This document shows, piece after piece, positions 1 to 64,000 of a DNA stretch of 64,000 bases. Source of the DNA: Escherichia phage CMS-2020a. The notes under the pieces were generated by a model. It saw only the letters and a program-made list of their open reading frames with translations, was not told where the DNA came from and did not search any database. The position numbers were made by a program, and so were the translations under genes. Where the stretch lies: the sequence record CP053388.1, one strand, 5' to 3'. Positions within the stretch are counted from its first letter, which is position 1. Each line of letters starts with the position of its first letter.

Positions 1-1095
1 ATGTCCACAAAAAATAAAAAAGGTAAAAATAACAAAGAAGTAGAAGATAACATCGACAACTTTGAAGAAGGTTCCCTTGAATTGTACACAGGGGAACTTG
101 TCCCTAATAGCAACAATACAGTCCAACCAATTGCGTTGATGCGACTGGGGTTGTTCGTCCCCACGCTTAAGGGAACAAAATACAGTAAACGTAACAAGCC
201 AAATGAGATCGATGCTTCAAAGGAGCTTGTCCAGCTCGAAGTAGCCCGTTCTGAAGGCTATTCCGATATCAAGATAACCGGTCCTCGTCTCGACATGGAT
301 CATGATTTCAAAACGTGGGTGGGCGTTGTGCGTTCGCTGGCAGAATACGGCGAACCTAACGGTCGTGTCGAGTTAAGCATCACGAAATTTGCTAAGTTTT
401 GTGGCTATCCATCGTCACAGATCCGCAAAACACTCCGCGACCGGCTTACAAACAGTCTTTTGAAGATCATGCGTACAACTCTGTCTTTCCAGAGAACGTA
501 TGAAGAAAAGAACGTCGACGGCTCTAACAAGATCTCGCTTCTGATGGTGCACCTCATCAATAGCGTGGACTACAACGAGCAGAAAGATACGGTGGTGTTC
601 TATGCAGAACCGAAGCTGGCCGAACTATATCGCTTTGACCATAAGGTTCTTTTGCAGTTAAAGGTTATCAATAAGCTACCACGCAAAGAAACAGCACAGG
701 CTCTGTACACCTTCATCGAAAGTCTTCCAACCAAGCCTGCGCCGGTATCGCTTGCTCGATTGCGTGCGCGACTCAATTTGAGTAGCAGGAATGTCAGCTC
801 GCAGAATCAGACTATACGTAACGGCTTAAAAGCTCTCCAAGATTTGGGCTATCTCGAATACAGCGAGATTAAGCGTGGGCGGTCGATCTATATCCAGATT
901 CACAGCCGCAATCCAAAACTCAAAGTCGCACCGCCAAAACCTGAAGACATCGAACCCAAAAAACCAGATGAGAAAGCTGGGGAAATTGATGCCAAACAGA
1001 ACATTATCAACAAGATAACCGAACTTTCGCAGAATTTGACGCCTGAAAATATCAAGATGATTGAGATCCTTTCCAATAGTCTCAAACTGCTTTGA
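1..1095 (+). CDS. putative plasmid-type replication initiator (iteron-binding Rep); ORF starts at window base 1, so the true 5' end is unverified
   Basis: 364-aa ORF with basic N-terminus, immediately followed by an array of 15-bp direct repeats; call is by context, no catalytic motif seen. Confidence 0.5.
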   Translation: MSTKNKKGKNNKEVEDNIDNFEEGSLELYTGELVPNSNNTVQPIALMRLGLFVPTLKGTKYSKRNKPNEIDASKELVQLEVARSEGYSDIKITGPRLDMDHDFKTWVGVVRSLAEYGEPNGRVELSITKFAKFCGYPSSQIRKTLRDRLTNSLLKIMRTTLSFQRTYEEKNVDGSNKISLLMVHLINSVDYNEQKDTVVFYAEPKLAELYRFDHKVLLQLKVINKLPRKETAQALYTFIESLPTKPAPVSLARLRARLNLSSRNVSSQNQTIRNGLKALQDLGYLEYSEIKRGRSIYIQIHSRNPKLKVAPPKPEDIEPKKPDEKAGEIDAKQNIINKITELSQNLTPENIKMIEILSNSLKLL

Positions 1096-1627
1096 TATGC
1101 TGTCAGCGGTGAAATGTATGCTATCAGCGGCTATTTTTCTGAAAAGTATGCTGTGAACGGTTAAAGATATGCTACCAGCGGTATAGTGAGATAAACGTAT
1201 GCTGTGAGCGGTAAATCATCTATCACCACTCAATGCTCTGGCATACCTCCCCAGTGGTTACTAACCTCGAAGAGTGCATTCCATATAGGTTTGCGCTCAC
1301 TAACATTCTATTGCTATTGCGCTGATTGCTTGTAGTGAAAGGCATTTATTGCCTGCTACTCCCTGATAGAACGTATGCTGTCAGCGGTGTTTTATTGAGG
1401 AATTTTTGTTTGGATATGCTATCAGCGGTAATTAATGGTATATGTCAGACATTCGTATGCTGCCAGCGGTAATTTTGTTCTGGTTATACCCATACCGGGA
1501 CACATTATTCATGCAATTTCTTAAGTATGCTGTCAGCGGTAAAAAATCGAGTAAAGTATGCTGTGAGCGGTGAGATAGACTCTCGATATGCTATCAGCGG
1601 TAGTTGATTGTGTATGCTGTCAGCGGT
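1095..1627. repeat. iteron array: 12 direct copies of TATGCT(R)(Y)(S)AGCGGT in two clusters (5 copies 1095-1212, 7 copies 1374-1627) separated by ~160 bp
   Basis: copies read at 1095, 1117, 1147, 1168, 1198, 1374, 1415, 1456, 1526, 1557, 1587, 1613. Confidence 0.85.
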
Positions 1628-1643
1628 GACGACTATGAAATAT

Positions 1644-1665
1644 GACTGCGGAACGTGCCGCAGTC
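1644..1665. terminator. hairpin GACTGCGG-N6-CCGCAGTC between convergent genes
   Basis: perfect 8-bp inverted repeat between end of iteron array and stop of minus-strand ORF at 1675. Confidence 0.4.
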
Positions 1666-1674
1666 AGTTTGCAT

Positions 1675-1887
1675 TTAGTGTATTTTCTTTAACAGACCCC
1701 AAAGTGTTCCGGCTTTTGTAGTCAGTTTTCCTGTTTCTGGATCGTACATACGCCATTCACGCCGCTGGTGGACGATATACCCATCTTCACGTTCCAGACG
1801 CTCAAGAATGCCAGGCTGCTTGAAACCCTTAGCACGCCAGTAGCCGCTTGTTTTCTCGATTTCCAGACCTGCCAGTGTTAATGCCAT
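1675..1887 (-). CDS. hypothetical protein (70 aa)
   Basis: ORF whose stop region abuts start of next gene; last gene of leftward operon. Confidence 0.4.
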   Translation of the reverse strand: MALTLAGLEIEKTSGYWRAKGFKQPGILERLEREDGYIVHQRREWRMYDPETGKLTTKAGTLWGLLKKIH

Positions 1888-2222
1888 TACCCAACCTCCT
1901 TGCAGTCATCGAAAAGGTAGCTTTGCTGAGAAGCGTGAACGCCATAGAAGCCCTTGTATTTGTTGTATACGAAGTGGTCTTCTCCGACGCCGGTTAATTT
2001 GCCATTACGATTTGTGAGATATGGGGATGACAACACTCGATCGTCACGCACAACATAGAACTGGTCGCCGCTGTCTACGACCATCGCTCCATATGGTGCT
2101 TTTATGACGTCGGTAAGAGCGCCATTCTTAACGTCGGCTACAGACATTTCACACTGATAAACAGTGGTGTCGGCCACAACGATCGAAGAAAGAAACAACA
2201 GCGCGAATGGGATGGTCTTCAT
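1887..2222 (-). CDS. secreted/periplasmic hypothetical protein (111 aa)
   Basis: N-terminal signal-peptide-like segment MKTIPFALLFLSSIVVA; start overlaps stop of upstream small ORF (ATGA). Confidence 0.5.
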   Translation of the reverse strand: MKTIPFALLFLSSIVVADTTVYQCEMSVADVKNGALTDVIKAPYGAMVVDSGDQFYVVRDDRVLSSPYLTNRNGKLTGVGEDHFVYNKYKGFYGVHASQQSYLFDDCKEVG

Positions 2223-2398
2223 GCTGCCACCTCTTTGATTACATCAAATGCTGAATTAAATACGAGCACGATAGCCAAAGCGTTTATGACTACGTCGTGC
2301 ACCGGGGAAAAGACTTTACGAATGACACCAGTGAAAATGCAGTCGATGACAAAAGCTATTGAAACGATGAGTAACAAGTATTCAATAAAAATCTTCAT
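2219..2398 (-). CDS. small membrane protein (59 aa), not in supplied ORF track
   Basis: hand-translated MKIFIEYLLLIVSIAFVIDCIFTGV...; hydrophobic; stop TGA overlaps ATG of 1887..2222. Confidence 0.35.
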   Translation of the reverse strand: MKIFIEYLLLIVSIAFVIDCIFTGVIRKVFSPVHDVVINALAIVLVFNSAFDVIKEVAA

Positions 2399-2437
2399 GA
2401 TAGGTAGATACTAACTTATATAAACTTTACTGTAAAC

Positions 2438-2713
2438 TCACTCAAAAGTGCTGATGCTTAAAATACGCTCAAGATGTTCAGCATCTTCATTACTGATTTG
2501 TTGAGTCTCTTCTACGTACCAACAGTTGCCGTTATGCCAACAAACACCATCATCATCAACCATCACTGAATCAGCGTCATGACCTGTATATTCAACAAGA
2601 GTACGCTGGATCAGCGCGTCAGTTTCTTCATCGTTAAGGCCATCGACTTTGACCATAAAAAGCGGAAACACGTCATAGACAGTGCTGGTAACGATTCGAA
2701 CTAAAACTCTCAT
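2438..2713 (-). CDS. hypothetical acidic protein (91 aa)
   Basis: ORF with RBS-like sequence upstream; D/E-rich. Confidence 0.45.
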   Translation of the reverse strand: MRVLVRIVTSTVYDVFPLFMVKVDGLNDEETDALIQRTLVEYTGHDADSVMVDDDGVCWHNGNCWYVEETQQISNEDAEHLERILSISTFE

Positions 2714-2768
2714 GTGTTTTTCCTTTTGTGGTTAGTGTTTACTTATTTTGTTAGTTATGAATAGGCGA

Positions 2769-3194
2769 TCAATCTTCTTGTTTAGGGAAAAACTGTTCAA
2801 TAACTCTGTCAACGGCTGTGTCTATATGGAGTAGATGCCACACAACCATATCTTTGCTTCCCATGCCTTGTGTGAATATCACGTCATACTTACGCCATGC
2901 GCAGTGGAACCAATATGCTGAGTCATCAATTGGTAAATCCTCTCCCGCCTCTTTGAAGTATTTCAGCAGCATTGCCTGCTCTGCCGTTGGCGTTGGACCT
3001 ATTTCCTGAGCGTACATACGGATGAATCGCTGCCAGTCTGTCTCGTCGGGGGTTGGATCTGGTGGGGTCATTTCTGCGATAGCGTTTCGTAGCTGATGCG
3101 CCCAATCAGGTTCAGGAAAGCCTTTTGCTACTTCATCATCAATAACATCCAGAGCCACGTTTGCGGCATCGTAGAGTTTCTTAATAACTGTCAT
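2769..3194 (-). CDS. hypothetical acidic protein (141 aa)
   Basis: ORF; AAACAAATTGTTT palindrome about 20 bp upstream of its start. Confidence 0.45.
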   Translation of the reverse strand: MTVIKKLYDAANVALDVIDDEVAKGFPEPDWAHQLRNAIAEMTPPDPTPDETDWQRFIRMYAQEIGPTPTAEQAMLLKYFKEAGEDLPIDDSAYWFHCAWRKYDVIFTQGMGSKDMVVWHLLHIDTAVDRVIEQFFPKQED

Positions 3195-3244
3195 GTTTTC
3201 TTATCCTTTTAAACAAATTGTTTTCTTAATAAGATAATTTCGAT

Positions 3245-3278
3245 AAAAAAGGCGTCCAACTGGACGCCTGAACTTTTT
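3245..3278 (-). terminator. intrinsic terminator GGCGTCC-AACT-GGACGCC flanked by A-run and T-run
   Basis: hairpin plus T-tract (on minus strand) directly after stop of 3286..4116. Confidence 0.6.
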
Positions 3279-3285
3279 AGGGGAG

Positions 3286-4116
3286 TTATTTCACTGTAAT
3301 GAAAGGAGTGTTAGCCCCTTGAGTCATGTACTGCGGTAACTGGCCATTCCATTTATTGATGGCTTCCAGCTCCATAACGTTCGGGTTTTGACGCAGAGCT
3401 TCACCGCGCAGACGAATGGCGTCTGCTTCTGCTTGCGCACGAGCACGGATAGCATCAGCTTCACCATTAGCCTGTTCACGTAGCATATTCGCCTCAGCTT
3501 TACGTTGTTCAACTTCCTGCTGACGTTGCAGAGTACGCTGGTTAGCCGTTACTTTGGCGTTGATAGATTCAATGACGGTTTTTGGGTAATCAGGCTTTCC
3601 AACCCATGACAGGCTCAGTACCTCAATACCAACCGGAGACATCTCTTTCTGAATATCTTTCAGTGCGTTGTCCAGCAATTGCGCCTTACCACCGTCGATA
3701 AATGAGTCAGTGGTCATACGGCTGGCCAAACGGTTTAGAGAGTCGGCAATTTTCTGACGCAGATCTGATTCGGTGATATCGTCTACGCCTTTGCGATAGG
3801 TCTGGAACACCGTCGTTACCTTGTCACGATTAACCAGATACGCAACGCCAATTTTGTGACCAATAGCAGTACCGTCACTCATCTGGAATGTGAACGGTTC
3901 GTCGTAGGTCTTCATTTGTTTGAAGGTCGGGAATACGTAAAGTTCGGTGTTAAGACCTGTCCATTGGCGACCAACGCCAACCACTTCACCGATCCCTTTG
4001 TCTTCACCTAATTTGTTTACTTTGATGCCAACGTATCCAGGCTCCACGCGATCACAGCCAGTAAGACCCATTGTGCAAATAGCCGCCAGAGCAACTGCAA
4101 GTAAACCTTTCTTCAT
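3286..4116 (-). CDS. SPFH/band-7 (stomatin/prohibitin-like) domain lipoprotein
   Basis: signal peptide with lipobox LTGC; C-terminal Ala/Glu/Arg-rich coiled-coil typical of SPFH proteins; domain call from recalled family features. Confidence 0.55.
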   Translation of the reverse strand: MKKGLLAVALAAICTMGLTGCDRVEPGYVGIKVNKLGEDKGIGEVVGVGRQWTGLNTELYVFPTFKQMKTYDEPFTFQMSDGTAIGHKIGVAYLVNRDKVTTVFQTYRKGVDDITESDLRQKIADSLNRLASRMTTDSFIDGGKAQLLDNALKDIQKEMSPVGIEVLSLSWVGKPDYPKTVIESINAKVTANQRTLQRQQEVEQRKAEANMLREQANGEADAIRARAQAEADAIRLRGEALRQNPNVMELEAINKWNGQLPQYMTQGANTPFITVK

Positions 4117-4119
4117 TAC

Positions 4120-4320
4120 TTATTTCCCCTTTGCTTTGATTAATGAGTTGATAAACTTACGACCAGCAATAAGACCGATTACAGGAGCACCAAAACCAAC
4201 GATAACTCCAAACATGACGGCTAAATCACTCTTGGTGGAAATCAGCGACGGAACCAGTAAACCGTAGATGAGAGCCACTGAAACGCCTGTGGCTACTGCC
4301 AATAGATAGATTTTGATCAT
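4120..4320 (-). CDS. small two-helix membrane protein (66 aa)
   Basis: two hydrophobic segments; 3 bp upstream of SPFH gene. Confidence 0.5.
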   Translation of the reverse strand: MIKIYLLAVATGVSVALIYGLLVPSLISTKSDLAVMFGVIVGFGAPVIGLIAGRKFINSLIKAKGK

Positions 4321-4383
4321 GTGTTTTCCTATGTGGTTGTTATGCGAAAATAATAAGTAAGTACTTATCTATTTTCAAGAGAT

Positions 4384-4407
4384 AAAAAAGGCGTCCTGTG
4401 GACGCCT
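4384..4407 (-). terminator. intrinsic terminator AGGCGTCC-TGT-GGACGCCT plus T-run
   Basis: hairpin and T-tract immediately after stop of RecA-like gene. Confidence 0.6.
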
Positions 4408-4412
4408 TGTGT

Positions 4413-5486
4413 TTACTCTTCTACTGACTCGGTGGGGTTGTCTTTTGCTCTTCGGTCGTCGATTGCCTGCAAAGCCGCAATGATTTCAGCCAGTGGCTTC
4501 TCCCGATACATCTCGACGATCTGCGATTTGGTGTATTTCTTGTCACCAATTTCAACTCGCCCGCTGGCGTTCTTTGGCAGGTATCCTTCTTCCAGCATGT
4601 ACTCGACGAGCGATTCGATAACGTCGAGGCCACGAGTAGGATCGAAGTAGAATTTCCAGGTGCATTTGCCATACGGTGGTGCAACTTTGTTTTTGATGCA
4701 TTCTGCGCCTACGTCCTGGCCGATCTTCTCTTTACCATCCTTCATCACCGATGCACCAAGACGGATACGTACAGAAGCGTAGAACTTCGGTGAATCTCCA
4801 CCTGGCGACGTAGTAGGGTCGCCAAACATTACACCGATTTTTGTGCGAACCTGATTCAAGAAGATGATGCAGGCGTTGTATTTGCGTGCCCACAAAGCCA
4901 GAGTAGGGAAGTTCGCACTTGTCGCACGAGCCAGTGCCGTATTGTCGTTCATGTTTAGCTGATCTTTGTCTTTGGCAGTGCCTTCAGCCATCTTTTCGAA
5001 CTTCTCGGCTTTGGAGTTCGGAACCATAGACGCAAGTGAGTCAGCCACGATACAGATAGGTGCTGATTCAGGAATAAGCTCTTCATCACGTACCAATTTA
5101 AGAATTGTGCCGATCAACTCTACAGAGTCTTCGAAGGTATCAGGCTGCTTGTATACCCACTGACCGTCATCCTCATCTGCGTTCAGGCCATTGGCTACAG
5201 CCAGGCCAACGTCAAAACTGTTTTCATGATCGAGGAATACCGCCAGACCATCTTGTTTTTGAGCGGAGATCATCGCTGCTGTTGCAAGGAACGTTTTCCC
5301 TGCACTTGGAGGACCGAATACTTCGACGATACGACCACATGGGAAGCCGCCATCGTAACGACCAGAAATAGCTTTGTTTAACGGTGGAAAGCCTGTATCA
5401 ATCCAATGAGTTACTTTCTGAATTTCGTCGTTGCTACCGATTTTCTTTTTCAGAGCAAGTGCCAGTGCGGATTTTCCTTTTGCCAT
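4413..5486 (-). CDS. RecA/UvsX-family recombinase ATPase
   Basis: Walker A GPPSAGKT, RecA-like core spacing. Confidence 0.7.
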   Translation of the reverse strand: MAKGKSALALALKKKIGSNDEIQKVTHWIDTGFPPLNKAISGRYDGGFPCGRIVEVFGPPSAGKTFLATAAMISAQKQDGLAVFLDHENSFDVGLAVANGLNADEDDGQWVYKQPDTFEDSVELIGTILKLVRDEELIPESAPICIVADSLASMVPNSKAEKFEKMAEGTAKDKDQLNMNDNTALARATSANFPTLALWARKYNACIIFLNQVRTKIGVMFGDPTTSPGGDSPKFYASVRIRLGASVMKDGKEKIGQDVGAECIKNKVAPPYGKCTWKFYFDPTRGLDVIESLVEYMLEEGYLPKNASGRVEIGDKKYTKSQIVEMYREKPLAEIIAALQAIDDRRAKDNPTESVEE

Positions 5487-5488
5487 GA

Positions 5489-5761
5489 TCAGGCTCCTTT
5501 TGTTTCGTTGATTCGTTTTAAAGCGGCGGATTCGTCGAATACAATCGCATCGTGGTTAAGGAGTCTGGATACACGAGCGAGGATTTTTACGACCTGCTCG
5601 CTGACTAATCCAAACTCGCGATCTGTCGCTTTCATTCCGGCAGCGCCTAGAATTGACGGCAGTGCGATGACAGCGTACTCACCGTGATAAAAGACAATCT
5701 CTTTTGCCAGTTGGGCAGGGGTGGTTGTAGCGCCATTAATAATCGATTTAAGCATTAGCAA
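5489..5761 (-). CDS. hypothetical protein (90 aa)
   Basis: ORF tightly packed between exonuclease and recombinase genes. Confidence 0.4.
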   Translation of the reverse strand: MLMLKSIINGATTTPAQLAKEIVFYHGEYAVIALPSILGAAGMKATDREFGLVSEQVVKILARVSRLLNHDAIVFDESAALKRINETKGA

Positions 5762-6699
5762 TACCTTTCGAATGGAAGAACAAACACTTCAAGGTCTTCA
5801 AGGAACGAACGGAAATTCAGCTCGTAGCACAGTTGCTCGAATGCTTTCACGTCACGATTGCCTTTGATTGTTTCGATTTCGGTAGGCGGAAACTTCGTCT
5901 CAATCAGGTTCATTAGCGTGATGTTTCTCTTGAACGCTTCGAGCATTCGACAGCCTGTTTTCTCGTTGAAGGCATTCTTCGCTAGTTTGTTGAAGGCGGT
6001 CTTATGGCGTCCTTTGTCAACCACGATTGAGCCGTCGTTGATACCGCGTACCATCGTTGCGACACTTCCCCATTCATGCAGCAGCTCTTTCGCACCGCCA
6101 GCACCAATGCCACCAACACCGCTAATGTTGTCCGATTTATCGCCTTGTAATGCTTTTGCTTCCAAAAATGCGCGAGGAGTAGCGAATCCTGTCAGTTCCG
6201 CAAATTGCTCAAAATTAACCTGCTTGTTTTTGGCGTCTTCGCGCAGGCTTACCCAGCTTACGTTTTCGCGAACTAACTGAAGCCAGTCGCTATCGCCTGT
6301 TAACAGATAGATGTGTTCAACGATTGGCTGCGGTGCAATGCTGGCTACCAGCAGCCCGGCCAGATCATCCGCTTCTGCATCTTTTGCAATGAGTTGGGTA
6401 ACTCCAAGCGCGGTCATCATTTTGAGGATGTATGGCTTCTGGATAGCAAAGCCTTCCTTCATCTTTTTCATATCAGGATCGTCGTCGCGATTTGCTTTGT
6501 AGTCCGGGTAAAAGTCGCGACGCTTGTCACTAAATCCATCCCAAAGAATCATAGGTCGGGCATGGAGGATGGAGGCATAACGACGGACGTTCTTAACAAA
6601 GCCGAAAGCAGCCTGTACTTCCATTTCGCCGTTGTGCAATTTGTCAGATTGTTGGTGGTAATAACCCAGGCTATTGCCATCTACGAAGAGATAATTCAC
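5755..6699 (-). CDS. 5'-3' exonuclease / flap endonuclease (FEN-like)
   Basis: N-terminal YLFVDGNSLGYY, helix-hairpin-helix GVGGIGAGGAKELL; start placed at in-frame GTG 6699 because terminator hairpin 6721-6742 lies inside the longer ORF to 6750. Confidence 0.75.
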   Translation of the reverse strand: MNYLFVDGNSLGYYHQQSDKLHNGEMEVQAAFGFVKNVRRYASILHARPMILWDGFSDKRRDFYPDYKANRDDDPDMKKMKEGFAIQKPYILKMMTALGVTQLIAKDAEADDLAGLLVASIAPQPIVEHIYLLTGDSDWLQLVRENVSWVSLREDAKNKQVNFEQFAELTGFATPRAFLEAKALQGDKSDNISGVGGIGAGGAKELLHEWGSVATMVRGINDGSIVVDKGRHKTAFNKLAKNAFNEKTGCRMLEAFKRNITLMNLIETKFPPTEIETIKGNRDVKAFEQLCYELNFRSFLEDLEVFVLPFERYC

Positions 6700-6714
6700 C
6701 GGTACATTCCTTCC

Positions 6715-6742
6715 AAAAAGTAAGGCGTCCGTAGACGCCTTA
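6715..6742 (-). terminator. intrinsic terminator TAAGGCGTC-CGTA-GACGCCTTA plus T-run
   Basis: hairpin and T-tract after SSB stop; same stem sequence family as terminators at 3250 and 4390. Confidence 0.55.
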
Positions 6743-6759
6743 CTGGTCACGTAATGGGA

Positions 6760-7788
6760 TTACAGAGAGTCCAGCTCTCTCAGTAGGTCATCCAGACCTT
6801 CATCTTCCGTCGCAGATGCGGCTGCTACAGATGTCGCTGCGACTGCTTCAGACTCTTTGACTGATACTGCAACGGCAGCGGGACTTGCTTCTGGTTTAAA
6901 TTCAGTTTCAACGGCACGGAGGATTTCTTCATCAACCAGACTGGTTGGTTCAGAAGCTGGGGTATGAGCGGTAGCTACAGCAGTCGCACCCTCCGTATGA
7001 CCAGTGACAGAGCCAAATCCAGGTAGTGCCGCAGCCGATGTTTTCGCGGTTGAGGAAATTGCTGGTGCAGATGCTGCGGCAGTTGGTGCAGCGATGCCAA
7101 TCAGACGACCCATAGTGCGAACTGTCGACAGAAGACGAGTTTCATCAGCCTGATTTGCGTATGCGATCAGATCATGCTGGGTATTCCAGAATTTATCTTC
7201 GATATCGCCTTTGTAGACTTTACGCTTAGGCGAGACGTCATATTTGGTATCGCGACCAGAGCCAGTACGTTTAATCAGGAATGCGTAGCCTTCCTCTTTG
7301 CTCAGTGGATTGCCGATATCATCAGCGATGTCTTCGGTGATTGCTTTGCAGATATCATCGAATACAGTAGACGGCAGCTCGATTAACTGGCATTTCTCAG
7401 CATCTGCGAAATCCTCACGAGCAGAAAGAATGCCGTTGACCAGGTAGCGAGGAGTGGCACGCATTTGACCGATGCGTTCTTCCATTGCTTTGTTACCCTT
7501 GTGACGAGCGCGACCTTCCATCACCATTTCGCATAGCTGACAAGCGCGACCGTGAGTATGTTGCTCACAAATATAAGCGTTGGTTGCTTCTTTACCTTCC
7601 TCGTTCTGATACTTAACGTAGTGCATACCGAAAGTCTGGAAGAACTTACCGTTTGGGTCGTCTTTATTCGGGAAGATGCGGATATAGTTGACGCCGTCTT
7701 TTAAGCGAGTCAGATCAACGTTGTTACCACGTTTGGCGGCAATGTCTTCACGAGTTTTGTTAAGCAAATCAAGTAATGTCTTAGACAT
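6760..7788 (-). CDS. ssDNA-binding protein, T4 gp32-like
   Basis: N-terminal YIRIFPNKDD resembling recalled gp32 motif, Cys/His zinc-site cluster CEQHTHGRACQLC, acidic C-terminal tail DEGLDDLLRELDSL. Confidence 0.65.
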   Translation of the reverse strand: MSKTLLDLLNKTREDIAAKRGNNVDLTRLKDGVNYIRIFPNKDDPNGKFFQTFGMHYVKYQNEEGKEATNAYICEQHTHGRACQLCEMVMEGRARHKGNKAMEERIGQMRATPRYLVNGILSAREDFADAEKCQLIELPSTVFDDICKAITEDIADDIGNPLSKEEGYAFLIKRTGSGRDTKYDVSPKRKVYKGDIEDKFWNTQHDLIAYANQADETRLLSTVRTMGRLIGIAAPTAAASAPAISSTAKTSAAALPGFGSVTGHTEGATAVATAHTPASEPTSLVDEEILRAVETEFKPEASPAAVAVSVKESEAVAATSVAAASATEDEGLDDLLRELDSL

Positions 7789-7905
7789 GTGTTTCTCCTT
7801 GTTGTGATTTGGCCGATGGCGCTATGCGCGTTGGGCTTTCGTTCATTCGTGGCTCTTTCGAGCTGTTAAATGATAGATCAGTACTTACTTATTATCTATC
7901 AAAAA

Positions 7906-8337
7906 TCAACGGGGAGTAATAAAGCGTTCAGAGCCTAATCGCTCTAATTCAACGATGGCCATCTTTGACGCCTGAACGATCATGTCTCGGCGATGCGAAA
8001 AGGCGGCGACAGCATGTTTGTATATGTCTGCGATGTGCCGTGCTTCATCCAACTTCTGCCGTTTAGACAGATACTGTGGGTTTGTTTTAACCTTAGCGTC
8101 CAGTACAGATTCGTTGAACTTAATGCCGTTCATACTCAAGTTCTTACGCTCTGTGTCGTATAGCTTTGCTTCAACAGCTTCAAGGTTAAGTTTTGCCTCT
8201 GCGACACTTCTTTCTGCATGAGCGAGTTTTGAGCCATACTCCATTAAAAGGCGGGGTTGTCTACGCCAGACTTCCTCCAGATTGTCTCGGTCAAACTCGA
8301 GATCAGACATTATTTTCTCGTAAATATCGGTGATCAT
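7906..8337 (-). CDS. hypothetical protein (143 aa), coiled-coil
   Basis: ORF between DnaE and SSB genes. Confidence 0.45.
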   Translation of the reverse strand: MITDIYEKIMSDLEFDRDNLEEVWRRQPRLLMEYGSKLAHAERSVAEAKLNLEAVEAKLYDTERKNLSMNGIKFNESVLDAKVKTNPQYLSKRQKLDEARHIADIYKHAVAAFSHRRDMIVQASKMAIVELERLGSERFITPR

Positions 8338-8431
8338 GTGCTTTCCTTTTTACTTATCATCTTATATTGATTATATCATTGTGATGATAAGGCAAGGAGT
8401 TCGAGGATAGGGGATATGAGGGGATAAGAGA

Positions 8432-8456
8432 AAACATGGCCATAGAGGCCATGTTT
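8432..8456 (-). terminator. hairpin AAACATGGCC-N5-GGCCATGTTT followed by T-rich tract
   Basis: 10-bp perfect stem directly after DnaE stop. Confidence 0.5.
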
Positions 8457-8462
8457 ATGGGA

Positions 8463-11400
8463 TCACGTCTTAATGGTTTCTGCTACGTCGGCTAATATCG
8501 CTTCTAGTCGTTCTCCCTCTTCAGGTCTGAAGTAAAGAATGTTGGGGTTAAACCCGTAAAAGACAGTAACGTCAAGGTCTGGAAGATACTCCTTCCTGCC
8601 GACCAAATCGGATGGCTTGTTTTTGTTGTTAAACAATGCCGTTGCCCGGCTACCACACGTCAGCACATAGGTCGGGCGCACCAGATTGATCTCTTCACGC
8701 ATAAAGTCGGTGAACTGGCCGATCTCGTCTTTGGTGTAGTCCTTTTCTTTGTCTTTCACCTTTTTGCAAACGCCTGTGACATAGAGATCGCCCATGCGCA
8801 AATCCCCAGCCGTCAACAGCTTGGCCTTAAAATCGTCGTATCCGTTCTCCATAAAGTAACCGGTTCGAGCATCATTGCCGTTCGCATTGTCCAGAATGAT
8901 CATGATTTTCGGCTTAATACCAATGCTGGGGCGGATTAGTTCATCACCTAAGCCCATTTCAGCCGCCATCCGCGTCATGAGTACGTTAATCTCAGCCGAA
9001 CGTTTGGGGTTCATCTCAAACGGACGTGAGGCTTTAACTGCGTCTATGACAAGGTCTCCCATCAATTCAGCCTGGTCGCGTAGGCGCTCTGGATCAGTTG
9101 CTGGCAGACTACCTGGCTCGATGGATGCAAACGCCCCTACTTTTTGCAGCGATTCGCGCACTCGACTATTACAGGCACGTTTCTCGACAGCTTCTTCGAA
9201 TTGCGCCAGTGACTCGAATTTGCCGCCAACTTTTTCTCGCGCTCTCATGATGGCTTGGCAGCCATTCTCAGAACACCCCTTCACAGCAGAGAAGGGCGCA
9301 TACAGCACCTGGCTGCCATCTTCAAGCGTGCGGATCTCGATTCGGTTAGATGACACGTTAACGTCTGGTGGCAATACGCGAATGCCATAGGTCAGCGCAT
9401 CCTTAACCAGCCCCTGGTGCTTATCCTCGCCCAGAATGGTGAGCGCAGCAGCGAAGAACTCAGCAGGGTAATGTGTCTTTAACCACATAGACTGATAGCT
9501 GATTAAAGAATAAGCAACACTGTGTGATTTGTTGAAGGCATATCCACCGAACTTCTCAAAGGCGTCCCATATTTCTTGGGCTTTTTCCTTACTGAGACCT
9601 TCCTGTTCAGAGACGATCTCCACGTAGTCTATGCCGTCACTAATAGCCTCGCTGTAGCTTCTACGCTTACCGTCTGAGCAATCCAGTTTTGCGTGTTTGT
9701 GAACCTCTACAGTACCTCCATTTTTGAGTGACAGTGTCACCCAGCCTGCTTGTGCTCGTTCTACAAAATCGCTGCCGATCGCTTTCATCTTATCCATGTT
9801 CTTTTTACCGATAGCGGAACGCAGAGCGTCTGCTTCGGCCATAGAGAACCCGGCAAGTACTCGGGAACTTTGCATGATTTGTTCCTGATAGAGCAAAACA
9901 CCATTAGTCTCCCGGGTGACTTCCTCAAGACGCGGATGAATTGAATGTGGAGCCATGAAGCCTTTGGCCACGGACACATAATCGTCCAACATGCCGGATT
10001 GAATCGGGCCAGGTCGGAAGAGCGCAGTCGTAGCAACAACCGTTTTAAAGCTCATTGGCTCAATTCCACCACCTAAATCTTTAAGCAGCTTGCGCATTGG
10101 GCCTGATTCAAGCTGGAAAACACCTTGAGTGTACCCAGCAGCAAAACCATCCAGCACCTTGCGATCTTCAAGAGAAATGGCATCAAGATTGATATCTTCA
10201 CCTGTGTTCTCTTTTATGTAGCGTTTTGCACTATCGAGCAAATCGAGAGTTGCCAGACCGAGTACGTCCAGCTTAATTAGGCCCATAGCCTCGCAGTAAC
10301 GCTTGTCAAATGCGATACAACGCGCGTCACCACGGCGTTCAACCGGTGTACGTTCTGTCAGAGGAACACCTGCTACGATCATCCCTGCCGCATGTCTACC
10401 AAAGCCACGCATAAGGCTTTGTAACTTGCAGGCTGCATTGAATGCATCAGGATATTTTGTTGCGTATTTGTCGAGACTTGCCAGTTGTTCGCGCAGCTCC
10501 TCCAATGGAAGGCTATCATCCTCGACGTTCTTCAGCTCTTTTGATACCGCCATATCTGCGGACTCCACACCATAAATACGAGCGGTATCACGTAGTGCAG
10601 AGGCTGCGCCCAGGTAGGTGAAGTTCGGAATGCCTGCAACGTAATCTTCGCCGTAGCGTTCATTCAGATACTCGATCACCTCATGGCGACGTGCCTGGCT
10701 GAAGTCCAAGTCCGCATCCGGCAAGTCGAGACGCTCAGGGTTGATGAAACGCTCAAACAGAAGACCGTGACGGATTGGGTCGACGTTGGTTATGCCTATG
10801 CACCACGCCACCAGAGAACCGGCAGAGGAACCACGACCAGGCCCAACGGGAATGCCAGTTTCACGACTATGATTCATCAGATCGCGCACCATCAGGAAGT
10901 AACCACAGAATCCCAGGCGAGTCAGCGTGTCCATTTCGTACTTTAGCCGCTCAACATAAACCCTGTTCTCAGAAGCAGGTGGTGTGTAGCCAAACTCTTT
11001 TGTGGTAAGACGTTTACGCAGCCCTGCAACAGCCAGTTTCATCAGCGTTGCAGGCTCGTCGTCTGCCATCTTTGGCAGTGCTGGCGGCAATTCATGCCAG
11101 CGCCATGTGCAGGCATCGATAATGGTATCCTGCGTTGTTGAGGCCATTGCAGCTGTTACCGGCACATCCATGCGAACGGAGAAGGCTTTAAGCGCCTCAA
11201 GGAGATGGCGGCGACCATTGACGGCGTTATCTCGCTGGTGGGGGATACGCAGACGATGCGGCTGGTCGATTTTTATGTTGTTCGTAACCATGTGCGCAAT
11301 GTCTTTAATGTCTGCATCGTCGATCGATTCGTAATAAGCGGGATAGAACGCCACTGGCTCTATTTTCAATGCGCTGGCGACTTTCATCGCCCGGACGTTA

Positions 11401-11969
11401 ATCTGGTCGTAGAATGGGGTAGGGTGCGGATAGACCACACTATAGAAGTTGTCTTTTCCACCCGCTGTAATCAGTGTGCTTATGATTTTTGCAAAATCGT
11501 TGCGTTGGAACACGCTACCGATGTCGGAAGTAAGCAGGATGATGTTGCCTTTGGCATATGTAGAAACCAACTGTTCGAGCGAGAGACGCGGTACAAAGTA
11601 GAACTGTTCTCGTGTGTTGGCCGCCGTCATTAGTTCGCAGATGTCGCGATATCCTTTCTCATTTTTAATTAGAGCGGTAAACGAGTAGTTACGTCCTCGC
11701 TCTAATGATTCCATACATCTCATAGATTCTTTAGCAAGTTTAGCCCGGTGCTCGTATGTGGGATCATCAACAATGTTTAGTTTCACACCACAAATAACCG
11801 CCATGTCGTCACCAGCGGCACGTTGTAGTGGAATAACGCTCGCAATATTCATGCTATCTGCTGAAATTACAGCGGTGTAGCCAGCTTCTCTGGCAATCTT
11901 CACCGCGTTTTCTGCTTTTAGAGCCGACTCCCCAAGTGAGAAGTCAGTTCGAACCATCAGTGCCTTCAT
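8463..11969 (-). CDS. dnaE: DNA polymerase III alpha subunit (DnaE-type, PHP domain N-terminus)
   Basis: 1168 aa; PHP-like N-terminus, conserved polymerase core segments such as GLIKLDVLGL and NKSHSVAYS. Confidence 0.85.
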   Translation of the reverse strand: MKALMVRTDFSLGESALKAENAVKIAREAGYTAVISADSMNIASVIPLQRAAGDDMAVICGVKLNIVDDPTYEHRAKLAKESMRCMESLERGRNYSFTALIKNEKGYRDICELMTAANTREQFYFVPRLSLEQLVSTYAKGNIILLTSDIGSVFQRNDFAKIISTLITAGGKDNFYSVVYPHPTPFYDQINVRAMKVASALKIEPVAFYPAYYESIDDADIKDIAHMVTNNIKIDQPHRLRIPHQRDNAVNGRRHLLEALKAFSVRMDVPVTAAMASTTQDTIIDACTWRWHELPPALPKMADDEPATLMKLAVAGLRKRLTTKEFGYTPPASENRVYVERLKYEMDTLTRLGFCGYFLMVRDLMNHSRETGIPVGPGRGSSAGSLVAWCIGITNVDPIRHGLLFERFINPERLDLPDADLDFSQARRHEVIEYLNERYGEDYVAGIPNFTYLGAASALRDTARIYGVESADMAVSKELKNVEDDSLPLEELREQLASLDKYATKYPDAFNAACKLQSLMRGFGRHAAGMIVAGVPLTERTPVERRGDARCIAFDKRYCEAMGLIKLDVLGLATLDLLDSAKRYIKENTGEDINLDAISLEDRKVLDGFAAGYTQGVFQLESGPMRKLLKDLGGGIEPMSFKTVVATTALFRPGPIQSGMLDDYVSVAKGFMAPHSIHPRLEEVTRETNGVLLYQEQIMQSSRVLAGFSMAEADALRSAIGKKNMDKMKAIGSDFVERAQAGWVTLSLKNGGTVEVHKHAKLDCSDGKRRSYSEAISDGIDYVEIVSEQEGLSKEKAQEIWDAFEKFGGYAFNKSHSVAYSLISYQSMWLKTHYPAEFFAAALTILGEDKHQGLVKDALTYGIRVLPPDVNVSSNRIEIRTLEDGSQVLYAPFSAVKGCSENGCQAIMRAREKVGGKFESLAQFEEAVEKRACNSRVRESLQKVGAFASIEPGSLPATDPERLRDQAELMGDLVIDAVKASRPFEMNPKRSAEINVLMTRMAAEMGLGDELIRPSIGIKPKIMIILDNANGNDARTGYFMENGYDDFKAKLLTAGDLRMGDLYVTGVCKKVKDKEKDYTKDEIGQFTDFMREEINLVRPTYVLTCGSRATALFNNKNKPSDLVGRKEYLPDLDVTVFYGFNPNILYFRPEEGERLEAILADVAETIKT

Positions 11970-12147
11970 GTGTTTTTACCTTTCTGGTTTTTTTGATTTT
12001 GTCATTGGGGAAGCCTACGAACTTCCCATGCATCGAAATCGCAACTTCTTTTGCTGATTGGTGACAATCGGGCTTGTCTGGACACACCAGACAAGCCTTA
12101 CCAGTTTCAGAAGCAGCGATAAGAGAGCCGAAACATCCTTTACGCAC
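11944..12147 (-). CDS. small Cys-rich protein (67 aa)
   Basis: ORF with C-x2-C...C-x4-C-H pattern; overlaps DnaE start by 25 bp. Confidence 0.3.
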   Translation of the reverse strand: MRKGCFGSLIAASETGKACLVCPDKPDCHQSAKEVAISMHGKFVGFPNDKIKKTRKVKTHEGTDGSN

Positions 12148-12149
12148 GA

Positions 12150-13385
12150 TTAACCAAATATTTTTTGAACAACTTCACGAGCCGCTTGTGCAGAAGCTGA
12201 AGGGAGTTTGTTAATGAAAGAACGCTCAATACCTGTCACAAAGTCGCCTCGCATCATTCCAATCTTGGCCGACAACAAAAGTTCACGAGGGCCAATTGGC
12301 TGACTAATGAGGTGTTCTTCGTATCCATCGCGAACGATACCGGCAAACTTAACCATCTTTTCAGCGTATTCATCCACGATGCCTGCATTTGTCAGCATGT
12401 TGATCTCTGCGTCTTTGCTCATGTATTTCACATTCGAAACGATGCCAAAACGCGAAAAGTTCGCGGCGTTCTGGATGTTTGTACCCTGGTACAAGCCGGT
12501 TTCATCACCAGATCCGTTCGTGTTGCCAGTGCCAATGAAAGCAAACCGTTCATGCGGAGTAATGCGACGCCATTCTGGAGTTGCCTCTTTGATGACCAAC
12601 GCTTCACCTTCCAGCACTGGCTGATACACGCCAAGAATTTGTGGAAACGCAAAGTCGTATTCATCCGCGAGGTAAACCCAGCCATGCTTCATTGCGAGCG
12701 CAAGCAAGCCAGGTTCGAAATACGTAGAGCCATCACGCGCCAGAATTTGCCCCGTAACATGTGCCTCTTCCATTGATGCTGTATGTTGGGCACGGATCAA
12801 CGGACGATTGAGCAAAGCACATAGCTGTGTAGGCAATGACGATTTGCCTGTTCCTGCATGACCCCACAAATAGCCAGGTATGCCAAGTTCAAGCATCATG
12901 AAAATATCTTTGATCAGTTCGAAGTCGCCATATACGTAGCCTTTCTTCACTTCGGGAACGAACTCTGGATACGGCGTATTGACGTTGACGCTAACCATGA
13001 GCGGCGTCCCACGTTTTGTTCCGAGTTCTTCCACCGTTACGTTTAGCAGTTCGTGAGCTGCGACCAGATCTGTCTTGTACTCAACTGTGCCTGTGTAGCC
13101 AGGGCTACTGGTCAAGCCAGAAGATTTGGCCATTTCGCTTTTTTGCTCGGCACGTTTAGCTTGAATTGCATCAAGTGCCTTTTTCGATAGCGTTGGTTCA
13201 TCTGGAAACTGCGTTGTGTACATTTTCAGTACGGTGTCAGGATCGGCATCTTTTACTGACTCAGGAATGCCCTCGCAATTACCATTGGCTACATGGGACT
13301 TAAAATAGTGAAATGATTTGCCGCACCACTTGCAAACAAGGTAATCAGAAGGATTTTTTTCATTTTGCAGTGCAGTAGTCGTCAT
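12150..13385 (-). CDS. AAA+ ATPase, CobS/MoxR-like
   Basis: Walker A GHAGTGKSS, Walker B VYLADEYD, paired with downstream VWA protein. Confidence 0.65.
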   Translation of the reverse strand: MTTTALQNEKNPSDYLVCKWCGKSFHYFKSHVANGNCEGIPESVKDADPDTVLKMYTTQFPDEPTLSKKALDAIQAKRAEQKSEMAKSSGLTSSPGYTGTVEYKTDLVAAHELLNVTVEELGTKRGTPLMVSVNVNTPYPEFVPEVKKGYVYGDFELIKDIFMMLELGIPGYLWGHAGTGKSSLPTQLCALLNRPLIRAQHTASMEEAHVTGQILARDGSTYFEPGLLALAMKHGWVYLADEYDFAFPQILGVYQPVLEGEALVIKEATPEWRRITPHERFAFIGTGNTNGSGDETGLYQGTNIQNAANFSRFGIVSNVKYMSKDAEINMLTNAGIVDEYAEKMVKFAGIVRDGYEEHLISQPIGPRELLLSAKIGMMRGDFVTGIERSFINKLPSASAQAAREVVQKIFG

Positions 13386-13480
13386 GCGTTTTTCCTTTGT
13401 TCTCTAATGAGCGTTCAACTTCTTATATAAATATATCATCATCTATCGTAAGTGGTTACTTATCATTAAGGCTGTTTTGT

Positions 13481-15589
13481 TCACTTTAAAATGATACGAG
13501 ATAGTTCAGTAACTACAGATGAACCAAGACTATCAACGCTCGTTACCAGGGCATGATTTGAGTAAAATCTCTCCGGTGCGTCAGTCATGATGCCAATTGC
13601 CATCAAATCAATATCAGTCTGCGTTTCAATTTGCTTCGCAACTGAACGCAAATGAGCGTCAAAACCTCTCCCAACAGCCCACGGCGCGCCATCACTCAGA
13701 ACAAGCATGATCTTCCTGTCCTCCAAGCGACCGGAAAATAACGATGCAAGGCTGGCTATGCTTTCACCATCCACGTTATTAAGAAGTGGGAATGTGTAGC
13801 CTACGCACCCCATACGTGAGCGAACTTCGCGAGAATTTACCTTTTCATTCCAATTTTTGATGATAGGTAGCATTAAAGATTCAAAGCGAGAGAACTCATA
13901 CTTGACAGCCTTAAGTTCTCCTGCCGCCATATGACTACCAAATGTAGTGAAGCCGGTGATAATGTTGGGAACATTTATTCGATCAAGGGCATCGGCGATG
14001 GTATATGCACTTGCAAGAGCCAATTGTATCGTTATACCACTCATTGAACCTGATAAATCAATCACTTGTTGAACACAGGCGTTAACGGCTTTAGATTCTT
14101 CTTTTTTACGAAACACGCGAGCATCATTCATTGCTAATCTGTAGATACTAGAACCATGAATGTGCCCCCGACGCTGGCCCGGTATAAACTGAACTCTGTT
14201 TCTGCTTGCTATTGCTCGCTCCAGGTCTTTTGCCAGCGTCGACGAAACACCTGACGAAAGATGCTTTTCAATATATTTGTCGAAGAGCTGGTTGCCTTCA
14301 GGAACGATGCGATAGCGGCTGATTGGATATCCTCCCAAATCAATATCGGAGAATGTTTTAATAAGCCGTTTGATATGGGCTTCTGCCTGATCAATCGAGC
14401 CGATGAAGTCGTATGAGCGATTGTATGGCCTGTATTCGCTTTTCGAGCTTTCTGTTAACTCGCTTTTAATCGTTTCGGATAGCGCATCTTCTGTCATGCC
14501 TCCGACTTCATCTTCCATGCTATCCAACTCCTCTAAAGCCTCTTCCAGACTCATTTTTGACGGAGTTGGGATATCTGAAGAGCCGTCTTCTGTCGTTTTT
14601 CTTTTTTCGTGGTCAGCGGTTAATGATTCTGACGCCGCGTTATCAGAAGCATCAGAATCTGATACCTCTTTATCATTTTCTGTATCATCGAATATTGTTT
14701 CTGATGATTCAGAATTATCTGAATCATCACTGTCGTTATTATCATGTTTGTGCTTACTATGTGATTCTGATTCGATAGATTTGTGATTATCTAACACTGA
14801 GGGTGTCTCATGATCTTCGTTGTCTTCACTGTTTTCTCCAGAGGCATCCGTCTGGTCAGCGTCTGAAGGATCGGAAGTTTTTCCCGGAGCTGACTCCTTA
14901 CCTTTGCTTTCACTTTCAGTGTCTTTGAGGATCTTAGCTATGGTCGCAGCCACCTTTACACAATCCTCGGTGCAAGACATGTTACGCACGGCCACATCGA
15001 TACCATGTTCTTTTAATAATGAAATTGGTTTCTCAATGACAGGCCAATATTCATCCATGAAATCTACGAACGGTGCTTGGCCATCCCAGGCTCTTACAAC
15101 CGGACAGAGAAAGAAGTTTAGAAAAAGCGCGCGCTGATCTTTGCCACAATAAGCAATAGCCTCTGAAGCCTTTGGTTTAAAGACTTTTTCGATTATAAGG
15201 CGCTGAGTTGCCATCAGATTACGTCTTGTTCCGTTAAAGACCTCACCCATTTTTCGCTCGATGAACACGTCTTCTAAGGCATTCCATAGCGACCAGGAAG
15301 GAACGCGTCCTTTTTCTCTCATTTTGTTGGACACACGAATATCGGTAAACAAAATGTGAGCAACTTCATGATCGAGAAATCCGCGCACAGCATTCATCAA
15401 TGCCGGTGTTGCGTTATCCGGGATTGATGGGATGTTTACGAGAATTGGATCTCCATCATCGTTATAGCGTACATAAGCGTCGTCCCCTCGTTCTGCAACA
15501 GGGATGTTTTTACCTGAAAGGAGAGCGACTACTCGTTTTACACTGTCACGGAAGTCCTGAACCTCTTTGATGGAACGTTTTTTAGACAT
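13481..15589 (-). CDS. von Willebrand factor A (VWA) domain protein, CobT-like, with long acidic Ser/Asp/Glu-rich linker
   Basis: C-terminal VWA/MIDAS-like segment DLSGSMSG; long acidic low-complexity region; partner of AAA+ ATPase. Confidence 0.6.
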   Translation of the reverse strand: MSKKRSIKEVQDFRDSVKRVVALLSGKNIPVAERGDDAYVRYNDDGDPILVNIPSIPDNATPALMNAVRGFLDHEVAHILFTDIRVSNKMREKGRVPSWSLWNALEDVFIERKMGEVFNGTRRNLMATQRLIIEKVFKPKASEAIAYCGKDQRALFLNFFLCPVVRAWDGQAPFVDFMDEYWPVIEKPISLLKEHGIDVAVRNMSCTEDCVKVAATIAKILKDTESESKGKESAPGKTSDPSDADQTDASGENSEDNEDHETPSVLDNHKSIESESHSKHKHDNNDSDDSDNSESSETIFDDTENDKEVSDSDASDNAASESLTADHEKRKTTEDGSSDIPTPSKMSLEEALEELDSMEDEVGGMTEDALSETIKSELTESSKSEYRPYNRSYDFIGSIDQAEAHIKRLIKTFSDIDLGGYPISRYRIVPEGNQLFDKYIEKHLSSGVSSTLAKDLERAIASRNRVQFIPGQRRGHIHGSSIYRLAMNDARVFRKKEESKAVNACVQQVIDLSGSMSGITIQLALASAYTIADALDRINVPNIITGFTTFGSHMAAGELKAVKYEFSRFESLMLPIIKNWNEKVNSREVRSRMGCVGYTFPLLNNVDGESIASLASLFSGRLEDRKIMLVLSDGAPWAVGRGFDAHLRSVAKQIETQTDIDLMAIGIMTDAPERFYSNHALVTSVDSLGSSVVTELSRIILK

Positions 15590-15687
15590 GGCTAATCCTT
15601 TGTTATGAAAACAAATTATTTACTAGTGTGTTTAATGTAGCACTGCGCGAACAGGGAACTAAGCCATTCGCGCAGGGAGAAGAGGGG

Positions 15688-15900
15688 TTAACAGATTCTG
15701 ACGGCTAAAGACCCGGAGCCGGTATTGAGAAGCGTGAAGCGTTTGTTGTTAAATTCGAATATAAAGCCAGTTGTGTCATTCACACCAACCTGAATCTGCT
15801 CATTCGGTAGATCGGTGAGGATGTCAGCTACACACTCATCAGCTAATTTCTGTACGTGTCCGATCTCAAGAGCGATTAGGCTGGAAATAGTGGTGTTCAT
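15688..15900 (-). CDS. hypothetical protein (70 aa), first gene of leftward early operon
   Basis: ORF adjacent to AT-rich divergent promoter region 15900-16150. Confidence 0.35.
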   Translation of the reverse strand: MNTTISSLIALEIGHVQKLADECVADILTDLPNEQIQVGVNDTTGFIFEFNNKRFTLLNTGSGSLAVRIC

Positions 15901-16151
15901 TCAATCAATCCATTCTAACTTATACTATGGTAAGGAATACTACTAAAATTTATATCAATACTGAATACATTCATATCATATACAAGTTAATTTTCTTACC
16001 TGTTTTGGGCTAATTTTTCTCCGTGCAATGGCCTTTAACCGGTCTTTTAAGTGCCTATCGAAAAAAATGATAATAGCTTTACAACCCTAACCTTTGATGT
16101 AATATCGGTAAGCACTTACCAGTGAGAATTGAACGCGCAAAGGTTGTAACA

Positions 16152-16538
16152 ATGTCTGACAACAAGATTGAATTTATAGAAAGTCGCTATGCTGCTTTTA
16201 TCGCAGGGCTGATTGAATCCTCACCTATGAGTCAGGCCCAAATAGCCAGACTTATTGGTTATAAAAATGCCAACAACCTTTCTTTAATTAAAAGTGGCAA
16301 AATTCCATTGCCTATCGATAAGGTTCGTCCGTTGGCGCTGGCGCTGGGTATTGAGCCAAGTCGTCTTATGATGATGGTGCTGGAAGAACGCCAACCTGAA
16401 CTCGCAGCATTTTTATACAAAGAAGGCACCGCTCCTCTTAACGAGGACGAAAAACAGGTTCTTGCTGCATATAACGAGCGATTCGGTAAAGAGAAAGGCG
16501 CATCACAAAAGGTTGTTGAGGCTATAAAGTCTCTATGA
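16152..16538 (+). CDS. XRE-family helix-turn-helix transcriptional regulator (candidate repressor)
   Basis: HTH segment SQAQIARLIGYKNANNLSLIKSGK; start placed at ATG 16152 with AAGG RBS (track ORF starts at GTG 16122). Confidence 0.65.
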   Translation: MSDNKIEFIESRYAAFIAGLIESSPMSQAQIARLIGYKNANNLSLIKSGKIPLPIDKVRPLALALGIEPSRLMMMVLEERQPELAAFLYKEGTAPLNEDEKQVLAAYNERFGKEKGASQKVVEAIKSL

Positions 16539-17636
16539 AAAATTTACACGAATAAGCTCTGTTGATAGACGATCTCCCTTGAATTTGTGGTCAATTTCGT
16601 CTAAATCCGGTTGCTCTACAATTGATGCGATGTACGTCGAGAAACTTTCTAAGGCGTCTCGCATCTCGTCCATATAATCGTGCCGGTCGTAGACTCGATC
16701 TATCCCCTCAAGACTGTGGTTCATGATTTTGCGTGATACCTCCTGGCTTATGCCTAATGCTGGGAAGTAACTACGCGCAGTACGGCGCAAGTCTCGGGGT
16801 GTAAATGGCTCAAGCTCCATCAGTTCTGGTCGTTCCAGAATACGACGTAATGCCTGGGCTATTGCCACTTTAGACATAGGAAGGTCTTTCCCGATTTTTT
16901 TATTCGAAGGCACGAGCCACTGGCTGCCTTTACCGTATTCGAACAACTCTTCAATACATGTGCGCATTAATGTGCTTAAAGGCAGCGAATGCTCACGGGC
17001 AGATTTGTTCCTCTTGCCTTGATTCCAAACCCCACGCTTAAGATTGAACTCACTTTTTTTAGCCCGCAGTACTTCGTCAGGTCGTCTTGCGGATACAAGA
17101 CACAGCCTGGCCGCCCATTTTGTACCAGCGCACACATTGAAGTAGTCCCATATATTCCAGAACACCCATACCTCTGCGTCGGTCAGCTTCCGCTCGCGAG
17201 GTGTGGGCTTTGCGCCACCGGCAACTTTGTTTAGTGACATATCGTTTAACGGTGACACGTCTATCATCCCCTGGAAGGCGCACCAGCTAAGGAACTGCTT
17301 CATCAGAGAGAAAACGCGGCGGCCCATAACAATTTTGCCATCCAGTATTAGTGGGTTGACCAGTTGGTTCACCATGAACCTATTAATGTCACTTACTTTT
17401 ACATCGGCAATGTGCGGCAAAACATGTATCAAAATACAATGAACAGCGATCTCTGGCCGACGTCTGGTTATCAGCAGAGATAAGCGAGTGAATAACATGA
17501 ATGCGTCCGAGAATCTCATGTCATTGCTGACCTGGGAGATCATAACGGCCTGCATTTGAGATGCTCTTTCGAGATACTCAATCGCCTCTTTTGAGGTGTT
17601 CTCCGCAGCGCGTGCTCTGTCAAAGCTATTTTTCAT
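16533..17636 (-). CDS. tyrosine site-specific recombinase (integrase/resolvase family)
   Basis: C-terminal R...H-x-x-R...Y pattern (RDLRRTARSYF, NHSLEGIDRVYDRHDY). Confidence 0.65.
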   Translation of the reverse strand: MKNSFDRARAAENTSKEAIEYLERASQMQAVMISQVSNDMRFSDAFMLFTRLSLLITRRRPEIAVHCILIHVLPHIADVKVSDINRFMVNQLVNPLILDGKIVMGRRVFSLMKQFLSWCAFQGMIDVSPLNDMSLNKVAGGAKPTPRERKLTDAEVWVFWNIWDYFNVCAGTKWAARLCLVSARRPDEVLRAKKSEFNLKRGVWNQGKRNKSAREHSLPLSTLMRTCIEELFEYGKGSQWLVPSNKKIGKDLPMSKVAIAQALRRILERPELMELEPFTPRDLRRTARSYFPALGISQEVSRKIMNHSLEGIDRVYDRHDYMDEMRDALESFSTYIASIVEQPDLDEIDHKFKGDRLSTELIRVNFS

Positions 17637-17809
17637 ATGACAATCACCGAGTTACGCCGATTCACTGTATAAGTAAACAGTATATTAGGCATAGATTCTT
17701 ATAGGATCAAGAGTAAAAGTAACTCATTTTCACTAATGATTCCATACATAGTAGGTATGGAATCATTTAAGGGAGGAATTTAAATTCTGAGGCGTTATTA
17801 ATATGATTG

Positions 17810-18220
17810 TTAAGGGTTAGTGAGAGCTTGAAATGCGGCCGCGTAGGCAGCGATATCGACCATAATTTTTGGATCTTTCGCGTACTGATGTGCGTTGTTA
17901 GGGAAGATTGCCAATAGGCTATACACATCTTGGAAATGTGCATGTTGACTGTAAACGAGTGCACGGTCGCTTGTGCAATTGAATCTGCTGCGGCTGCTGG
18001 TTCGTTCTTGCTTCGTGAACAAGAGATGAACGTGATAGACGCGGGAGGACACGATAGCACCAGGAGCCGTATACGGGCCATCTTTGCCGAATATGGCTGG
18101 GTACATGCCTTGTTTAAACGACTTGAAATCGTTGAGTAACGTAATCTCTAAGTCAGGCTTTATATCGAAGGTCGGCTTTAAAAATTGGGCGTAACTATCA
18201 CTGTTCCATGTGATCTTCAT
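17810..18220 (-). CDS. YafO-like toxin candidate
   Basis: motifs RVYHVHLL, FNCTSDRALVYSQHA, LLAIFPNNAH match my recollection of E. coli YafO; recall-based only. Confidence 0.45.
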   Translation of the reverse strand: MKITWNSDSYAQFLKPTFDIKPDLEITLLNDFKSFKQGMYPAIFGKDGPYTAPGAIVSSRVYHVHLLFTKQERTSSRSRFNCTSDRALVYSQHAHFQDVYSLLAIFPNNAHQYAKDPKIMVDIAAYAAAFQALTNP

Positions 18221-18229
18221 CGTTCAACC

Positions 18230-18838
18230 TCAATGGAATGAGAAGTTGGCGAAGACGTCCTCATCAATGAGGCCAGTCTGCGATTCGATGACGTCTACGT
18301 CGTTAAAACACTGATTTAAAATCAATAGCAGATCAGAGATAGCTAAACGATACTCAGTTACAGAATCGCTCAAGCGTTTCAAATATGGATGAGGTTGCTC
18401 AGAGTCGCGAATCAACTTGTTAACGAATCCCTCCAAACCACGAATGGTCAGGTCAACGTTCTTCAGTTCTTCGTAACGACTTTCACCGAAGTTGCTGCGA
18501 ATCTTTTCCGCTTTCCATCCAGAGATGGCATGGGCTAAGCGAACGTGTTTCGCCGTCAATTCTGCGAGCTTGCTTTCAATCTTTGCCAGCTGTGCCGCAT
18601 CGCGGTTTTCTTGAACAGGAATAGCCGCAGTGCTCACATAGGTTTGTGTTTTGAATCCTGTGAATTTCGCAGAGGGCTTCATCGTGCCACGGAAGCGTCG
18701 ATATCCACGCGGTTCAATAAAATCACGCCCAGATTTAGCTGTAGGCTTTGCGTTTGAAAAGCGTGAAGCGTTAGAGGTCACAGTAGCAAGGGCATTGCTA
18801 ATGACACTCATATCTTCTAGGCAATTTTCTAAACGCAT
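18230..18838 (-). CDS. hypothetical protein (202 aa), upstream partner of YafO-like gene
   Basis: ORF 9 bp upstream of toxin candidate on same strand. Confidence 0.45.
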   Translation of the reverse strand: MRLENCLEDMSVISNALATVTSNASRFSNAKPTAKSGRDFIEPRGYRRFRGTMKPSAKFTGFKTQTYVSTAAIPVQENRDAAQLAKIESKLAELTAKHVRLAHAISGWKAEKIRSNFGESRYEELKNVDLTIRGLEGFVNKLIRDSEQPHPYLKRLSDSVTEYRLAISDLLLILNQCFNDVDVIESQTGLIDEDVFANFSFH

Positions 18839-18933
18839 AAAACCTCTTAACTGCTCAATGGCTCGTAACTAAGTGTACGCTGTGCTGATGAAAGCTACAA
18901 ATAATAAATGGCCCCAAAAGGAGCCGTATTGTA

Positions 18934-19179
18934 TTACAGAGTGCTCGCAAAAGCAGCAAATTCTGTGTATCCGCCAATCGGCTGGCCATCGATCAGCACC
19001 TGGGGGATCGTCTCTACCGGTTTACCAACAATTTCGCTAAGTTTTTCCTTCTCGATACCGGCAGTGGTGATGTCGATGTACTCATAATCACCGTAGCCAT
19101 GTCCCTTTAGTTGCTTCGCCAGCTCGACCGCACGTTTGCAGTATGAGCAGTTATCTCGTCCGTAGATAGTGATCGTCAT
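18934..19179 (-). CDS. glutaredoxin / NrdH-like redoxin
   Basis: CSYC active-site motif near N-terminus, 81 aa thioredoxin-fold length. Confidence 0.8.
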   Translation of the reverse strand: MTITIYGRDNCSYCKRAVELAKQLKGHGYGDYEYIDITTAGIEKEKLSEIVGKPVETIPQVLIDGQPIGGYTEFAAFASTL

Positions 19180-19352
19180 AACTTAACAGATGCCTTTATA
19201 AATATTGATTCGAACATATCAGACTATACTACAAACAGATTTTTTTGATAAGTATGTAGTAACTTATTGATTGACTAGTAAGCAATTGAAGTGATTACGA
19301 CAATAGATTAGAGTAAGGATTGCCTTGAAATGTACATTTTATAGAGGTTTTA

Positions 19353-20261
19353 ATGATTGGTAAGTTGTCTGATTCTTTGATTGAAAATAAATACAACGAA
19401 TTTAGAGAAGAAATATCTTTACTTTTTGACTATTTAAATCAGATAAATGATACAACAAAGAAAAATATAAAACGTCTTCTTAAAGAAGTGGAGTATGCAC
19501 AGAATCCAGATACTATTATTAATATTAATGAAACTATTAAGATTAAGTGTGGCACAACGTTAGCTCGCCATTTATGTTCAAACCCATATACAGGTTCAAC
19601 ATTAGAGATAGGTAACAGCGCCATTGATTTAGAAGAAAAGATAAGATTGTGTAATACTTTGAAAAATAAACAATATCAGTGGGTTATTACTGAAGCCTAT
19701 GAGTTACTGGAAGACTATATTGAGGCAATATATGTCTATACTGTATGTGTTCGAAATGATTTATGGTCCTCAAGTGATTTTGGTAAGGTTGAAGATGATG
19801 AAATTGGGAAAAGGGAAGTTTATTACAGATTATTAAAAGCAAAAAGTAACCCATCGAAAAAAATAACTAAAATTTTCAGAAATAAAATACCTGGTTTCAA
19901 AGAGATAGAAACAAACAACAAGATTGGCAAAAACTATCGCTTTAACATCAAGCTAATTGAACTACTAAGACATACAATAGTACACAATAGTGGACGATTC
20001 AATGATACAGAAAAATTTATAAATAAGGTTTTAGATGAATCTGAAATAAACGGTAAGAAAAGAGTTATTGGAGAAAGAGCTGTTAGAAGTTACATTACTA
20101 AAGTGCAAGAAGATGATATTGTGATGCTCTTAGAAAGACCATCTGAAATTTTAGGTTCTTTTGGTGGGTATTTTAACAGAGCAAAATTTTTACTAAGTGA
20201 TATTTTAGAATACTCACTAATCATTAAAGAAGAACTAAAATCATATCTAGGCAATCATTAA
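19353..20261 (+). CDS. AT-rich foreign gene; HEPN-motif protein, possible Abi-like abortive-infection/defence protein
   Basis: GC content visibly far below neighbours; own AT-rich upstream region and terminator; RHTIVH fits Rx4-6H HEPN motif. Confidence 0.5.
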   Translation: MIGKLSDSLIENKYNEFREEISLLFDYLNQINDTTKKNIKRLLKEVEYAQNPDTIININETIKIKCGTTLARHLCSNPYTGSTLEIGNSAIDLEEKIRLCNTLKNKQYQWVITEAYELLEDYIEAIYVYTVCVRNDLWSSSDFGKVEDDEIGKREVYYRLLKAKSNPSKKITKIFRNKIPGFKEIETNNKIGKNYRFNIKLIELLRHTIVHNSGRFNDTEKFINKVLDESEINGKKRVIGERAVRSYITKVQEDDIVMLLERPSEILGSFGGYFNRAKFLLSDILEYSLIIKEELKSYLGNH

Positions 20262-20265
20262 CAAA

Positions 20266-20287
20266 AAAGGGGCCGAAGCCCCTTTGA
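20266..20287 (+). terminator. intrinsic terminator AAAGGGGC-CGAA-GCCCCTTT plus T-run
   Basis: GC stem-loop and T tract 5 bp after stop of 19353..20261. Confidence 0.7.
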
Positions 20288-20439
20288 ATTTTGCGCTGAA
20301 AAAAGTGTTGCTAGGATGTTAGCAAGCTATGGTTAAGAACGTCTGCCGTAATTGTCTATCACAGCGTTGAGCGGTCTGGTTTATGTTAGCGGAGTCTTAA
20401 TCTGGTTGATTAAAAGGCCAAACCGCTCAACGCTGTGTC

Positions 20440-20526
20440 TGGCGGAGAGTAATGGAATCGAACCATCATCGCTTGCGCAATGGGACGGTTTTCAAGACCG
20501 CTTGAGCACCATGCTCCCTACTCTCC
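20440..20526 (-). tRNA. tRNA-Ser (anticodon TGA), type II with long variable arm
   Basis: hand-folded: acceptor GGAGAGT/ACTCTCC, anticodon loop CTTGAAA, T-loop TTCGATT, encoded CCA; D-arm somewhat atypical. Confidence 0.55.
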
Positions 20527-20750
20527 GGCCGTTGTGGTGGCCGGTACTGAATCTCCGGCATACGGTGCAGCCAATTAGGACTACGGACGATCACCGCTCG
20601 CGAAAGGGAAGATTTGCGGCCGCATTTCCCTAACACCCAAGAAAGCTATCGCATCAGTCTGCGAATCCACCACAACGGTAAGATCACTACCTTTCGACCA
20701 GTCATTGTGCACATGAACGACGATTAACCGTAATGATCTTATCGTTGTAT

Positions 20751-20826
20751 TGGTGCCGGTTAACGGACTCGAACCGCTGACATCCTGCTTACAAGGCAGG
20801 CGCTCTACCAACTGAGCTAAACCGGC
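20751..20826 (-). tRNA. tRNA-Thr (anticodon TGT)
   Basis: hand-folded cloverleaf: acceptor GCCGGTT/AACCGGC, D-stem GCTC/GAGC, anticodon loop CTTGTAA, T-loop TTCGAGT, CCA encoded. Confidence 0.8.
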
Positions 20827-20830
20827 AATT

Positions 20831-20917
20831 TGGTGGGGAGTGATGGAGTCGAACCACCCGAGTCGCCATGACAGTAGATTTACAGTCTACACCGCTACCT
20901 CTACGGACTAACTCCCC
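20831..20917 (-). tRNA. tRNA-Tyr (anticodon GTA), type II
   Basis: acceptor GGGGAGT/ACTCCCC, anticodon stem-loop GTAGA-CTGTAAA-TCTAC, long variable arm, T-loop TTCGACT, CCA encoded. Confidence 0.7.
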
Positions 20918-20922
20918 TAAAT

Positions 20923-20997
20923 TGGCGATGGTGGGTGGATTCGAACCACCGACCAGTTGGTTAACAGCCAACTGCTCTACCGCTGAGCTACACCATC
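20923..20997 (-). tRNA. tRNA-Asn (anticodon GTT)
   Basis: clean cloverleaf: acceptor GATGGTG/CACCATC, D-stem GCTC/GAGC, anticodon loop CTGTTAA, T-arm GGTGG-TTCGAAT-CCACC, CCA encoded. Confidence 0.85.
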
Positions 20998-21775
20998 AAT
21001 TCGGCACTGCCAGTATTTATTACTCAACAGTGCCAATCGCGACGGTTTAGTTTCTGCCAGGAAACGCACCGCTACTTGCACTTTTCGTTAGTGCCAGACG
21101 CTTTCGACTTCGCTCAATAGTAGAAGGCAAAATCTTTAAGTAGATGATGTTTCTGAGGACAGCACCTACTTTGTTATTTATACAATGTAATGTATGGAAT
21201 CATTTGTTGTGAAAACAGGCACCAATGGCAACAGTGGTTAAACCTACACAACAATCCTGTCTTCACAACGTTGAGGCCACTACTCCGATTGAATGTTTGC
21301 CCAACATGTTACATATCAACGCTCGCCGGTATCTCTGTGAATAGAACCTTAGAATTGATAAAAATGTAATGGCCTCAACGTTGTGTGCTGGCTAACCATA
21401 CCAGCCGGGCTACGTCGCCGCTTTTTAACCCAGTATAAACGACATAATTGAACAAAATGACGTAACAGGATGGGCGGTCAGTGGCTAAGAATCCGGGAGT
21501 CATATGGAGTTGAAAATATACCGACCGCCCATTCTGTTACTTCATCGGAGGGAACACTCATGTTCCCTCCTGCGTTCTGCAATCACACTCGCTCAGTGTG
21601 TCCCATTTCGGTAACGAGGCTGGAAACTGACCTCGCTGGTGTTTGGCTTATTAGGCTACTGCCAGATAGACTTCTTCGTTTGCACTTGTATTTAAGTTCA
21701 AACAGTCGCGTCTCAACGAAAACAAAGTCATCTTATACATAAAAGATAAGTAAGTAAATACTTATCTTTGTGTTT

Positions 21776-22066
21776 TTATTCGGTTGTGGCTTTTTTGATC
21801 AAGGCCACTCTACGACTAGGTGTTCTTGTGATGGTGGCAGTGAACCGTTTCGCTTGGATAGTAATGGTTTCGTTCTCCTTAAGTTGCCCGTAGCGAGTTT
21901 CCACCAGGGTGCCAAGACGCCACAGACCATCATCGATACGTTTATGACTGGCAAATTTAATCAGCAGCAGTTTTACGACTAACTGACCTACGTAAAAGGC
22001 GAATGCGACTCCGGCCGCTAAGAAATAGGTGGCCAACCACCATTCCCAAGAAGTTAAATTGCTCAT
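21776..22066 (-). CDS. membrane protein (96 aa)
   Basis: N-terminal transmembrane segment; start overlaps stop of upstream small ORF. Confidence 0.45.
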   Translation of the reverse strand: MSNLTSWEWWLATYFLAAGVAFAFYVGQLVVKLLLIKFASHKRIDDGLWRLGTLVETRYGQLKENETITIQAKRFTATITRTPSRRVALIKKATTE

Positions 22067-22215
22067 TTTATAACCTTTGTTTCATGAACTACCCGATACA
22101 CGCGCTTTCCGATGCACAGTGTTTTGCTTTTAAGTTCCTGCTTAATTAAATCACGACAGATGCCGAAGCCGATAAGGAAGCCACCCATAAAAGCTAATGA
22201 GATGTATGGAATCAT
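22063..22215 (-). CDS. small membrane protein (50 aa), not in supplied ORF track
   Basis: hand-translated MIPYISLAFMGGFLIGFGICRDLIK...; ATGA overlaps with both neighbours. Confidence 0.3.
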   Translation of the reverse strand: MIPYISLAFMGGFLIGFGICRDLIKQELKSKTLCIGKRVYRVVHETKVIK

Positions 22216-22427
22216 TTTAACACTCCTGATTCTACTAATTGCTGTAGCAATACTTTCCCTTTATCAGTTAACTGGTAGTTGGCCGAGCACCACGTTTCAG
22301 AAACGTTTGCAACCAACCCTAACCGCTCTAACTTAGCTCGCGTTTTAGGCTTCCAGTACTCAGGGAACTCCGGCCACTTACTGATTTCATGAAGCGTTTC
22401 CTTCTCCCGCTTACTTAATACGATCAT
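22212..22427 (-). CDS. hypothetical protein (71 aa)
   Basis: ORF translationally coupled in chain of small genes. Confidence 0.4.
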   Translation of the reverse strand: MIVLSKREKETLHEISKWPEFPEYWKPKTRAKLERLGLVANVSETWCSANYQLTDKGKVLLQQLVESGVLK

Positions 22428-22590
22428 CCTTAATCTCCTTCACGGTGTTGGTTATTTCTACAATGCGATAAATACGACCGCGTCTTTCTATAACACCGCT
22501 TTTAATGTAGTCATTGATGCAACTGGACATCACCACAATACCTATGAAAAAACCAACTGCTAAAAATGCAATCATCCAGCCGAGCATCAT
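22411..22590 (-). CDS. small membrane protein (59 aa), not in supplied ORF track
   Basis: hand-translated MMLGWMIAFLAVGFFIGIVVM...; start ATG overlaps ligase stop (ATGA). Confidence 0.3.
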   Translation of the reverse strand: MMLGWMIAFLAVGFFIGIVVMSSCINDYIKSGVIERRGRIYRIVEITNTVKEIKDDRIK

Positions 22591-23909
22591 TCTTTATCTC
22601 CGATTCGATCTTCTGTATCGCGTAAGCAACGCGGCCATTTCAGTCGTGGGTGGCGTAAGCTGCCGTCCGGTGTTTTCTCGTGACAATGAACCTCGACAAT
22701 ACGACCACGGTACTTCTCTTTGTTGTTCCAGATCTCATCCAGATATTTATGCTTAATGCCGCTCGCACGAACGATGACGCCGTTTTCAAGACGAATAACA
22801 ATTTTTCCAAGCGTGTTGGCAAAACCAGAGTCCGGATCGCCCGGCTCAAAATCGATAATTTCACCATCTTCTGAATCTTCGTCTTTTAACTTCCACCAGC
22901 TGCGGGTACGTTTAAACTCGTAAACAGAGTTCGGATCTTTGCCCATCTCCCCTTCTTCGTTATCGTCCAGGCGTTTCATGAAGCGTTCGATGAAGTCTTC
23001 GTGGCTATGGATGATATAGAACGGATGCAGGTGAATGTCTTGTGTGTAGCCTTCACTGCGATCGTTTTTGAACAACGCCACCAGCATAGCCAGGCGCTCT
23101 TTCAGCTTCATACCTGTCTTTGCATACTCTTTGGATTTAGCCTGTGCTCGCCATTCCGGTAGGAAGAAGTCGAAAACATGATAAATAGCGCCAATTGCCT
23201 GCACGTTCTTTTTGCGCAATGCAGATACGGACTGGTTAAATGAACCGGCAGTTCCTTCACCATCGAAGAAGATGTGTTTGTGGCCTGAAAGTTTGCCTAA
23301 TTCGAGCATGGCTGGCTTTAGGTGATCGAGAGACGTGATTGGATTACCAGTACGAGAAAGGAAGTTAACCTCTTCCTCGTCAACAATAACCTCGCAAATT
23401 ACTCGCAAACCATCGAGCTTAAGACTGCCAATCATCGGCCATTTTGCTTTAGGATTTGGCTTGAAGGGGTATTTGTCGCCCTTTTCTTTATACGGTGACG
23501 CCAGCTGCACCTCGAATTTCGGAATGGAATTTTCAAAAACCTTGTTGCATAGGCTAATCCCAACGCCAGCTTTCGGGTCTTTTAAGAGGAAACGACGGAA
23601 CACGTCCTGCCCATCGGCGCACATTGACGCCACGATAGACTCAACAGCTGCTATTGCTGCGTTCCCCGTTAGCTCGCGAGAGGCCAGCTTATTCAGTACA
23701 TCAATGGCTTTTTCGTCACTTGGGATGGACTCACTAAGCGGCTCTGCCACTTTGTATTTCTTTACCCCAAAACGGATGAAAGGGTTGAGCATCAATGAAA
23801 CCATGCTTTGTTCAAAGTCATCCATGTTGGCCAATGCCTCTTTTTTTGCATTGGTTCCCATAGCTTTCATTTCGTCCAGCTTATGCTTAAGTGCGATCAA
23901 CTTTTTCAT
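22587..23909 (-). CDS. ATP-dependent DNA ligase
   Basis: adenylation motif I KLDGLR (KxDG) and motif FDGE. Confidence 0.8.
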   Translation of the reverse strand: MKKLIALKHKLDEMKAMGTNAKKEALANMDDFEQSMVSLMLNPFIRFGVKKYKVAEPLSESIPSDEKAIDVLNKLASRELTGNAAIAAVESIVASMCADGQDVFRRFLLKDPKAGVGISLCNKVFENSIPKFEVQLASPYKEKGDKYPFKPNPKAKWPMIGSLKLDGLRVICEVIVDEEEVNFLSRTGNPITSLDHLKPAMLELGKLSGHKHIFFDGEGTAGSFNQSVSALRKKNVQAIGAIYHVFDFFLPEWRAQAKSKEYAKTGMKLKERLAMLVALFKNDRSEGYTQDIHLHPFYIIHSHEDFIERFMKRLDDNEEGEMGKDPNSVYEFKRTRSWWKLKDEDSEDGEIIDFEPGDPDSGFANTLGKIVIRLENGVIVRASGIKHKYLDEIWNNKEKYRGRIVEVHCHEKTPDGSLRHPRLKWPRCLRDTEDRIGDKE

Positions 23910-24388
23910 TGTTGTTTTACCTCCATATGTTGATCGATTTGCTCATGTGTTTCTTTTGTTGTTTCTTCAAGCAACGCCGCATACACGTCAGTGATCGCTG
24001 TTTGTGATGTGGTGCTCTTCTTAACCATGCTATTAATCGTTACACTGTCACGTTTTCGTTTTAAAGTTCTGGCTTGTTTATTCCGTTCTTCAACCTCCTT
24101 AATGAGCGCGGTCATATCTTCGAAATACAGAGATTCTCCTTTACGAATCTCTTCAACCATCATTTTTAACGCCTTGCATTTGCCTGCTTTGATAGCGGTT
24201 GCGCACGACTGGAATGAAGTTCGAGGAAGACGGTTTTCTTTGAAGGCAAGAATGGTGTGCTGGCAAACGGAGTAGCTGCAATATGCCGACTCACCGTTTA
24301 TCTTTACTTCCTCACAACGAAGTGAATAACCATTATTTCCTGAAATAGAGGGGATTTTTGACAAATCAGCTTTCACAATTACCGCCAA
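23906..24388 (-). CDS. hypothetical Cys-rich protein (160 aa)
   Basis: ORF overlapping ligase start; several Cys in N-terminal half. Confidence 0.4.
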   Translation of the reverse strand: MAVIVKADLSKIPSISGNNGYSLRCEEVKINGESAYCSYSVCQHTILAFKENRLPRTSFQSCATAIKAGKCKALKMMVEEIRKGESLYFEDMTALIKEVEERNKQARTLKRKRDSVTINSMVKKSTTSQTAITDVYAALLEETTKETHEQIDQHMEVKQQ

Positions 24389-24443
24389 AAATAATCTTGT
24401 GCTTACCTATCATTATTTGCGTAAAAAACGACACACTGAGAGC

Positions 24444-25226
24444 TTACCAACTTCCCCAGCTAATCATCTTGCGCTGATCGCTTTCTAAGCGATAGGGGAC
24501 AAGAAGCTCTGTGACATGATTGGTGGCGTATGATTTAGCCTCTTGCTCTATCATCGGTAATTCGTTAGCAATCCTGACCATCTTCCCAGCAAACTCCGCC
24601 ATTACGCCATCACATGCCTTCCCAGCATCAATAACGATATGCACCAGATCCAACTGGCTTTTGCACATGTCGCAAAGAGACGCATACTCACTCTCTCTGA
24701 TTACATTTACGGCATCATTAGCCCCTTTATTAAGCAAGACTTCCAACAGGTTTGTCGGGGTAACGAAATCGGCTTTAAGTGACAATGTTCTCTCACCTTT
24801 TATCGACCGTAAGTACTCTTCGTAGTTTTGCTTGTCTTCCAGCAAAAATAAGCTATGCATAGTTAGAAGTGATTCTTGAATAGCCTCTTCAATAATACTG
24901 TCATTTGACGCACAAAAAACGGTATTTGTGTAGATCACTTTGCCATCCATCCATGCCCCAACCTGCACTTTAAGACTAATCGGGTTTTCTTTGCTAATAA
25001 AAACAACTAATGCAGAACGCCGTGCACAAGAAGGTTCACCCCATACGTGTAACTTAACCTTCAGATAAGGTAGCCCCGGTAGCGGGATCTCGACCAAACG
25101 AGTGGCGATATGATCCATTGCTGTTTTTACGGCTTTTTCAATGATGTCTAGCCGATTGCTCTCGCTGATTTCTAAACCAGTTTTATCAATGATGTCGCAG
25201 GCTAATTTCTGAATTTCGTCTTTCAT
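24444..25226 (-). CDS. hypothetical protein (260 aa)
   Basis: ORF in replication module, no motif recognised. Confidence 0.45.
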   Translation of the reverse strand: MKDEIQKLACDIIDKTGLEISESNRLDIIEKAVKTAMDHIATRLVEIPLPGLPYLKVKLHVWGEPSCARRSALVVFISKENPISLKVQVGAWMDGKVIYTNTVFCASNDSIIEEAIQESLLTMHSLFLLEDKQNYEEYLRSIKGERTLSLKADFVTPTNLLEVLLNKGANDAVNVIRESEYASLCDMCKSQLDLVHIVIDAGKACDGVMAEFAGKMVRIANELPMIEQEAKSYATNHVTELLVPYRLESDQRKMISWGSW

Positions 25227-25301
25227 ACCAACTCCTAGCTAACAGATGAAAGTATTCTCACAGAAAGATAAGTAATCATCTACTTATTTTGAAGGTGATT
25301 G

Positions 25302-26555
25302 TTATGATAGAGCCTTAATGCCCAAAACCTTGCTTTGCAACTCCAACTGCTTGGTATACGGTTTTGCCCGATAATAGGCTTTGATGATTTGCTCTGGCGT
25401 TGCATCGCCCGGGTCGAGTCCTTCCTCACCCAAACACGCAACTTTGACATTAAAACCGATACTGGTCAGTCGCCTGGCTGCGGCCATCGTGTTGCGTATA
25501 GCTTGCTTTTCACTATCCCACATCATGATCACATTACGTAACCCACGCGCCTTGAGCGTCAGGAACGCGCCTAACTGATCTTCTGCATCCTGAGTGGTGT
25601 TACCAGATAGATGCATCCCGAACGTTCCTATTGGTTCCACGTAATCACGTAATGTTTCTTCGTCAAAAATAGCTCGTTTAACCCCCATAACATCGAACGC
25701 CCCCTCACAGACAACTACAGTCTGTTTGCCGACTGCATTATGGCCGTTGTAGAGAAACTTACCTGAAGCTGGAAGTTGCATAGGAAAGAGGTAGCGGCGT
25801 TCTGCTGTACCGGTAATGTCTCGTCCCTGAAATGTCTTCATTACCCCATCCAGATCGTAAACCGGTATCAGTATTCGCATATCGAATATCTGTCCTTTAA
25901 CCTGATCTGTATACGGATCTACATAGGCGTGCTTGCCTTCGACGCAGTATCGTAGGTCAAAATACTTTGCCATTTCAGGCGATATGTTTCGTTCAACCAG
26001 ATAGTCTGGAAGACGGCCATCTATAGGAAGCTCGTAATGACGAGGGAGTGCAACTGGCCCCTCTAACTCGACTGTGCTTGCAAGCACTAGCTCTTCTTTC
26101 TTTGGTGCCCACCCCTGGGAAAGAAGGGCGTTCTGCACATATTCCTCGAACTGTCGTCGTGATTTGCCGCTGTAGTGCTTGAGGAAGACCAGCTTATTGA
26201 ACTGAATCTCTTCGGGATGATCACCAGCGAAGCATTTACCGACGCCACTGGTCAGATTGAAATATACCTTCCAGTTGGAGCTGCCGCATACCGGACACTC
26301 CTTGATATTCACTTCACGACCGCGAGTACTCACGCCTCCACGTCGATAAACGATACCTTCAGTATCCAACCATTGTTCAAAATCTAATTCGGTAATTAGC
26401 TCTTTCAGCTCGCTCACGATAATTCCACTTTTAACAGGCAATATTGTGACCAACCTAAATGTTGATATAACATAAAGGCTCATGTGTTTTTCTTTTGTGG
26501 TTTGGCAAAAGAAAAGTTGTTTCACCAATGAATCAAGCGTGGAGGTGTTCTCCAC
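25302..26555 (-). CDS. DNA primase (DnaG-like, zinc-ribbon plus TOPRIM)
   Basis: zinc-binding CPVCGSS and downstream Cys, acidic TOPRIM-like segment; start may lie at an internal Met. Confidence 0.75.
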   Translation of the reverse strand: MENTSTLDSLVKQLFFCQTTKEKHMSLYVISTFRLVTILPVKSGIIVSELKELITELDFEQWLDTEGIVYRRGGVSTRGREVNIKECPVCGSSNWKVYFNLTSGVGKCFAGDHPEEIQFNKLVFLKHYSGKSRRQFEEYVQNALLSQGWAPKKEELVLASTVELEGPVALPRHYELPIDGRLPDYLVERNISPEMAKYFDLRYCVEGKHAYVDPYTDQVKGQIFDMRILIPVYDLDGVMKTFQGRDITGTAERRYLFPMQLPASGKFLYNGHNAVGKQTVVVCEGAFDVMGVKRAIFDEETLRDYVEPIGTFGMHLSGNTTQDAEDQLGAFLTLKARGLRNVIMMWDSEKQAIRNTMAAARRLTSIGFNVKVACLGEEGLDPGDATPEQIIKAYYRAKPYTKQLELQSKVLGIKALS

Positions 26556-26564
26556 GCTTATTTT

Positions 26565-27905
26565 TTAGGTAACGTCTAAGATTCGCTCAATGAAGCGCAT
26601 TTGTTCGAGGTTTTGTTTAACGCGAATGCTGATCCCTCCCTGCTGGTTACGTGAACCGGCAAAGTAGAGACGAGCCTCTCCTTTCGCTTCTTCTTCTTCT
26701 GTTTTGTTGATCGTTATTACCAGGTCAGCAATACGTACTTTTTCGATGTTGTCGGCAGCGTGCATCATTGTGGCAACTTCTGACGCGCCACCTTCACGGT
26801 TTGTTTGCGATGCTGTGATACCAGCAACGTTGTGTTTGTCATAAAGAGCACGTAAGTCGGTATAGATACTACGTATGTTGGCGCGATCATCACGAAGGTC
26901 ATAACTGGCACGCATCAAATCTGCATAGTCGACAACAACCATGTCAGGCACCATGCCATTGGCTTTCATGCTGTTAAGCATACGATCCAGATCTGCCGGT
27001 GACATACTTCCTGACGGACGCTCAACAACCCACAAACTACCAATCCCCTTCGTGGCTCCCAACTCTGCCAACTTACGATGAACCTCATCGCGCCGTTCCA
27101 CCAGCTTGGACATTTCTGTCTCCGACAATCTTGCATCAAAACGGTCGGATAAAATGGTGGTGTGAACCTCCAGCGAGAGATACAGAACATTGTAGCCAGC
27201 AAGTGTTGCGTTTATGGAAAACTCACCCATTGCGGTCGATTTACCGGATTTAGCGAACCCCATGAAGAGCACCATTTCACGCTTCGCCCAGCCTTTTTGG
27301 TACAGCAACCTATCGAGCAGAGGGAGTCCAGTTGTAATGCTGTTTGGCACATACTCCTCTGAAGCCTCATATTCACGCGCCTTCAATCGCTCACTTGCGG
27401 AGGTGTAGTAGTCATAGATTCCGGTCGCTTCGTTCGATCCAATCTGCTGAACCTTGGCCATGATTGCCATCGCCCCCTGAAAGTCGCCCTTCTCTTTCAG
27501 TTCAGCAGCCTTAATCAGAGCATCATCAAACGCTACGCTTTTTGCGAAGGTTGATACCTGGTCAACCATGTACGAGGTATCGGACAATTTTTCTGCAAGG
27601 ATGCGCTTAAACGCAGCAACAACATCGGCGAATAGTTCCTCACGGATAGTCTTATCGCGTTTCGCACGCTTAAGCATATCCAGAATTGCAGATGAAGAGG
27701 GCGCGCTCTTGTACATACGGTAATAGCCCGAAACCATATTAACCAATATGGCATTGGCCGCATTGGCAAATTGGCTAGGTACAACCAGATCTCCAGCACG
27801 AGTAAGAAACTCGTGATCACGACAAAAATAGGCCGTCAATCTGTTCTGAAAATCTTCATCAAACTCTTCGGACAGCCCGCGTCCTGTATGGCAAAGTTCG
27901 GTCAT
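26565..27905 (-). CDS. replicative DNA helicase (DnaB-like)
   Basis: Walker A GFAKSGKST, Walker B VVVDYADL, RecA-like C-terminal domain. Confidence 0.8.
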   Translation of the reverse strand: MTELCHTGRGLSEEFDEDFQNRLTAYFCRDHEFLTRAGDLVVPSQFANAANAILVNMVSGYYRMYKSAPSSSAILDMLKRAKRDKTIREELFADVVAAFKRILAEKLSDTSYMVDQVSTFAKSVAFDDALIKAAELKEKGDFQGAMAIMAKVQQIGSNEATGIYDYYTSASERLKAREYEASEEYVPNSITTGLPLLDRLLYQKGWAKREMVLFMGFAKSGKSTAMGEFSINATLAGYNVLYLSLEVHTTILSDRFDARLSETEMSKLVERRDEVHRKLAELGATKGIGSLWVVERPSGSMSPADLDRMLNSMKANGMVPDMVVVDYADLMRASYDLRDDRANIRSIYTDLRALYDKHNVAGITASQTNREGGASEVATMMHAADNIEKVRIADLVITINKTEEEEAKGEARLYFAGSRNQQGGISIRVKQNLEQMRFIERILDVT

Positions 27906-27948
27906 GTGCTTTCCTTTGTTTTTTAAACAAATTGTTTTCTAGTATTAG

Positions 27949-28698
27949 TTAATTAGATAGGGGATCAATAAACCGCCGTGCTTCTTCCAGTTCTTCTGGA
28001 AAGTGGGCGGAAATAAGGCGCTCTGGAACGATTTCCATTAGCCAGATAGCGGAGAAAATTGCGCGTATGCGCTTGCTGCGGGGGATGGTGCGTAAACGCT
28101 CCAGAATCCACTCAAAATAGCTTTCCTGAATCGGGTTGAACTGCATGTCTCCCATATGCTTAAAGCTAACGAGAGAGTCATCCAGACGGGTTGTTGCGCG
28201 TCTGGCTAATTTCTCTTCAAATATCTCAATCAGTTCTGGCTGCCACAAATGCTGTGGGCGCGGCAGCTTGTCCCACAGCCGTCGTGCAGCTGCGGAAAGA
28301 ACGGTGGAGATAAAGTAGTCGTATGAGCAGCAATAGCGATCCGCAAACTGGCGTGCTTTCCATAGCGACGTTTTGTTGGCAGTCGACAACTCCTGATAAG
28401 GCAGACGTTTTAACCCGGTGGTGAACGGAGCTGTTTCAAAGTGTTCGCGACCGTGCGTCAGCATGATATTTGAGTACTGACGTTTGTATGCCTCCGTAAA
28501 AAGACAGGTGGCCATGAGAGGATGCATGTCGCGGTAATCAAACCACTTCGTCTCGAAGAGTTCAGCCTCGTCTTTACAGCGCGACAAACCAATGTTTTCA
28601 GCGACCCACTTGTCCATAACAGCGGTATTCCACTCTGTCATGAAGTCGTACTGGTCGTTGTCGATGGTATCGAAAAAGATTTGGCTCATGTGGCTCAC
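27949..28698 (-). CDS. hypothetical protein (249 aa), possibly replication-associated
   Basis: first ORF of helicase-primase operon, no motif recognised. Confidence 0.4.
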   Translation of the reverse strand: MSHMSQIFFDTIDNDQYDFMTEWNTAVMDKWVAENIGLSRCKDEAELFETKWFDYRDMHPLMATCLFTEAYKRQYSNIMLTHGREHFETAPFTTGLKRLPYQELSTANKTSLWKARQFADRYCCSYDYFISTVLSAAARRLWDKLPRPQHLWQPELIEIFEEKLARRATTRLDDSLVSFKHMGDMQFNPIQESYFEWILERLRTIPRSKRIRAIFSAIWLMEIVPERLISAHFPEELEEARRFIDPLSN

Positions 28699-28805
28699 CT
28701 GGTAGGTAGTTACTTACTTATCACAATGAGCGGATGATAGCGACTGGTGGCAGTTTTTGGAAGTGGAAACGGAAGGGAGTTGTTCTGGTGGTGTCTTTTA
28801 AAAGA

Positions 28806-28860
28806 CCTGCTTCCGTATATATTTAATAAGTTACTTATTATTTATATATACAGAAGCAGG
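28806..28860. repeat. 55-bp near-perfect palindrome, copy 1 (identical to 61526..61580)
   Basis: CCTGCTTCCGTATATATTTAATAAGTTACTTATTATTTATATATACAGAAGCAGG read at both loci. Confidence 0.9.
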
Positions 28861-28971
28861 CATAACTTGTCGTCTTAGACGCCCAGAAGCTCTACACTTT
28901 GAGCCTGTTAAATTGATTAAAAACTTATGTGTAAAATAGAACGCATTAGTCAGTAGCAAAGAGATGCAATA

Positions 28972-29739
28972 ATGGACGATTTATCGGTATACGCGAGATC
29001 ATTGGATAAGGCTAAATACTATGTTTACTGTCTCTATGATACAGAAGACAAGATGAAAAGACCGTTTTACATAGGAAAAGGCAAATCGACTCGTTGTCTC
29101 GATCACATCAAGTATCCCGATGACTCTCCCAAATCCATGCGGATCAAAGAACTTTTGGCTAATAAAAAATTAGGCATAGATATACTTCGTCATGGTATGG
29201 ATGAAACCACAGCCAAACTTGTTGAGGCGACATGCATCGACCTTATGGGGGTCGGAGAGCTTACGAATAAGGTACGAGGAAGTGGTTCCATGATGGGCAG
29301 AATATCACTGGACGCCTACCATCACTTAGTGCTGCAAGAGGAAACTGAAATTGCTCCTGATCACGCCGGTCTTGCCTTCCTGCTAAACAGCACCTACAAG
29401 TCAGGAATGTCCGCTCTGGCATTATATGAAGCTACGCGTGGCGTATGGGCAAAGGTTCCAAGAGACGAGAATCTCAAATATGCCTACGCTACATATGGTG
29501 GGCTGATAATGGAAGTTTATCAGATTGAATGCTGGGTCAAAGCCGGTTCTCAGCAGTACTTTACAAGGGATATAGCTCTTGGCCCCGACACAAAACGTTA
29601 TGAATTTGTTGGCAGAATAGCCGATGAGCATATTAGAAAACTGTATGTAGGCAAATTAATCAAGAAGCCACCAAGCTACGGTAGCCCTTTTGTGAAGGTT
29701 GGGGTGGTTAGGACTGAACATAGTGTTAGCGCGGCATAA
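28972..29739 (+). CDS. GIY-YIG domain protein (nuclease-family; homing-endonuclease-like or defence-related)
   Basis: N-terminal YVYCLYD...PFYIGKGKSTR...H matches GIY-(10-11 aa)-YIG spacing; + strand gene among minus-strand modules. Confidence 0.5.
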   Translation: MDDLSVYARSLDKAKYYVYCLYDTEDKMKRPFYIGKGKSTRCLDHIKYPDDSPKSMRIKELLANKKLGIDILRHGMDETTAKLVEATCIDLMGVGELTNKVRGSGSMMGRISLDAYHHLVLQEETEIAPDHAGLAFLLNSTYKSGMSALALYEATRGVWAKVPRDENLKYAYATYGGLIMEVYQIECWVKAGSQQYFTRDIALGPDTKRYEFVGRIADEHIRKLYVGKLIKKPPSYGSPFVKVGVVRTEHSVSAA

Positions 29740-29791
29740 AGCTGACACTGTAGTTATGCATTGGCGCAATGTACGCGCCAATGCATGATTT

Positions 29792-30151
29792 TTAACCTTT
29801 CTTCATCAACTCTCGTTTGATTTCATCGGTACGCATCGTGACATCGGCAGCGGTGATCGCCTCATTCAATTTCACGATGTCCTCGATTTCCTGCGGTGAC
29901 TTCTCTGCCAGATGGAAAATGGCTGCTCGAATCACGTCAGAACGAGTGAACTTCTCGAAGCGAGGGATGAACTTCATCATCTCCAGCAGTTCGAAGTATT
30001 CGTCCTCCAGTGACATTGTGCGGCTTTTAATTTTCTCTTTGCCACGAGTCGGGCGTCCCTGTGGTCTGACTGGTTGGCGCAAAGGAGTTGTGTTCTTAGC
30101 CGGTGCATCAGGCTCTTTGCGCTTTGCTAGGTCACCCATTTTCATGGACAT
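29792..30151 (-). CDS. ribbon-helix-helix centromere-binding protein (ParG-like small partition protein)
   Basis: 119 aa, basic N-terminal tail, RHH-like segment MSLEDEYFELLE; start overlaps parA stop. Confidence 0.5.
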   Translation of the reverse strand: MSMKMGDLAKRKEPDAPAKNTTPLRQPVRPQGRPTRGKEKIKSRTMSLEDEYFELLEMMKFIPRFEKFTRSDVIRAAIFHLAEKSPQEIEDIVKLNEAITAADVTMRTDEIKRELMKKG

Positions 30152-30819
30152 TATTCTTCTTCCTCCAGACTCAACAGATAATCTACAAATTCTTCAAACT
30201 CGGCTTCCGCCTTTTTGTCGCGCTCGCTACCGGTCATTTCAAAGATAGAACGACCAGACTCTTCCGCATCATCATAGACGTTGCGGTTATACAGATTGAC
30301 TGGCGCAGACTCGATTCCAAACGTCTCAACAATCTCTTTAGCCGCCAGAATGCGAGACACTTGTGATGGCAAAGCCGGGCACTGGTTCATGACCGCGCGG
30401 ACCTTCACTTTATCGTTTACATTGCGAACATTGTCGATAATAGGATCGATGTCACGTAAAGATTTCAAATCACGACGCTTAGGACGCAGCGGGATAATGA
30501 TAACGTCAGCCATCAGCATCGCTTGTCGCTGAATTTCGGAGTCGAAGCCACCAGCATCTACCACTACAAACTCAGCTCTACCCTGAAGCGATTTTAGGTG
30601 CTTAATGATGTCATCCTGAACGTATGCAAAAGGAATCAGCTCAAGGTCTTCGTTCTGTCGACGGTCTTCACACCAGCTCGTTGTCGTGCGCTGAATATCT
30701 ATATCGGTAATATAAACCTTCTTCTTCTTTTTGACTTTCAGGCAAACGGCAATTTGCTGGGCAACGGTGGATTTGCCAGGCCCGCCCTTTGTGCCGCCAA
30801 CCACAAAGATCTTGGTCAT
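30151..30819 (-). CDS. parA: ParA/Soj-family partition ATPase (short type Ib)
   Basis: deviant Walker A GGTKGGPGKST; 222 aa. Confidence 0.8.
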   Translation of the reverse strand: MTKIFVVGGTKGGPGKSTVAQQIAVCLKVKKKKKVYITDIDIQRTTTSWCEDRRQNEDLELIPFAYVQDDIIKHLKSLQGRAEFVVVDAGGFDSEIQRQAMLMADVIIIPLRPKRRDLKSLRDIDPIIDNVRNVNDKVKVRAVMNQCPALPSQVSRILAAKEIVETFGIESAPVNLYNRNVYDDAEESGRSIFEMTGSERDKKAEAEFEEFVDYLLSLEEEE

Positions 30820-31137
30820 TGGAGAGTTCCCTTTGCGTATATAATTATCGTCTGAAACAACTTGTTTTCTTATATGTGATATAGCCTAAATGCCTACGGC
30901 TGCGGTGTAAAGGTTAAATGGTAGGTTGTGATTAACAATTGGCAATCATAGCTTGTATTTGTCTGTTGAAAAAAGTAACAATGACCTCTATATTACAAGT
31001 ACGGTGATATGCCGTACACAATTTGATAATGCACACGTAATGGGCTATAGCCTTTTAAAGTAATTTTTGAGTCGAAAACTCAGTTTGAACAGAGGAGATT
31101 GATGGCCTTCCTACATCACGGCCATCAGGAGGAATAC

Positions 31138-31407
31138 ATGTCAGCACTAAAAAAGCAGCGCATCGATTTGAGATTAACCGATGACGATAAAAGCATCATC
31201 GAGGAAGCTGCCGCAATGTCTAACCAGAGCATTACTCAGTTTATGGTTAGCAGTGCATCTGAACGTGCCGTGAAAGTTATAGAGCAACACCGTAGACTAG
31301 TTCTGAATGAAGAATCCTGGAATCTGGTTATGGACGCTATAAGCAATCCTCCGGCACCGAACGACAAGCTGAAACGAGCTGCTGATCGTCTGAAAAGCAT
31401 GGAGTAG
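31138..31407 (+). CDS. DUF1778-type (TacA-like) RHH antitoxin
   Basis: small ORF 8 bp upstream of GNAT gene; start set at ATG 31138 with AGGAGG RBS. Confidence 0.6.
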   Translation: MSALKKQRIDLRLTDDDKSIIEEAAAMSNQSITQFMVSSASERAVKVIEQHRRLVLNEESWNLVMDAISNPPAPNDKLKRAADRLKSME

Positions 31408-31414
31408 TTTACTC

Positions 31415-31936
31415 GTGAGCAATACAACGATAGAGATTTTCTCTGGAGAGAAAGATTATGATCTAAACGGTTTTGATTGCGGCGAAGAGTCACTAAACGC
31501 CTTTTTAGCCAACCACTTAAAAAGGCAGCATGAGGGAAAAATTCTTCGTGCTTATGTGCTTTGCACTCAAGAAGAAAGGCCAAAAGTGCTAGGATATTAC
31601 ACTTTGTCAGGTAGTTGTTTTGAAAAGGAGTCCTTACCTTCAAGAAGCAAACAAAAGAAGGTTCCTTATCGGAATGTTCCAAGTGTTACTTTGGGTAGGC
31701 TGGCTTTGGACAAGTCCCTTCAAGGTCAAGGATTTGGCTCAATGCTTGTAACACATGCAATGCGCGTTGTGTACAATGCATCTCTTGCTGTAGGCATTCA
31801 TGGACTTTTCGTTGAGGCGTTAAATGACAAAGCCAAGGCGTTTTATAAAAGTTTAGGCTTTATCCAGCTGGTTGGTAACAACGAGCGTTCTTTGTTCTAT
31901 CCTACAAAATCTATCGAAAAATTGTTCGAAGAATAA
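31415..31936 (+). CDS. GNAT acetyltransferase toxin (TacT/AtaT-like)
   Basis: GNAT motif A LQGQGFGSMLV; operon arrangement with small upstream partner; GTG start. Confidence 0.65.
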   Translation: MSNTTIEIFSGEKDYDLNGFDCGEESLNAFLANHLKRQHEGKILRAYVLCTQEERPKVLGYYTLSGSCFEKESLPSRSKQKKVPYRNVPSVTLGRLALDKSLQGQGFGSMLVTHAMRVVYNASLAVGIHGLFVEALNDKAKAFYKSLGFIQLVGNNERSLFYPTKSIEKLFEE

Positions 31937-31968
31937 TGTGTTCCCCTCATTTGAGGGGAACTTCGACA

Positions 31969-32184
31969 TCACCAACCACAAACCCTCTCTCCCATCGTAT
32001 TGTGAAAAAGGATTTGGCGTTCGGTTTCTTCAGTCATTACATCATTATTGCTGATATAGATAGGCTCAGCCCCATCGCAGAACAACACGCTGGCTGTTTG
32101 TGGTTTAATGACGCACCCACTTATCATACAACTCACGATGAACGGCAGAAGCATCTTTCTGACGTATTTTACTGCTCGTCTCAT
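31969..32184 (-). CDS. o-spanin (Rz1-like outer-membrane lipoprotein) candidate
   Basis: signal peptide with lipobox ISGC; overlaps 3' end of i-spanin candidate. Confidence 0.45.
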   Translation of the reverse strand: MRRAVKYVRKMLLPFIVSCMISGCVIKPQTASVLFCDGAEPIYISNNDVMTEETERQILFHNTMGERVCGW

Positions 32185-32356
32185 TCACCACTTTCACTGT
32201 GTTTTGAAGTCGTTTTCTGTCTTCCTGTTTTGCCTTCTCTTCCATTGCTCGTCGCGCCGCATTCCCGCCCATCGTGTAAGCGCCGACAAGAACGAAAAGA
32301 ACGGCAGCCAGCGTAATCAAAGCAACTTTTAGCTTTGTCATCAGGCTGCCTAGCAT
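32105..32356 (-). CDS. i-spanin (Rz-like) candidate
   Basis: N-terminal TM helix then charged coiled-coil; immediately after lysin-like gene. Confidence 0.5.
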   Translation of the reverse strand: MLGSLMTKLKVALITLAAVLFVLVGAYTMGGNAARRAMEEKAKQEDRKRLQNTVKVVNETSSKIRQKDASAVHRELYDKWVRH

Positions 32357-32357
32357 A

Positions 32358-33077
32358 TTAGACCATCCCTTTCTGGTGTCTTCTTACCTGCGACCAGGCA
32401 ATGAATCCGGCCACAACAATAGTGGCAATGCCGAAGATGATGCGTACTGTATCCCCGCTAGAGATATGACCTTGTGCCTTATCCATAGCAGCGGAAACCT
32501 GCGGCATAACATCGGCCAGCTGCGCCAGACCAATACCTGCTGTAACAGTTGCGCCTGCGGTTTCTTTAGTTACAGGAACAGCCTTCACGGTTTTCACCGG
32601 CTTAACAACGCCAGCTCGACGCAGACCTTCCTCAATAACTTCTGCCGCATACCAGGTGTTCAGCGTTTTTAGCGGGCCTCGGCCATTCTCGTGGCGAATG
32701 ATTGCCTCAACCAAAGGTCGAAGGATGTCGTAATCATGCAGATCGATGATCATGTCTGCGGTTACACCAACGGCTTTAGACACCTCATTAATGTAGGCGT
32801 CAGTATTGTTTTCATTCGGCGGTGCCCAGCGTTCAATAACTTCACGAATGGTATCGATACTTGTGCCGTCTTTTGCGCGACGTTTATCGTGGTAGGTAAT
32901 TAGAGTCACCGCCAGCGCACGAATCCCCCAAACAGGGTCTTTAAACGTGCAAAAGCGCGGTTCGGCAGGGTTGTCGATTAGCCCCTGCCACGGCGAACCT
33001 TTGTCGAGGTTGCCAGGGTTGTTATTACGAATGCCTCTCGGAGTTTTCATCCTTGATCTCCTGTTATTGCAGTCCAT
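32358..33077 (-). CDS. putative cell-wall hydrolase / endolysin with C-terminal membrane anchor
   Basis: position in lysis cassette upstream of spanins; C-terminal hydrophobic helix; catalytic family not identified. Confidence 0.4.
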   Translation of the reverse strand: MDCNNRRSRMKTPRGIRNNNPGNLDKGSPWQGLIDNPAEPRFCTFKDPVWGIRALAVTLITYHDKRRAKDGTSIDTIREVIERWAPPNENNTDAYINEVSKAVGVTADMIIDLHDYDILRPLVEAIIRHENGRGPLKTLNTWYAAEVIEEGLRRAGVVKPVKTVKAVPVTKETAGATVTAGIGLAQLADVMPQVSAAMDKAQGHISSGDTVRIIFGIATIVVAGFIAWSQVRRHQKGMV

Positions 33078-33399
33078 TCTTCACGCCATAAGCGGCCAGA
33101 CCCAGCAGCAGCGCGGTAATCAGGAACGACGTTATCTTTGAGATAATGCCGCCAAAGAACCCGCTGGAGATGGCGTCTAGCCGATTAAGTAGTTTGTCCA
33201 GGTTGGAGTGCTGAATGCTGTGTTGCGAAGGCGTCATATCGCCAAAGTAGGTTTTGAGCTGGTCGTTGACCTCCTGGCCAATTTCCTCACGCAACTCCTT
33301 ACCTAATTTGCCGACAACTTCACGCGCAACGATAGCGGCAATGCGCTCTACCTGCTCTGGCGTTACGCCTGCCATCTCGTTCGACATTATTTCCTCCAT
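33064..33399 (-). CDS. holin-like membrane protein candidate (111 aa)
   Basis: C-terminal TM helix, first gene of lysis cassette. Confidence 0.35.
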   Translation of the reverse strand: MEEIMSNEMAGVTPEQVERIAAIVAREVVGKLGKELREEIGQEVNDQLKTYFGDMTPSQHSIQHSNLDKLLNRLDAISSGFFGGIISKITSFLITALLLGLAAYGVKNGLQ

Positions 33400-33461
33400 G
33401 AATCGTCAAATCGGGATGGCGGTTTTATATCATAAAACGCCCACACTTGGTAGGTAAGTAC

Positions 33462-34244
33462 TTACACATGAGCGCCGTAAATTGCCCCAGCTTTAGTCCA
33501 TGTAGGCGCGTTGCCAGTTACGGCTTTACCAGCTGCTCCGCCGTTATATTCTGTACCGTTACCTTGAGTATTACATCTTCCTCCAGCAGCACCGACATTA
33601 CCACCCGAACCGCCTGTATATGCACTAAGAGACCCCTCACCAACAGATCCTTTACCAGGAGCGGAAATAGTACCAGCAGTTGCACCGGAACTCATATGAG
33701 AGGAAGACCCACCAGCACCGAATGGGCGACCACCGCCACCACCAAATATTAGTTTACCCCTGTTACCGCCGCCACCGCCGCCGCCACCTCCAGCGATTGC
33801 ACCATTATTCGTAATACGCAAGCGTGTACCGATGCCATTATTAATTGCGTTACCACCAGCAGCACCGGCAGCGTTACTACCACCATTGCCACCGCGTCCA
33901 TAGACAGTCACACCTGCGTTGATTACAAGGCTGATATAAGAGTTGGTAAGTGAACTCGGGAAATCTAAACATGGCACGCCGCTACTGGACGACACCAGAT
34001 CCCCTGTAATGGTAACAACGACTGGCGTCGCCCCCTGGGATTTTAAATAGTTGATCAGTGTGTCTTTGTTGTAGTTATGATTCGCACCGATGCTGTAATG
34101 AATTTCCTTAGAACGACCTGCTAACTGAGACATATTCCCAGCAGCAGACAATTGCACCGCCGTTCGAGCTGCACTCATCCATCTCTGGCCTGTCACACTG
34201 ACAGCCGAAGACCCAATCCAACCGGGAACACCGACAATTGGCAC
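33462..34244 (-). CDS. glycine-rich protein downstream of side tail fibre (fibre-associated or receptor-binding accessory)
   Basis: poly-Gly runs; start reassigned to GTG 34244 with AAGGAG RBS (track ORF starts 34301). Confidence 0.45.
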   Translation of the reverse strand: MPIVGVPGWIGSSAVSVTGQRWMSAARTAVQLSAAGNMSQLAGRSKEIHYSIGANHNYNKDTLINYLKSQGATPVVVTITGDLVSSSSGVPCLDFPSSLTNSYISLVINAGVTVYGRGGNGGSNAAGAAGGNAINNGIGTRLRITNNGAIAGGGGGGGGGNRGKLIFGGGGGRPFGAGGSSSHMSSGATAGTISAPGKGSVGEGSLSAYTGGSGGNVGAAGGRCNTQGNGTEYNGGAAGKAVTGNAPTWTKAGAIYGAHV

Positions 34245-34310
34245 ATCTAATCTCCTTTTTGATGTGAATATCCTGAATTGGTGAGGGTGGCCCCTCACCA
34301 TTCACCTTGA

Positions 34311-37300
34311 TTACATTTTTGCCTTCAGTTCGCGCACTTCCTCGCGCAGCTCTTTGACAGCCTCGACCAACATGCCGATAACGCCGTTGTAGTTAAGACG
34401 CAGACGAGGCTCTCCTGACTGATCGTTATGGTCAACCGTTACCAGTTCAGGCTGAACATTCTGGACGTCCTGAGCGATGAGGCCGCCAGACTGCTCATAC
34501 CGGTCACAGACCTGAATCTCGTACAGAACACCTTCGATCCGATCCAGCTTGTCGAGCGCTCGTTCAATCTTGCGAATATTGCGTTTGCTACGACGGTCAG
34601 AGCGGATATAAACGTCATTAAAGCTGCCATTACCGCCACAAACCCAAGTACCATCATTCTGGAGGTATGCGTTCGCATCCGTGCCGTTTGCGGTACGTGA
34701 GTTGTTGATCATGTAAAAACCAAACTGACTGTTTCCCAAGCCACCCAAGAAGAATTTGCGATCCGCGTGGTCTTGTCTCAACAACGCTTGTGCAGAGCTT
34801 GTACTTACAGCGTTCCTCCCGAAGATGACGTTCTGGTTACGCATATCTATCCACGCGCCAGAGCCGCTGTTGATGGAAAAACGGTTGGCGTAAACCCACG
34901 CACTTGACGTGATGTCACCCGTTACACTCAACGGCTTAAGGCTTTGCAGCGTGCTATTAACGAACCTAAAAACATGGGCGCTATTGGCGTAAACATCCAG
35001 AATGCCATCTCCGTTCTGTTTAAAGCCGGTGTCATTGTCACCCAGAACAATGGAATTACCGCCAAGAGCACTGGATGTACCGATGCCCAGTGCACCATTC
35101 AATTGACCTCCAGATAATGATAACGCCCCAACATCAGCAGCAGTCGGTTTAATGTGCGAACTGTAAATTACATATACAGTTCCATCTGTCAGGCCTGTTG
35201 GTTTATTCGCTGTATAAGTTGGTGATGTATGAATCGTTACGCTGGCGTTACTGGTATAATCCCACTGGATATTAACACCTGTGGCGTAATTACCTATTTC
35301 TACATAAATGTCATAGGTATCACCGGATGTATTCACCCATGCAAAATTAGTAAATCCAACCGAGGTCCGTCGCCATAATGCACCAGTAATACCTTTGGGG
35401 TTCCCATTTCCTGCACGCAGAACCAGCTCAGAGATGCCTGCTTGCTGCGGGGAGCCAACGTTAAACCCTGCGCCACCAATCAGGCTTATGTAAACCACGG
35501 AACTGGCTTGTGGCATGGTTACAGTTGCCAGCTTGAACCATCCGGCACCACCACTAAAAGACATTGTTGCTGAGTTGATCGTGCCTATAGACCTTGGAGT
35601 TAGCTCAATATTTTTAGAACCGTCAAACGACACCCCATTTATAGTTCTAGCGGTTTGTAACTTGGTCGCTGTCGCTGCATTACCGGTTGTGTTCTGGTTA
35701 CCAGCAATGTTTACACCCGGCAGGTTGATATTGGCGGAGCCATCGAATGACACGCCGCCTATTGTGCGTGCTGTTTGCAGTTTTGTTGCAGTTGCAGCAT
35801 TACCGTTCAAACTACCATTGATGCCGCCAGTAACATTGAGTCCATTACCGATCGTAACAGCACCGCTGGTATTATTAATTATAATAGGTCGCAAACCGTT
35901 CCATGAACCTAATGTGTCTCCTGATGCTGTTAGCATGAAATATGTGTTCGATCCATCATTACGGATAAAGAATCCATAGTTGCCATAGGCAATGCGCAGA
36001 CCATTCGCCGATTTTGAAATAATCTCGCCAGCAGCAGTTAATCCGCCAGTTAACGCTCCTCCAGAAAGCGATAATGCTCCTACATCAGAAGCTGTTGGTT
36101 TGTTTCTAGTGTTATAAGAACGACGCCAGCCTGGCGCGTAATCACTGCCATTGTACACATAAATAAATTCCGCATTGTTAACACCACCATGACCCGATGT
36201 TGTTGTCGTTGTAACACGAATAGTGTAGTGGCTTGTTGCCTTATTACTAAACACCTCAATCACGGAACCAGATAGATCGATCCTACCGCAACCAGTGTCG
36301 TCTATATAATTATTGTTGGCGTAAGTCCATGAGCACCGTGCGATCCAATGTTTGTTTGTAAATGCCCCCTGATTATTTAGCCAAGTTATAAATTGAGCAG
36401 TCGTAAATGCCGTTCCGTTACCACTATTTAACCATCCAGCGGCAGCGGTTGGCGCGTTTATATCAGCCGGCTGAGGCATAAATCCAGTCGTGTAAACCTG
36501 CTCCCAACCACTTTCAAAACCATAGCCATCTCTTGAGGAACGGTAGAACAGACCACCATTTTTATAGTGAGCTTTAATTTGAAGCGTACGGCAACTACCT
36601 AAACCGGTATAAAAGTTGGCAAGAATATAACTGTGGCCTGTTCTATTTACATTATAAGCACCAGATTCAGCATTCCACGGCACGCCACCATCAGCATCCG
36701 CATATGACCCTGTTGCCCTTCTTGCGAAAGCGGCAACATGCGCAGCGGTTAAAGTGATATCAGTAGAACCATCAAATGGAACACCGGATATTTTTCTTAC
36801 CGTCTGAAGTTTTGTAGCAGTTGCAGCATTACCAGTGGTGTTCTGATTACCCGTAGTGTTTACACCTGGAAGGTTAATATTTGCAGAACCGTCGAAAACA
36901 ACTCCACCGATAGATCTTGCCGTCTGCAATTTCGTGGCTGTACTTGCATTACCATTCAATGAACCAGTTAATCCACCTGTAACAGACAACGGACCTGAAA
37001 CTGTTCCTCCGGTTGTTGGCAGTGCTCCAATATCTAACGGCGTCGGTTTCTGATGTGTGCTATACATCGTATAAACAACACCATCGGTAACGCTGGAAGG
37101 CTTACTCGCTGAATATGTTGGCGATGTATAAATAGAAACTGTCGCATTTGCAGTACAATCCCAATGGATATTTACACGAGTCGCATAATTGCCAATCTCA
37201 ACGTAAATATCATATGTATCGCCGGATGTGTTGATCCAGGCGAAATTCGTTAACCCGACGGCTGTACGCTTCCACAAAGCCCCGGTAATTCCTTTGGGGT

Positions 37301-39041
37301 TTCCATTGCCTGCTCGTAGAACCAGTTCTGAAATGCCTGCCTGATGTGGGGAACCGACGTTGTAACCAGCGCCACCAATCAATGCGATGTAAACGATGGA
37401 ACTCGCTTGTGGCATGGTAACCGTAGCCAGTTTGAACCACCCAGCCCCGCCAGAGAAAGACATCGTTACTGAATTTAAAGTACCAATATCTTTCGGCGTT
37501 AATGTTATATCCGCAGTCAGTGCTTTTCCGTTAACTTTTCGGTTAGATGGCACCCTGCTATTCGCATTGTCATTGGCTGCTTTAACTGCTTTTGGCGTTG
37601 CGGCCAGCGATTCACTGGTGCTATCAACAGCACTGCTAAGTTTCACAACACCTTTAGTTGTAAGGCTTGCGTCTTCCATCGCAACTGCACCGGCAATCTC
37701 TTCAGCACGATCAGCAGCAGCTTCCGCACGGGTCGCAGCGGATTCAGCAGCAGTTTTGCTCTGAGATGCTGCCGTCGCACTGCCTGCCGCCTCTGTTGCT
37801 TTCGTGGATGCCGTCGTGGCGCTGCCCTTCGCTGCTGACGCCTGTCTGGTCGCCTCATCTTTTGAAGCAGACGCAGATGATGCCGATGACGCTGCCGAAC
37901 TGGCGGACGATGCGGCTGCCGTTTTTGAGGATTCTGCACGGGTTTCCGACGCTTTCGCGTTCGTTTCGGATGTCTTCGCTGCGGAAGCAGACCTCGCTGC
38001 TGCGCTGGCCTGTTCAGTGGCTTCGCCAGCCTTCGTTGTGGCTGTTGAAGCAGACGATGCGGCACTTTCTGCCGATTTTCCGGCGGCGGTGGCACTGGCT
38101 GAGGCCTGCCCGGCACTTGTTGACGCGGCACTGGCAGACGACGCAGCCGCTGTTTTTGAGCCTGCCGCAGCTGAGGCACTCTGTCCCGCTGCCGTTTCAG
38201 AAGACCTGGCGTTCGTCTCGGACGTTTTTGCCGCCTTCGCGGAATTGCCTGCCGCTGTTGCCGAGGAGGCTGCACTACTGGCGCTCGAGGCTGCGCTCGT
38301 TTCTGATGATTTTGCCGCCTCTTTTGAAGCCGACGCATCTCTGGCTGAGGTGGCAGCTTCTGACGCTTTCGTGGTCGCGGTGGATGCAGAAGTGGCTGCA
38401 GATTTTTGTGACGCTGCAGCATTCGTTTCAGATTTTTTCGCAGCAGTTGCACTCGCACTTGCGGCACTTTGTGAGGATGCCGCAGCGGATGCACTTTGAG
38501 ACGCTTGAGAGGCTTTTTCTCCAGCGATATTGGCGCTTTCTGCTGCTGCGGCAGCACTGGCCGCCGCCTCACGAGCTTTGTCGCCAGCAGCATCAATCGC
38601 GTCAGTGTTATTTTTATACCACTCAACGTTTTCGTTGTGCTCGTTGACGATCTGCATTAGCGGCTTAACGGTCACTTCTGTACCGTCTTCACGCTCGATT
38701 GTCACCTCATCCAGAGCAGTCAACCAACTGCGCATGGACTTGGAATCAGCCGACATACGCGACATTAGTGCTGTAAAGCGCGCGCTAAACTGTGTTAAGT
38801 CGCCTTCATAGGTCGTAATGATTCGGCACGGAACTTCAGACTGAGTTTCGCCGGTATAAGGTTCTGAGAGAACAATGTTCGTATCACTGGTTACGCGCTT
38901 GATCTCATACAGCTTATTGTCGGGGCCAATGACGATCATCCCCGGCAACACACCATTAGCTGTTACGTTCCAGGCTGTCCCTGCCCCAACCAGAGTATTG
39001 CTACCCTGTGTAAATGTGATAGTACCTTCCCTGTACCACAT
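34311..39041 (-). CDS. side tail fibre protein with Ala/Ser-rich region, internally duplicated domains and C-terminal intramolecular-chaperone (peptidase S74-like) domain
   Basis: 1576 aa; C-terminal SDRRSKRNIR...ALDKLD auto-chaperone-like segment; repeated MSFSGGAGWFKLATVTMPQ and LNGNA-TATKLQTAR blocks. Confidence 0.8.
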   Translation of the reverse strand: MWYREGTITFTQGSNTLVGAGTAWNVTANGVLPGMIVIGPDNKLYEIKRVTSDTNIVLSEPYTGETQSEVPCRIITTYEGDLTQFSARFTALMSRMSADSKSMRSWLTALDEVTIEREDGTEVTVKPLMQIVNEHNENVEWYKNNTDAIDAAGDKAREAAASAAAAAESANIAGEKASQASQSASAAASSQSAASASATAAKKSETNAAASQKSAATSASTATTKASEAATSARDASASKEAAKSSETSAASSASSAASSATAAGNSAKAAKTSETNARSSETAAGQSASAAAGSKTAAASSASAASTSAGQASASATAAGKSAESAASSASTATTKAGEATEQASAAARSASAAKTSETNAKASETRAESSKTAAASSASSAASSASSASASKDEATRQASAAKGSATTASTKATEAAGSATAASQSKTAAESAATRAEAAADRAEEIAGAVAMEDASLTTKGVVKLSSAVDSTSESLAATPKAVKAANDNANSRVPSNRKVNGKALTADITLTPKDIGTLNSVTMSFSGGAGWFKLATVTMPQASSIVYIALIGGAGYNVGSPHQAGISELVLRAGNGNPKGITGALWKRTAVGLTNFAWINTSGDTYDIYVEIGNYATRVNIHWDCTANATVSIYTSPTYSASKPSSVTDGVVYTMYSTHQKPTPLDIGALPTTGGTVSGPLSVTGGLTGSLNGNASTATKLQTARSIGGVVFDGSANINLPGVNTTGNQNTTGNAATATKLQTVRKISGVPFDGSTDITLTAAHVAAFARRATGSYADADGGVPWNAESGAYNVNRTGHSYILANFYTGLGSCRTLQIKAHYKNGGLFYRSSRDGYGFESGWEQVYTTGFMPQPADINAPTAAAGWLNSGNGTAFTTAQFITWLNNQGAFTNKHWIARCSWTYANNNYIDDTGCGRIDLSGSVIEVFSNKATSHYTIRVTTTTTSGHGGVNNAEFIYVYNGSDYAPGWRRSYNTRNKPTASDVGALSLSGGALTGGLTAAGEIISKSANGLRIAYGNYGFFIRNDGSNTYFMLTASGDTLGSWNGLRPIIINNTSGAVTIGNGLNVTGGINGSLNGNAATATKLQTARTIGGVSFDGSANINLPGVNIAGNQNTTGNAATATKLQTARTINGVSFDGSKNIELTPRSIGTINSATMSFSGGAGWFKLATVTMPQASSVVYISLIGGAGFNVGSPQQAGISELVLRAGNGNPKGITGALWRRTSVGFTNFAWVNTSGDTYDIYVEIGNYATGVNIQWDYTSNASVTIHTSPTYTANKPTGLTDGTVYVIYSSHIKPTAADVGALSLSGGQLNGALGIGTSSALGGNSIVLGDNDTGFKQNGDGILDVYANSAHVFRFVNSTLQSLKPLSVTGDITSSAWVYANRFSINSGSGAWIDMRNQNVIFGRNAVSTSSAQALLRQDHADRKFFLGGLGNSQFGFYMINNSRTANGTDANAYLQNDGTWVCGGNGSFNDVYIRSDRRSKRNIRKIERALDKLDRIEGVLYEIQVCDRYEQSGGLIAQDVQNVQPELVTVDHNDQSGEPRLRLNYNGVIGMLVEAVKELREEVRELKAKM

Positions 39042-39134
39042 GTTGAATATGCTCCTTGATTTGGCGGGCTATCCTTGCCCGCCATTAAGTAAATACTTAC
39101 CTATTTTTACCGATATAAAATTTTTTTTCCACCA

Positions 39135-42100
39135 TCACAGACGGCCAATTCTTACTCGTAAGACGTTGTTATCGTCATAAACGTCAATCCGCTGACCATT
39201 TATAACCAATCGCCCATTGCCGCCGCTATTACCGTTGATCTCAAGCGTTCCATTTTTGCCGAACCGCCATCCAGATCTACCGCTAACAAAATTGGTAGAT
39301 TGCAGATCGCCTACTTTTGCATTGGTGATTGTGCCATCCTTGATATACGCTCCATTCATATAGGCGATACTGTTTTCGATAACAAATGGCGTTGTGATCT
39401 TCCCGTTAACAGAGTTGACCAAACCAAACCTGTCAGCCTGCACCAAAAACTGAGAAAGGCCAGTGGTGTCGATACCAAGCGCAATACCAGCAACATACTT
39501 CTGCCCTCCGCTCGTTGAAGTTTCCATTTTCAACGTCCACGCGGTTGACACTTTTTTGTTGGTATCAGCAATAGCTGTTGCCTGCTGTTGAATTGTCGCG
39601 GTATTTCCATCCACCTCTGCTTTCAGAGTATCGATTCGCCCACTCAGAGCATTATCTGCCTGCGTTCTCGCTGTCGTTTCAGTTGTTACCGCCGCGGAAA
39701 TGTTGGCTGCCGTTTGAGACTCTAAGTTTGTGATTTGAGTCGCCAATGCGGCATCTTGCTCTGTACGCGTTTTCGTTTCGGTTGCTACAGCCGCTTTAAT
39801 ATCCTCTTTGTATTGAGAGGTCAGCTTGGTGATCTGAGACGACAACGCCGAGTCAGCATCAGTTCGAGCCTGCGTTTCAACTGCAACGGCCGCACTAATA
39901 TCTTTCGCTGTCTGTGCTTTTAAACTTGAAACCTCTTTTGTTAAAGCGGTATCACCATCTGCACGAGCCGTTGTTTCTCTGGCAAGAGACGCCTCGAGAT
40001 CATTAGCTTTTGCTGTAAGAGACGTAATCTGGGTAGACAATGCACTATCGGCATCAGTCCTTGCTTTTGTCTCTACAGCAACCGCTGCGGCAATATCAGT
40101 TCCGGTTTGTGCTCGCAGGCTGTTAATTTCTCGTGAGAGCGCCTGGTCAGCACTTGCCCTGGCCTCCTGCTCCTGAGTGATGGCAGCGGATATATCACCG
40201 TCAACCTTTGACTGAAGCTGGTTTATTTGTTTGGCTAACGCAGAGTCCCCGCTTGCTCGAGCCTCCTGCTCACTACGTATTGCAGCAGAAATATCATCAT
40301 CAACCTTTGCCTGAAGTTGGGTGATCTGGCTTGCCAGAGCCGAATCTTCCGTTGCTCGGGCTTCTTGCTCTTCCTTAATAGCTGCGACGATATCGTTGCT
40401 TACTTTCGACTCAAGCTGAGTGATCTGTGTCGTCAGAGCTTCATCGGCAGATGTACGAGCCTCCTGCTCTGTACTAATCGCCGCGCTGATATCTCCTTCA
40501 AACTTAGATTGCAGCTGAGTGACACGCTTTGCCAACGCTTCATCGCCATCGGCACGAGCGGTGGACTCTTCCAGAATACTGGCCTTAATGTCTTCGCCAA
40601 TTTCTACGCGAATTTCCTCAACCTTCGTGGCTATTGCAGACATATCATCAGCAAAGGTTTTCTGTGTTGTTGCGATCTTCGCGTTATTGACCATCTGCTT
40701 GTGCTGGTCTTCATCTTGACGAAGAGCCAGGTCAATATTTGTTTTGGCTAACGCCTCAATGTTCGTAGTCAGTTCTGCACTGGCACGATCGACCTCTGCA
40801 ACCGTCTTTTTCATTTCTTCAACGGCAGCGGAGCTTTCCTCTACCGTTGACTGCAACACTTCCAGTTGTTTAGCGTTTGCAGCATCGCCTTCAACACGAG
40901 CCTCGCTTTCCTTAGCAATAAGAGCCGCCGCTTCATCTCTTGCAGCCTTTATTGCCTCGACTGTATTAGCGAGAGCTTTATCGTGTTCAGATACGGTGTT
41001 TTCGATTTCAACAATTGCAGCATCAGTAGCATCAATTTTTTCAAACGCTTCATTGACCTTGTCAATCGTTGCCGAAACCTCACCTTTAAGCTCGGTTTGT
41101 GCGTTCTCCAAAGCATCGCTACGCTCGTTGAATTTTATTTCAAAATCCGCGAGGTTATCGCTGAACTGCTTATCTAATTCAGCTATATCTTCCTTAACGT
41201 CGTTTACCGCCCCCTCCAAAGATTCGACGCTCTGGTTGATATGCTCATTTAACTCGTCAACTGCTTCTTGAGAGGCTTTGCTGTTGATGTCCTCAAGCAG
41301 AGCCTGACCAAGCTCGGAAGATGTAATTTTGCCAGTCAGGAACGACAGTACATCGCGAGTTGTCGCCTCTGTACCCAAGTTTGAGTTCGGAGGACTTAAC
41401 ATACCTCGCTTGTTCGATGCTCGAACCCAGTAATACCACGTTTCGCTATCCCCAAGACCAGCATGTGTAAAGGTGGTGCTTGCAGACTCTGCGATCAGTT
41501 TCGCCGTATCCAGATTGTTGGTCTGGGATGCGTAAACATTAATGTGATCAAGGTCTACCGAATCTGGATTAACCCAATTCAGTATCACATTACGATAGTC
41601 TCCAACGGCCGTTAATGACGTTGGGGAATCCGGCGGTGTCATTGTGCCCAACACCTGATAAACGGTACTGATAATCTCTGTTTTTTTACCGTTGAATGAA
41701 ACCGCATACAGCTGGAAGTCGTAGCGTCCATTCTCCGCGACATTAACGATTTCGTATTGCTCTTCGGTTACACGCGCCGATTGCCAGTTCGATACATTGT
41801 TTTCATCAGAACGTCGCCAACTGATCCAATACTCTGGAGATTTCCCTTCCCATGTTGCAGTCAGTTTTACTGACAGGTTGCCAGGGCTTGAGAGATAAGT
41901 CCCTTCGGTGATTTGCAAATTAGACGGCTTGGAGTAAGTCGGGTCCAATACCGTCGTATTCTGCGGGATAAGCGTTGCACCATTGTCGATTGCCTCATAT
42001 TTAGACGGATTGTTCTCAACAGCGGTGATGTCAAAGCTACCCGGCGTTTCCCCCTGCGCGATGTTAACGATGCGAACGCGCATAGGTTCGAGATCTGGTT

Positions 42101-43868
42101 CTGTAATTGTCCAGACACCGTTCAAAACAGGCGTTTCCGCTGACGACAGGGCTTTTGAAAACGTAACCTTTGTTATGTTTTCGCCAGTTTCAAGAACATC
42201 GCGTTCAACGATTTTGCCTTCCTGATTCAGTATTCGAATAAAGCAGCCGCCTTTGGCTAACGACACCGGCGCATCGAGTGTGACGCTGTTTTTGGTAAAC
42301 GCCACAATTCGACCTGAGTTACGTTTGCCTGCGCGATATTTGTTCTGAATCAGAACGGTTTCACCAGGCATCAGAAATGACGCGTCTAAGCCGGCAGTAA
42401 ATGTAATTACATCCGACTCCATTCTGGCGGTATATAAAAGCCACAAACCAACTCGGTGAGCCTGCCCTCGGCTTGTACAGCCAAATGCTACGACTTCTGT
42501 CTTACGCTCACCATAACGGCGCATTGCGTCCTGATCTTCAACGTACTCGATGTTTTGCTTATAACCGTCCTCCTTGTTGTTGTAGGTTACGAGCGCAACG
42601 GATGGGCGATCTTTACGCGCAGAACCTTTATAGGTAAACAATCCATCTTTGACGTTAGAGTTGGTAAACATCATTACCGGATCTGATGGGCTATCCTGCA
42701 TGATGTTAACCATGCCACCAGCCCAAAACACCATACCGCGGAATGCACCGGCAATATCCTGAATTAATCGGTATGCGTCCTGTCGACTGGTGATCTGCGT
42801 ATTGATTGCAAAGCGTTTCTCTTTACCACCAAAGCCATCATCAACCTCTTCGTCACAATATCGACCGATCTGGTATAGCTGGCCGAGGTCAATCATAGAT
42901 TCCGACACATACTGACCAAGGCCATATCGAGCATTGGTAAGCAAATCAAAGAGAATCCACGCGGGGTTTGAAGAAGACAACAGCTTAAAAGTGCCATCCC
43001 ATACACCATCATAAGTGTTGCTGGCCTCGTTGTAGTTTGACGGCACGCGAATTTTTAATCCACGTACCAAATACGAACGAGATGGCATGGTGCTACCAAA
43101 CTGCTCAGAATTAACCTTCAGACCCACCAGCACAGAGTTTGGGTAGTTCATCGGTGTATCTACAATCTCACCTATTGAGTCCACCCATGTATCGTTATAG
43201 AGATACTGGCTGCTGTTATCATCGGTAATACGGACTACACGAACCTTGTACGCGCGTCCAGGCTTAGGCAGCTTCAGCTCATAGCTACGGTAATAAACAC
43301 CTGTCTTCTTTGCTGTTAGCTTAATGCCAACGCTTTTTTCACCTTCTGCGACCACATCTACAAATGTTGAGTCGCCATTTGCTATCTGGAACTTGTACTC
43401 AACGGTTGTACCGTTCGTGTCACCAGTTTTTTTATCTATGCTTCGCAAAGAAGGAAACTTCATGATGACACGAACCCGATCAGCTTCATCGTTATCGATT
43501 GAAACCGTTACATAATGTGTTTTTTTTAACTGGATATTGACGGATTTAGGCGTTTCAACGAAATCAAAGCCAGACATTGGAGTCTGGTCTTGCGAACCGT
43601 CGCGAAAATCCCATGTGATTCCGCTGAAGTTGGAGGAACCGTCTTCATTTACAATCGGCAGATCGTCGACAAAAATAGATCTTGCGCCATTTACCAAGCC
43701 GCCAATTACACCTTCCCCAAGAAGATCGAGGATAGCGGCCATTGCACGAGAATTTACGGTATCGTCGGCTTCAACCGGTGTACGGCTAGAGCTTTTGCTG
43801 CTTTTTTTACCACCCGCACCTGCAATAAACAGCGGTAACTTTTTCTTCTTGAACTGTTCCATGTTCAA
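39135..43868 (-). CDS. J: central tail fibre / host specificity protein, lambda J-like
   Basis: blocks matching recalled lambda J such as VGLKVNSEQFGS, RVPSNYN, FGCTSRGQAHRVGLWL; 1577 aa with added coiled-coil repeat region. Confidence 0.85.
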   Translation of the reverse strand: MNMEQFKKKKLPLFIAGAGGKKSSKSSSRTPVEADDTVNSRAMAAILDLLGEGVIGGLVNGARSIFVDDLPIVNEDGSSNFSGITWDFRDGSQDQTPMSGFDFVETPKSVNIQLKKTHYVTVSIDNDEADRVRVIMKFPSLRSIDKKTGDTNGTTVEYKFQIANGDSTFVDVVAEGEKSVGIKLTAKKTGVYYRSYELKLPKPGRAYKVRVVRITDDNSSQYLYNDTWVDSIGEIVDTPMNYPNSVLVGLKVNSEQFGSTMPSRSYLVRGLKIRVPSNYNEASNTYDGVWDGTFKLLSSSNPAWILFDLLTNARYGLGQYVSESMIDLGQLYQIGRYCDEEVDDGFGGKEKRFAINTQITSRQDAYRLIQDIAGAFRGMVFWAGGMVNIMQDSPSDPVMMFTNSNVKDGLFTYKGSARKDRPSVALVTYNNKEDGYKQNIEYVEDQDAMRRYGERKTEVVAFGCTSRGQAHRVGLWLLYTARMESDVITFTAGLDASFLMPGETVLIQNKYRAGKRNSGRIVAFTKNSVTLDAPVSLAKGGCFIRILNQEGKIVERDVLETGENITKVTFSKALSSAETPVLNGVWTITEPDLEPMRVRIVNIAQGETPGSFDITAVENNPSKYEAIDNGATLIPQNTTVLDPTYSKPSNLQITEGTYLSSPGNLSVKLTATWEGKSPEYWISWRRSDENNVSNWQSARVTEEQYEIVNVAENGRYDFQLYAVSFNGKKTEIISTVYQVLGTMTPPDSPTSLTAVGDYRNVILNWVNPDSVDLDHINVYASQTNNLDTAKLIAESASTTFTHAGLGDSETWYYWVRASNKRGMLSPPNSNLGTEATTRDVLSFLTGKITSSELGQALLEDINSKASQEAVDELNEHINQSVESLEGAVNDVKEDIAELDKQFSDNLADFEIKFNERSDALENAQTELKGEVSATIDKVNEAFEKIDATDAAIVEIENTVSEHDKALANTVEAIKAARDEAAALIAKESEARVEGDAANAKQLEVLQSTVEESSAAVEEMKKTVAEVDRASAELTTNIEALAKTNIDLALRQDEDQHKQMVNNAKIATTQKTFADDMSAIATKVEEIRVEIGEDIKASILEESTARADGDEALAKRVTQLQSKFEGDISAAISTEQEARTSADEALTTQITQLESKVSNDIVAAIKEEQEARATEDSALASQITQLQAKVDDDISAAIRSEQEARASGDSALAKQINQLQSKVDGDISAAITQEQEARASADQALSREINSLRAQTGTDIAAAVAVETKARTDADSALSTQITSLTAKANDLEASLARETTARADGDTALTKEVSSLKAQTAKDISAAVAVETQARTDADSALSSQITKLTSQYKEDIKAAVATETKTRTEQDAALATQITNLESQTAANISAAVTTETTARTQADNALSGRIDTLKAEVDGNTATIQQQATAIADTNKKVSTAWTLKMETSTSGGQKYVAGIALGIDTTGLSQFLVQADRFGLVNSVNGKITTPFVIENSIAYMNGAYIKDGTITNAKVGDLQSTNFVSGRSGWRFGKNGTLEINGNSGGNGRLVINGQRIDVYDDNNVLRVRIGRL

Positions 43869-43880
43869 AAAAATCCTTGT

Positions 43881-44474
43881 TTACATTAGCTGGTCAATCG
43901 TGATTGAAGAACTCACAACCTGTGAGCCAACCAGAATTTCCTCGCCATAGATAAGTTGTACTGGGTTGCCCTGGTTTTCTGTATTTTGAGGGCCGTCGAA
44001 ATAATAAGAGTTCGAGTTATCTGCCTGTCTCACACTTTCGTTAGTGGCTTGCGGCGATATGATTTGTGATATGCCGCCCATCATCAGTGACAAACCGAGA
44101 GGTGCTAAAGCAGGCATCACTACCGCCGATACAACCAACAAAGCGGCCCCTACTACCGTCTGAAACCACCCAAAAGCAGATCCACCGCTTCCTCGCGGAA
44201 CAGGTGTAATGCGGATTTTGGCAATGTTGTCAGACTGCCCCATCATCTGATATTCACTTTCGTCAACAGACCACTTGTGGCCCTGTTTATTGGTGATCTG
44301 GATGTGGTAACGGTCATAGGTTTTGATATTGCGCTTCATCCATGCTTTAAACCCAGGCTTGTTGGCCTCAATTAAATCCAGAGCCTGTTTTGTATTGCGC
44401 ACCTTTAGATGCCAGTGGCGGCCAAAATGTTTGGCCATAGGGCCGCCAAGCTGCACATGAACTAACTCAGACAC
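43881..44474 (-). CDS. I: tail assembly protein, lambda I-like
   Basis: position between K-like and J-like genes; C-terminal hydrophobic segment. Confidence 0.6.
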   Translation of the reverse strand: MSELVHVQLGGPMAKHFGRHWHLKVRNTKQALDLIEANKPGFKAWMKRNIKTYDRYHIQITNKQGHKWSVDESEYQMMGQSDNIAKIRITPVPRGSGGSAFGWFQTVVGAALLVVSAVVMPALAPLGLSLMMGGISQIISPQATNESVRQADNSNSYYFDGPQNTENQGNPVQLIYGEEILVGSQVVSSSITIDQLM

Positions 44475-45286
44475 GTCTCATCTCCCTTGAGCAAGTCTCT
44501 GTGACGCAAGTGATGCGTCGTATGTTTCTGATACATTCCGCCGTAATAAGCACGACAACTAAGGCGGTCGATCTGGTGATGAAGAATCATTCCATCGCCG
44601 ATATAAACCGCGCAGTGGTCAGGCATTTTCCCGTATTGGATAAAGAAGATGTCCCCACGTTGAGGCTCTGTTCCGGGAGCAAGACGCACCAATCCCTCGT
44701 TACGGTAGTTCTGATCGAGAATGTCGTTATCGCCGGTGTACCACGATGGAATATGCAGGTGTGCGTTCGGGTTTAGTTCGACGTTAAACTCACGCTTCAA
44801 ATAGTCCCGACACAACATCCAGCAATCGAATACGCCAAATACATACGGTCTGCCCAGGTATGGCATTTCGAAACCATCAGGTGTGATCACATTCATCTCG
44901 CTAAAATGGAAAGGGGCATCTCCCTCAACATTCTTGCGAATAGCCAGAATCATCCACGGAACTTCCGTCGCTTCGCAGCCTGCACGATCGGCATCAGATG
45001 CTTCTGCTGATTCATCAGTATGTGAATGCCAGATTGCGATAACATCACCCGCATCCTCTGCCGCCATAATGTCGTCAACGTGCATTACAAAAGTGTTCTG
45101 CGGGTTCTCCGAAACATTCCGCGCTTCCATAAAGCGATATTTGTCGCCATTAGTTCTAACCAGAAAGCCACACGCTTCATTAGGGTAGCGATTTATGGCG
45201 CAGAGATAGATTTGCTGCATAACGTCAGAGCCAAGCTCAGGGATTGCTTTATTACCCATACCGCGTAGCTCCAATAAATCCGCCAA
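44462..45286 (-). CDS. K: tail assembly protein, lambda K-like (JAB/MPN plus NlpC/P60)
   Basis: JAMM motif HSHTDESAEASDAD and downstream Cys/His pattern. Confidence 0.8.
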   Translation of the reverse strand: MADLLELRGMGNKAIPELGSDVMQQIYLCAINRYPNEACGFLVRTNGDKYRFMEARNVSENPQNTFVMHVDDIMAAEDAGDVIAIWHSHTDESAEASDADRAGCEATEVPWMILAIRKNVEGDAPFHFSEMNVITPDGFEMPYLGRPYVFGVFDCWMLCRDYLKREFNVELNPNAHLHIPSWYTGDNDILDQNYRNEGLVRLAPGTEPQRGDIFFIQYGKMPDHCAVYIGDGMILHHQIDRLSCRAYYGGMYQKHTTHHLRHRDLLKGDETCLS

Positions 45287-45983
45287 AATGGATCACACCG
45301 TCGGCAAAATAATTCCGACGCGCATTACAGGCGTCATAACGTTTTGTGCAGTAATCCGCACCAGACATAGACGTCTGCTGGTTATTTTTGTCGAAATATG
45401 GACCGGTATAGCCGCATTCTGGCCCTCGGTATTTCCACGGGCAGGTGTTTTTAATGATCTGACGATACGGCAGTTGCACCCCCATCAAATCGAACACACT
45501 AGACAATTCAAACTCGACAACCTGATGAGTTTCGAGAGTTTTCTGTTCGATAAACCACATTTCATCCGGGAAATGTTGGTTTGGATCTGCTGTTGGGTTG
45601 CCGTCTTTAAAATTAACGGCATCGAGGAAGCGAGCCAGCGTCATCTTGCGAATAATGCGGCAGCCAACAAGATCGTCGTTTGCCTGAACTTCCGCAGAGA
45701 CAGTTCCGGCAAAGTTCGATACCTGAATTTTTGGACGTGGCAACGTTCCCTGGCCAGTTTTGTCAAAGCCTGATGCTTTGATTGGCCACGGCTCGTATGT
45801 CACTCCTTGCCAGACGACCGGTTGCATCAGTTCGTTTGTTCCGGCGTGGAAGAATAACTTCCCCCCTGAAGTTGTGTTCGACATATCCAGTACGAACAAC
45901 TCAATGAGTGCAGAGGGAGATAAGCTCTGAATATCAGCTTTAATTCCCATTGTTTCATCCTTGAAATAAGTAGGCGCTAACAT
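45252..45983 (-). CDS. L: minor tail protein, lambda L-like
   Basis: ARFLDAVNF and YRGPECGYTGP match recalled lambda L blocks. Confidence 0.85.
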   Translation of the reverse strand: MLAPTYFKDETMGIKADIQSLSPSALIELFVLDMSNTTSGGKLFFHAGTNELMQPVVWQGVTYEPWPIKASGFDKTGQGTLPRPKIQVSNFAGTVSAEVQANDDLVGCRIIRKMTLARFLDAVNFKDGNPTADPNQHFPDEMWFIEQKTLETHQVVEFELSSVFDLMGVQLPYRQIIKNTCPWKYRGPECGYTGPYFDKNNQQTSMSGADYCTKRYDACNARRNYFADGVIHFGGFIGATRYG

Positions 45984-46032
45984 CCTGTCAGCGCCACAAT
46001 GATAGTAAATTAGTACTTACTTATCCAGATAC

Positions 46033-46368
46033 TTAAGCCTCAAATACTTGTCTGAATGTAGCAGTTAAGACACAGTACCCCTGATATCGCTTGACCGTAT
46101 GACTGTCACATACAACTACAATCCGTTTTCCTCTTGGATTAACCCAATAGAACGACTCAACGCCTGCTCGCTCAGTCAGGAAGTCATCGATTGCATTAAT
46201 TTCGTTGTATGATCTGGTAAAGGTTAACGACCATTCTTCTTTAATACGATTAAGACCTTGAGCCTGTCTCTGCTCGTAGTCATCACCAAAATTAAGTACC
46301 GTTACATTCGGTTTTACGCTCTTTTCAGATTCGTAATCTGGATACCAATTAAACGTTTGTCTTTCCAT
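46033..46368 (-). CDS. M: minor tail protein, lambda M-like
   Basis: FGDDYEQRQAQGLN resembles lambda M FGDGYSQRAPAGLN; 111 aa. Confidence 0.75.
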   Translation of the reverse strand: MERQTFNWYPDYESEKSVKPNVTVLNFGDDYEQRQAQGLNRIKEEWSLTFTRSYNEINAIDDFLTERAGVESFYWVNPRGKRIVVVCDSHTVKRYQGYCVLTATFRQVFEA

Positions 46369-46410
46369 CTCACATCCTTGTGAGACTGCCCCGGTCGGGG
46401 CAGTCGATAG

Positions 46411-49400
46411 TTAGTTACGTTGAGTGTTTGGGTTGAGTGATCCGCCAGGGCGTTTCTCTTGAGCGATAGTCTCAAGCGCGATTGCTTTCATCCGTTGAGC
46501 GGCATTGTTCCATATGCTTTCTGTATCGCCGGATTCAGTTGTGCTACCGTCACTATGGACGTTGATCTCAATTGATACCGGAGAAAGAACATTTCCTCCT
46601 CCACTCATACCATCGGTACTGAGCGTTACAGGGATTGTTCGACCATCAGGCAATGGAACATACGCCTCATTCATATCGCCTTCCCCAAACAACGCCAATT
46701 GAGGTGAGTTGGCGATACCGCCTTTCTGGTATGCCCGGAGCGGGATCACGCCGTCTTTTCCGAATATGCCACCATTTGCAAACTTCGGAATTGCAGGAAT
46801 ACCATTCGTGCCATCGGCAGCAGAACTGGTCAGATTGTTGAACCCGGAAGTTGAGCCAGAAGAACCGGACATCAATCCATCGAATCCACCACCAGCCCAT
46901 ACTGAAACCAAACCAGATGCAACTGTCGCGCCGAAATTCAACCACTTATTACCAGAGCCGGAAGCATTAGCTCCAAGCATTGCAAACGCGGCAGACAGAG
47001 CGCCGGTAACAGAGCTGAGGTTCTGCATCGAGAAGATGGAGTCCTTCACTGCTTTTGTCTCAGCATCTTTGGCTTCGGTGCTATCAAATAGCCCCGATAC
47101 CCAGCTACCAATCGCATTTGTTGCTGTGCCAATTGCGCTGGTGGTCTGCTGTGTTGTTTGCCCCAATCCAGTTACCGAACTGGACGTCTCCTTCGTGGCT
47201 TCTCCTACCGACTTGTCGCCATTAACAGTGTTGCCCATTCGTACACCTTGATTGGCAACGGCAGAAGCAACTCCAGTGAGCAAATTGCCACTCTGTGAAC
47301 TACCAGCTGCGGTGGTTCCCATCCCCAACATGTTCATTAGAGGCAGCGTGATTTGCGACTTCACGACCATATTGGTGATATCTTTCAAAATGGACTGAGA
47401 TAGGCTGGAGAAGCTCATCTTCCCGTTAATAACGAAATCAGTCAGGACATCAGTTAAGCCACTAAACAAATCAGTCCAGGTGCTTTCGATCTGCTCTGCC
47501 AAGTTTTCGTATTCCAGTGCCAACTTCTGCGTCGCAGTCCCCGTCTCTTTAATAAGCGCGGTATTGCCAGCAGCAATCAGTTGATTGATTTTCTTTGTAT
47601 AAAGCGCCACAACTTTAGGATCAGACGCCTTATCACGAAGTTCTATCAACGCTTTGAGATTGCGGTTGTAGGTGTCTTCGAAATCAGCAACTTTCTCTTC
47701 GCGAGACGGCGTATAGCCAGCACTAATAATGGAATCCGCCTCCGGTGCCCAAGTGGAGATCATCTGCTCAACATTGCGGCGATTAAACATCTCGCGATAT
47801 TCAGGTGTCGCATTTTTGAGGTCTTCAAGACGTTTTTTCGCCTTGTCGATCATCTCTTGAGTGATGAACTCGTTAGGTACCGCATTAGCCAAATCTGTCA
47901 GCGATTTCGTTGTATCGCGAAGAGACTGATCAAACGATACCGTAGCCTTAGAGCTTTCACCCATTTGCCCCATAAGCTGATCAGCTTTGTCCAGAGCCTT
48001 CTGGTATCCGGCTGCCAGTTTCTGTTGCGCTGCCTGTTCCTTCTTGGCCGCACGCTGCGAGGCGTTAGCTGATCGTTGGGCTGCTTTCTCGGCAGCTGCT
48101 GCATCCTGTTCACGAGCTTTAGTAAGTGCGGCAATGGCTGCGGCACGCTCTTCATCGCTCATTTTCTCCAGAGAGCTGGCACTGGATGCTTTCTGCAAAT
48201 TAAGCTGCGTCTTGAGTTGTTTAGGCCCAATAATCGGCTTACCTTCGAAGTCCATCATCGGAGTGCCGTCAGGCAAAGTACGCTGATAAGTCGCAGAATC
48301 CATCTGGTTTCGCATATATTGCGCCAACGCCTTCTGAGCAGCTTTATCAGTTGTACCTAACCCAAGAACAGTCCCCTGGTTTGACATTACGCCCTTACCA
48401 GTTTTGGCCGCGTTATCTCTCTCGAACTCTGCCTGAGTCAGCTCCTGAGCAACGGCTTCCAAATGCTCCTGATAACCACGAATACTGCCTTGCAGTTTCT
48501 GGATCTGCTCGGTATTTCCATCCTTTTTGGCTTTTTCAAGCTGATCATTAAGAGTCGCAATTTGCTTCTCGGTCGCATTCTTACGAGAAGAAAGTGAATC
48601 AACCAGTTTTTGCGCAGGCTCCAGATAGCTTTTGTTTACCGTTTCACGTAACGGTGCCAATAGCTTGTTCTTTTCGTCATCTGAAAGTGAACCGTCATCA
48701 TTGATTTTCTGGATCTTATCCAGAGCCTCTTGCCGGGCTTTCACGAATGTTGCCGCGAAAATCTGGTTTTCCGCTCGAATTTTCTCAATCTGAGATTCGG
48801 CAGCCTCTTTAGCCAAACGCTTTGCTACAGCGCCGTCACCAAGAGCTATCGTGCCGGTTATCTTTTGATACTCCTCCTGATTTTTTTTCAGGCGTGCTTC
48901 GATGTCAGCCTTCGACTCTTTGTGAGTAATAACACCGGCAGAGTTAGATACGTAATTAACACCCTCACCAGTTTTTAATGCTCGTTGATCAGCAAGAATC
49001 TGCTTTTCGAGCTTTTCTGCGCGGTCGGCCATTTGTGCACGTTTGGCCGCTGTCATCGCTTCTGGTATTTTCCTAATCTCGTCAACGACCTTTGAAGTTT
49101 CGCTGCGGAGCATGGTCATGTACGTGATTAGGCCAGCAACAGCTACAGTGGCAACTGTAAATGCTGCCCCTATAGGGTTTGCTGCAATGAACGCCGTTAA
49201 TCCAGCAAAAGCGCCTTTAAGCCCCGTAATCGCCCCACGGATGGCGAAAATAAGAGAGGGGATCGGAGCCAGCCCCATACGTGCCGCACGATTGAATCGA
49301 GTTACTGCTGTAGCGCCGAGGTTAAATGGAGTCTGTATGGCGGTCGCCATCGTGGCAAAGGTGCTAACCATCTGGCTCCCAGCGCCAACTACCCCCATGA

Positions 49401-51000
49401 TCCCTGCTCGCATCAGTTTGAACGCAACCATCGCGGCCACGACCTTACCGAGATTAATTACCAGCTCTTGGTTCTTTGCTAACCATTGAGCAAGCTGACG
49501 CAACCCATCGATTGCCGTTGTTAACCCCGAACCTAAAGAATTGGCAAACGAAATCCCTTCGGCGCTATTCATGATTGAAGCCAGTTCTTTCATCCCCTTC
49601 GATAGAGAATCCAGATATCCGGCCTGACCAACCCGATCAGCAAATAACGTGAATGACGTCTGAAGTTGCGCCAGCGCACCTGTGTAGGTTTGCATCATGT
49701 CTTTCGCTGCGTTCTCATTCTCCGCACGCAGACCAACAAACATCAGAGACAACGCCTGTTTTGCCTCAACCGTACCGCTGGCAACGGCTTTAGTCAGTTC
49801 CCCCATAGTGATGCCTGCGGCGTCTGCCATTGCCTGCATCGCGTTAGGAACGGCTTCACCTAATTGCTGACGTAGCTCTTCCATTGACACGACGCCCTTA
49901 CCGGACATCTGCTGAACGGCCACAGCCGCACGTTTCAACAGCTCACTATCACCACCAAAACGAGCAACGGAGTCCACCAGCGCCTTCAGAGAGCCATCGG
50001 TTGGATCTAAGCCAGCAGAACGAAACTTCACGAAGGAATCTGTTAACGCCTGCATCGCGAACGGCGCATTTTGAGCCATGTCTACGATGTACTTCATGTC
50101 ATCGGCGGCAGCCTGGCCAGGGTTAGACTTCTCCTTATTCAACCCACGAAGCATCACCCGCATACGTTCCATTTCGGCCGCAGCTTCAACAATAGGCTTC
50201 TGCCATCCAAACATGATGTCAGTAACCGTTCTGGCTGCATCTCCGATCTCGCCAAGCAGGAAAATGTTGCCACGAAGGCCAGAGAACATACCTCCTTCGT
50301 TACTTTTACCGCTATGGCCAGAGCCGCTACGCCGCCCGCTGCCACCATCGCCACTTCCAGATGTACGAACGCGTACCGGCTTGCTAATCAGTTGCTGACG
50401 TCCGATAACTTCGTCCATCTGCTCACGAACCTTTTTCAGTCCCTCGGCAGCCTGACTCGTTGTGACACCCCAATTACTGAGTCGCTTCGTCGTGGTATTA
50501 AGGCGCGTATTCATGCCACTCACGGACGCAGAGGCTTCTTTGACCTCCGTACCAAAGCGGCTTGCGCTTTTGCTTGCATAGGTCGCCCAATCAGAGAAAT
50601 CATTTAGCTCTGATTGCACTTTACGTAATGACGCGGTGAGTTTATCTACTGAAGAAGTTGTCGTATCGACGCGCTCAATCAGGGCTTTAAGACCAGAATT
50701 GAGGCTGGTGATGTTGCCACGCATTTTACGCGTAGCATCTGAAGCAAGCTCAAAACCGGCAGCTACATCCTGTAGTTTATCTGCCGTAGAATCGAGCTTG
50801 CTTTCCAGAACGCCAATGATACGGGCGACCGAACCCAAAGAGCGTTCAAAGGTTTGGATTTTTTGAGCAGGCTTTGTTACCTGCTCACCAAATCGAGTAA
50901 GCAGTTTCCCCGCACGATCGATTGACGCTGTAAACTGTTTGTCTTCCAGCGACAGGATAAACTCTACGTTTTGTGACATTCCCTTGTCATCCTCTGCCAA
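46411..51000 (-). CDS. H: tail tape measure protein
   Basis: 1529 aa, coiled-coil rich, Gly-rich hydrophobic segments; position. Confidence 0.85.
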   Translation of the reverse strand: MAEDDKGMSQNVEFILSLEDKQFTASIDRAGKLLTRFGEQVTKPAQKIQTFERSLGSVARIIGVLESKLDSTADKLQDVAAGFELASDATRKMRGNITSLNSGLKALIERVDTTTSSVDKLTASLRKVQSELNDFSDWATYASKSASRFGTEVKEASASVSGMNTRLNTTTKRLSNWGVTTSQAAEGLKKVREQMDEVIGRQQLISKPVRVRTSGSGDGGSGRRSGSGHSGKSNEGGMFSGLRGNIFLLGEIGDAARTVTDIMFGWQKPIVEAAAEMERMRVMLRGLNKEKSNPGQAAADDMKYIVDMAQNAPFAMQALTDSFVKFRSAGLDPTDGSLKALVDSVARFGGDSELLKRAAVAVQQMSGKGVVSMEELRQQLGEAVPNAMQAMADAAGITMGELTKAVASGTVEAKQALSLMFVGLRAENENAAKDMMQTYTGALAQLQTSFTLFADRVGQAGYLDSLSKGMKELASIMNSAEGISFANSLGSGLTTAIDGLRQLAQWLAKNQELVINLGKVVAAMVAFKLMRAGIMGVVGAGSQMVSTFATMATAIQTPFNLGATAVTRFNRAARMGLAPIPSLIFAIRGAITGLKGAFAGLTAFIAANPIGAAFTVATVAVAGLITYMTMLRSETSKVVDEIRKIPEAMTAAKRAQMADRAEKLEKQILADQRALKTGEGVNYVSNSAGVITHKESKADIEARLKKNQEEYQKITGTIALGDGAVAKRLAKEAAESQIEKIRAENQIFAATFVKARQEALDKIQKINDDGSLSDDEKNKLLAPLRETVNKSYLEPAQKLVDSLSSRKNATEKQIATLNDQLEKAKKDGNTEQIQKLQGSIRGYQEHLEAVAQELTQAEFERDNAAKTGKGVMSNQGTVLGLGTTDKAAQKALAQYMRNQMDSATYQRTLPDGTPMMDFEGKPIIGPKQLKTQLNLQKASSASSLEKMSDEERAAAIAALTKAREQDAAAAEKAAQRSANASQRAAKKEQAAQQKLAAGYQKALDKADQLMGQMGESSKATVSFDQSLRDTTKSLTDLANAVPNEFITQEMIDKAKKRLEDLKNATPEYREMFNRRNVEQMISTWAPEADSIISAGYTPSREEKVADFEDTYNRNLKALIELRDKASDPKVVALYTKKINQLIAAGNTALIKETGTATQKLALEYENLAEQIESTWTDLFSGLTDVLTDFVINGKMSFSSLSQSILKDITNMVVKSQITLPLMNMLGMGTTAAGSSQSGNLLTGVASAVANQGVRMGNTVNGDKSVGEATKETSSSVTGLGQTTQQTTSAIGTATNAIGSWVSGLFDSTEAKDAETKAVKDSIFSMQNLSSVTGALSAAFAMLGANASGSGNKWLNFGATVASGLVSVWAGGGFDGLMSGSSGSTSGFNNLTSSAADGTNGIPAIPKFANGGIFGKDGVIPLRAYQKGGIANSPQLALFGEGDMNEAYVPLPDGRTIPVTLSTDGMSGGGNVLSPVSIEINVHSDGSTTESGDTESIWNNAAQRMKAIALETIAQEKRPGGSLNPNTQRN

Positions 51001-51256
51001 ATATTTGCATCAGTTGCTCTTTGGCGTCAGGGTCTGCCTTATCCTGGCTTGGATCGTAGACTTTATCTGTTACGACTGGTCTTCCAATCCTGAGTTGCAA
51101 ACCCTCCATGAACGCCTTCACAGCCTCGCCATCCGCCTGGGACGCACGAGCGACTTGTAAGTTGCGGACATCCTCTTCCGCACGCAGACGGTCTATATTG
51201 CGACTGAGCATCCAGAACATCGTGAGAGGAACGTTCAGTAGCTCTAATGGCGACAC
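50987..51256 (-). CDS. tail assembly chaperone T-like segment (probable -1 frameshift extension of G-like protein)
   Basis: frame stays open upstream through the G stop; frame offset -1 relative to G. Confidence 0.4.
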   Translation of the reverse strand: MSPLELLNVPLTMFWMLSRNIDRLRAEEDVRNLQVARASQADGEAVKAFMEGLQLRIGRPVVTDKVYDPSQDKADPDAKEQLMQIFGRG

Positions 51257-51336
51257 GGCGTAGTGAGCAACTACACGACTGAAATAGAATCCGAGATCTA
51301 TTGAGACGGTCCTTGTCCCGGATTCATCGCGGGAAA

Positions 51337-51654
51337 TTACTTTGCCCCTTCGCCAGCCGCTTTTTCGTTTTCTTCATCAATCACTTCCATAGCGAAGGTG
51401 AAGATCTGCTGGAGTTGCGGAACAGTCAGTTTTTCAAGAACTTCGTCAGGTACTGAAGGGATAACCTTACGAACCAGATCTGCATAAGCTGTCACTTGCT
51501 CAACAGGAGACATGTTCATGAGATCTTTGCCTTCCATCTGCTTGATGGAAACGAACAGACCTACCGTCATTTCAACGATGGGATATTCCTGACCGCCAAA
51601 TTTGATGCTTTTCTTCGGAGGCAGAATGGAATCGAGATCGAGTAATTTGGTCAT
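51337..51654 (-). CDS. tail assembly chaperone, lambda G-like
   Basis: 105 aa between major tail and tape measure genes; GAAAAAG near 3' end. Confidence 0.55.
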   Translation of the reverse strand: MTKLLDLDSILPPKKSIKFGGQEYPIVEMTVGLFVSIKQMEGKDLMNMSPVEQVTAYADLVRKVIPSVPDEVLEKLTVPQLQQIFTFAMEVIDEENEKAAGEGAK

Positions 51655-51709
51655 TGGTTAAAATCCTTTTAAAAGAGAGGCCCATCCTGAGCCTCTGCTT
51701 AATTACTGA

Positions 51710-52492
51710 TTAATCTGCGGGGTTAATCGTTACTGACTTAGTTGCCTTCTTACCACCGCTATTGCTGGTGAAGGAGATATTTGTAGAACCCTGCGCCACA
51801 CCACGTACCAGACCCGTTTGATCTACCGTGGCCTTTTTCTGGTCTTCGGATTCCCAAACACCGGTTTTGTCTGCGGCATCAGCTGGAGTAATTTCGACTG
51901 TCAGTTGCACAGTCTCCCCTGCTTTTACAGTTGGAGATTCCTGTTTGATCGACACGGTTTTTACCGGTTTAGGACCGCTCATTTTGCCCAGAACGCCTTC
52001 ATCATCCGGGTATGCGCTGAACTGAACAGAGAACACACGAACATCATCAGACTGGTAGGTCATAGTGAAGTTGCCCGCGGTTGCCGCTTTCGGGATGGTC
52101 AACACATAGTCGGTGGTGTCCTGCGGAGTCAGAACCAGCTCCTTCGCCACATCAATCAGGTTAACGCCCTGTGCAGATGTGATCGTGACAGAGCTGTCAT
52201 CTTCGCTCAGAGTAGAACCAGGCATCAGGTCAACCATGTTTTGGAGTACAGACTCAGCCAGAGGCGCGGTGATGGTAATGTTGCGCCCCTGAACTAATTC
52301 GGAAATTACGGTCTGCCCCAACTGATCGACGGTGACTTTCAGCGTTTCAGTGGCTACTTCAACCTGAACACCACCTTTGGTGTAACCCAAATCCACACCA
52401 CCAAACGACACCTTACAGGCACCAAGTTTGATGTTTTTTACATGGGTATTAGACATTGATGGAAAACTCCTTTTTCCGTTAATTCTACGCAT
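51710..52492 (-). CDS. major tail protein with C-terminal Ig-like (Big_2) domain, lambda V-like
   Basis: position; C-terminal Ig-like segment also seen in head decoration candidate. Confidence 0.7.
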   Translation of the reverse strand: MRRINGKRSFPSMSNTHVKNIKLGACKVSFGGVDLGYTKGGVQVEVATETLKVTVDQLGQTVISELVQGRNITITAPLAESVLQNMVDLMPGSTLSEDDSSVTITSAQGVNLIDVAKELVLTPQDTTDYVLTIPKAATAGNFTMTYQSDDVRVFSVQFSAYPDDEGVLGKMSGPKPVKTVSIKQESPTVKAGETVQLTVEITPADAADKTGVWESEDQKKATVDQTGLVRGVAQGSTNISFTSNSGGKKATKSVTINPAD

Positions 52493-52530
52493 TCATTGCG
52501 CTAATAGTAAGTATATACTTACCAATTGAG

Positions 52531-52887
52531 TTAATTCAATAAATAGCCAGCAAATTCAACAGGAATGCCTGCTTCTATTAATGCCCCATCATTTTTGGGA
52601 TAAATGATTGGCATCGCCATCGGTCGTACAAGTCGAAAATAAACACCACCAGATTCCGTTTCCTCTACTGGAAACATCTCAATGATTTTATTGGCTTTCT
52701 CAACCGTCGTAGTAATTGACGAACCACGCACAATGATTGTGAATGATTCGTGATAAAAGCCCTGTAGCTCATGATCGATGCTGATACCGGTATTTGGGTT
52801 AATAAGCAGGACGCCAGATTTCACATTGGCAGGCAAGTAGTGACAGAAAATGTCAGTCCCGACCGTGCCAATCTTTGCCTTCTGCAT
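52531..52887 (-). CDS. tail terminator/completion protein candidate
   Basis: position upstream of major tail gene; start trimmed to internal Met to avoid 120-bp overlap. Confidence 0.4.
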   Translation of the reverse strand: MQKAKIGTVGTDIFCHYLPANVKSGVLLINPNTGISIDHELQGFYHESFTIIVRGSSITTTVEKANKIIEMFPVEETESGGVYFRLVRPMAMPIIYPKNDGALIEAGIPVEFAGYLLN

Positions 52888-52915
52888 CAAACTTGCAAAC
52901 GCTTCAATAAACACA

Positions 52916-53389
52916 TTAACCTCTCGTAAATCCGGCTTTTCTGGCAGCCTCAAGAATCGCTTCTGAGAACTGCTTCTCGCTAATTTCCACCGCTCTTTCC
53001 AGAAAGTGTGGCCCAACACGGGGTTTAACACCGGCAATTGGTGGGTTTGTCACGTTCTTCATTCGAGAAAGATAACCGAGTCGGTATTTACCCAGCTCCA
53101 TGTACTTAGCATAGTCACCGACTTCTACGCCCGGATGCCCCTGACGTGGTTTTGCTCCAGACACAGAAAGCTCAATGCGCAGCCCTGAATAACCTTCTTT
53201 AATCACCCTGGCAAAGATGGCTGTCTCCAGAGATCCGGTTTCCAGCGGGGCCATTGCACGGCTGAGGCGCTCAACCAAACGCGCCAGCTTTTCCATGTCC
53301 CGAATAAGATATCGCTTAAATGCTTTCTGGCTGTTGTTGAGTCTATTCCCCGCACGTTTGAACTGATGCGCATCGTATTTCAGACCCAT
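52916..53389 (-). CDS. head-tail joining / tail completion protein candidate
   Basis: position in connector gene block; 157 aa. Confidence 0.4.
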   Translation of the reverse strand: MGLKYDAHQFKRAGNRLNNSQKAFKRYLIRDMEKLARLVERLSRAMAPLETGSLETAIFARVIKEGYSGLRIELSVSGAKPRQGHPGVEVGDYAKYMELGKYRLGYLSRMKNVTNPPIAGVKPRVGPHFLERAVEISEKQFSEAILEAARKAGFTRG

Positions 53390-53820
53390 ATATTCGCCCC
53401 TACTTCAAGATGCCCAGGTCTTCCTCGTAGCCCCCAGCGGCGATGAACACTGGACGCCTTTAATTTTTGACCTTCAAGGATCAGTACATCATCAAGTTGT
53501 ACAGCCGCTTCTAAAGGGACTACTAACACAGCATCAAACAGCTCCAGACTCGCCTTACCACGACTACCAGAGCTATCAGCACGAACTGACGATTTCTCAT
53601 TACTCTGTTCGAACTTAACCACGCCGACATTCGTCTTCCTGACGAATTGTAATTGCGCCTCACCGTAAACGTTCTTTGCGCCAAAGCGGTAGATCGCAAT
53701 TTCTGTTTGCCATGAAATATTCATGCTCTCTCCCTGTTGTTGTCGGTCGCTCTCATTACTGGCCAAAAACCCTTTCGACCAAAAGTAAATAATGCGACTG
53801 GCGTTACGCACGGCGAACAA
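53380..53820 (-). CDS. head-tail connector protein candidate
   Basis: position; 146 aa. Confidence 0.4.
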   Translation of the reverse strand: MFAVRNASRIIYFWSKGFLASNESDRQQQGESMNISWQTEIAIYRFGAKNVYGEAQLQFVRKTNVGVVKFEQSNEKSSVRADSSGSRGKASLELFDAVLVVPLEAAVQLDDVLILEGQKLKASSVHRRWGLRGRPGHLEVGANIWV

Positions 53821-54637
53821 TCATACGGTTGTTGATGTAACTGACCAGCAAGCGCCAGGTACTACGAGCCACATGCACGTTTGCAGCTTTACCGGTACGG
53901 TACATGTTGGTTGTTTCACCGATGGACTCTGACAAAATGCCATCCTCTCGTGCTGCGGCTACATCATTGCCATTTGCGATCTCACACGCTTCGTTGACAA
54001 CGGCAAGCATCAACGCTTCTTTGAAGTAGTCAGGGAACTCTTCAAACTTCTCCTGCGTCATCTTTTCCCAATCGACTAAATCATGCCGGTACGCTCCATC
54101 TGCTCCCCACGGAATGTCATACACATTCAGCATATTTTGAGGGCGATCGTATCGGTCAAAGTCGATACGTAGAATTTTGCGGATTGAGAACGGTAAAGTT
54201 TTAATTCGTCTGGTAGCCTCAATGAGACGCTTGCGCATTAAGCCTTCACCATCCGACAGCAAAGTGTCCCCATTCAGCATATCGATCGCCTGCATTTGAG
54301 CATCAGCGACAGTTGCAAACGACTGTTCTGGTATCGACAGTTCAAAACTATTCAGCAGAACATACATTTGCCGCTCTTCATGCGTCAGACCCGATGCAAC
54401 AGCCTTCACAATGACGTACCGCAGATCTCGCTCTTTCTCAGAGAGCTGGTTATATTCAGCCGACACGACAACCGGAATCGACATTTGACCGCTGGTAATT
54501 TCTAGCGGCTCGCCATCAACGAGAATAGCCCCGGTGCTGTCCTTTACTGTGTAGGTAGCAGATTCGATATCCAGCACGTTGAAGGCAAATGAAAGAGAAA
54601 CAGCTTCACCGCTACGATACGAGTCGATCTGCGCCAT
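53804..54637 (-). CDS. hypothetical structural protein (277 aa)
   Basis: within head/connector module. Confidence 0.4.
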   Translation of the reverse strand: MAQIDSYRSGEAVSLSFAFNVLDIESATYTVKDSTGAILVDGEPLEITSGQMSIPVVVSAEYNQLSEKERDLRYVIVKAVASGLTHEERQMYVLLNSFELSIPEQSFATVADAQMQAIDMLNGDTLLSDGEGLMRKRLIEATRRIKTLPFSIRKILRIDFDRYDRPQNMLNVYDIPWGADGAYRHDLVDWEKMTQEKFEEFPDYFKEALMLAVVNEACEIANGNDVAAAREDGILSESIGETTNMYRTGKAANVHVARSTWRLLVSYINNRMIVRRA

Positions 54638-55071
54638 TACTCACCGCCTTGTGCTTTCAGGATGCCTTCAATCATCTCGACAATTCCTTTCGCTTTGACA
54701 CCAACCTGATTACCAATAACTCGTAGACCGGCAATACCTTCGTTGTCTGCAATGGACTCCAGCTCTTCTCGTGTGAAAGCCTGGATCTGTTTGGCCGGTT
54801 CATCTGGTGTTCCACGTTTCATTGGCACAATGTCAGGCGCTGCTGGCTCGGTAATCAGGTCTGCTGTCAATTCACCACGATCACTGTATGCGGCAGACGG
54901 AGAAACATTTTTGCCCTCTACTGTTGACGCTCGCATTGAAGCACAAATCCTCTGCTGATCGATAAAAGGCAACTCCGCTACGGATACCCCGTTCTCGAAC
55001 TGAACGCCGCACAGCATTCCCGAATAACCGGAAAATTGCGGTTCTAATAAAACAATTTTTGCTGGTTTCAT
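54637..55071 (-). CDS. hypothetical structural protein (144 aa)
   Basis: within head module. Confidence 0.4.
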   Translation of the reverse strand: MKPAKIVLLEPQFSGYSGMLCGVQFENGVSVAELPFIDQQRICASMRASTVEGKNVSPSAAYSDRGELTADLITEPAAPDIVPMKRGTPDEPAKQIQAFTREELESIADNEGIAGLRVIGNQVGVKAKGIVEMIEGILKAQGGE

Positions 55072-55115
55072 AACGCTTTCTCTCCTCTTGGGCGGCTTTC
55101 GCCGCCCAATGTCGG

Positions 55116-56036
55116 TTATTCCTGTGCGGCAGTGACCTCTACGGTCGCTGTCGCTTTGTGGCTACCATCTTGGGTAGTAACCTCGATTGTGGCAGTACCA
55201 GCCGCAACACCAGTTACAACACCGGTTTCGCTGTCCACCGTTGCAAACTCGGTATTTTTAGATTCCCAAGTAACGGTTTTATTTGTGGCTCCTGCCGGCT
55301 CGACATTTGCGGTCAGCTGAACAGTTTTGTTTGCCTCAACGGTTGTGCTATTTGGGTCGATTCCGACGCCGGTAACAGCCACAACAGGCGCAGTTACTTC
55401 CACCGTTGCAGTTGCCTTTTTGCTGCCATCTTGGGAAACGATCTCAATCGTCGCAGTGCCAACTTCTACACCAGTAACGTTCCCGCTCTGGTCTACCGTT
55501 GCCTTGTCTTCATTTTTGGAAGACCAGGTAACTGCCTTATTCGTCGCATTTGACGGCTGAACATTCGCTTTCAGACTGACTGATTTCCCTTTCTCAACAG
55601 AGGTTGAGTCTGGCGTTACCGTTACGGATTTAACGGCTACCGGATTTACGGTGACTTCCACTGACGCGGAAAGCTGGGTTTCCTGATCAGTTGCGGTAAT
55701 TTTCACTTTGCCTGGGGCTACGCCAGTTACTAATCCAGTGCCGTTAACGGTTGCAATTTGATCATTGGCTGACTTCCAGGTAAATGAACTGGCACTCTTA
55801 CCCATACTAATACCTGCACTAAGTTGAACAGTTTTCCCAACCAAAACTGATGGTGAAGCCGGAGTTATGTTTACGGATTGGGAGAAGGGAACCGCCTGCA
55901 AACAAGCAGATAGCTGACTTTGTTGCCGCTCGGTTAAAGGTTCATCGGAGATAGAATTGGTAAATCCGGCGCGGCACATATGCCCCGTAAAATCCGAAAA
56001 TGCCTCTTCCGTAATCTTCATCTTTTGTTCTGGCAT
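55116..56036 (-). CDS. Ig-like (Big_2) repeat protein, head decoration candidate
   Basis: three Ig-like repeats (TVQLTANVEP, WSSKNEDKATVDQSG type); follows capsid gene. Confidence 0.5.
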   Translation of the reverse strand: MPEQKMKITEEAFSDFTGHMCRAGFTNSISDEPLTERQQSQLSACLQAVPFSQSVNITPASPSVLVGKTVQLSAGISMGKSASSFTWKSANDQIATVNGTGLVTGVAPGKVKITATDQETQLSASVEVTVNPVAVKSVTVTPDSTSVEKGKSVSLKANVQPSNATNKAVTWSSKNEDKATVDQSGNVTGVEVGTATIEIVSQDGSKKATATVEVTAPVVAVTGVGIDPNSTTVEANKTVQLTANVEPAGATNKTVTWESKNTEFATVDSETGVVTGVAAGTATIEVTTQDGSHKATATVEVTAAQE

Positions 56037-56109
56037 TTCTTGCTCCTACAAAAAGGGTGGGCGTATAGCCCACCCTTAAACATAGATAATTACTTATCTA
56101 CAACACTGA

Positions 56110-56985
56110 TTAAATTTTTACATTGGTCAGTGCAGCGATAGCCTTATCGTGCTTATTCGCCAGAGAGCAGTACCACTTCACACGGGTACGTACTGCGTCT
56201 TTGTTCTGTACAGTACCAATGTTTTCAACAACGATACCTGCGTTGTCGCCGCCATACAGACCAGTAACGCCGTTCTCTTCTGACAGATGCAGGCAGTAGA
56301 TGCTTGCTTTGCCAGCATCGGTCGGAATGAAGTCGTTTACGATAAACGGAACGCCGTTATGGCACAGCATCGGACGACCGAAGTTCTCCATCATGATTTC
56401 AGACGGACCTACGTTTACTGTACGCAGCAGCGCACGGTAAGCACGCAGGTGCTCTGAACGCATCATGATGCAGTCAGCACCAAGATCTTTCACCGCATCG
56501 ACCAGTTCGTCGAACATGGAGAAAGTCATAGATGCACCGGCGATATCGATCTTCTGATCTGCGTGCATCAGGCGTGGAATGCCGTCAAACGCCTTGTTGT
56601 TAGTGGTGGAGTCGCCAACAATCAGATTGCGACGGAAGGCACGAGCCAGACCTTTGACTTTCTGACGAACCTGGATAGCCAGCTGGTTGTTGGTATCAGC
56701 CATAGTGGTAGCCAGGAATTTGTCGACGTCAACGTCGCCAGCCAGAATGCGCAGCTTCGCAACTTTCTCTTCGAAGGTTGCTGCACCTTCGGTGATGGTG
56801 TCGTTCACATCAATGAAAGTAGCTTCGCTCAGCGTTTTTTCACGGTTGTACAGATATGCCTTTGAATTAATTTTCATAAAAGGCAGGATGGCAAACAGGT
56901 CATCGCGATCGATGATAGTTTCGATCACACCCTGTTCAAGTTCGTTGTTAGACAGCTTTTCAGCTTCTTCACGCAGTAATGGCAT
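56110..56985 (-). CDS. major capsid protein candidate
   Basis: 291 aa gene immediately after scaffolding gene. Confidence 0.6.
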   Translation of the reverse strand: MPLLREEAEKLSNNELEQGVIETIIDRDDLFAILPFMKINSKAYLYNREKTLSEATFIDVNDTITEGAATFEEKVAKLRILAGDVDVDKFLATTMADTNNQLAIQVRQKVKGLARAFRRNLIVGDSTTNNKAFDGIPRLMHADQKIDIAGASMTFSMFDELVDAVKDLGADCIMMRSEHLRAYRALLRTVNVGPSEIMMENFGRPMLCHNGVPFIVNDFIPTDAGKASIYCLHLSEENGVTGLYGGDNAGIVVENIGTVQNKDAVRTRVKWYCSLANKHDKAIAALTNVKI

Positions 56986-57010
56986 CTATCAATTCCCTTT
57001 GATTTAGATG

Positions 57011-57898
57011 TTACTTAAGTCCAATTTTCCCCAGACCGGAGGCCAACTTATCCATAGTCGACTTGTTCTTCGGTTGGGATATTGTGTAGGTCGATTTGGA
57101 ATGTGAGCCTACACCCTGCTTGGCTTCGCTACGCATCAATGCGTCAGCTTCCGGATCTGCCCGCACAATGCGTTCAATCGCGGATTCAAACGGCAACGGC
57201 TTACCTTCACCGTCAACCAGAACAGCTCGTTCTTTATGACCTGCCGGTTTGTCATAACCCACTACGCTACCGTCTTCACCCACTTCAAAATGAGAACCGT
57301 AGATCACGCGGGCTTTTGCCGGGGTCATCAGAACTTTGTCACGTAGGAAGAGAGAGTTACTGAAGGAAGCGCCCACGGTCATCTCGACTAATTGAGATTT
57401 CAGTGATGCGTTTTCACTTTCCAGTGCTGTATAACGTTCGTCACGCTGTGCCAGCTCTGCCTGGTGTGCTTCGATCATCTGTTTTTTAACAGCATCGAAC
57501 TCACCACGACGCTCCAGTTCAGCTTGCTCCGCCTCACGACGTGCATTTTCTGCGGCCTGTTCAGCTTCTAAAAGCTGGCGAGCACGCGCCGGGTCGATAT
57601 CACCGTACTGAGCAAGCTGATCGGCCAATGTGCGCTCTTTCTCTTTGCGCTTCATGTTCTCCTTCAGCAGTTCAGCACCAGCTTTCTTGGTTTTACGAAG
57701 TTCGGCCAGTAACTCTTCCTGAGTCATGCCAGCGTATTCGTCATCGCCCTTCGGCTGCTCTTTTTGTTCACCCTGTTTGTCAGGATCTTGTGTGCTCTGC
57801 TCATTATCAGCAGCTACACCGCCAGCGCCTCCACGCTCATGCGCTTCAGCGACATCCATCAGACCACGACGGGCCAAAAGCATTTGCCACAGATTCAT
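57011..57898 (-). CDS. scaffolding protein candidate
   Basis: charged coiled-coil 295 aa between portal and capsid genes. Confidence 0.55.
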   Translation of the reverse strand: MNLWQMLLARRGLMDVAEAHERGGAGGVAADNEQSTQDPDKQGEQKEQPKGDDEYAGMTQEELLAELRKTKKAGAELLKENMKRKEKERTLADQLAQYGDIDPARARQLLEAEQAAENARREAEQAELERRGEFDAVKKQMIEAHQAELAQRDERYTALESENASLKSQLVEMTVGASFSNSLFLRDKVLMTPAKARVIYGSHFEVGEDGSVVGYDKPAGHKERAVLVDGEGKPLPFESAIERIVRADPEADALMRSEAKQGVGSHSKSTYTISQPKNKSTMDKLASGLGKIGLK

Positions 57899-57919
57899 AA
57901 AAATTCCTTTTGTTACTTA

Positions 57920-59494
57920 TCACTCGTTCTCTTGAGTAGATGAGTCCCCATTCCCTCGGGGTTGATCTTGCCCGCTTTCTTGGGCTGCACCACGATAATA
58001 AGTAAGTACTGACTTATTTTCAAGGGTATTTAGATCATTTTTTGGAGGAAAATTCAAGAGATCTTTATCAAATTCCTTTTTCATCGCCTCAGTAATGTTC
58101 GGGAAAATCTTCTCAATAAGCATTTCCATCTGGTGACGACGTACAGAGTCCGGTGCCTGAAGTAATGACAGTTTCTCGGCAACAGAAAATTCATCAGTAA
58201 GGCCACGAATATCGAAACTTTCTGGATACGCAATTAAAGAGTGGTCTTCGTCCAGATCTGCCCCCATCCATTTCGCAACCAGTAGCATGATTTGGCGTTC
58301 AGCCCTTTCCAGACGCTCTGCTTTTGTGACAAGCAAGCTATTTACACGCTGGAAGTCATACATTTTTGCGGCACCAGATGAATTATCGATTCCCTGTGCG
58401 TTGTCCTGCTTCGTTCGCTCACCAGCTACACCAACTGAATGGTAGATTTCGTTAATCACCGTCTTAATCGTAGTGATGATCATCTGAGCTTGTTTCGGGT
58501 CTGGTGACAGATAAAACGGCTGGTTTCCACCTTCAGAATCGTAGGTGAAGACTCGCTTTGTGCCCATTTCAAGCACTTTAGTGTGGTTTTCATCACCAGG
58601 TAAAAGCGACTGTACCGGTATAGCCAACTGGCTAAATGTCTGATCCTGAATAATGGCATCAAGGTTTGACAGATAGTTTGCAACCGCACGATCAAGATAA
58701 GCGATATCATCGATCAACGATGGGCTGAAATACGGTGATTCACTTTCTCCAATACAATCAACAGGAAACACAGGAACTACGCCGAGATTATGCTCACCGC
58801 TATCCTCTAAAATAACTTTTGCCTGACGGCGACCTGCTCCACCAGCGCCCTTCTTCACTTCCTCACGGAACAGATACCACTCGTTTTGTGTCCACAGACG
58901 ATAACGTTGGTATTCCTGACCTGTAGAAGTAAAAGGATCTGCGTCATCACGAGCGACTTCCACAATTAACGCCCACAACATATTCCCGTCGTCGTCCCAT
59001 GCCACATCCAGCATTTGCTGAGGTGAAATCCAGTAGGCGTAGGCGCGAGCATCTTTCTTTTTCTCGTCAGCTACTGACTCAACATCACCACTCATCGTGC
59101 TATCGACAACAACCCATATGCGACCGTAAATAGACGACTGCAAATCAATAGCGGCCATAAATGAGTCAATAGAGGCATTCTGGCGAGTCGCACGTTTCCA
59201 GAAATTGCGGATCTGCTCTGGTGCCTCTTCGATATTTCTATGAATGTCTTCTTTAAAGAGATATTTGTTGATGAGGTTTACCACCTCACGAGTGTGGTTG
59301 AAGCGATAAGCACGTTCAACTCGCTCCTTAAACTCCTGATCTCCCTCTTTAAAGTAACGAAAGATATTGTCTGTAAACCAACCACGCCCGCCAGCGTAAG
59401 TGCTGGCGAGGAAGTCCCAATGTTCTTTTTTCTTTTCGTATTCCGGGTGGCGTCGCGCCACCAGATCCTTAATTTGTTTGTCGTTCAATTCCAT
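57920..59494 (-). CDS. portal protein
   Basis: 524 aa directly after terminase large subunit. Confidence 0.7.
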   Translation of the reverse strand: MELNDKQIKDLVARRHPEYEKKKEHWDFLASTYAGGRGWFTDNIFRYFKEGDQEFKERVERAYRFNHTREVVNLINKYLFKEDIHRNIEEAPEQIRNFWKRATRQNASIDSFMAAIDLQSSIYGRIWVVVDSTMSGDVESVADEKKKDARAYAYWISPQQMLDVAWDDDGNMLWALIVEVARDDADPFTSTGQEYQRYRLWTQNEWYLFREEVKKGAGGAGRRQAKVILEDSGEHNLGVVPVFPVDCIGESESPYFSPSLIDDIAYLDRAVANYLSNLDAIIQDQTFSQLAIPVQSLLPGDENHTKVLEMGTKRVFTYDSEGGNQPFYLSPDPKQAQMIITTIKTVINEIYHSVGVAGERTKQDNAQGIDNSSGAAKMYDFQRVNSLLVTKAERLERAERQIMLLVAKWMGADLDEDHSLIAYPESFDIRGLTDEFSVAEKLSLLQAPDSVRRHQMEMLIEKIFPNITEAMKKEFDKDLLNFPPKNDLNTLENKSVLTYYRGAAQESGQDQPRGNGDSSTQENE

Positions 59495-59520
59495 TTGAAT
59501 AACCTTAGATAACTACTTAC

Positions 59521-60777
59521 CTATCGAGAACCACCAAGAATAACACGGTTTTTGACTGGATACCTACGATGTACTGGATAGCCCAATGCGTCTGCACTAT
59601 GCTCAATGCCACCTGTCTTATCCATATCTCGTGTTCCAGGCTTGTAGATGACTTTTTCCAGTGAATCAATCAAATGCTTGCACTTCGGATCGATATACAG
59701 CCGGATATCTCCAGATGCGGACATCAGCATTCGGTTAACAGCATTAACACGATCCGCAATTGGCGGGTGCTTTTTCGAATAATCGACACGTAAGAATCCC
59801 TTCTCTTTGAATATGTCTACGTCAGACTCCCCACGAGCATGTTGGCGATAAGCACCTGCCGGATCTGGAAATACCGTTACCTGTGATTTCCAGCGCCAGA
59901 AGCGTCTCTCAAGCTCATCACAAACTTCTGCCGTGTTAGAGGAAAAGAGCACCAATTCATCAATTGCCCATAGCTCACCATTTGGCTGAGGTTGCAAAAT
60001 TACTGAAGACATCGGGTCAATGTTGAAGTCCTGCCCTACCCATATAGGCAACCGAGGGTTGAACTGAAGCGGTTTTACATGCACGTTACGATCGAACGGG
60101 TAGTAAACGCGCCCGGACATGTTCTCAAAGCTGGCCAGGTACTCCTGAGCGAACGATTTGGGGTCCATATCGTTCTTAGCAGCTTCAATTTCCGCCGTAG
60201 GTACAAACGGAGAATCGGCAGTTACAAACTGCCAGCTCTTCCACTGTCCCTTTCTTTGCAGCTCTACGTTCTGGCCTATCGTCCACAGTTTGTGAAATTC
60301 CGAGAAGCCTTTTGGCGTACCAATGATCAGTGCACCGCCGCGTGTCGATGAAAGAGTAGGTCGTAACACCTTGTACCAGGTGTCAGCCTTCATATCCTGA
60401 AATTCATCAAGCACTACAAAATGCAACGCTACGCCGCGCAGAGTGTCAGGCTTATCAGCACCTTTGAGGGCGATCTCCGAACCGTTCTTCAACACGATTG
60501 TCATCGTGGTGTCGTTCTTTTTCCTAACCCACTTACGAGGCAGAACTTCCTGTAGATCGTCCCACAAAATCTGGCGAGCCATCTGGTAAGTAGGAGCGAC
60601 ATACCAGACCCTTTGCTTTTTTTCCTTTGCCGCCGCACGAATAATAGTGGAGATCGACAACCGGGATTTTCCCCAGCGTCGACCAGCACAAACAACTTTA
60701 AATCGATGCGGAGACTGGAAGACTTTCATCTGTCCAGAATGCAGTTGCACAAGACTGAGCGAGGACGGGATTGCCAT
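59521..60777 (-). CDS. terminase large subunit
   Basis: Walker A-like AGRRWGKS, Walker B VLDEFQD, acidic nuclease-type C-terminal region. Confidence 0.75.
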   Translation of the reverse strand: MAIPSSLSLVQLHSGQMKVFQSPHRFKVVCAGRRWGKSRLSISTIIRAAAKEKKQRVWYVAPTYQMARQILWDDLQEVLPRKWVRKKNDTTMTIVLKNGSEIALKGADKPDTLRGVALHFVVLDEFQDMKADTWYKVLRPTLSSTRGGALIIGTPKGFSEFHKLWTIGQNVELQRKGQWKSWQFVTADSPFVPTAEIEAAKNDMDPKSFAQEYLASFENMSGRVYYPFDRNVHVKPLQFNPRLPIWVGQDFNIDPMSSVILQPQPNGELWAIDELVLFSSNTAEVCDELERRFWRWKSQVTVFPDPAGAYRQHARGESDVDIFKEKGFLRVDYSKKHPPIADRVNAVNRMLMSASGDIRLYIDPKCKHLIDSLEKVIYKPGTRDMDKTGGIEHSADALGYPVHRRYPVKNRVILGGSR

Positions 60778-61409
60778 TATTCGTCCTCCCCTTCACTTCC
60801 ATCATCTGTCGCATCAAATTCGCTTAGAGCTTCTTCTTCCAACGTCTCAAGCAATTCGTCATCGATGATTTCAGGCTCGTCGTCTTCCTGACGTAATTTC
60901 GCCACCTGGGAAGGCGTAAGCTCACCAAATACCAGGTTCGGAATTTCTTCCTCGTCATTTTCCGCATGATCCATGCCCAATGCTTTGGACGAAACTTCAA
61001 AGCATTTTGCAAGGGTATTACTGGCTCTCTGTAAGCTCTTGAGAGAATCCTCAATCGCCCCTAAAGGCTTACCCTCACGTTTGGCCGTAGTGACTTCGAC
61101 CATCACCATCTGCCCCAACGCATACGCCCAGCCGTCATAACGTGTACGACGTTCTTCTATCTTTTCCGCACGGGCTTTAGCGCGAAGCTCTGCGTCAGAT
61201 TTAAGAGACTCACGAACCATCTTCCCAACAGAGTCCGCGCCTTTCTCTAATCCTCGCTTTTTGAAATGTCTGGAGAGTGTTTCACGACGAATGCCGTACT
61301 CTTCCTCCAGCTTTGAGAGTGTATATTCGCCTGACGTCCATTTGGCTTCAGCTTCGGCCCACTCCGCTGGTGTCAGGCGAGTTTTTACCTCGTCTTTTTC
61401 GACCGTCAT
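60777..61409 (-). CDS. terminase small subunit candidate
   Basis: 210 aa with HTH-like N-terminal region and acidic C-terminus; ATGA-coupled to large subunit. Confidence 0.55.
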   Translation of the reverse strand: MTVEKDEVKTRLTPAEWAEAEAKWTSGEYTLSKLEEEYGIRRETLSRHFKKRGLEKGADSVGKMVRESLKSDAELRAKARAEKIEERRTRYDGWAYALGQMVMVEVTTAKREGKPLGAIEDSLKSLQRASNTLAKCFEVSSKALGMDHAENDEEEIPNLVFGELTPSQVAKLRQEDDEPEIIDDELLETLEEEALSEFDATDDGSEGEDE

Positions 61410-61525
61410 AGATCCCTCTAAAACACACAGAGCGCGTCCATGCGCTCTAAAACAACTTGTTTACTGCATCTGCTAACCAACTTGTTTTCTGGGGTGTTTA
61501 ATTAGGTCTGGCATGTCTTACGAAG

Positions 61526-61580
61526 CCTGCTTCCGTATATATTTAATAAGTTACTTATTATTTATATATACAGAAGCAGG
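61526..61580. repeat. 55-bp near-perfect palindrome, copy 2 (identical to 28806..28860)
   Basis: exact 55-bp match read in sequence. Confidence 0.9.
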
Positions 61581-61604
61581 TCTTTAAATAAGCTCCCAGA
61601 CCGA

Positions 61605-61871
61605 TTACATCACCAGTAACTTCGCTTTGGCTCGACCTAAAGTAGTTAACCCAAGAGTTCGGCGGTGATAGCGATTGTCACTGCGTTGGCGCGTATGCCC
61701 TTTCTCCACCAGCCCCTTTTTTATCAGAGCGCGAATTGAGAACTGGATACTTTGCTTGGTTGTCTTGTACGGCAAAACTTCAAGCAATTCGTCCAGGTCA
61801 AGTAGATGACCTCGCTCATAACCGAGATTGAGCGTTTTGATGATGTCCTTTTGTTTATCGGTTAACGTCAT
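61605..61871 (-). CDS. small winged-helix/HTH protein (88 aa), candidate late regulator
   Basis: basic helix-rich ORF upstream of terminase regulatory region. Confidence 0.35.
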   Translation of the reverse strand: MTLTDKQKDIIKTLNLGYERGHLLDLDELLEVLPYKTTKQSIQFSIRALIKKGLVEKGHTRQRSDNRYHRRTLGLTTLGRAKAKLLVM

Positions 61872-61880
61872 GGCAAATCC

Positions 61881-62780
61881 TTATGCCGGTAAAGCAATTT
61901 CTAACGGTTTATCCAAAGGTTGTTTGTCGAATGCCAGCAGTGGCAGCGTGTCAGGCAGTCGACGACCAAAGTCAGGGTTTCGATACACACCATACAACGG
62001 AGACGTAAAGCTCAGGTTGTGAATGTCCTTGAGCAGCTTCACAATGCTGGCCTCGTCCACCAGACTGTCGGCAATGTCCTGAATCGTCGTGCCACGATTC
62101 CGCCCAGCTTTTGCCAGGGAACTGTTCTTGTGGTAGTCCGCCACCAGATCACGCAGTGCACGGCGACGACGAGACTCGCTCATAGCGAACAACTCTTTGA
62201 CGATCGCCTCGTTATCACCCGGGTCGGAGCGGAAATGGCGCTGGAACACACGCAGTGCACTTTCATAGCTCTTCGGTCGCTCAGGGCGGATGAACTTAAA
62301 CCCTGCTTTCATGGCGAAGGGATTGTATTTGCTCATCGATGACTGGATCTCAATGATTGGCCGGTCATGCATCCTGCTAACCAGGTTAATCATTCGATAA
62401 GAGACGCCTACGCCACGGTACTGAGTATCCACAACTGAGCGGCTGATCACCGCAAAGTTGTTATTCACGTACCGGCCCCAGTACTGGTTAGCCACGGTGG
62501 TATTGGTAGTTGGTTTCAACTTAGGAAACATGCGATGGCGAGGTGCCAGCAGAAGTTTCGGGTAAGCCATAACCACGACGCCCACCAGACGGTCATCCAG
62601 TTCGCAGCGATAGTATGTTGGCGCGAAAGGTTTGCCGTCTGTTTTGTAGTGAAGCGATTTAAGAGCGTGCCAGTCCTCTACAGTTCCCTTTGTGACAGTC
62701 ATTCGCTCCAGAAAGTCCAGATGACGCGGAAACTCTTCAGGGCGGTAGCGTTTGATGATGATATCTGCCATCTCGATCAC
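61881..62780 (-). CDS. GNAT-like acetyltransferase-fold protein with C-terminal extension
   Basis: motif-A-like QYRGVGVSYRM; 299 aa. Confidence 0.4.
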   Translation of the reverse strand: MIEMADIIIKRYRPEEFPRHLDFLERMTVTKGTVEDWHALKSLHYKTDGKPFAPTYYRCELDDRLVGVVVMAYPKLLLAPRHRMFPKLKPTTNTTVANQYWGRYVNNNFAVISRSVVDTQYRGVGVSYRMINLVSRMHDRPIIEIQSSMSKYNPFAMKAGFKFIRPERPKSYESALRVFQRHFRSDPGDNEAIVKELFAMSESRRRRALRDLVADYHKNSSLAKAGRNRGTTIQDIADSLVDEASIVKLLKDIHNLSFTSPLYGVYRNPDFGRRLPDTLPLLAFDKQPLDKPLEIALPA

Positions 62781-63031
62781 CTGCGCTCGATATTGGCATT
62801 GATGAAATCCAGGCGAAGAGACTCCATCGCCCCTACCATGACATACGGGCGCCCGCCGTTATGCCAGCAATCAAGAACACTGCCGTCGTTGTTGATCATC
62901 AACAGCGCCAGGCTCTGGCTTTTTCCTTCTCTGGCGTGCTGAAGTGCTTCTTCCAGCAGGCGGATGACTTCCACGTTGTTGTTATCAGTCTCTTTCGATG
63001 GCTTCAGCTCTACGATCTTCAAATCAGGCAT
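62777..63031 (-). CDS. hypothetical protein (84 aa)
   Basis: ORF overlapping neighbours on both sides. Confidence 0.4.
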   Translation of the reverse strand: MPDLKIVELKPSKETDNNNVEVIRLLEEALQHAREGKSQSLALLMINNDGSVLDCWHNGGRPYVMVGAMESLRLDFINANIERR

Positions 63032-63662
63032 ATTCCACCTTCACGCGTTCTTTGTAGTGCTTGGTGATCTGCATATCCGGGCGCAGCGCGTTCTTCAGGT
63101 CTTCGTGAGTCGTCGCCACCATTACCGTCGCACCAACCTTTCGAGCGGCACGCTGGAGGTTAGATGCCACAACCTGAGCGGTTACACGGTCGAGAACAGC
63201 GCCGAACTCGTCAGCAGCCCACACTTTAGCGCCTGACTCAATCAGTTTGGCAATCTTGAGACGATATTTCTGACCGTCTGACATTTCAGAAGGCTTGCGA
63301 ACAAACAGATATGCATCGTTCAGACCAGCCATAGATAACAACCCAAGCGCATCACTGGTAGTTTTGCCCAGTTGGTCAATGACGTTAACCTCATTATCGA
63401 AGGTAAAATCATCGATGGAGGCCACAGATAGCCCTTCATCCTTCATCTGGTGTTGCAGCTCGCGCAGCACAACGGATTTGCCGGAACCGGATTGGCCGGT
63501 AATGTACACCACATCGCCCTGCTTCACTTCCAGCTCCAGATTGTCGTAAAGCGTCCACTCTTTTTCGTCCAGGCCAAGCCCGAACGACTCAGCGATTTCC
63601 AACGTGCGCGTGGTTTTATTTACGCGTGTCTGAAACGATACGTTGATGATGTATTTGCTCAT
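63024..63662 (-). CDS. minimal ABC-type ATPase (nucleotide-binding domain only)
   Basis: Walker A GQSGSGKS, signature-like SDGQKYRL, Walker B VWAADEF, H-loop TTHE. Confidence 0.7.
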   Translation of the reverse strand: MSKYIINVSFQTRVNKTTRTLEIAESFGLGLDEKEWTLYDNLELEVKQGDVVYITGQSGSGKSVVLRELQHQMKDEGLSVASIDDFTFDNEVNVIDQLGKTTSDALGLLSMAGLNDAYLFVRKPSEMSDGQKYRLKIAKLIESGAKVWAADEFGAVLDRVTAQVVASNLQRAARKVGATVMVATTHEDLKNALRPDMQITKHYKERVKVEYA

Positions 63663-64000
63663 GCAGCCATCTCCCCGGAAGAGATCTTCTCCGCATATGC
63701 CACAAATGCGTCTACCCCGCTTTCTCCCGTCATTTCTTCCATGTGGGCAAGCAAATCACCAACAACAATGGCAGAGCCAGCAGGGAGCGTTTTAAAGCCC
63801 AATACGTCGACAACACGTACTTCTTCCGCTGCAACTTCACGACTGATCTCGGTGTGTTCATCCTTCTGTCGTTTAGTTTCTTCGCCAAGATCGATAACTA
63901 GCGAGTCGGTGTCCATTTCTTCTGTCATACTGCCAACGAGAACATTCAACTCACGCTCTTCAAAGCCGAAAACCTCGATATCGTCCAGAACAAGCGACTC
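63659..64000 (-). CDS. hypothetical acidic protein, 5' end beyond window
   Basis: ORF runs to the window edge; stop overlaps ABC ATPase start. Confidence 0.3.
   Translation of the reverse strand, partial: ESLVLDDIEVFGFEERELNVLVGSMTEEMDTDSLVIDLGEETKRQKDEHTEISREVAAEEVRVVDVLGFKTLPAGSAIVVGDLLAHMEEMTGESGVDAFVAYAEKISSGEMAA

Follow-up and report, generated by a model that had tools for sequence, protein, structure and literature searches.

The two genes at positions 17810 to 18838 of the window (the whole analysed stretch of 64,000 nt from Escherichia phage CMS-2020a, AC No. CP053388.1) probably constitute a bicistronic type II-like toxin–antitoxin (TA) cassette, in which a YafO-family toxin and its cognate 202-aa antitoxin are carried by a phage-plasmid. 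On sequence comparison, the pair is best read as a type II-like module whose toxin comes from a known family and whose antitoxin comes from one that has gone unrecognised. The 136-aa ORF (17810-18220) and the 202-aa ORF (18230-18838) are both coded on the minus strand, in the same frame, and separated by a gap of 9 nt, exactly where the original prediction had placed them. The same prediction had described a YafO-like toxin with an atypically large partner of no recognised type, and both halves of this description held: the 136-aa protein belongs to the YafO family (Pfam PF13957, E = 5.4e-22, scoring 78.2 bits where the cut-off is 25), and the partner represents an unannotated family. The novelty is limited to the partner family, as the toxin is already annotated. 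The prediction had left a choice between a new antitoxin class and a two-gene defence module; by analogy with known plasmid prophages, a role in addiction is ranked first here, and defence is kept as a rival that does not exclude it. The following features were recognised in the window:

17810..18220, minus strand: toxin gene, 136-aa YafO-family protein with a predicted RelE/HigB-like fold
18230..18838, minus strand: partner gene, 202-aa putative antitoxin of the uncharacterised family phrog_13546
18230..18295, minus strand: codons of the conserved C-terminal tail of the partner, VDVIESQTGLIDEDVFANFSFH, the proposed toxin-binding segment
18221..18232, minus strand: junction of the partner stop codon and the toxin Shine-Dalgarno sequence, read off the sequence
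18872..18900, minus strand: promoter-like element TTGTAG-N17-TACACT, read off the sequence and conserved with the cassette
18910..18925, minus strand: terminator-like hairpin GGCTCCTTTTGGGGCC, then a T-rich run, 3' of the glutaredoxin gene
17735..17767, no strand: 16-nt inverted repeat AATGATTCCATACATA / TAGGTATGGAATCATT, the integrase-side border of the variable slot
17768..18960, minus strand: exchangeable cassette with approximate borders, from alignment with phage Cyrano
16533-17636: integrase gene flanking the slot
18934-19179: glutaredoxin gene flanking the slot

Variable Slot and Mobility of the Cassette

The flanks of the locus are 93–97% identical to the ~108-kb Escherichia phages Cyrano, CMS-2020a, and PhiR41_1 and ~75% identical to Klebsiella phage-plasmids, e.g., pJN2-26. 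By these identities, the window was recognised as part of an SSU5/pHCM2-like phage-plasmid. Homology with Cyrano breaks off inside the glutaredoxin gene, within its final ~20 codons, and restarts exactly at the inverted repeat (17735-17767) that precedes the integrase gene. In the slot so delimited, Cyrano has an unrelated 184-aa gene with no function assigned and PhiR41_1 has a GadW-like regulator and a large ORF, while the toxin–partner pair is present in the more distant Klebsiella phage pJN2-26. Judged from these alignments, the slot, which separates the integrase gene from the glutaredoxin gene, is a hotspot for cargo, of which the pair is one exchangeable example. The 202-aa partner has an identical counterpart on Escherichia coli plasmid pEcoFMU073332c, where the gene order annotated in RefSeq is GrxA glutaredoxin, 'hypothetical protein', 'type II toxin-antitoxin system YafO family toxin', and site-specific integrase.

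Copies on chromosomes adjoin an HNH gene, IS fragments, a HigBA-like pair, and prophage tail genes. The flanks of these chromosomal loci are mutually unrelated, so the two genes and ~100 nt upstream of them are the only content that the loci have in common. The Enterobacter and Pluralibacter copies keep the hairpin and remnants of the glutaredoxin 3'-end, which suggests that they came from a phage-plasmid cassette.

The hotspot and the mobile-element contexts equally allow a role in abortive infection or in competition between elements. SSU5-group phage-plasmids carry various defence systems (10.1101/2025.09.12.675607), and the pair could be primarily an abortive-infection or anti-phage module, with the partner as a sensor/regulator that frees the YafO nuclease upon infection by a competing phage. 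The cargo hotspot, whose content varies among close relatives, the mobile or variable regions in which the chromosomal copies are located, and the size of the partner, about twice that of YafN and with extra conserved modules, are all consistent with such a function. However, a search of PADLOC-DB 2.0 gave only noise for the toxin (PDC-M55B, E = 0.015) and no match for the partner, in which Pfam and structure searches found no recognisable sensor-type domain. Moreover, addiction modules are what low-copy plasmid prophages classically carry. A primary defence function is rather improbable on this balance, and it overlaps mechanistically with the TA reading without being exclusive of it.

Linkage of the Two Genes

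For every fetched locus, the toxin was extracted together with the ORF whose end lies immediately upstream. In all 46 loci with a toxin of the same YafO clade, a partner homologue of 173–205 aa is located 8–12 nt upstream, mostly exactly 9 nt; loci L044 and L052, with only a contig-cut fragment of the partner or a truncated toxin, were left out of this number. Phage-plasmids of E. coli, Kluyvera, and Klebsiella are represented among the loci, as are chromosomes of Erwinia, Brenneria, Enterobacter, and Pluralibacter, genome contigs of Samsonia and Pectobacterium, and two metagenomic lineages; five chromosomal lineages are counted among them. A metagenomic toxin of 145 aa, 34% identical to the 136-aa toxin, is accompanied by a 193-aa partner with the RGLEG motif and an F....FH terminus. 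The E. coli-type YafO genes follow a Phd/YefM-type YafN of 95–122 aa and either overlap with it or are 2 nt apart.

No toxin without a partner was found among the 46 fetched loci, and one viral contig (L031) has an intact partner and no toxin. Among PLSDB plasmids, the partner is found on 316 and the toxin on 313 (≥60% identity), meaning that lone toxins are not in excess. As far as these comparisons reach, the partner is not lost before the toxin; its loss either follows that of the toxin or coincides with it. An apparent distant homologue (36% identity) on the Klebsiella variicola plasmid p_AC125 was rejected, as this shrunken plasmid has a decayed copy with both genes frameshifted.

Pairwise identities of partners and toxins are correlated with r = 0.97 over 528 pairs, and the two proteins thus co-diverge, with the partner diverging faster (mean identity of 65% vs. 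72% for the toxin). The layout is that of type II TA systems: adjacent co-oriented small genes, the antitoxin position first, and a short junction. The inheritance pattern is also the one known from these systems, in that the pair moves as a unit, the toxin is never alone, and an orphan partner is tolerated. In comparative terms, a gene located upstream, co-transcribed, always present with the toxin, and evolving faster than the toxin is the signature of a cognate antitoxin. Strict co-occurrence of this kind would also suit a two-gene defence system with the partner as its sensor or regulator.

Junction and Candidate Expression Signals

The stop codon of the partner, TGA (18232-18230), overlaps the Shine-Dalgarno sequence of the toxin, GAGG (18231-18228); a 9-nt spacer and the toxin ATG follow. 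GG is found right after the partner stop codon in 11 out of 11 lineages compared, which gives T(A/G)AGG ahead of the toxin start. The presence of this overlap in every lineage fits translational coupling, and we infer that translation of the toxin is coupled to that of the partner.

The ribosome-binding site of the partner, AAGAGG (18848-18843), lies downstream of the promoter-like element TTGTAG-N17-TACACT. This element scores below the threshold of the consensus scan, and its sequence TTGT(A/C)GC...TACACT is kept in the E. coli and Klebsiella phage-plasmids and in chromosomal Enterobacter and Erwinia loci. The pair seems by this conservation to be preceded by a promoter-like sequence of its own. 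The terminator-like hairpin, also kept at the chromosomal Enterobacter locus, is predicted to insulate the cassette from the glutaredoxin gene. No clear operator repeat was recognised near the promoter-like element, only a weak imperfect symmetry. A search of the cassette for an RNA antitoxin gave no Rfam match below E = 0.3 and neither tandem repeats nor a repeat array.

The 202-aa Partner Protein

The partner had been predicted to have no features of YafN, RHH, or HTH proteins, and results from Pfam, NCBIfam, PADLOC, BLASTP, and hhalign all agree with it. The search for antitoxin families among the profiles of Pfam and NCBIfam returned zero matches, and PADLOC returned none either. Its sole match is phrog_13546 (E = 9e-125), with no function assigned. 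The family is represented by 27 clusters in 5.8 billion proteins, all from Enterobacterales, and by 11 representatives in 1.84 billion proteins when an exhaustive profile search was used; all named database copies are annotated as 'hypothetical protein'. The overall dN/dS of the partner is 0.17–0.19 and the length differences of its homologues preserve the reading frame. These substitution and length patterns mark the partner as a genuine gene on which purifying selection acts.

Four parts of the protein were distinguished from the alignment and the AlphaFold2 model. The N-terminal helix (residues ~6-28) has 61% mean identity over eight lineages. It is followed by a disordered, basic linker (~29-80) of variable length, with 17% identity and dN/dS of 0.34–0.61, which is mostly missing in the partner homologues of 162–174 aa. 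The third part is a three-helix bundle (~75-178; pLDDT ~80) with the conserved motifs RGLEG and TEYR.A.SDLLMIL.QCF. The last one is an acidic and aromatic C-terminal tail (181-202) that ends with DEDVFANFSFH. Residues 181-202 have pLDDT <50 and are disordered in the model of the monomer, and the tail is as conserved as the folded parts of the protein, and even the most divergent members keep its F.NF.FH pattern. For the tail, the net charge is −5 and dN/dS is 0.04–0.14. The whole partner, with pI 8.5, is not acidic in this window, which was counted against its reading as an antitoxin; in other lineages it is acidic.

Structure searches with the partner model found only generic helical bundles and no informative neighbour, and no meaningful match was obtained when PDB was searched with sequences of the toxin and partner families. 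A DNA-binding domain of the HTH, RHH, AbrB, or Phd type was found neither by Pfam nor in the model, and classical autoregulation by the partner is thus unsupported. Certain genuine antitoxins do not have a DNA-binding domain.

A homology of the partner to YafN was ruled out: BLASTP gave no alignment, there was no match to PF02604, and the hhalign probability was 0.6% with a YafN profile built from five sequences. By eye, the C-terminal tails of the two proteins are alike, with an acidic run and then F-x-x-F; YafN orthologues share the terminus S-D-x-D-[LF]-x-[DE]-F-x-E. In view of the profile–profile probability, this likeness is at the level of a motif at most, and it is possibly convergent.

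Going by its sequence and its linkage to the toxin, the partner, a member of a small uncharacterised family, most likely acts as an antitoxin of a new kind. Being unlike any known antitoxin family and having no DNA-binding domain, it could alternatively be a co-transcribed accessory protein that does not neutralise the toxin, which would then be curbed by something else, e.g., the chromosomal YafN of the host, a small RNA not yet recognised, or low expression. This explanation is very unlikely, as apart from the two genes nothing in the cassette is conserved from one unrelated chromosomal context to the next, and no fetched locus has a partnerless toxin. Furthermore, a compatible YafN cannot be assumed in all hosts (Brenneria, Erwinia, and Pectobacterium), the toxin clade is just ~35% identical to the clade paired with YafN, and the cassette has neither an Rfam match nor a repeat array.

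The YafO-Family Toxin

The 136-aa toxin covers positions 2-100 of the 101 in the PF13957 profile (Pfam YafO_toxin, gathering score 25) and is 36% identical to YafO of E. coli K-12 over 110 aa (BLASTP, E = 7e-14). The YafO-like motifs that had been predicted, RVYHVHLL, FNCTSDRALVYSQHA, and LLAIFPNNAH, are all present and align with the K-12 protein. In NCBIfam, the toxin scores 58.5 bits with the equivalog model of E. coli YafO (NF007377), below its cut-off of 153, and it is classified for this reason as a member of the YafO family and not as an orthologue of K-12 YafO. The protein identical to it in NCBI is named 'toxin YafO' or 'type II toxin-antitoxin system YafO family toxin' and is present on 160 contigs.

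In a family-wide search, YafO proteins were split into two clades. The E. coli-type clade contains proteins of 131–134 aa that are ~35% identical to the 136-aa toxin. The clade of the toxin itself contains proteins of 136–145 aa, mostly at least 47% identical to it, with the 145-aa P0108 as an outlier (34% identity). Compared with the E. coli type, this clade has an N-terminal TWNSDSY extension and no TWPL insertion. Eight residues are invariant in 29 sequences of both clades (H63, H65, T83, L88, Y90, L102, H111, and A127) and all of them, including the three histidines, are intact in the 136-aa toxin. The toxin is basic (pI ~9), and its gene is under strong purifying selection with dN/dS of 0.08–0.18.

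The AlphaFold2 model of the toxin is confident (pLDDT 92.7), and the predicted fold is an alpha/beta fold of the RelE/HigB type. No solved structure of YafO was found by a sequence search of PDB; a RelE-like fold of YafO was reported earlier as weak homology. That E. coli YafO is a toxin with endoribonuclease activity has been established by experiment; its ribosome dependence is disputed (PMC8546651). That the protein is no longer a toxin, but an inactive or repurposed RelE fold forming a non-toxic complex with some other role on the phage-plasmid, is highly improbable: the score well under the NCBIfam equivalog cut-off and the debate on the mode of action of YafO itself (PMC8546651) leave some room for it, yet every residue invariant in both clades is kept, selection on the gene is strong, and the cassette behaves as a mobile two-gene unit in the way typical of TA modules.

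Comparison with Known Systems

The nearest known system is YafN–YafO of E. coli, a type II TA system of the dinB-yafNOP operon. Its toxin belongs to the same Pfam family, PF13957, and has the same invariant residues; the gene order is also the same, with the partner upstream of the toxin and very short spacing. However, YafN is a Phd/YefM-type protein of 97 aa, whereas the partner described here has 202 aa, is all-helical, and is unrelated to it. The genomic setting is different as well, since yafNO is part of the SOS-regulated dinB operon and the pair is located in a cargo slot of a phage-plasmid. Interferases of the RelE/HigB type (Vibrio cholerae HigB2, Mycobacterium tuberculosis HigB1, YafQ, and YoeB) are 6–18% identical to the toxin, and none of the antitoxins HigA, DinJ, and YefM resembles the partner.

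In the survey of Leplae et al. 2011, the YafO super-family (n = 25) was paired with Phd-type antitoxins or with unclassified 'guilt-by-association' partners, and no YafO turned up on plasmids or phages at that time (PMC3141249). The family of the 202-aa partner received neither a name nor a characterisation in that survey, whose unclassified partners can be set beside it by description only (PMC3141249). The supplementary tables of NetFlax have no YafO entry.

Proposed Mechanism and Biological Role

In the preferred reading as a TA cassette, the downstream gene would encode a YafO-family endoribonuclease with a RelE fold that arrests translation by cutting mRNA, as its sequence and predicted fold suggest. 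The upstream 202-aa protein would neutralise the toxin, most likely by direct binding, and this would probably take place through the conserved acidic and aromatic C-terminal tail. The pair would be transcribed from its own promoter, with translation of the two genes coupled. We infer that residues 181-202 are the likeliest neutralising element because the tail is disordered on its own, strongly conserved, opposite in charge to the toxin, and terminal. In antitoxins of RelE-fold toxins (Phd/YefM, RelB, and HigA2 types), the segments that wrap around the toxin share this pattern. The N-terminal helix possibly aids neutralisation and the helical bundle may serve for oligomerisation and/or regulation; taken together, the helix and bundle may oligomerise, regulate, sense, or touch the toxin at a second site.

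SSU5-like elements are low-copy plasmid prophages. On such an element, the cassette would most plausibly be an addiction module acting by post-segregational killing, like phd-doc on P1. The latter likewise consists of two TA genes carried by a low-copy plasmid prophage and presumably acts by post-segregational killing, and the analogy concerns the setting; the toxins differ (Fic/Doc vs. the YafO/RelE fold) and the antitoxin families are unrelated too. A cassette beside a tyrosine recombinase and an inverted repeat would, by the same analogy, fit a stability region. In addition to addiction, the pair may have an anti-phage role. A more elaborate model is speculative and regarded as improbable: the partner would be a modular antitoxin whose F-x-N-F-S-F-H tail, convergent with the D-x-D-[FL]-x-[DE]-F-x-E terminus of YafN, plugs the toxin, while the helix and bundle sense a signal (a phage protein or loss of the plasmid) and control release of the tail. 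The pair would then represent an uncatalogued abortive-infection or competition system borne by phage-plasmids.

If the TA reading is true, one toxin family is controlled by two unrelated antitoxin architectures, YafN and the partner family, and this natural comparison would help to show how YafO is inhibited. New antitoxin families for known toxins turn up regularly, and the conceptual advance is therefore modest.

Distribution and Annotation

Annotation pipelines name the toxin and label the partner 'hypothetical protein', which would explain why genome papers report an orphan YafO or an 'incomplete' TA system. Such papers give a lone or 'computationally predicted' YafO or an 'incomplete' TA (PMC8151138, PMC6192338), and these cases are likened to the toxin's clade by description only. 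Recognition of the partner family would correct the annotations and point to a candidate determinant of stability or addiction in SSU5-like phage-plasmids.

The toxin clade occurs in only 5 of the 185,579 species-representative genomes, when a narrow alignment of the YafO clade was used as the query. The wide occurrence on plasmids is what gives the partner family practical value: the toxin clade is present on 313–317 PLSDB plasmids, mostly elements of 107–112 kb from clinical Klebsiella pneumoniae, and the partner is present on ~316, of which 273 are from Klebsiella. The pair is carried by roughly 40% of the 786 PLSDB plasmids with the matching integrase type (≥80% identity).

The integrase-glutaredoxin cargo slot

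SSU5-like phage-plasmids have a cargo hotspot between their integrase gene and their glutaredoxin gene, a slot whose content varies among close relatives. The toxin gene and its partner, a putative antitoxin gene (together the YafO pair), are the cargo in the window and in Klebsiella phage-plasmid pJN2-26. Escherichia phage Cyrano has there a gene on the opposite strand for a 184-aa protein without Pfam match, and Escherichia phage PhiR41_1 a GadW-like regulator and a large ORF. Upstream of the integrase gene, about 100 nt from its start, is an inverted repeat, and it is exactly at this repeat that homology with Cyrano restarts past the variable slot. The repeat could be an operator, or a site at which the recombinase itself resolves multimers or exchanges cassettes.

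Slot and repeat (L numbers are fetched comparison loci with their own coordinates)
Window ~17768-18960; L001 6038-7043; L058 5534-9164: integrase-glutaredoxin slot
Window 17735-17767: inverted repeat, near-perfect, arms AATGATTCCATACATA / TAGGTATGGAATCATT of 16 nt, 1-nt spacer

Chromosomal, orphan, and decayed copies

In the chromosomal cassettes of Enterobacter and Pluralibacter, the sequence upstream of the partner gene still has the terminator hairpin, and remnants of the phage-plasmid glutaredoxin gene's 3' end can be recognised there; this suggests transfer from phage-plasmid to chromosome.

On viral contig IMGVR_UViG_3300045988_161936, the 201-aa partner is intact and the toxin gene is absent; two ORFs have replaced it, one of 57 aa and an unrelated one of 300 aa. 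This partner is an orphan antitoxin-like gene. Joint decay is seen on K. variicola plasmid p_AC125, a shortened derivative plasmid of 77 kb with frameshifted remnants of both toxin and partner, and with an AbiH-family gene also present. The E. coli-type dinB-yafNOP locus of GCA_046507415.1 appears to be a classical yafNO module in decay: yafO is preceded by short ORFs only (a called gene of 44 aa; 28 aa by our own script), and the YafO ORF, of 143 aa, is lengthened by fusion into downstream sequence.

Copies outside the window
L036 3240-3400; L039 3325-3483: glutaredoxin 3' remnants and terminator hairpin, Enterobacter and Pluralibacter chromosomal cassettes
L031 4001-4606: orphan partner gene, viral contig
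L057 3000-4020: decayed partner and toxin, p_AC125
L045 2867-3432: classical dinB-yafNOP locus, chromosome

Other genes of the window

Window 13481-15589, minus strand: putative CobT-like protein, 702 aa
Window 19353-20261, plus strand: ORF of 302 aa, flanked by the glutaredoxin gene and the tRNA cluster
Window 20440-20997, minus strand: tRNA cluster with four genes (Ser-TGA, Thr-TGT, Tyr-GTA, Asn-GTT)

The putative CobT-like protein matches phrog_1576 (unknown function) and has a long low-complexity insert, acidic and rich in serine and aspartate, at about residues 225-350. In relatives its annotation is inconsistent, either 'dimethylbenzimidazole phosphoribosyltransferase' or else 'porphyrin biosynthetic protein'. 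The 302-aa ORF is a further uncharacterised accessory gene, with phrog_35492 (unknown function; E = 3e-211) as its sole match and none in Pfam, NCBIfam, or PADLOC; pJN2-26 has a gene of comparable size (915 nt) at the matching position. As only tRNAs for Ser, Thr, and Asn are annotated at the corresponding place of the Cyrano record, tRNA-Tyr may be an extra gene of the window relative to that annotation.

What the first reader, a model, noticed from the sequence alone, without database searches (positions are those of the whole stretch)
20360..21770. Hairpin-rich noncoding stretch with two related long inverted repeats flanking the tRNA cluster
About 700 bp downstream of the tRNAs lacks convincing ORFs but is packed with perfect inverted repeats: CACAACGTTGAGGCC / GGCCTCAACGTTGTG (21264-21278 and 21371-21385, 92-nt spacer), ATGGGCGGTC / GACCGCCCAT (21470-21479 and 21523-21532), and GGAGGGAACA-CTCA-TGTTCCCTCC (21547-21570). 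A sequence-related 16-bp inverted repeat CACAGCGTTGAGCGGT / ACCGCTCAACGCTGTG (20360-20375 and 20422-20437) sits just 3' of tRNA-Ser. Candidate roles: structured sRNA(s), processing/termination structures for the tRNA operon, or a lytic replication origin.
Basis: seen in the sequence. Interest (0 to 1): 0.5.

Follow-up and report, generated by a model that had tools for sequence, protein, structure and literature searches.

The report
Phage RNA array with tmRNA mimic
The hairpin-rich stretch is the non-coding part of a phage-plasmid RNA/tRNA operon, and its first module is an unannotated, widespread phage RNA that carries a tmRNA-like tag template and a 5' arm complementary to the host's ribosome-rescue RNA (tmRNA).

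Summary
All four inverted repeats are real, far more stable than shuffles, and kept by compensatory changes in SSU5-like relatives. They lie on the tRNA (minus) strand: 21000-21775 is upstream of the tRNAs, not downstream. No replication-origin features are present. A third related repeat (20667-20753) was missed. The repeats share a CACAAC...GUUGUG frame also found in P1/P7 and lambdoid phages, where they bound interchangeable RNA modules.

The main result lies inside the flagged stretch. Window 21726->21571 (minus) is "X", about 150 nt, preceded by a sigma-70-like promoter. It holds a tmRNA-like resume context and a ten-codon tag frame (ANEEVYLAVA, two stops). A helix-5-like hairpin covaries with the tag codons, and two covarying pseudoknots follow. 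Its 5' arm is complementary to E. coli tmRNA nt ~61-106. X has no tRNA-like domain, no Rfam match and no RNA annotation. It occurs in SSU5-like, P1/P7, lambdoid/P22-like, FelixO1-like, Vi01-like and N4-like phages and Klebsiella siphoviruses. Most likely it acts on host trans-translation. Whether it blocks tmRNA or replaces its tag template is inferred, not shown.

The parts
21742..21769 (-). Hairpin AAAGAUAAGUA-loop-UACUUAUCUUU after the upstream gene (21776-22066). It overlaps the -35 of the X promoter and is weakly terminator-like.
   Evidence: (I14)
21730..21758 (-). Sigma-70-like promoter for X: -35 TTTACT (21758-21753), 17-nt spacer, -10 TAAGAT (21735-21730). It places the inferred start about 4-8 nt before GUUUUCG.
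   Evidence: Read from the sequence. The -10-like hexamer (TAAGAT/TATGAT/TATAGT) is conserved in SSU5-like relatives. Other lineages have near-consensus promoters at the same position, e.g. TTGACA-17-TAAGAT in Sf13 and TTGACA-17-TAGATT in L011, L142 and ZC2. The scan tool did not call it. No transcript data.
21696..21726 (-). X, 5' arm UUUGUUUUCGUUGAGACGCGACUGUUUGAAC. Blocks GUUUUCGU and GCGACUGUUU are complementary to E. coli tmRNA nt 97-104 and about 82-91 (the resume codon and first codons).
   Evidence: (-26.3 kcal/mol; 6 of 5562 background 46-mers reach it)
21648..21695 (-). X, tmRNA-like resume context UUAAAUACAAGU followed by the tag frame GCA AAC GAA GAA GUC UAU CUG GCA GUA GCC UAA UAA = ANEEVYLAVA**.
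   Evidence: (ARAGORN reads the homologous frame in L094 as a tmRNA tag with resume consensus)
21636..21665 (-). X, helix-5-like hairpin CUGG...CCAG with the stop codons in its loop.
   Evidence: It covaries with the tag codons in homologs: CUGG/CCAG, CUGAU/AUCAG, AAAGC/GCUUU.
21571..21635 (-). X, two H-type pseudoknots. PK-A has stem CGAGG/CCUCG and loop UUCCA pairing with UGGGA. PK-B has stem CACAC/GUGUG; its loop-to-3' pairing is weak in this lineage.
   Evidence: PK-A stem 99.5% paired with 6 variants; PK-B stem 100% paired with 7 variants; loop-to-3' pairings covary
21547..21570 (-).
   Evidence: z -5.2; helices 1-2; 5 of 7 pairs in helix 1 have changes on both sides
21457..21545 (-).
   Evidence: z -6.9; helix 3: 98.8% paired; 7 pairs with changes on both sides
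21387..21406 (-). Conserved hairpin GGCUGG-UAUGGUUA-GCCAGC. The upstream conserved block GACGUAGC (21409-21416) can alternatively pair with the I1 3' arm.
   Evidence: helix 4, 100% paired
21264..21385 (-). A module-boundary hairpin.
   Evidence: z -6.8; helix 5: 8 pairs with changes on both sides; precisely absent in L093
21206..21269 (-). I8, stem GUUGUGAAGACAGG/CCUGUUUUCACAAC. It shares GUUGUG with the 3' arm of H-c, so the two are mutually exclusive over 6 nt.
   Evidence: 89.6% paired; 9 pairs with changes on both sides
21190..21203 (-). Conserved 14-mer AUGAUUCCAUACAU of unknown role. It overlaps the only promoter-like hit of the scan.
20751..20997 (-). tRNA-Asn(GUU), tRNA-Tyr(GUA) and tRNA-Thr(UGU).
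20667..20753 (-).
   Evidence: I2; z -4.6; equivalent hairpin in P7
20529..20678 (-). Module Y, a tRNA-shaped RNA closed by CCGUUGUGGUGG/CCACCACAACGG, with two hairpins whose loops are complementary and a variable centre. It is 95% identical to P7/D6.
   Evidence: (I9)
20440..20526 (-). tRNA-Ser(UGA).
20360..20437 (-).
   Evidence: z -9.9; conserved in Cyrano and pJN2-26
20262..20285 (-). Intrinsic terminator AAAGGGGCUUCGGCCCCUUUUUUG, the probable end of the operon. It is bidirectional with the converging ORF 19353-20261.

Best explanation
The stretch is the non-coding body of a minus-strand RNA operon of an SSU5-like phage-plasmid. The order is: promoter, module X, a chain of conserved hairpin modules, tRNA-Asn/Tyr/Thr, hairpin H-b, tRNA-shaped module Y, tRNA-Ser, hairpin H-a, terminator.

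Shown: the flagged inverted repeats are RNA hairpins kept by selection on the tRNA-sense strand. Three of them (H-a, H-b, H-c) belong to a CACAAC-arm...arm'-GUUGUG class. That class bounds interchangeable RNA modules in SSU5-like, P1-like and lambdoid phages, and modules are gained or lost at these repeats.

Inferred: as 20-bp duplexes they act as processing or insulating stems, and at the DNA level as recombination boundaries.

Shown for X (21726->21571): it is a member of a widespread, unannotated phage RNA family. It combines a 5'-terminal arm complementary to host tmRNA around the resume codon with a tmRNA-like resume context and a ten-codon tag frame ending in one or two stops. A helix-5-like hairpin and two pseudoknots follow. 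It has no tRNA-like domain.

Inferred: X anneals to host tmRNA through its arm and thereby interferes with, or re-templates, trans-translation during phage development. Where a tRNA follows directly, as in some other phages, RNase P would make its 3' end.
For: Context: the closest relatives are phage Cyrano and SSU5-type plasmids. The tRNAs and flanking genes are on the minus strand.

Hairpins: they are far more stable than shuffles and covary. The strand asymmetry is 94.6% paired as given against 88.0% on the opposite strand, with 120 G.U against 27 A.C cells.

X homologs: BLAST hits at 74-77% identity in unannotated DNA of HK620, Carvaje and Sf13. X is also in P7/P1, Vi01, phiEa2809, N4-like PBM-2 and ZC2.

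Orientation: in 77 of 126 loci a tRNA lies within 1 kb, and the nearest tRNA is always co-oriented with X.

Tag frame: when the tag is left free in the scan it reads ANDDVVLMAA, ANDDLMLMAA, ANEERFLMAA, ANDTEFKAAA, AN..LAVA and similar, always ten codons. Synonymous changes make up 35% of differences in this frame, against 5.5% and 16% in the other frames. ARAGORN independently reads the Sf13-type frame as a tmRNA tag with resume consensus.

Pseudoknots covary.

Arm-tmRNA complementarity: the best tmRNA site is nt 61-106 for arms from nearly every lineage tested (L015 ranks it second). Energies are -23 to -38 kcal/mol, with 0-19 of about 2800-5600 background windows as good; the weakest cases are L015 and Sf13. 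Pairing with the host is stronger than with X's own tag region.

No known family: Rfam gives nothing at E<=10 or at gathering scores on 11 loci. RefSeq shows no RNA feature under it.

Module gain and loss at the repeats.
Against: There are no transcript data. The promoter and the 3' end of X in this window are inferred, and no terminator follows X here.

For the SSU5-type arm only two blocks (8 + 10 bp) pair. The full-length cofold gain is modest: -8.6 kcal/mol against -4.2 +/- 2.6 for arm-shuffled controls. The strong numbers come from lambdoid, P1, N4-like and Vi01-type arms.

All hosts sampled share the same tmRNA target, so arm-host co-variation could not be tested.

The arm-based scan fixed the arm blocks, and the first scan fixed the end of the tag. 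Invariance of those parts is therefore partly ascertainment.

Tag-frame conservation overlaps helix 5, and the sequences are not phylogenetically independent.

An RNA without a tRNA-like domain has no known way to have its tag frame decoded.

H-c is dispensable in one relative (L093), so some hairpins may be neutral insertions.
Confidence: 0.55

Rival explanations
1. The whole stretch is only a cis-acting leader and spacer of the tRNA operon. The hairpins are RNase III/RNase P/RNase E processing and stability signals, and X is just the 5' leader with no function of its own.
For: All elements are co-oriented and contiguous with the tRNAs. The stems are at least 20 bp long, the length of known RNase III substrates. 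In some phages X abuts a tRNA 5' end.
Against: X occurs without any nearby tRNA in HK620, Vi01, phiEa2809, ZC2 and many lambdoid loci. It often has its own near-consensus promoter. It is conserved across phage families whose tRNAs and spacers differ, and it shows codon-like variation and target complementarity that a leader would not need.
Confidence: 0.15
2. H-a, H-b and H-c are miniature palindromic insertions (MITE/REP-like) or recombination scars at CAACGTTG-type sites. They are selfish or neutral, with no RNA function.
For: L093 lacks H-c exactly between two CAACGTTG copies. Cyrano lacks H-b, Y and tRNA-Tyr, with the junction CACCAACACAAT resembling both boundaries. The outer 12 nt of the arms are sequence-invariant while the inner arms vary. 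The same frame bounds shuffled modules in P7 and lambdoid phages.
Against: The stems are kept by compensatory changes and tolerate G.U on the transcribed strand only. They occur only inside RNA operons, in one orientation relative to the cargo. No transposase or other mobility function is linked to them.
Confidence: 0.2
3. X is a true (two-piece or permuted) tmRNA whose tRNA-like piece is encoded elsewhere or is one of the neighbouring tRNA-like modules.
For: The tag frame, resume context, helix 5 and pseudoknots are tmRNA-like. T-arm-bearing tRNA-like modules lie next to X in some lambdoid loci (L022, L113, L010, L131, L133). ARAGORN calls a permuted tmRNA in L094.
Against: No tRNA-like domain accompanies X consistently. 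There is none in Cyrano, SSU5, HK620, Vi01 or ZC2. In this 64-kb window only the four ordinary tRNAs carry a T-loop motif. The ARAGORN acceptor pieces in L094 lie hundreds of nt upstream of the tag, inside the tRNA array, and look like parts of ordinary tRNAs. The 5' end of X is an antisense arm, not an acceptor strand.
Confidence: 0.07
4. The inverted repeats mark a lytic replication origin or another DNA-level site (cruciform or protein operators).
For: The repeats are dense. Each arm core CACAACGTTGAG is itself nearly palindromic and could bind a dimeric protein.
Against: There are no iterons or tandem repeats, no DnaA boxes and no AT-rich unwinding segment. Pairing is better on one strand, which a cruciform would not give. 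No replication gene is adjacent.
Confidence: 0.03

Closest known systems
tmRNA (SsrA), mRNA-like domain
   Same: A-rich resume context before a GCA codon. A ten-codon tag starting AN(D/E) and ending in Ala/Val-rich residues, with one or two stops. The stop codon sits in a helix-5-like hairpin. A string of H-type pseudoknots lies 3' of the tag.
   Different: No acceptor stem, T-arm or CCA, and therefore no way to be charged. The 5' part is antisense to tmRNA instead of the acceptor/P2/PK1 region. X is about 150 nt against 363 nt. It has no Rfam tmRNA hit.
Two-piece (permuted) tmRNAs, and the CDS-less tRNA-like-domain-only tmRNA of mycobacteriophage DS6A (PMC11915505)
   Same: They show that tmRNA functions can be split between RNAs, and that a phage can carry half a tmRNA that interferes with the host one.
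   Different: X is the opposite half (template, not tRNA-like). It is not paired with a cognate acceptor piece and carries an antisense arm against the host RNA.
Prophage-encoded anti-sRNAs / RNA sponges of EHEC (AgvB, AsxR; recalled from memory, Tree et al. 2014)
   Same: Small phage RNAs with their own promoters, or embedded in late transcripts, that base-pair with a conserved host non-coding RNA.
   Different: Their targets are Hfq sRNAs, not tmRNA. They do not mimic the target's coding function.
Stable RNAs inside phage tRNA clusters (T4 RNA C and D) and the RNase P-processed P1 c4 RNA (recalled from memory)
   Same: Non-tRNA structured RNAs co-transcribed with phage tRNAs and matured by tRNA-processing enzymes.
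   Different: No sequence or structure relation was tested or seen. Their functions differ or are unknown.
RNase III processing stems of rRNA operons and T7 early RNA; the 'boundary sequences' of lambdoid mosaics (recalled from memory)
   Same: Long duplexes flanking mature RNAs. Short conserved sequences sit at module junctions where recombination swaps modules.
   Different: Cleavage was not tested. Here the same hexamers (CACAAC/GUUGUG) can close either the spacer hairpin or the cargo, giving alternative folds.

Membership tests
tmRNA (Rfam RF00023 and variants) | tRNA-like domain: acceptor stem with G3.U70, T-arm and 3' CCA/discriminator | tested here: not met
   ARAGORN finds no tmRNA in the window. 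Rfam gives only tRNAs at E<=10. T-loop motifs occur only in the four tRNAs. There is no consistent neighbour in homologs.
tmRNA (Rfam RF00023 and variants) | Resume codon with upstream A-rich context and a short tag frame ending in a stop | tested here: met
   GCA AAC ... GCC UAA UAA at 21683->21648. There are about 20 tag variants, all ten codons. ARAGORN reports a resume consensus and tag in L094.
tmRNA (Rfam RF00023 and variants) | Helix 5 holding the stop codon, and pseudoknots 3' of the tag | tested here: met
   Helix 5 covaries with the tag codons. PK-A and PK-B stems are 99.5-100% paired with 6-7 variants, and the loop-to-3' pairings covary.
tmRNA (Rfam RF00023 and variants) | SmpB binding, alanylation, use by stalled ribosomes | not testable with these tools
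   Needs biochemistry.
Two-piece/permuted tmRNA | Acceptor piece encoded next to the coding piece and paired with it | tested here: not met
   The only ARAGORN 'permuted' call (L094) takes its acceptor pieces from positions 55-95 and 306-335, hundreds of nt upstream of the tag inside the tRNA array. There is none in the window.
Trans-acting base-pairing sRNA / anti-sRNA | Own promoter and a conserved single-stranded seed complementary to a defined target | tested here: met
   Promoter-like hexamers place the arm at the 5' end. The arm hits tmRNA nt 61-106 as best site for nearly all lineages tested. This is computational only.
Trans-acting base-pairing sRNA / anti-sRNA | Intrinsic terminator at the 3' end | tested here: not met
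   No U-run follows X or I19 in the window. The 3' end would need processing.
RNase III processing stems | About 20 bp or more of near-perfect duplex flanking a mature RNA | tested here: met
   H-a and H-c are 20 bp, I1 is 25 bp and H-b is 24 nt at 83%.
RNase III processing stems | Staggered cleavage in the stem in vivo | not testable with these tools
   Needs 5'/3' end mapping in rnc+ and rnc- hosts.
Replication origin | Iterons, DnaA boxes, AT-rich unwinding element, adjacent initiator gene | tested here: not met
Intrinsic terminators | GC-rich hairpin followed by a U-run | tested here: not met
   Within the finding's range the scan calls only 20649-20664, a weak hit inside module Y. The strong terminator 20262-20285 lies just outside the range. 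The flagged hairpins lack U-runs.
MITE/REP-like palindromic elements | Terminal inverted repeats, flanking direct repeat, presence/absence polymorphism | tested here: inconclusive
   L093 lacks H-c between CAACGTTG repeats, and Cyrano lacks H-b plus Y. However, copies are confined to RNA operons and covary as RNA.

The most novel reading that the evidence does not exclude
X is a trans-acting 'surrogate template'. Its 5' arm anneals to host tmRNA across the end of PK1, the resume codon and the first codons. X's own resume codon and tag frame then emerge where the host's would. The host's alanyl-tRNA-like domain plus the phage RNA would act as a bimolecular tmRNA. This could rewrite the tag added to stalled nascent chains, or restore rescue when the host template is damaged. 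It would be the first case of a virus re-templating trans-translation.
Probability: 0.22. Interest if true: 0.95.

Novelty: new variant of a known kind. Interest (0 to 1): 0.8.

Why it matters
tmRNA-SmpB is the main ribosome-rescue system of bacteria, and some phages (lambda-immP22 hybrids, Mu; recalled from memory) depend on it. If X is real, many of the best-studied enterobacterial phages carry an unnoticed RNA aimed at that system. These include P1/P7, HK620 and other lambdoid phages, Vi01-like, FelixO1-like and N4-like phages, and SSU5/pHCM2/pMT1-type phage-plasmids.

The question is directly testable. P1 and HK620 are standard laboratory phages, and the predicted tags (for example ...YLAVA, ...LMAA) can be sought by mass spectrometry.

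X would be the template-only counterpart of the tRNA-like-only phage tmRNA already known. It would also explain part of the 'empty' spacers in phage tRNA arrays and lambdoid late leaders, which here turn out to be arrays of interchangeable structured RNA modules.

Tried and rejected
- Rfam at E<=10 on 19000-23000 and at gathering score on 11 related loci found only tRNAs and one SIB RNA.
- ARAGORN on the window and on about 140 loci gave no tmRNA, except one 'permuted' call whose acceptor pieces lie far upstream of the tag inside the tRNA array.
- A small protein in X is rejected. There is no conserved start: the overlapping +1 frame begins ATG, GTG or CTG and has only 5.5% synonymous changes.
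- X pairing with its own tag region is about half as strong as pairing with host tmRNA.
- X plus module Y as a split tmRNA is rejected. Y lacks a T-loop and G3.U70, and Y is absent from Cyrano, SSU5, pJN2-26 and the Felix-like phages that have X.
- The genome-contig scan with an arm-free pattern gave 22 hits, all chance matches without an arm or a ten-codon frame.
- Expression evidence was not found. The two pMT1 sRNAs reported in Y. pestis (PMC3770706) are elsewhere on the plasmid.
- Nine of ten allowed literature searches found no description of X, its tags, or a tmRNA-antisense phage RNA. The P1 genome paper was not held.
- Origin features are absent.
- Pfam and PADLOC gave nothing for the neighbouring ORFs.
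Full report
**Observation.**
- H-a: 20360-20379 / 20418-20437.
- H-c: 21264-21283 / 21366-21385.
- I1: 21457-21482 / 21520-21545.
- I19: 21547-21570.

Each folds far better than dinucleotide shuffles (z -9.9, -6.8, -6.9, -5.2). The whole 778-nt leader gives z = -8.6. The shared motif CACAACGTTGAG (at most 1 mismatch) occurs nowhere else in the 64-kb window. A third related repeat, H-b (20667-20690 / 20730-20753), and a perfect 12-bp repeat (20529-20540 / 20667-20678) were missed.

**Context and strand.** The window is an SSU5-like phage-plasmid. The closest relatives are Escherichia phage Cyrano and many about-110-kb E. coli plasmids. All four tRNAs (Ser, Thr, Tyr, Asn) and the genes at 21776-23909 are on the minus strand. 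So 21000-21775 lies 5' of the tRNAs. H-a lies 3' of tRNA-Ser, and a strong terminator at 20262-20285 closes the unit. No origin features are present: no iterons or tandem repeats, no DnaA boxes, and GC of 0.42-0.52.

**The hairpins are selected RNA structures.** I aligned 24 SSU5-like relatives sharing 55-98% identity. The stems of I19, I1, the 21387-21406 hairpin and H-c are 94.6% paired, against 31-49% with slid partners. They have 22 pairs with changes on both sides, against 1-6 in the slid controls, and 0/500 shuffles reach the observed values. The stem at 21206-21269 behaves the same way. G.U cells (120) far outnumber A.C cells (27). Pairing is 94.6% on the tRNA-sense strand and 88.0% on the other. 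This fits a transcript, not a cruciform.

**Module X.** BLAST of the leader unexpectedly hit unannotated DNA in unrelated phages at 74-77% identity. The hits were in HK620 (between pR'/qut and tQ), Klebsiella phage Carvaje (next to tRNA-Ser), and Moogle-like Sf13 (between tRNA-Ile and tRNA-Arg). All are co-oriented with the local tRNAs or transcript. In 77 of 126 loci a tRNA lies within 1 kb, and the nearest tRNA is always on the same strand as X.

X is also present in several other lineages:
- the P7/P1 ban-operon leader,
- Ackermannviridae (Vi01, phiEa2809),
- N4-like PBM-2,
- Klebsiella siphoviruses.

No record annotates an RNA feature there; a few list a hypothetical CDS. RefSeq E. coli plasmids show nothing under it, and Rfam has no match.

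**Anatomy of X** (window 21726->21571, minus strand), in order:
- A 5' arm, UUUGUUUUCGUUGAGACGCGACUGUUUGAAC.
- An A-rich context, UUAAAUACAAGU.
- The frame GCA AAC GAA GAA GUC UAU CUG GCA GUA GCC UAA UAA = ANEEVYLAVA**. Compare E. coli tmRNA, GCA AAC GAC GAA AAC UAC GCU UUA GCA GCU UAA UAA = ANDENYALAA**.
- A hairpin CUGG...CCAG with the stops in its loop.
- Two H-type pseudoknots.

Homolog tags are always ten codons. With the tag left free in the scan they read ANDDVVLMAA, ANDDLMLMAA, ANEERFLMAA, ANDDLMLAAA, ANDTEFKAAA, ANDNEFKVAA and AN..LAVA. The hairpin covaries with the tag codons: CUGG/CCAG, CUGAU/AUCAG, AAAGC/GCUUU. Synonymous differences are 35% in this frame, against 5.5% and 16% in the others. 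ARAGORN reads the Sf13-type frame as a tmRNA tag with resume consensus. The pseudoknot stems are 99.5-100% paired with 6-7 compensatory variants. Their loop-to-3' pairings also covary, for example GGCCC:GGGC, GCCCAC:GUGGGC, GGCCCUGA:UCAGGGC and GACCCUGA:UCAGGGU.

**The arm.** The conserved blocks of the arm are the reverse complement of E. coli tmRNA. GUUUUCGU(C) pairs with nt 96-104. GCGACU pairs with nt 86-91, which include the resume codon. In most lineages UUUGCGG(C)UUUUU also pairs with nt 69-81, the 3' strand of PK1. The segments between the blocks vary freely in length and sequence.

For arms from nearly every lineage tested, the best site on tmRNA is nt 61-106; for L015 that site ranks second. 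Energies are -23 to -38 kcal/mol, and 0-19 of about 2800-5600 background windows do as well. The weakest cases are L015 (15) and Sf13 (19). Pairing with X's own tag region is about half as strong.

In full-length cofolding the gain is clear for lambdoid X (-15 to -18, against -2 to -7 for shuffled arms). It is modest for this window (-8.6, against -4.2 +/- 2.6). Many X copies have near-consensus promoters that put the arm at the very 5' end. The window has TTTACT-17-TAAGAT at 21758-21730.

**What X is not.** It has no tRNA-like domain. The tRNA-like or tRNA neighbours differ from phage to phage or are absent. So it fails the tmRNA membership test while matching the template half of tmRNA.

**The flagged repeats as module boundaries.** H-a, H-b and H-c share the frame 5'-CACAAC-arm...arm'-GUUGUG-3'. 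P7 has the same hairpins around the same module Y and tRNA-Ser, at 95% identity to window 20417-20688. Lambdoid late leaders are chains of CACAAC-AGGUAAGAGCAUU...AGUGCUCUUUCC-GUUGUG hairpins. These alternate with cargo closed by GUUGUGGUG...CACCACAAC. The cargo includes X, tRNAs, tRNA-like pieces, Y and once a SIB RNA.

Modules come and go at these repeats. L093 lacks H-c exactly between two CAACGTTG copies. Cyrano lacks H-b, Y and tRNA-Tyr, with a hybrid junction. Because GUUGUG and CACAAC can close either the spacer hairpin or the cargo, neighbouring folds compete. H-c competes with the 21206-21269 stem, and H-b competes with the closing stem of Y.

**Mechanism.** Shown:
- a conserved, strand-specific structured RNA array;
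- X with a tmRNA-like template and an arm complementary to host tmRNA;
- modular gain and loss at the repeats.

Inferred:
- X anneals to host tmRNA and blocks or re-templates trans-translation;
- the long stems are processing or insulating duplexes (RNase III-sized) and recombination boundaries;
- where a tRNA follows X directly, RNase P makes its 3' end.

The tags keep the AAN(D/E)..(Y/F) part that SspB recognises in the E. coli tag (established knowledge, recalled). They end in ..AA or ..VA, so they look like working degrons rather than inert tags. This makes simple avoidance of degradation an unlikely purpose.

**Caveats.**
- There are no expression data.
- Both scans fixed part of X, so invariance of those parts is partly ascertainment.
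- All hosts sampled share one tmRNA target, so arm-host tracking is untested.
- The sequences are related, which inflates the counts.
- The SSU5-type arm is the weakest of the set.

**Novelty.** Nothing matching X was found in Rfam, in RefSeq or GenBank annotation, or in nine literature searches. The nearest precedent is the tRNA-like-only tmRNA of mycobacteriophage DS6A, which inhibits the host tmRNA (PMC11915505).

Noticed in passing
window 20529-20678 (minus); L127 about 1615-1765; many lambdoid loci: Module Y is a tRNA-shaped RNA family. It has a closing stem GUUGUGGUG/CACCACAAC and a hairpin-1 loop complementary to the hairpin-3 loop. That loop pairing covaries: GACUGA:UCAGU here, GGCUGAU:AUCAGC in lambdoids. 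The central insert varies from 20 to 150 nt, and some variants carry true T-arms. It has no Rfam match. Function unknown.
   Followed up: partly
L004, L010, L022, L039, L113, L131, L133, L136 (lambdoid late leaders, after tR'): The region between the late terminator and the lysis genes is an array of stem-enclosed RNA modules bounded by GGTAAGRGCATT / AGTGCTCTTTCC repeats. The cargo is shuffled between phages: X, tRNAs, T-arm-bearing tRNA-like pieces, Y, and a recurrent GGGTAACAACGGGCAT...CACGAAACG module.
   Followed up: partly
L012 1709-1862: A SIB RNA (type I antitoxin, Rfam RF00113, 98.6 bits) lies about 290 nt 3' of X on the same strand in one lambdoid contig.
   Followed up: no
L127 (phage P7) minus strand about 2680-2500: P7 and P1 carry X (tag ANDDLMMAAA) in the ban-operon leader. 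It lies between the C1-controlled operator Op(ban), followed by a terminator-like hairpin, and tRNA-Asn. Nothing is annotated there in these well-studied genomes.
   Followed up: partly
window 21190-21203 (minus): The 14-mer ATGATTCCATACAT is conserved in most SSU5-like relatives, although the 55%-identity sequences L015 and L044 keep only part of it in one of two alignments. It overlaps the only promoter-like hit of the scan (TTCACA-18-TACATT), but most relatives have TACATC, which is a poor -10.
   Followed up: no
window 21457-21465 and 21409-21416 (minus): The I1 3' arm GUUACGUC can pair either with the I1 5' arm or with the conserved downstream GACGUA(A/G)C. This is a possible structural switch.
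   Followed up: no
window 19353-20261 (+): A 302-aa ORF on the opposite strand has GC of about 0.30, against about 0.45 around it. It converges on the operon terminator. A gene of similar size sits at the same place in Klebsiella pJN2-26 and is absent in Cyrano. It has no Pfam or PADLOC hit.
   Followed up: partly
window 20417-20856 versus P7/D6 (L127, L128): tRNA-Ser, module Y and tRNA-Thr are 87-96% identical to P1-family phages, while the rest of the window is SSU5-like. This indicates exchange of RNA modules between the two phage-plasmid families. tRNA-Tyr is shared with the P1-like phage Ro157c2YLVW (L129).
   Followed up: partly
L094 91-839; L005: In FelixO1/Moogle-like tRNA arrays ARAGORN assembles a 749-nt 'permuted tmRNA'. 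It combines the X tag with acceptor pieces lying hundreds of nt upstream in the tRNA array. This is a likely source of mis-annotated phage tmRNAs.
   Followed up: yes
window 20440-20527: tRNA-Ser(UGA) scores just under the Rfam tRNA-Sec threshold (46.6 against 47 bits). The D6 record notes that its amino acid is 'not called by tRNAscan-SE'. It is an unusual long-arm tRNA.
   Followed up: no
L213 (N4-like PBM-2) 871-950: The 'tRNA-Cys' annotated directly 3' of X is not called by ARAGORN. By eye its acceptor stem has a U3.G70 wobble and a U7.C66 mismatch. It is an odd tRNA-like RNA fused to X.
   Followed up: no

Follow-up and report, generated by a model that had tools for sequence, protein, structure and literature searches.

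The tRNA cluster of sequence record CP053388.1 (Escherichia phage CMS-2020a), of which we analysed a stretch of 64,000 nucleotides (the window), is part of an ORF-free RNA operon of ~1.5 kb on the minus strand, at about 20262-21770, and the element that carries it is an SSU5/Cyrano-like E. coli phage-plasmid. It strings together several cassettes, namely a tag RNA derived from tmRNA, three long hairpins (H1), D2-type RNAs and four tRNAs, and there is no long minus-strand ORF between 20262 and 21775. This larger operon with its tmRNA-like tag RNA had been missed by the initial annotation, which dealt with the tRNA genes and their spacer. Its RNA modules recur in unrelated enterobacterial phages (P1, P7, HK620, SSU5 and Felix O1-like phages, as well as D6, N4-like phages and Klebsiella siphoviruses) and occur in 411 of 5426 complete E. 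coli genomes (~8%), and the non-tRNA RNAs were unannotated in all records inspected (GenBank phage records, PLSDB tables and RefSeq). With moderate confidence, we explain the whole as a set of processed tRNA, D2, H1 and tag cassettes that serve phage translation.

Four tRNA genes and the bounds of the operon

ARAGORN, run on the whole window, returned exactly four tRNA genes, all on the minus strand, with the coordinates and anticodons that the initial annotation had obtained by manual folding: tRNA-Asn (GUU, 20923-20997), the class II tRNA-Tyr (GUA, 20831-20917), tRNA-Thr (UGU, 20751-20826) and tRNA-Ser (UGA, 20440-20526), which is of class II with an atypical D arm. The CCA end is encoded in each of them, again as first described, and signatures of a T arm, acceptor and NCCA occur in the 64 kb at these four genes only. 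The initial annotation had also made the cluster depend on covariance-model scores, and here the outcome is split: the Rfam tRNA model places Asn (75.5 bits), Thr (74.9 bits) and Tyr (41.6 bits) above its gathering score of 29 (E 1e-14 to 2e-5), while the best clan match of tRNA-Ser is to tRNA-Sec, at a borderline 46.6 bits (gathering score 47). The Ser gene is annotated by the NCBI pipeline on a 98.9%-identical plasmid and has G1:C72, G2:C71, A3:U70, G73 and a long variable arm. All four tRNAs have 7-nt anticodon loops with U33 and a purine at position 37 (Asn CUGUUAA, Tyr CUGUAAA, Thr CUUGUAA and Ser CUUGAAA), and each loop equals that of its E. coli K-12 counterpart (asnT, tyrU, thrU and serT, respectively). 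The four genes are genuine and, because RefSeq already annotates the same four on near-identical plasmids, they are by themselves ordinary.

The operon ends at an intrinsic terminator found by a terminator scan (20262-20285, minus strand), which adjoins the convergent ORF 19353-20261 at its stop codon. Upstream of tRNA-Asn lies a sigma-70-like match, TTCACA-18-TACATT followed by TGTATAAAT (21184-21213, minus strand); this and the other putative promoters of the operon are consensus matches, of a kind that shuffled sequence yields at least as often. Directly 5' of the tag RNA, a minus-strand hairpin, AAAGAUAAGUA-UUUAC-UUACUUAUCUUU (21742-21769), would by its sequence either terminate the 96-aa ORF that lies upstream or represent a minimal stem of H1 type. 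An Rfam search of 19800-21800 (E ≤ 10) gave the tRNAs and otherwise only weak matches at chance level, leaving 20527-20750 uncovered, and neither D2 nor H1 matched a curated Rfam family. The AT-rich neighbouring ORF, described as 'defence-like' in the initial annotation, had no match in Pfam or PADLOC, and a homologue search likewise gave it no function.

H1 hairpins and the tRNA-shaped D2 RNA

The 224-nt spacer between the Thr and Ser genes (20527-20750) is one H1 hairpin followed by one D2 RNA. The initial annotation had noted tRNA-like fragments in this spacer that would not fold; it was right that there is no canonical cloverleaf, and incomplete in that the segment holds a hairpin and a tRNA-shaped RNA. 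D2 is 146 nt long (20531-20676, minus strand; its gene is followed after 4 nt by that of tRNA-Ser) and consists of a closing stem P1 (20667-20676 with 20531-20540), a hairpin P2 (20649-20664, loop ACUGA), a variable insert P3 (20560-20648) and a hairpin P4 (20540-20559, loop UCAGU). The loops of P2 and P4 kiss through 5 bp, the family form being GCUGA:UCAGC. In an alignment of 42 distinct homologues, the three helices and the kissing pair are paired in 96.6% of cells, compared to 25-53% in slid controls, a percentage that is inflated by the collection filter, which required 7 or more of the 9 P1 pairs and 4 or more of the 5 P4 pairs. The filter does not inflate the compensatory changes: 9 pairs are changed on both sides, with none of 500 shuffles being equally good. 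Columns 19/46 of the kissing pair, which were unconstrained during sequence collection, hold GC in 35 homologues, GU in four and AU in three, with no mismatches. The minimum free energy (MFE) fold recovers P1, P2, P3 and P4, and D2 by itself is thermodynamically unexceptional (z = -1.57). Its sequence identity is 97% to the copies of P7 and D6 and 75-88% to those of unrelated phages.

D2 is laid out in the order of a tRNA. Its acceptor-like stem (P1 pairs 3-9, seven well-kept pairs) stacks coaxially on the 5-bp P4 to give 12 bp, the second hairpin occupies the position of the D arm, the five Watson-Crick pairs between the loops replace the elbow of D and T loops, and the variable insert sits where a tRNA has its anticodon arm. 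The 12-bp stack, the elbow and the cloverleaf order that mark a tRNA-like structure are thus all present, and variants of D2 on the same acceptor bear canonical D and T arms. In Klebsiella phage BUCT_49532, D2 is solitary and has its own terminator. We found no conserved 3' NCCA among the D2 copies, whose 3' flanks vary (GGCC, AAGUCC, AUAAC, UGUAAACC and others), and in the absence of a conserved CCA tRNA-like behaviour is not required of D2. D2 was also considered as a chargeable domain and rejected as such, GCCA following the stem in HK620-type copies only. D2 may be a stable tRNA-mimic scaffold that bears a variable cargo arm. At the D2 position further upstream, a long minus-strand hairpin with a 14-bp closing stem, GUUGUGAAGACAGG ... 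CCUGUUUUCACAAC (21206-21269), has an MFE of -23.7 kcal/mol (z = -3.34).

Akin to D2, species 1 and 2 of phage T4 (rnaC and rnaD) are small structured RNAs of ~120-140 nt that lie head-to-tail with tRNAs, and the 3' end of rnaC is a T arm with an acceptor-like strand. As opposed to these RNAs, D2 has a Watson-Crick kissing pair in place of the D and T loops as well as a variable insert, and no similarity in sequence between D2 and rnaC or rnaD is apparent by eye. The two T4 RNAs are not known to have a function.

The three H1 hairpins of the operon, all on the minus strand, are long and flanked by CACAAC/GUUGUG boxes. Unit 1 (21264-21385) has a perfect 20-bp stem (CACAACGUUGAGGCCAUUAC / GUAGUGGCCUCAACGUUGUG) and an apical region of 82 nt, with an MFE of -46.7 kcal/mol (z = -6.73) and covarying homologues in SSU5-like elements. 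Unit 2 (20671-20749), which forms the remainder of the Thr-Ser spacer, has a 19-bp stem with one mismatch, in which UACAAC and GAUAAGAUCAUUAC pair with GUAGUGAUCUUACC and GUUGUG, and a variable apical loop (MFE -28.6 kcal/mol, z = -4.49); Klebsiella phage SCNJ1-C has a homologous loop with compensatory changes. In unit 3 (20360-20437; 20-bp stem, MFE -40.1 kcal/mol, z = -9.80), the boxes read CACAGC/GCUGUG, itself a compensated variant of CACAAC/GUUGUG. MFE folds of whole units were too noisy for use. Across the family, compensatory changes affect both the stem and the flanking boxes, dozens of distinct compensated stems being found, and G-U exceeds A-C by 294 to 127 when read on the tRNA strand. 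All three stems have the length of RNase III-type substrates (about two turns, ~20 bp nearly uninterrupted), and it is this length that makes the 19-20-bp stems candidates for RNase III-type processing. The 5' H1 is missing where a promoter directly precedes the tag RNA (SCNJ1-C and wV8). GUUGUG has two possible partners, the box upstream of it and the one downstream, and cutting of H1 would free GUUGUG, which would then close D2 with the downstream CACAAC box. Other identities were tried and rejected: the basal stem of H1 does not serve as an acceptor, in permuted or standard order, having neither CCA nor G3:U70 and a conserved U-U mismatch at position 3, and the inverted boxes are not integron attC sites, IS200/IS605 ends, a retron msr/msd or a group I intron, since the core sequences mismatch and no associated recombinase, reverse transcriptase or Rfam match was found.

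A tag RNA derived from tmRNA

The first RNA of the chain is tmRNA-derived and has no tRNA-like acceptor domain. Its core (21584-21723, minus strand), identified by its sequence, weak Rfam tmRNA matches and homologues, begins with the motif GUUUUCG..CGAC (21705-21723) and continues with the frame GCA AAC GAA GAA GUC UAU CUG GCA GUA GCC UAA UAA (21648-21683), which specifies ANEEVYLAVA and two stops, a helix-5-like stem around the stop codons (21636-21665) and the hairpins of two pseudoknots (21614-21636 and 21584-21600). An ORF-free extension of SSU5 type follows on the same strand (21386-21583), with three hairpins (21547-21570, 21470-21532 and 21387-21405) and 78-83% identity in SSU5 and Klebsiella phage-plasmids. 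As in a tmRNA, the frame has a GCA resume codon, a hydrophobic end and a stop; the tag of P1 is of the ANDDLMMAAA type. It keeps 10 codons and the stop in 87 of 87 homologues that were anchored independently on an unrelated motif, and entropy is highest at third codon positions (0.94, compared to 0.61 and 0.47), a pattern that fits a constraint of protein-coding type. In the alignment of relatives, from which the SSU5-type copy of the window was left out and read by eye, pairing in helix 5 and the two H-type pseudoknots amounts to 97.1%, and compensated changes occur at 12 of the 22 pairs.

With the Rfam tmRNA models, whose gathering scores are 47 and 84, the copy in the window scores 14.4-14.5 bits and the relatives reach 26-32 bits, and ARAGORN found no tmRNA in the window or in 11 related loci. 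A signature scan for an acceptor/T-arm/CCA partner gave nothing in the window beyond the four tRNAs, and without such a detectable partner classical trans-translation cannot be assumed. An ordinary coding frame was rejected as an explanation of the tag, since its frame meets a stop 8 codons upstream and lacks an AUG/GUG start. A conventional small ORF in the region was rejected likewise, the overlapping AUG/GUG frame being 5-9 residues long, variable and without a Shine-Dalgarno sequence.

Known counterparts include permuted (two-piece) tmRNAs, such as that of the OM43 phage Melnitz (PMC9004378) and those of two viral contigs (L029 and L025), which have in common with the tag RNA the resume context AAUAAAU followed by GCAAACGA. 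Permuted phage tmRNAs also share the 10-residue AN[DE].. tag ending in [AV]A, the helix-5-like stem at the stop and the pseudoknots. The two contigs agree with the tag RNA in resume context and type of tag, and theirs are bona fide permuted tmRNAs (130 and 122 bits, respectively), complete with T arm, acceptor and CCA, whereas the enterobacterial tag RNAs (14-32 bits) have none of these. Owing to such low scores and the missing tRNA half, the ARAGORN-based surveys of phage tmRNAs (PMC9004378; PMC4131195) would miss the tag RNAs. A relic in mycobacteriophage DS6A is likewise a phage-borne tmRNA fragment that keeps one half (PMC4131195), but it is the tRNA-like half that is retained in DS6A and the mRNA-like half in the operon described here. 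Our literature search found no description of the tag peptides, of phage 'tmRNA-like' RNAs or of P1 tRNA-operon RNAs, and no phage entries were found in text supplements to the tmRNA database paper.

Cassette variation, proposed function and competing explanations

The operon varies by cassettes among its relatives. The tRNAs of the ban operon of P1, P7 and D6 (trnA for Asn and trnT for Thr) are homologous to the Asn and Thr genes here, P1 has the same tag RNA 5' of its tRNA-Asn, and P7 and D6 share the segment of H1, D2 and Ser at ~92-97% identity. Unlike in the P1 family, the host element here is an SSU5/Cyrano-like phage-plasmid and a Tyr cassette has been added; in the alignment tRNA-Tyr is an insertion, missing from Cyrano, P7 and D6. 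In P1-like relatives, Arg(UCU) takes the place of Asn, and in the close relative Cyrano the gap between Thr and Ser is reduced to ACACAAU. Records of the P1 family annotate the tRNAs and a 'dicF-like region' only, and not the tag RNA, H1 or D2. Cassettes may move between phages via recombination at the repeated boxes.

In the mechanism that we propose, the operon would give rise to one or two transcripts, which host enzymes would cleave: RNase P would form the 5' end of each tRNA, and probably that of D2 too, thereby generating the 3' ends of the preceding RNAs. The mature RNAs would serve translation during phage growth, with Thr(UGU) and Ser(UGA) supplying the over-used codons of the element, Asn and Tyr topping up tRNAs depleted by known nucleases, and the tag RNA acting in or on ribosome rescue. 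More tentatively, and at somewhat less than even odds in our estimation, enterobacterial phages and phage-plasmids share an undescribed system in which an acceptor-less tag RNA, whose 10-codon frame would still be under coding selection, is co-transcribed with tRNAs, D2 scaffolds and processing hairpins.

Codon usage bears on this proposal in part. Compared with an E. coli codon table, ACA is the most over-used codon of the window (2.63x), and UCU (2.07x) and UCA (1.96x) are both among the top seven, while Asn codons (~1.2x) and Tyr codons (~1.0-1.2x) are not enriched. The initial suggestion that the cluster adjusts codon usage is thus upheld for Thr and Ser and not for Asn and Tyr. It is somewhat unlikely, in our judgement, that the cluster instead serves mainly as a buffer against anticodon nucleases and tRNA-cleaving toxins such as colicin E5, whose targets are the Tyr, His, Asn and Asp tRNAs, or the retron-associated PtuAB, with the spacer being incidental. 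Such a role would account for the Asn and Tyr genes, which codon supply leaves unexplained since their codons are not over-used, and for the gain and loss of the tRNA-Tyr cassette among near-identical elements. Published work on other phages supports it (PMC10264068), and the replenishment of a depleted host tRNA by one from a phage is cited there as well (Azam et al., 2023). As with phage tRNAs proposed to counter anticodon nucleases (T5 tRNA-Tyr; Azam et al., 2023, cited in PMC10264068), the Tyr and Asn tRNAs carried by the element are targets of known nucleases. However, the proposed signature of nuclease-insensitive phage tRNAs is substitution in the anticodon loop (PMC10264068), and as opposed to those tRNAs none of the four here has any such substitution relative to the E. 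coli K-12 isoacceptors. With all four loops equal to those of the host, nuclease evasion is unsupported and only extra tRNA supply could help, which narrows the buffering role put forward in the initial annotation to possible supply of Asn and Tyr. Moreover, codon usage already explains Thr and Ser well, and buffering leaves the conserved structured RNAs of the same operon unaccounted for.

Three further explanations concern the non-tRNA RNAs. The tag RNA could form a non-canonical two-piece tmRNA with a partner of tRNA shape, either D2 or, in other phages, the tRNA-like RNAs found after it, and provide a phage-specific trans-translation tag. We regard this as quite unlikely, although the constraint of protein-coding type on the tag frame is what it predicts, a tRNA or tRNA-like gene follows in 93% of tag loci (counting any tRNA, D2 or T-loop within 1 kb downstream), D2 combines a 12-bp acceptor/T-like stack with an elbow mimic, and some relatives have a tRNA-like RNA ending in ACCA directly 3' of the tag RNA, that of wV8 adding G3:U70 and A73, with HK620 contributing a GCCA after D2. 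Against it, D2 generally lacks both CCA and G3:U70, neither ARAGORN nor Rfam recognises a tRNA-like domain, and in the operon here an H1, D2' and three tRNAs intervene between the tag RNA and D2. No tethering base pairing was found either: the one candidate complementarity, GGCGGC/GCCGCC, failed to covary and was rejected, BUCT610 combining the same D2 insert with a different tag. 

We consider it improbable that the tag RNA is instead an uncharged decoy that counters host ribosome rescue by titrating, for example, SmpB, S1 or RNase R, with D2 and the tRNA-like H1 loops acting as decoys for tRNA-binding factors or defence sensors. The retention of the mRNA-like domain and pseudoknots alongside loss of the acceptor domain would suit a decoy, and DS6A offers a precedent for the reverse case, its relic with only the tRNA-like domain and similar molecules inhibiting tmRNA when expressed in E. 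coli (PMC4131195; PMC11915505). The module of HK620 is found in the leader that runs from pR' to the late terminator tQ, a location that would also suit this role. However, a pure decoy could do without a translatable frame, whereas the length of the frame and its codon-position pattern are both conserved; furthermore, SmpB binds the tRNA-like domain of tmRNA, and this known ligand is missing here. Decay is the remaining explanation, with the spacer and other non-tRNA segments being decaying tRNA/tmRNA pseudogenes or DNA recombination sites that lack RNA function, and it too strikes us as improbable. The tRNA fragments inside H1 loops, the high variability of apical loops and of the D2 insert, the position of the H1-D2 unit between direct ACAAC repeats, from which it is precisely missing in Cyrano, and the occurrence of 'empty' GUUGUGGC..CACAAC sites are all compatible with it. 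Yet H1, D2 and the tag RNA show many independent compensatory substitutions, the transcribed strand has an excess of G-U, the loop-loop tertiary pair covaries, the 10-codon frame is strictly kept and the modules are conserved across unrelated phage families.

The tRNA genes mark an RNA-only operon whose other products are unannotated and unmatched in Rfam. These RNAs occur in some of the best-studied coliphages; for annotation, it follows that the 'spacers' between phage tRNA genes can contain conserved genes. D2 and H1 resemble a natural 'tRNA scaffold', that is, conserved frames competent for processing that hold a variable RNA cargo, and they are concrete candidates for how tRNA cassettes pass between unrelated phages. 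A tmRNA half in which a selected tag frame persists after loss of the tRNA half runs counter to the view that a tag template needs an attached alanyl-tRNA-like domain. If the tag is really translated, the system would amount to a novel route by which a tmRNA template reaches stalled ribosomes, or else to a hijacking of host trans-translation during infection.

A modular tRNA set and its codon supply

Run over the whole 64-kb window, ARAGORN, the check that the initial annotation had itself proposed, returned exactly four minus-strand tRNA genes, whose positions are those folded from sequence alone: tRNA-Ser(UGA) (20440-20526), tRNA-Thr(UGU) (20751-20826), tRNA-Tyr(GUA) (20831-20917) and tRNA-Asn(GUU) (20923-20997). 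With the Rfam tRNA model (gathering score 29), Asn, Thr and Tyr scored 75.5, 74.9 and 41.6 bits. tRNA-Ser is an atypical class II tRNA with a long variable arm, an encoded CCA and Ser-type acceptor features (G1:C72, G2:C71, A3:U70, G73), and its best covariance-model match was the tRNA-Sec model (46.6 bits versus a gathering score of 47). All four are annotated by the NCBI pipeline on a 98.9%-identical plasmid. The four-tRNA observation is confirmed as real and far above chance. In phage P7 (L002, AF503408; L-numbers denote the related phage and viral contig sequences compared) ARAGORN also finds a tRNA-Ser(UGA) (3024-3110, minus strand) that is missing from the GenBank annotation; the D6 record annotates the same tRNA-Ser, remarking that tRNAscan-SE was unable to type it.

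Whole-gene identity to E. coli K-12 asnT, tyrU, thrU and serT is only 64-80%, and all four 7-nt anticodon loops are those of the K-12 genes. Because the loops are identical to the host's, none of the four shows the signature that has been put forward for phage tRNAs insensitive to nucleases (PMC10264068). Within the phage tRNA class they are ordinary.

Escherichia phage Cyrano and many non-mobilizable E. coli plasmids of ~110 kb match the region at 97-98% identity, and Salmonella phage SSU5 is a more distant relative, which identifies the window as a section of an SSU5/Cyrano-like phage-plasmid. The Asn, Thr and Ser genes and the spacer preceding Ser also occur in the P1 relatives P7 and D6. 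The tRNA gene set is modular: Cyrano is without Tyr and has merely ACACAAU between Thr and Ser, and Arg(UCU) replaces Asn in P1-like contigs. As to the earlier suggestion that the cluster adjusts codon usage, we counted 16,990 codons in 43 non-overlapping ORFs and compared them with an E. coli codon-usage table. ACA, read by Thr(UGU), was the most enriched of all codons (2.63x), and UCU (2.07x) and UCA (1.96x), read by Ser(UGA), were in the top seven, whereas Asn codons stood at about 1.2x and Tyr codons at 0.95-1.17x. Codon supply accounts for Thr and Ser, and not for Asn and Tyr.

Putative processing hairpins and a tRNA-shaped RNA

The Ser-Thr spacer (20527-20750), in which the initial annotation had noted tRNA-like fragments, consists of two elements, a long hairpin termed H1 (20671-20749) and a tRNA-shaped RNA termed D2 (20531-20676). 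The spacer H1 has a 19-bp stem (z = -4.49) in which UACAAC and GUUGUG boxes form the outermost 6 bp; two further minus-strand copies within the operon have 20-bp stems, one perfect (21264-21385, z = -6.73) and one with the compensated box variant CACAGC/GCUGUG (20360-20437, z = -9.80). Across ~200 related loci among the matches listed, the stem occurs in dozens of distinct compensated sequences with conserved flanks, while the apical loop varies freely. On the tRNA strand the stems hold 294 G-U pairs versus 127 A-C mismatches, an excess that points to selection at the RNA level. Some apical loops, in D6 (L003, 3500-3570, minus strand) and the viral contigs L050, L026, L022 and L104, hold a miniature tRNA-like domain without anticodon arm, made up of a D arm (GCGA-CGUCGGAGA-UCGC) and a T arm (GGGUUCGAAUCCC).

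D2 begins with the GUUGUG box that it shares with H1, and its closing strand is CCACCACAAC. In 42 distinct homologues among the matches listed, three helices, together with a 5-bp pairing between loops (GCUGA:UCAGC), were 96.6% paired against 25-53% for slid controls, a percentage inflated by a collection filter demanding most pairs of the closing stem P1 and the hairpin P4. The filter leaves unaffected the compensatory changes, with both sides altered at nine pairs, and the unfiltered kissing pair, whose variable position is GC in 35, GU in 4 and AU in 3 homologues with zero mismatches, the A-U version being that of the window, P7 and one unrelated copy. None of 500 shuffles matched the observed pairing. 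The best-kept part of P1 (7 bp) adjoins the 5-bp P4 hairpin in a 12-bp stack, as in a tRNA acceptor and T arm; hairpin P2 lies at the D-arm position and a variable insert of 32-103 nt at that of the anticodon arm. D2 is tRNA-derived, since some family members carry canonical D and T arms on the same acceptor. No conserved CCA was found among the homologues compared, and D2 had no match in Rfam. In Klebsiella phage BUCT_49532 it stands alone, with its own terminator and adjoining an HNH endonuclease gene, and it is therefore an independent gene. The architecture of D2 is tRNA-like, yet it is not a tRNA.

A tmRNA-derived tag RNA upstream

No long minus-strand ORF lies between the stop of a 96-aa ORF (21776) and the terminator at 20262-20285. 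Within this interval, in an RNA with its core at 21584-21723 (minus strand), positions 21648-21683 (minus strand) read GCA AAC GAA GAA GUC UAU CUG GCA GUA GCC UAA UAA, encoding ANEEVYLAVA, which is similar to the E. coli tmRNA tag ANDENYALAA. The corresponding tags are ANEDTYLAVA in SSU5, ANDDLMMAAA in P7, ANDDLMMVAA in D6, ANEEMYLAVA in HK620, Carvaje and BUCT610, ANDNVFLAVA in wV8 and ANDDVILMAA in 24-32N. Rfam tmRNA models remained below threshold on these regions (14 bits in the window, 26-32 bits in relatives). When modules were retrieved through a pseudoknot motif that has nothing to do with the tag, as an unbiased anchor, 87/87 distinct modules among the matches listed had a frame of 10 codons and then a stop, with varying downstream spacing. 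Third codon positions were the most variable (entropy 0.94 versus 0.61 and 0.47), and the tag is shown to be under coding-type constraint. An alignment of 30 diverse modules, made with no pairing filter, supports a helix-5-like stem round the stop codon and two H-type pseudoknots (97.1% paired versus 26-45% in slid controls; 12/22 pairs compensated; 0/500 shuffles equal); the window's diverged SSU5-type copy was left out and its hairpins read directly.

This RNA resembles the mRNA half of tmRNA, but it fails the defining test of a tRNA-like domain and is for that reason not filed as a tmRNA. No acceptor domain was found in the 64-kb window, which covers all but 46 kb of the element, nor in P7, D6, HK620, Carvaje or SSU5. 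In contrast, two viral contigs of low GC content that share the resume context encode genuine permuted (two-piece) tmRNAs with T arm, acceptor and CCA (L029, 340-697, 130 bits, tag ANDNAFLMAA; L025, 8550-8787, 122 bits, tag ANEDAFLMAA), which are likely the canonical relatives of the enterobacterial tag RNAs.

Other tRNA-like RNAs follow the tag RNA elsewhere. In wV8 (L010, ~1699-1783, plus strand) a D-arm-less one lies directly 3' of it, with a covarying anticodon stem, a UCU anticodon loop and alanine-type acceptor features (G3:U70, A73, CCA); in relatives, this position is taken by a normal tRNA-Arg(UCU). The N4-like viral contigs L077 and L099 carry large ones of ~150 nt (+120 to +270 and +255 to +385, respectively, counted from where the tag begins) with a 7-bp acceptor, T arm and ACCA end.

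Surroundings, distribution and proposed function

The 96-aa ORF (21776-22066, minus strand), conserved and with a hydrophobic N-terminus, ends directly upstream of the RNA operon; it has no Pfam match, and its synteny is kept in Cyrano, SSU5 and E. coli plasmids. The AT-rich ORF at 19353-20261 (plus strand; 302 aa, 28-31% GC), earlier called 'defence-like', gave no Pfam or PADLOC match, and the terminator at 20262-20285 is common to it and the operon. Homologues of this ORF are confined to E. coli phage-plasmids of ~100-110 kb, where alleles share 40-59% identity on backbones that are otherwise nearly the same; other genes occupy the spot in Cyrano. A YafO-family type II toxin gene (17810-18220, minus strand; PF13957, 78 bits) lies ~2 kb from the operon; YafO has been described as a ribosome-dependent mRNA interferase.

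By blastn, 404 phage records match the window's tag region. Among the matches listed from pattern-based scans, which provided the module collection, the tag pattern in species representatives is almost confined to Enterobacterales, and at 93% of tag loci the first 1 kb downstream contains a tRNA, D2 or T-loop. The P7-type module is present in P1 itself, unannotated save for an adjacent 'dicF-like region' (L236, NC_005856, 1409-1510; record 68791-68892), which ends in a terminator-like hairpin. As the C1-controlled ban promoters are followed first by this region and then by the tag RNA, the ban operon starts with two non-coding RNAs. In HK620 (L009, 1040-1520, plus strand) the module is flanked by pR'/qut and the late terminator tQ, and the entire array of H1, tag RNA, H1 and D2 occupies the late-operon leader and could belong to a short leader transcript from pR'. 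HK620-type modules occur in 411/5426 complete E. coli genomes (215 copies chromosomal), and none is annotated. Published surveys list phage tmRNAs only if detectable by ARAGORN or Rfam (PMC4131195, PMC11915505, PMC9004378), and we found no description of these tags in literature full text.

Gene content, RNA structures and cassette variation are demonstrated here, and the structural and identity part of the account is very likely correct. The closest conceptual parallels are rnaC and rnaD, two stable RNAs from the tRNA cluster of phage T4, and the relic of phage DS6A, which consists of a tRNA-like domain only. We propose that host tRNA-processing enzymes mature the operon transcript, the 19-20-bp H1 stems serving as putative RNase III-type processing stems; the upstream H1 is absent at loci with a promoter immediately in front of the tag RNA, which fits a role of H1 in freeing 5' ends. 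After cleavage, the downstream box and GUUGUG could close D2, which may be a stable scaffold mimicking tRNA. Thr and Ser would supply over-used codons, with Asn and Tyr adding to supply, and the tag RNA would work in or on ribosome rescue.
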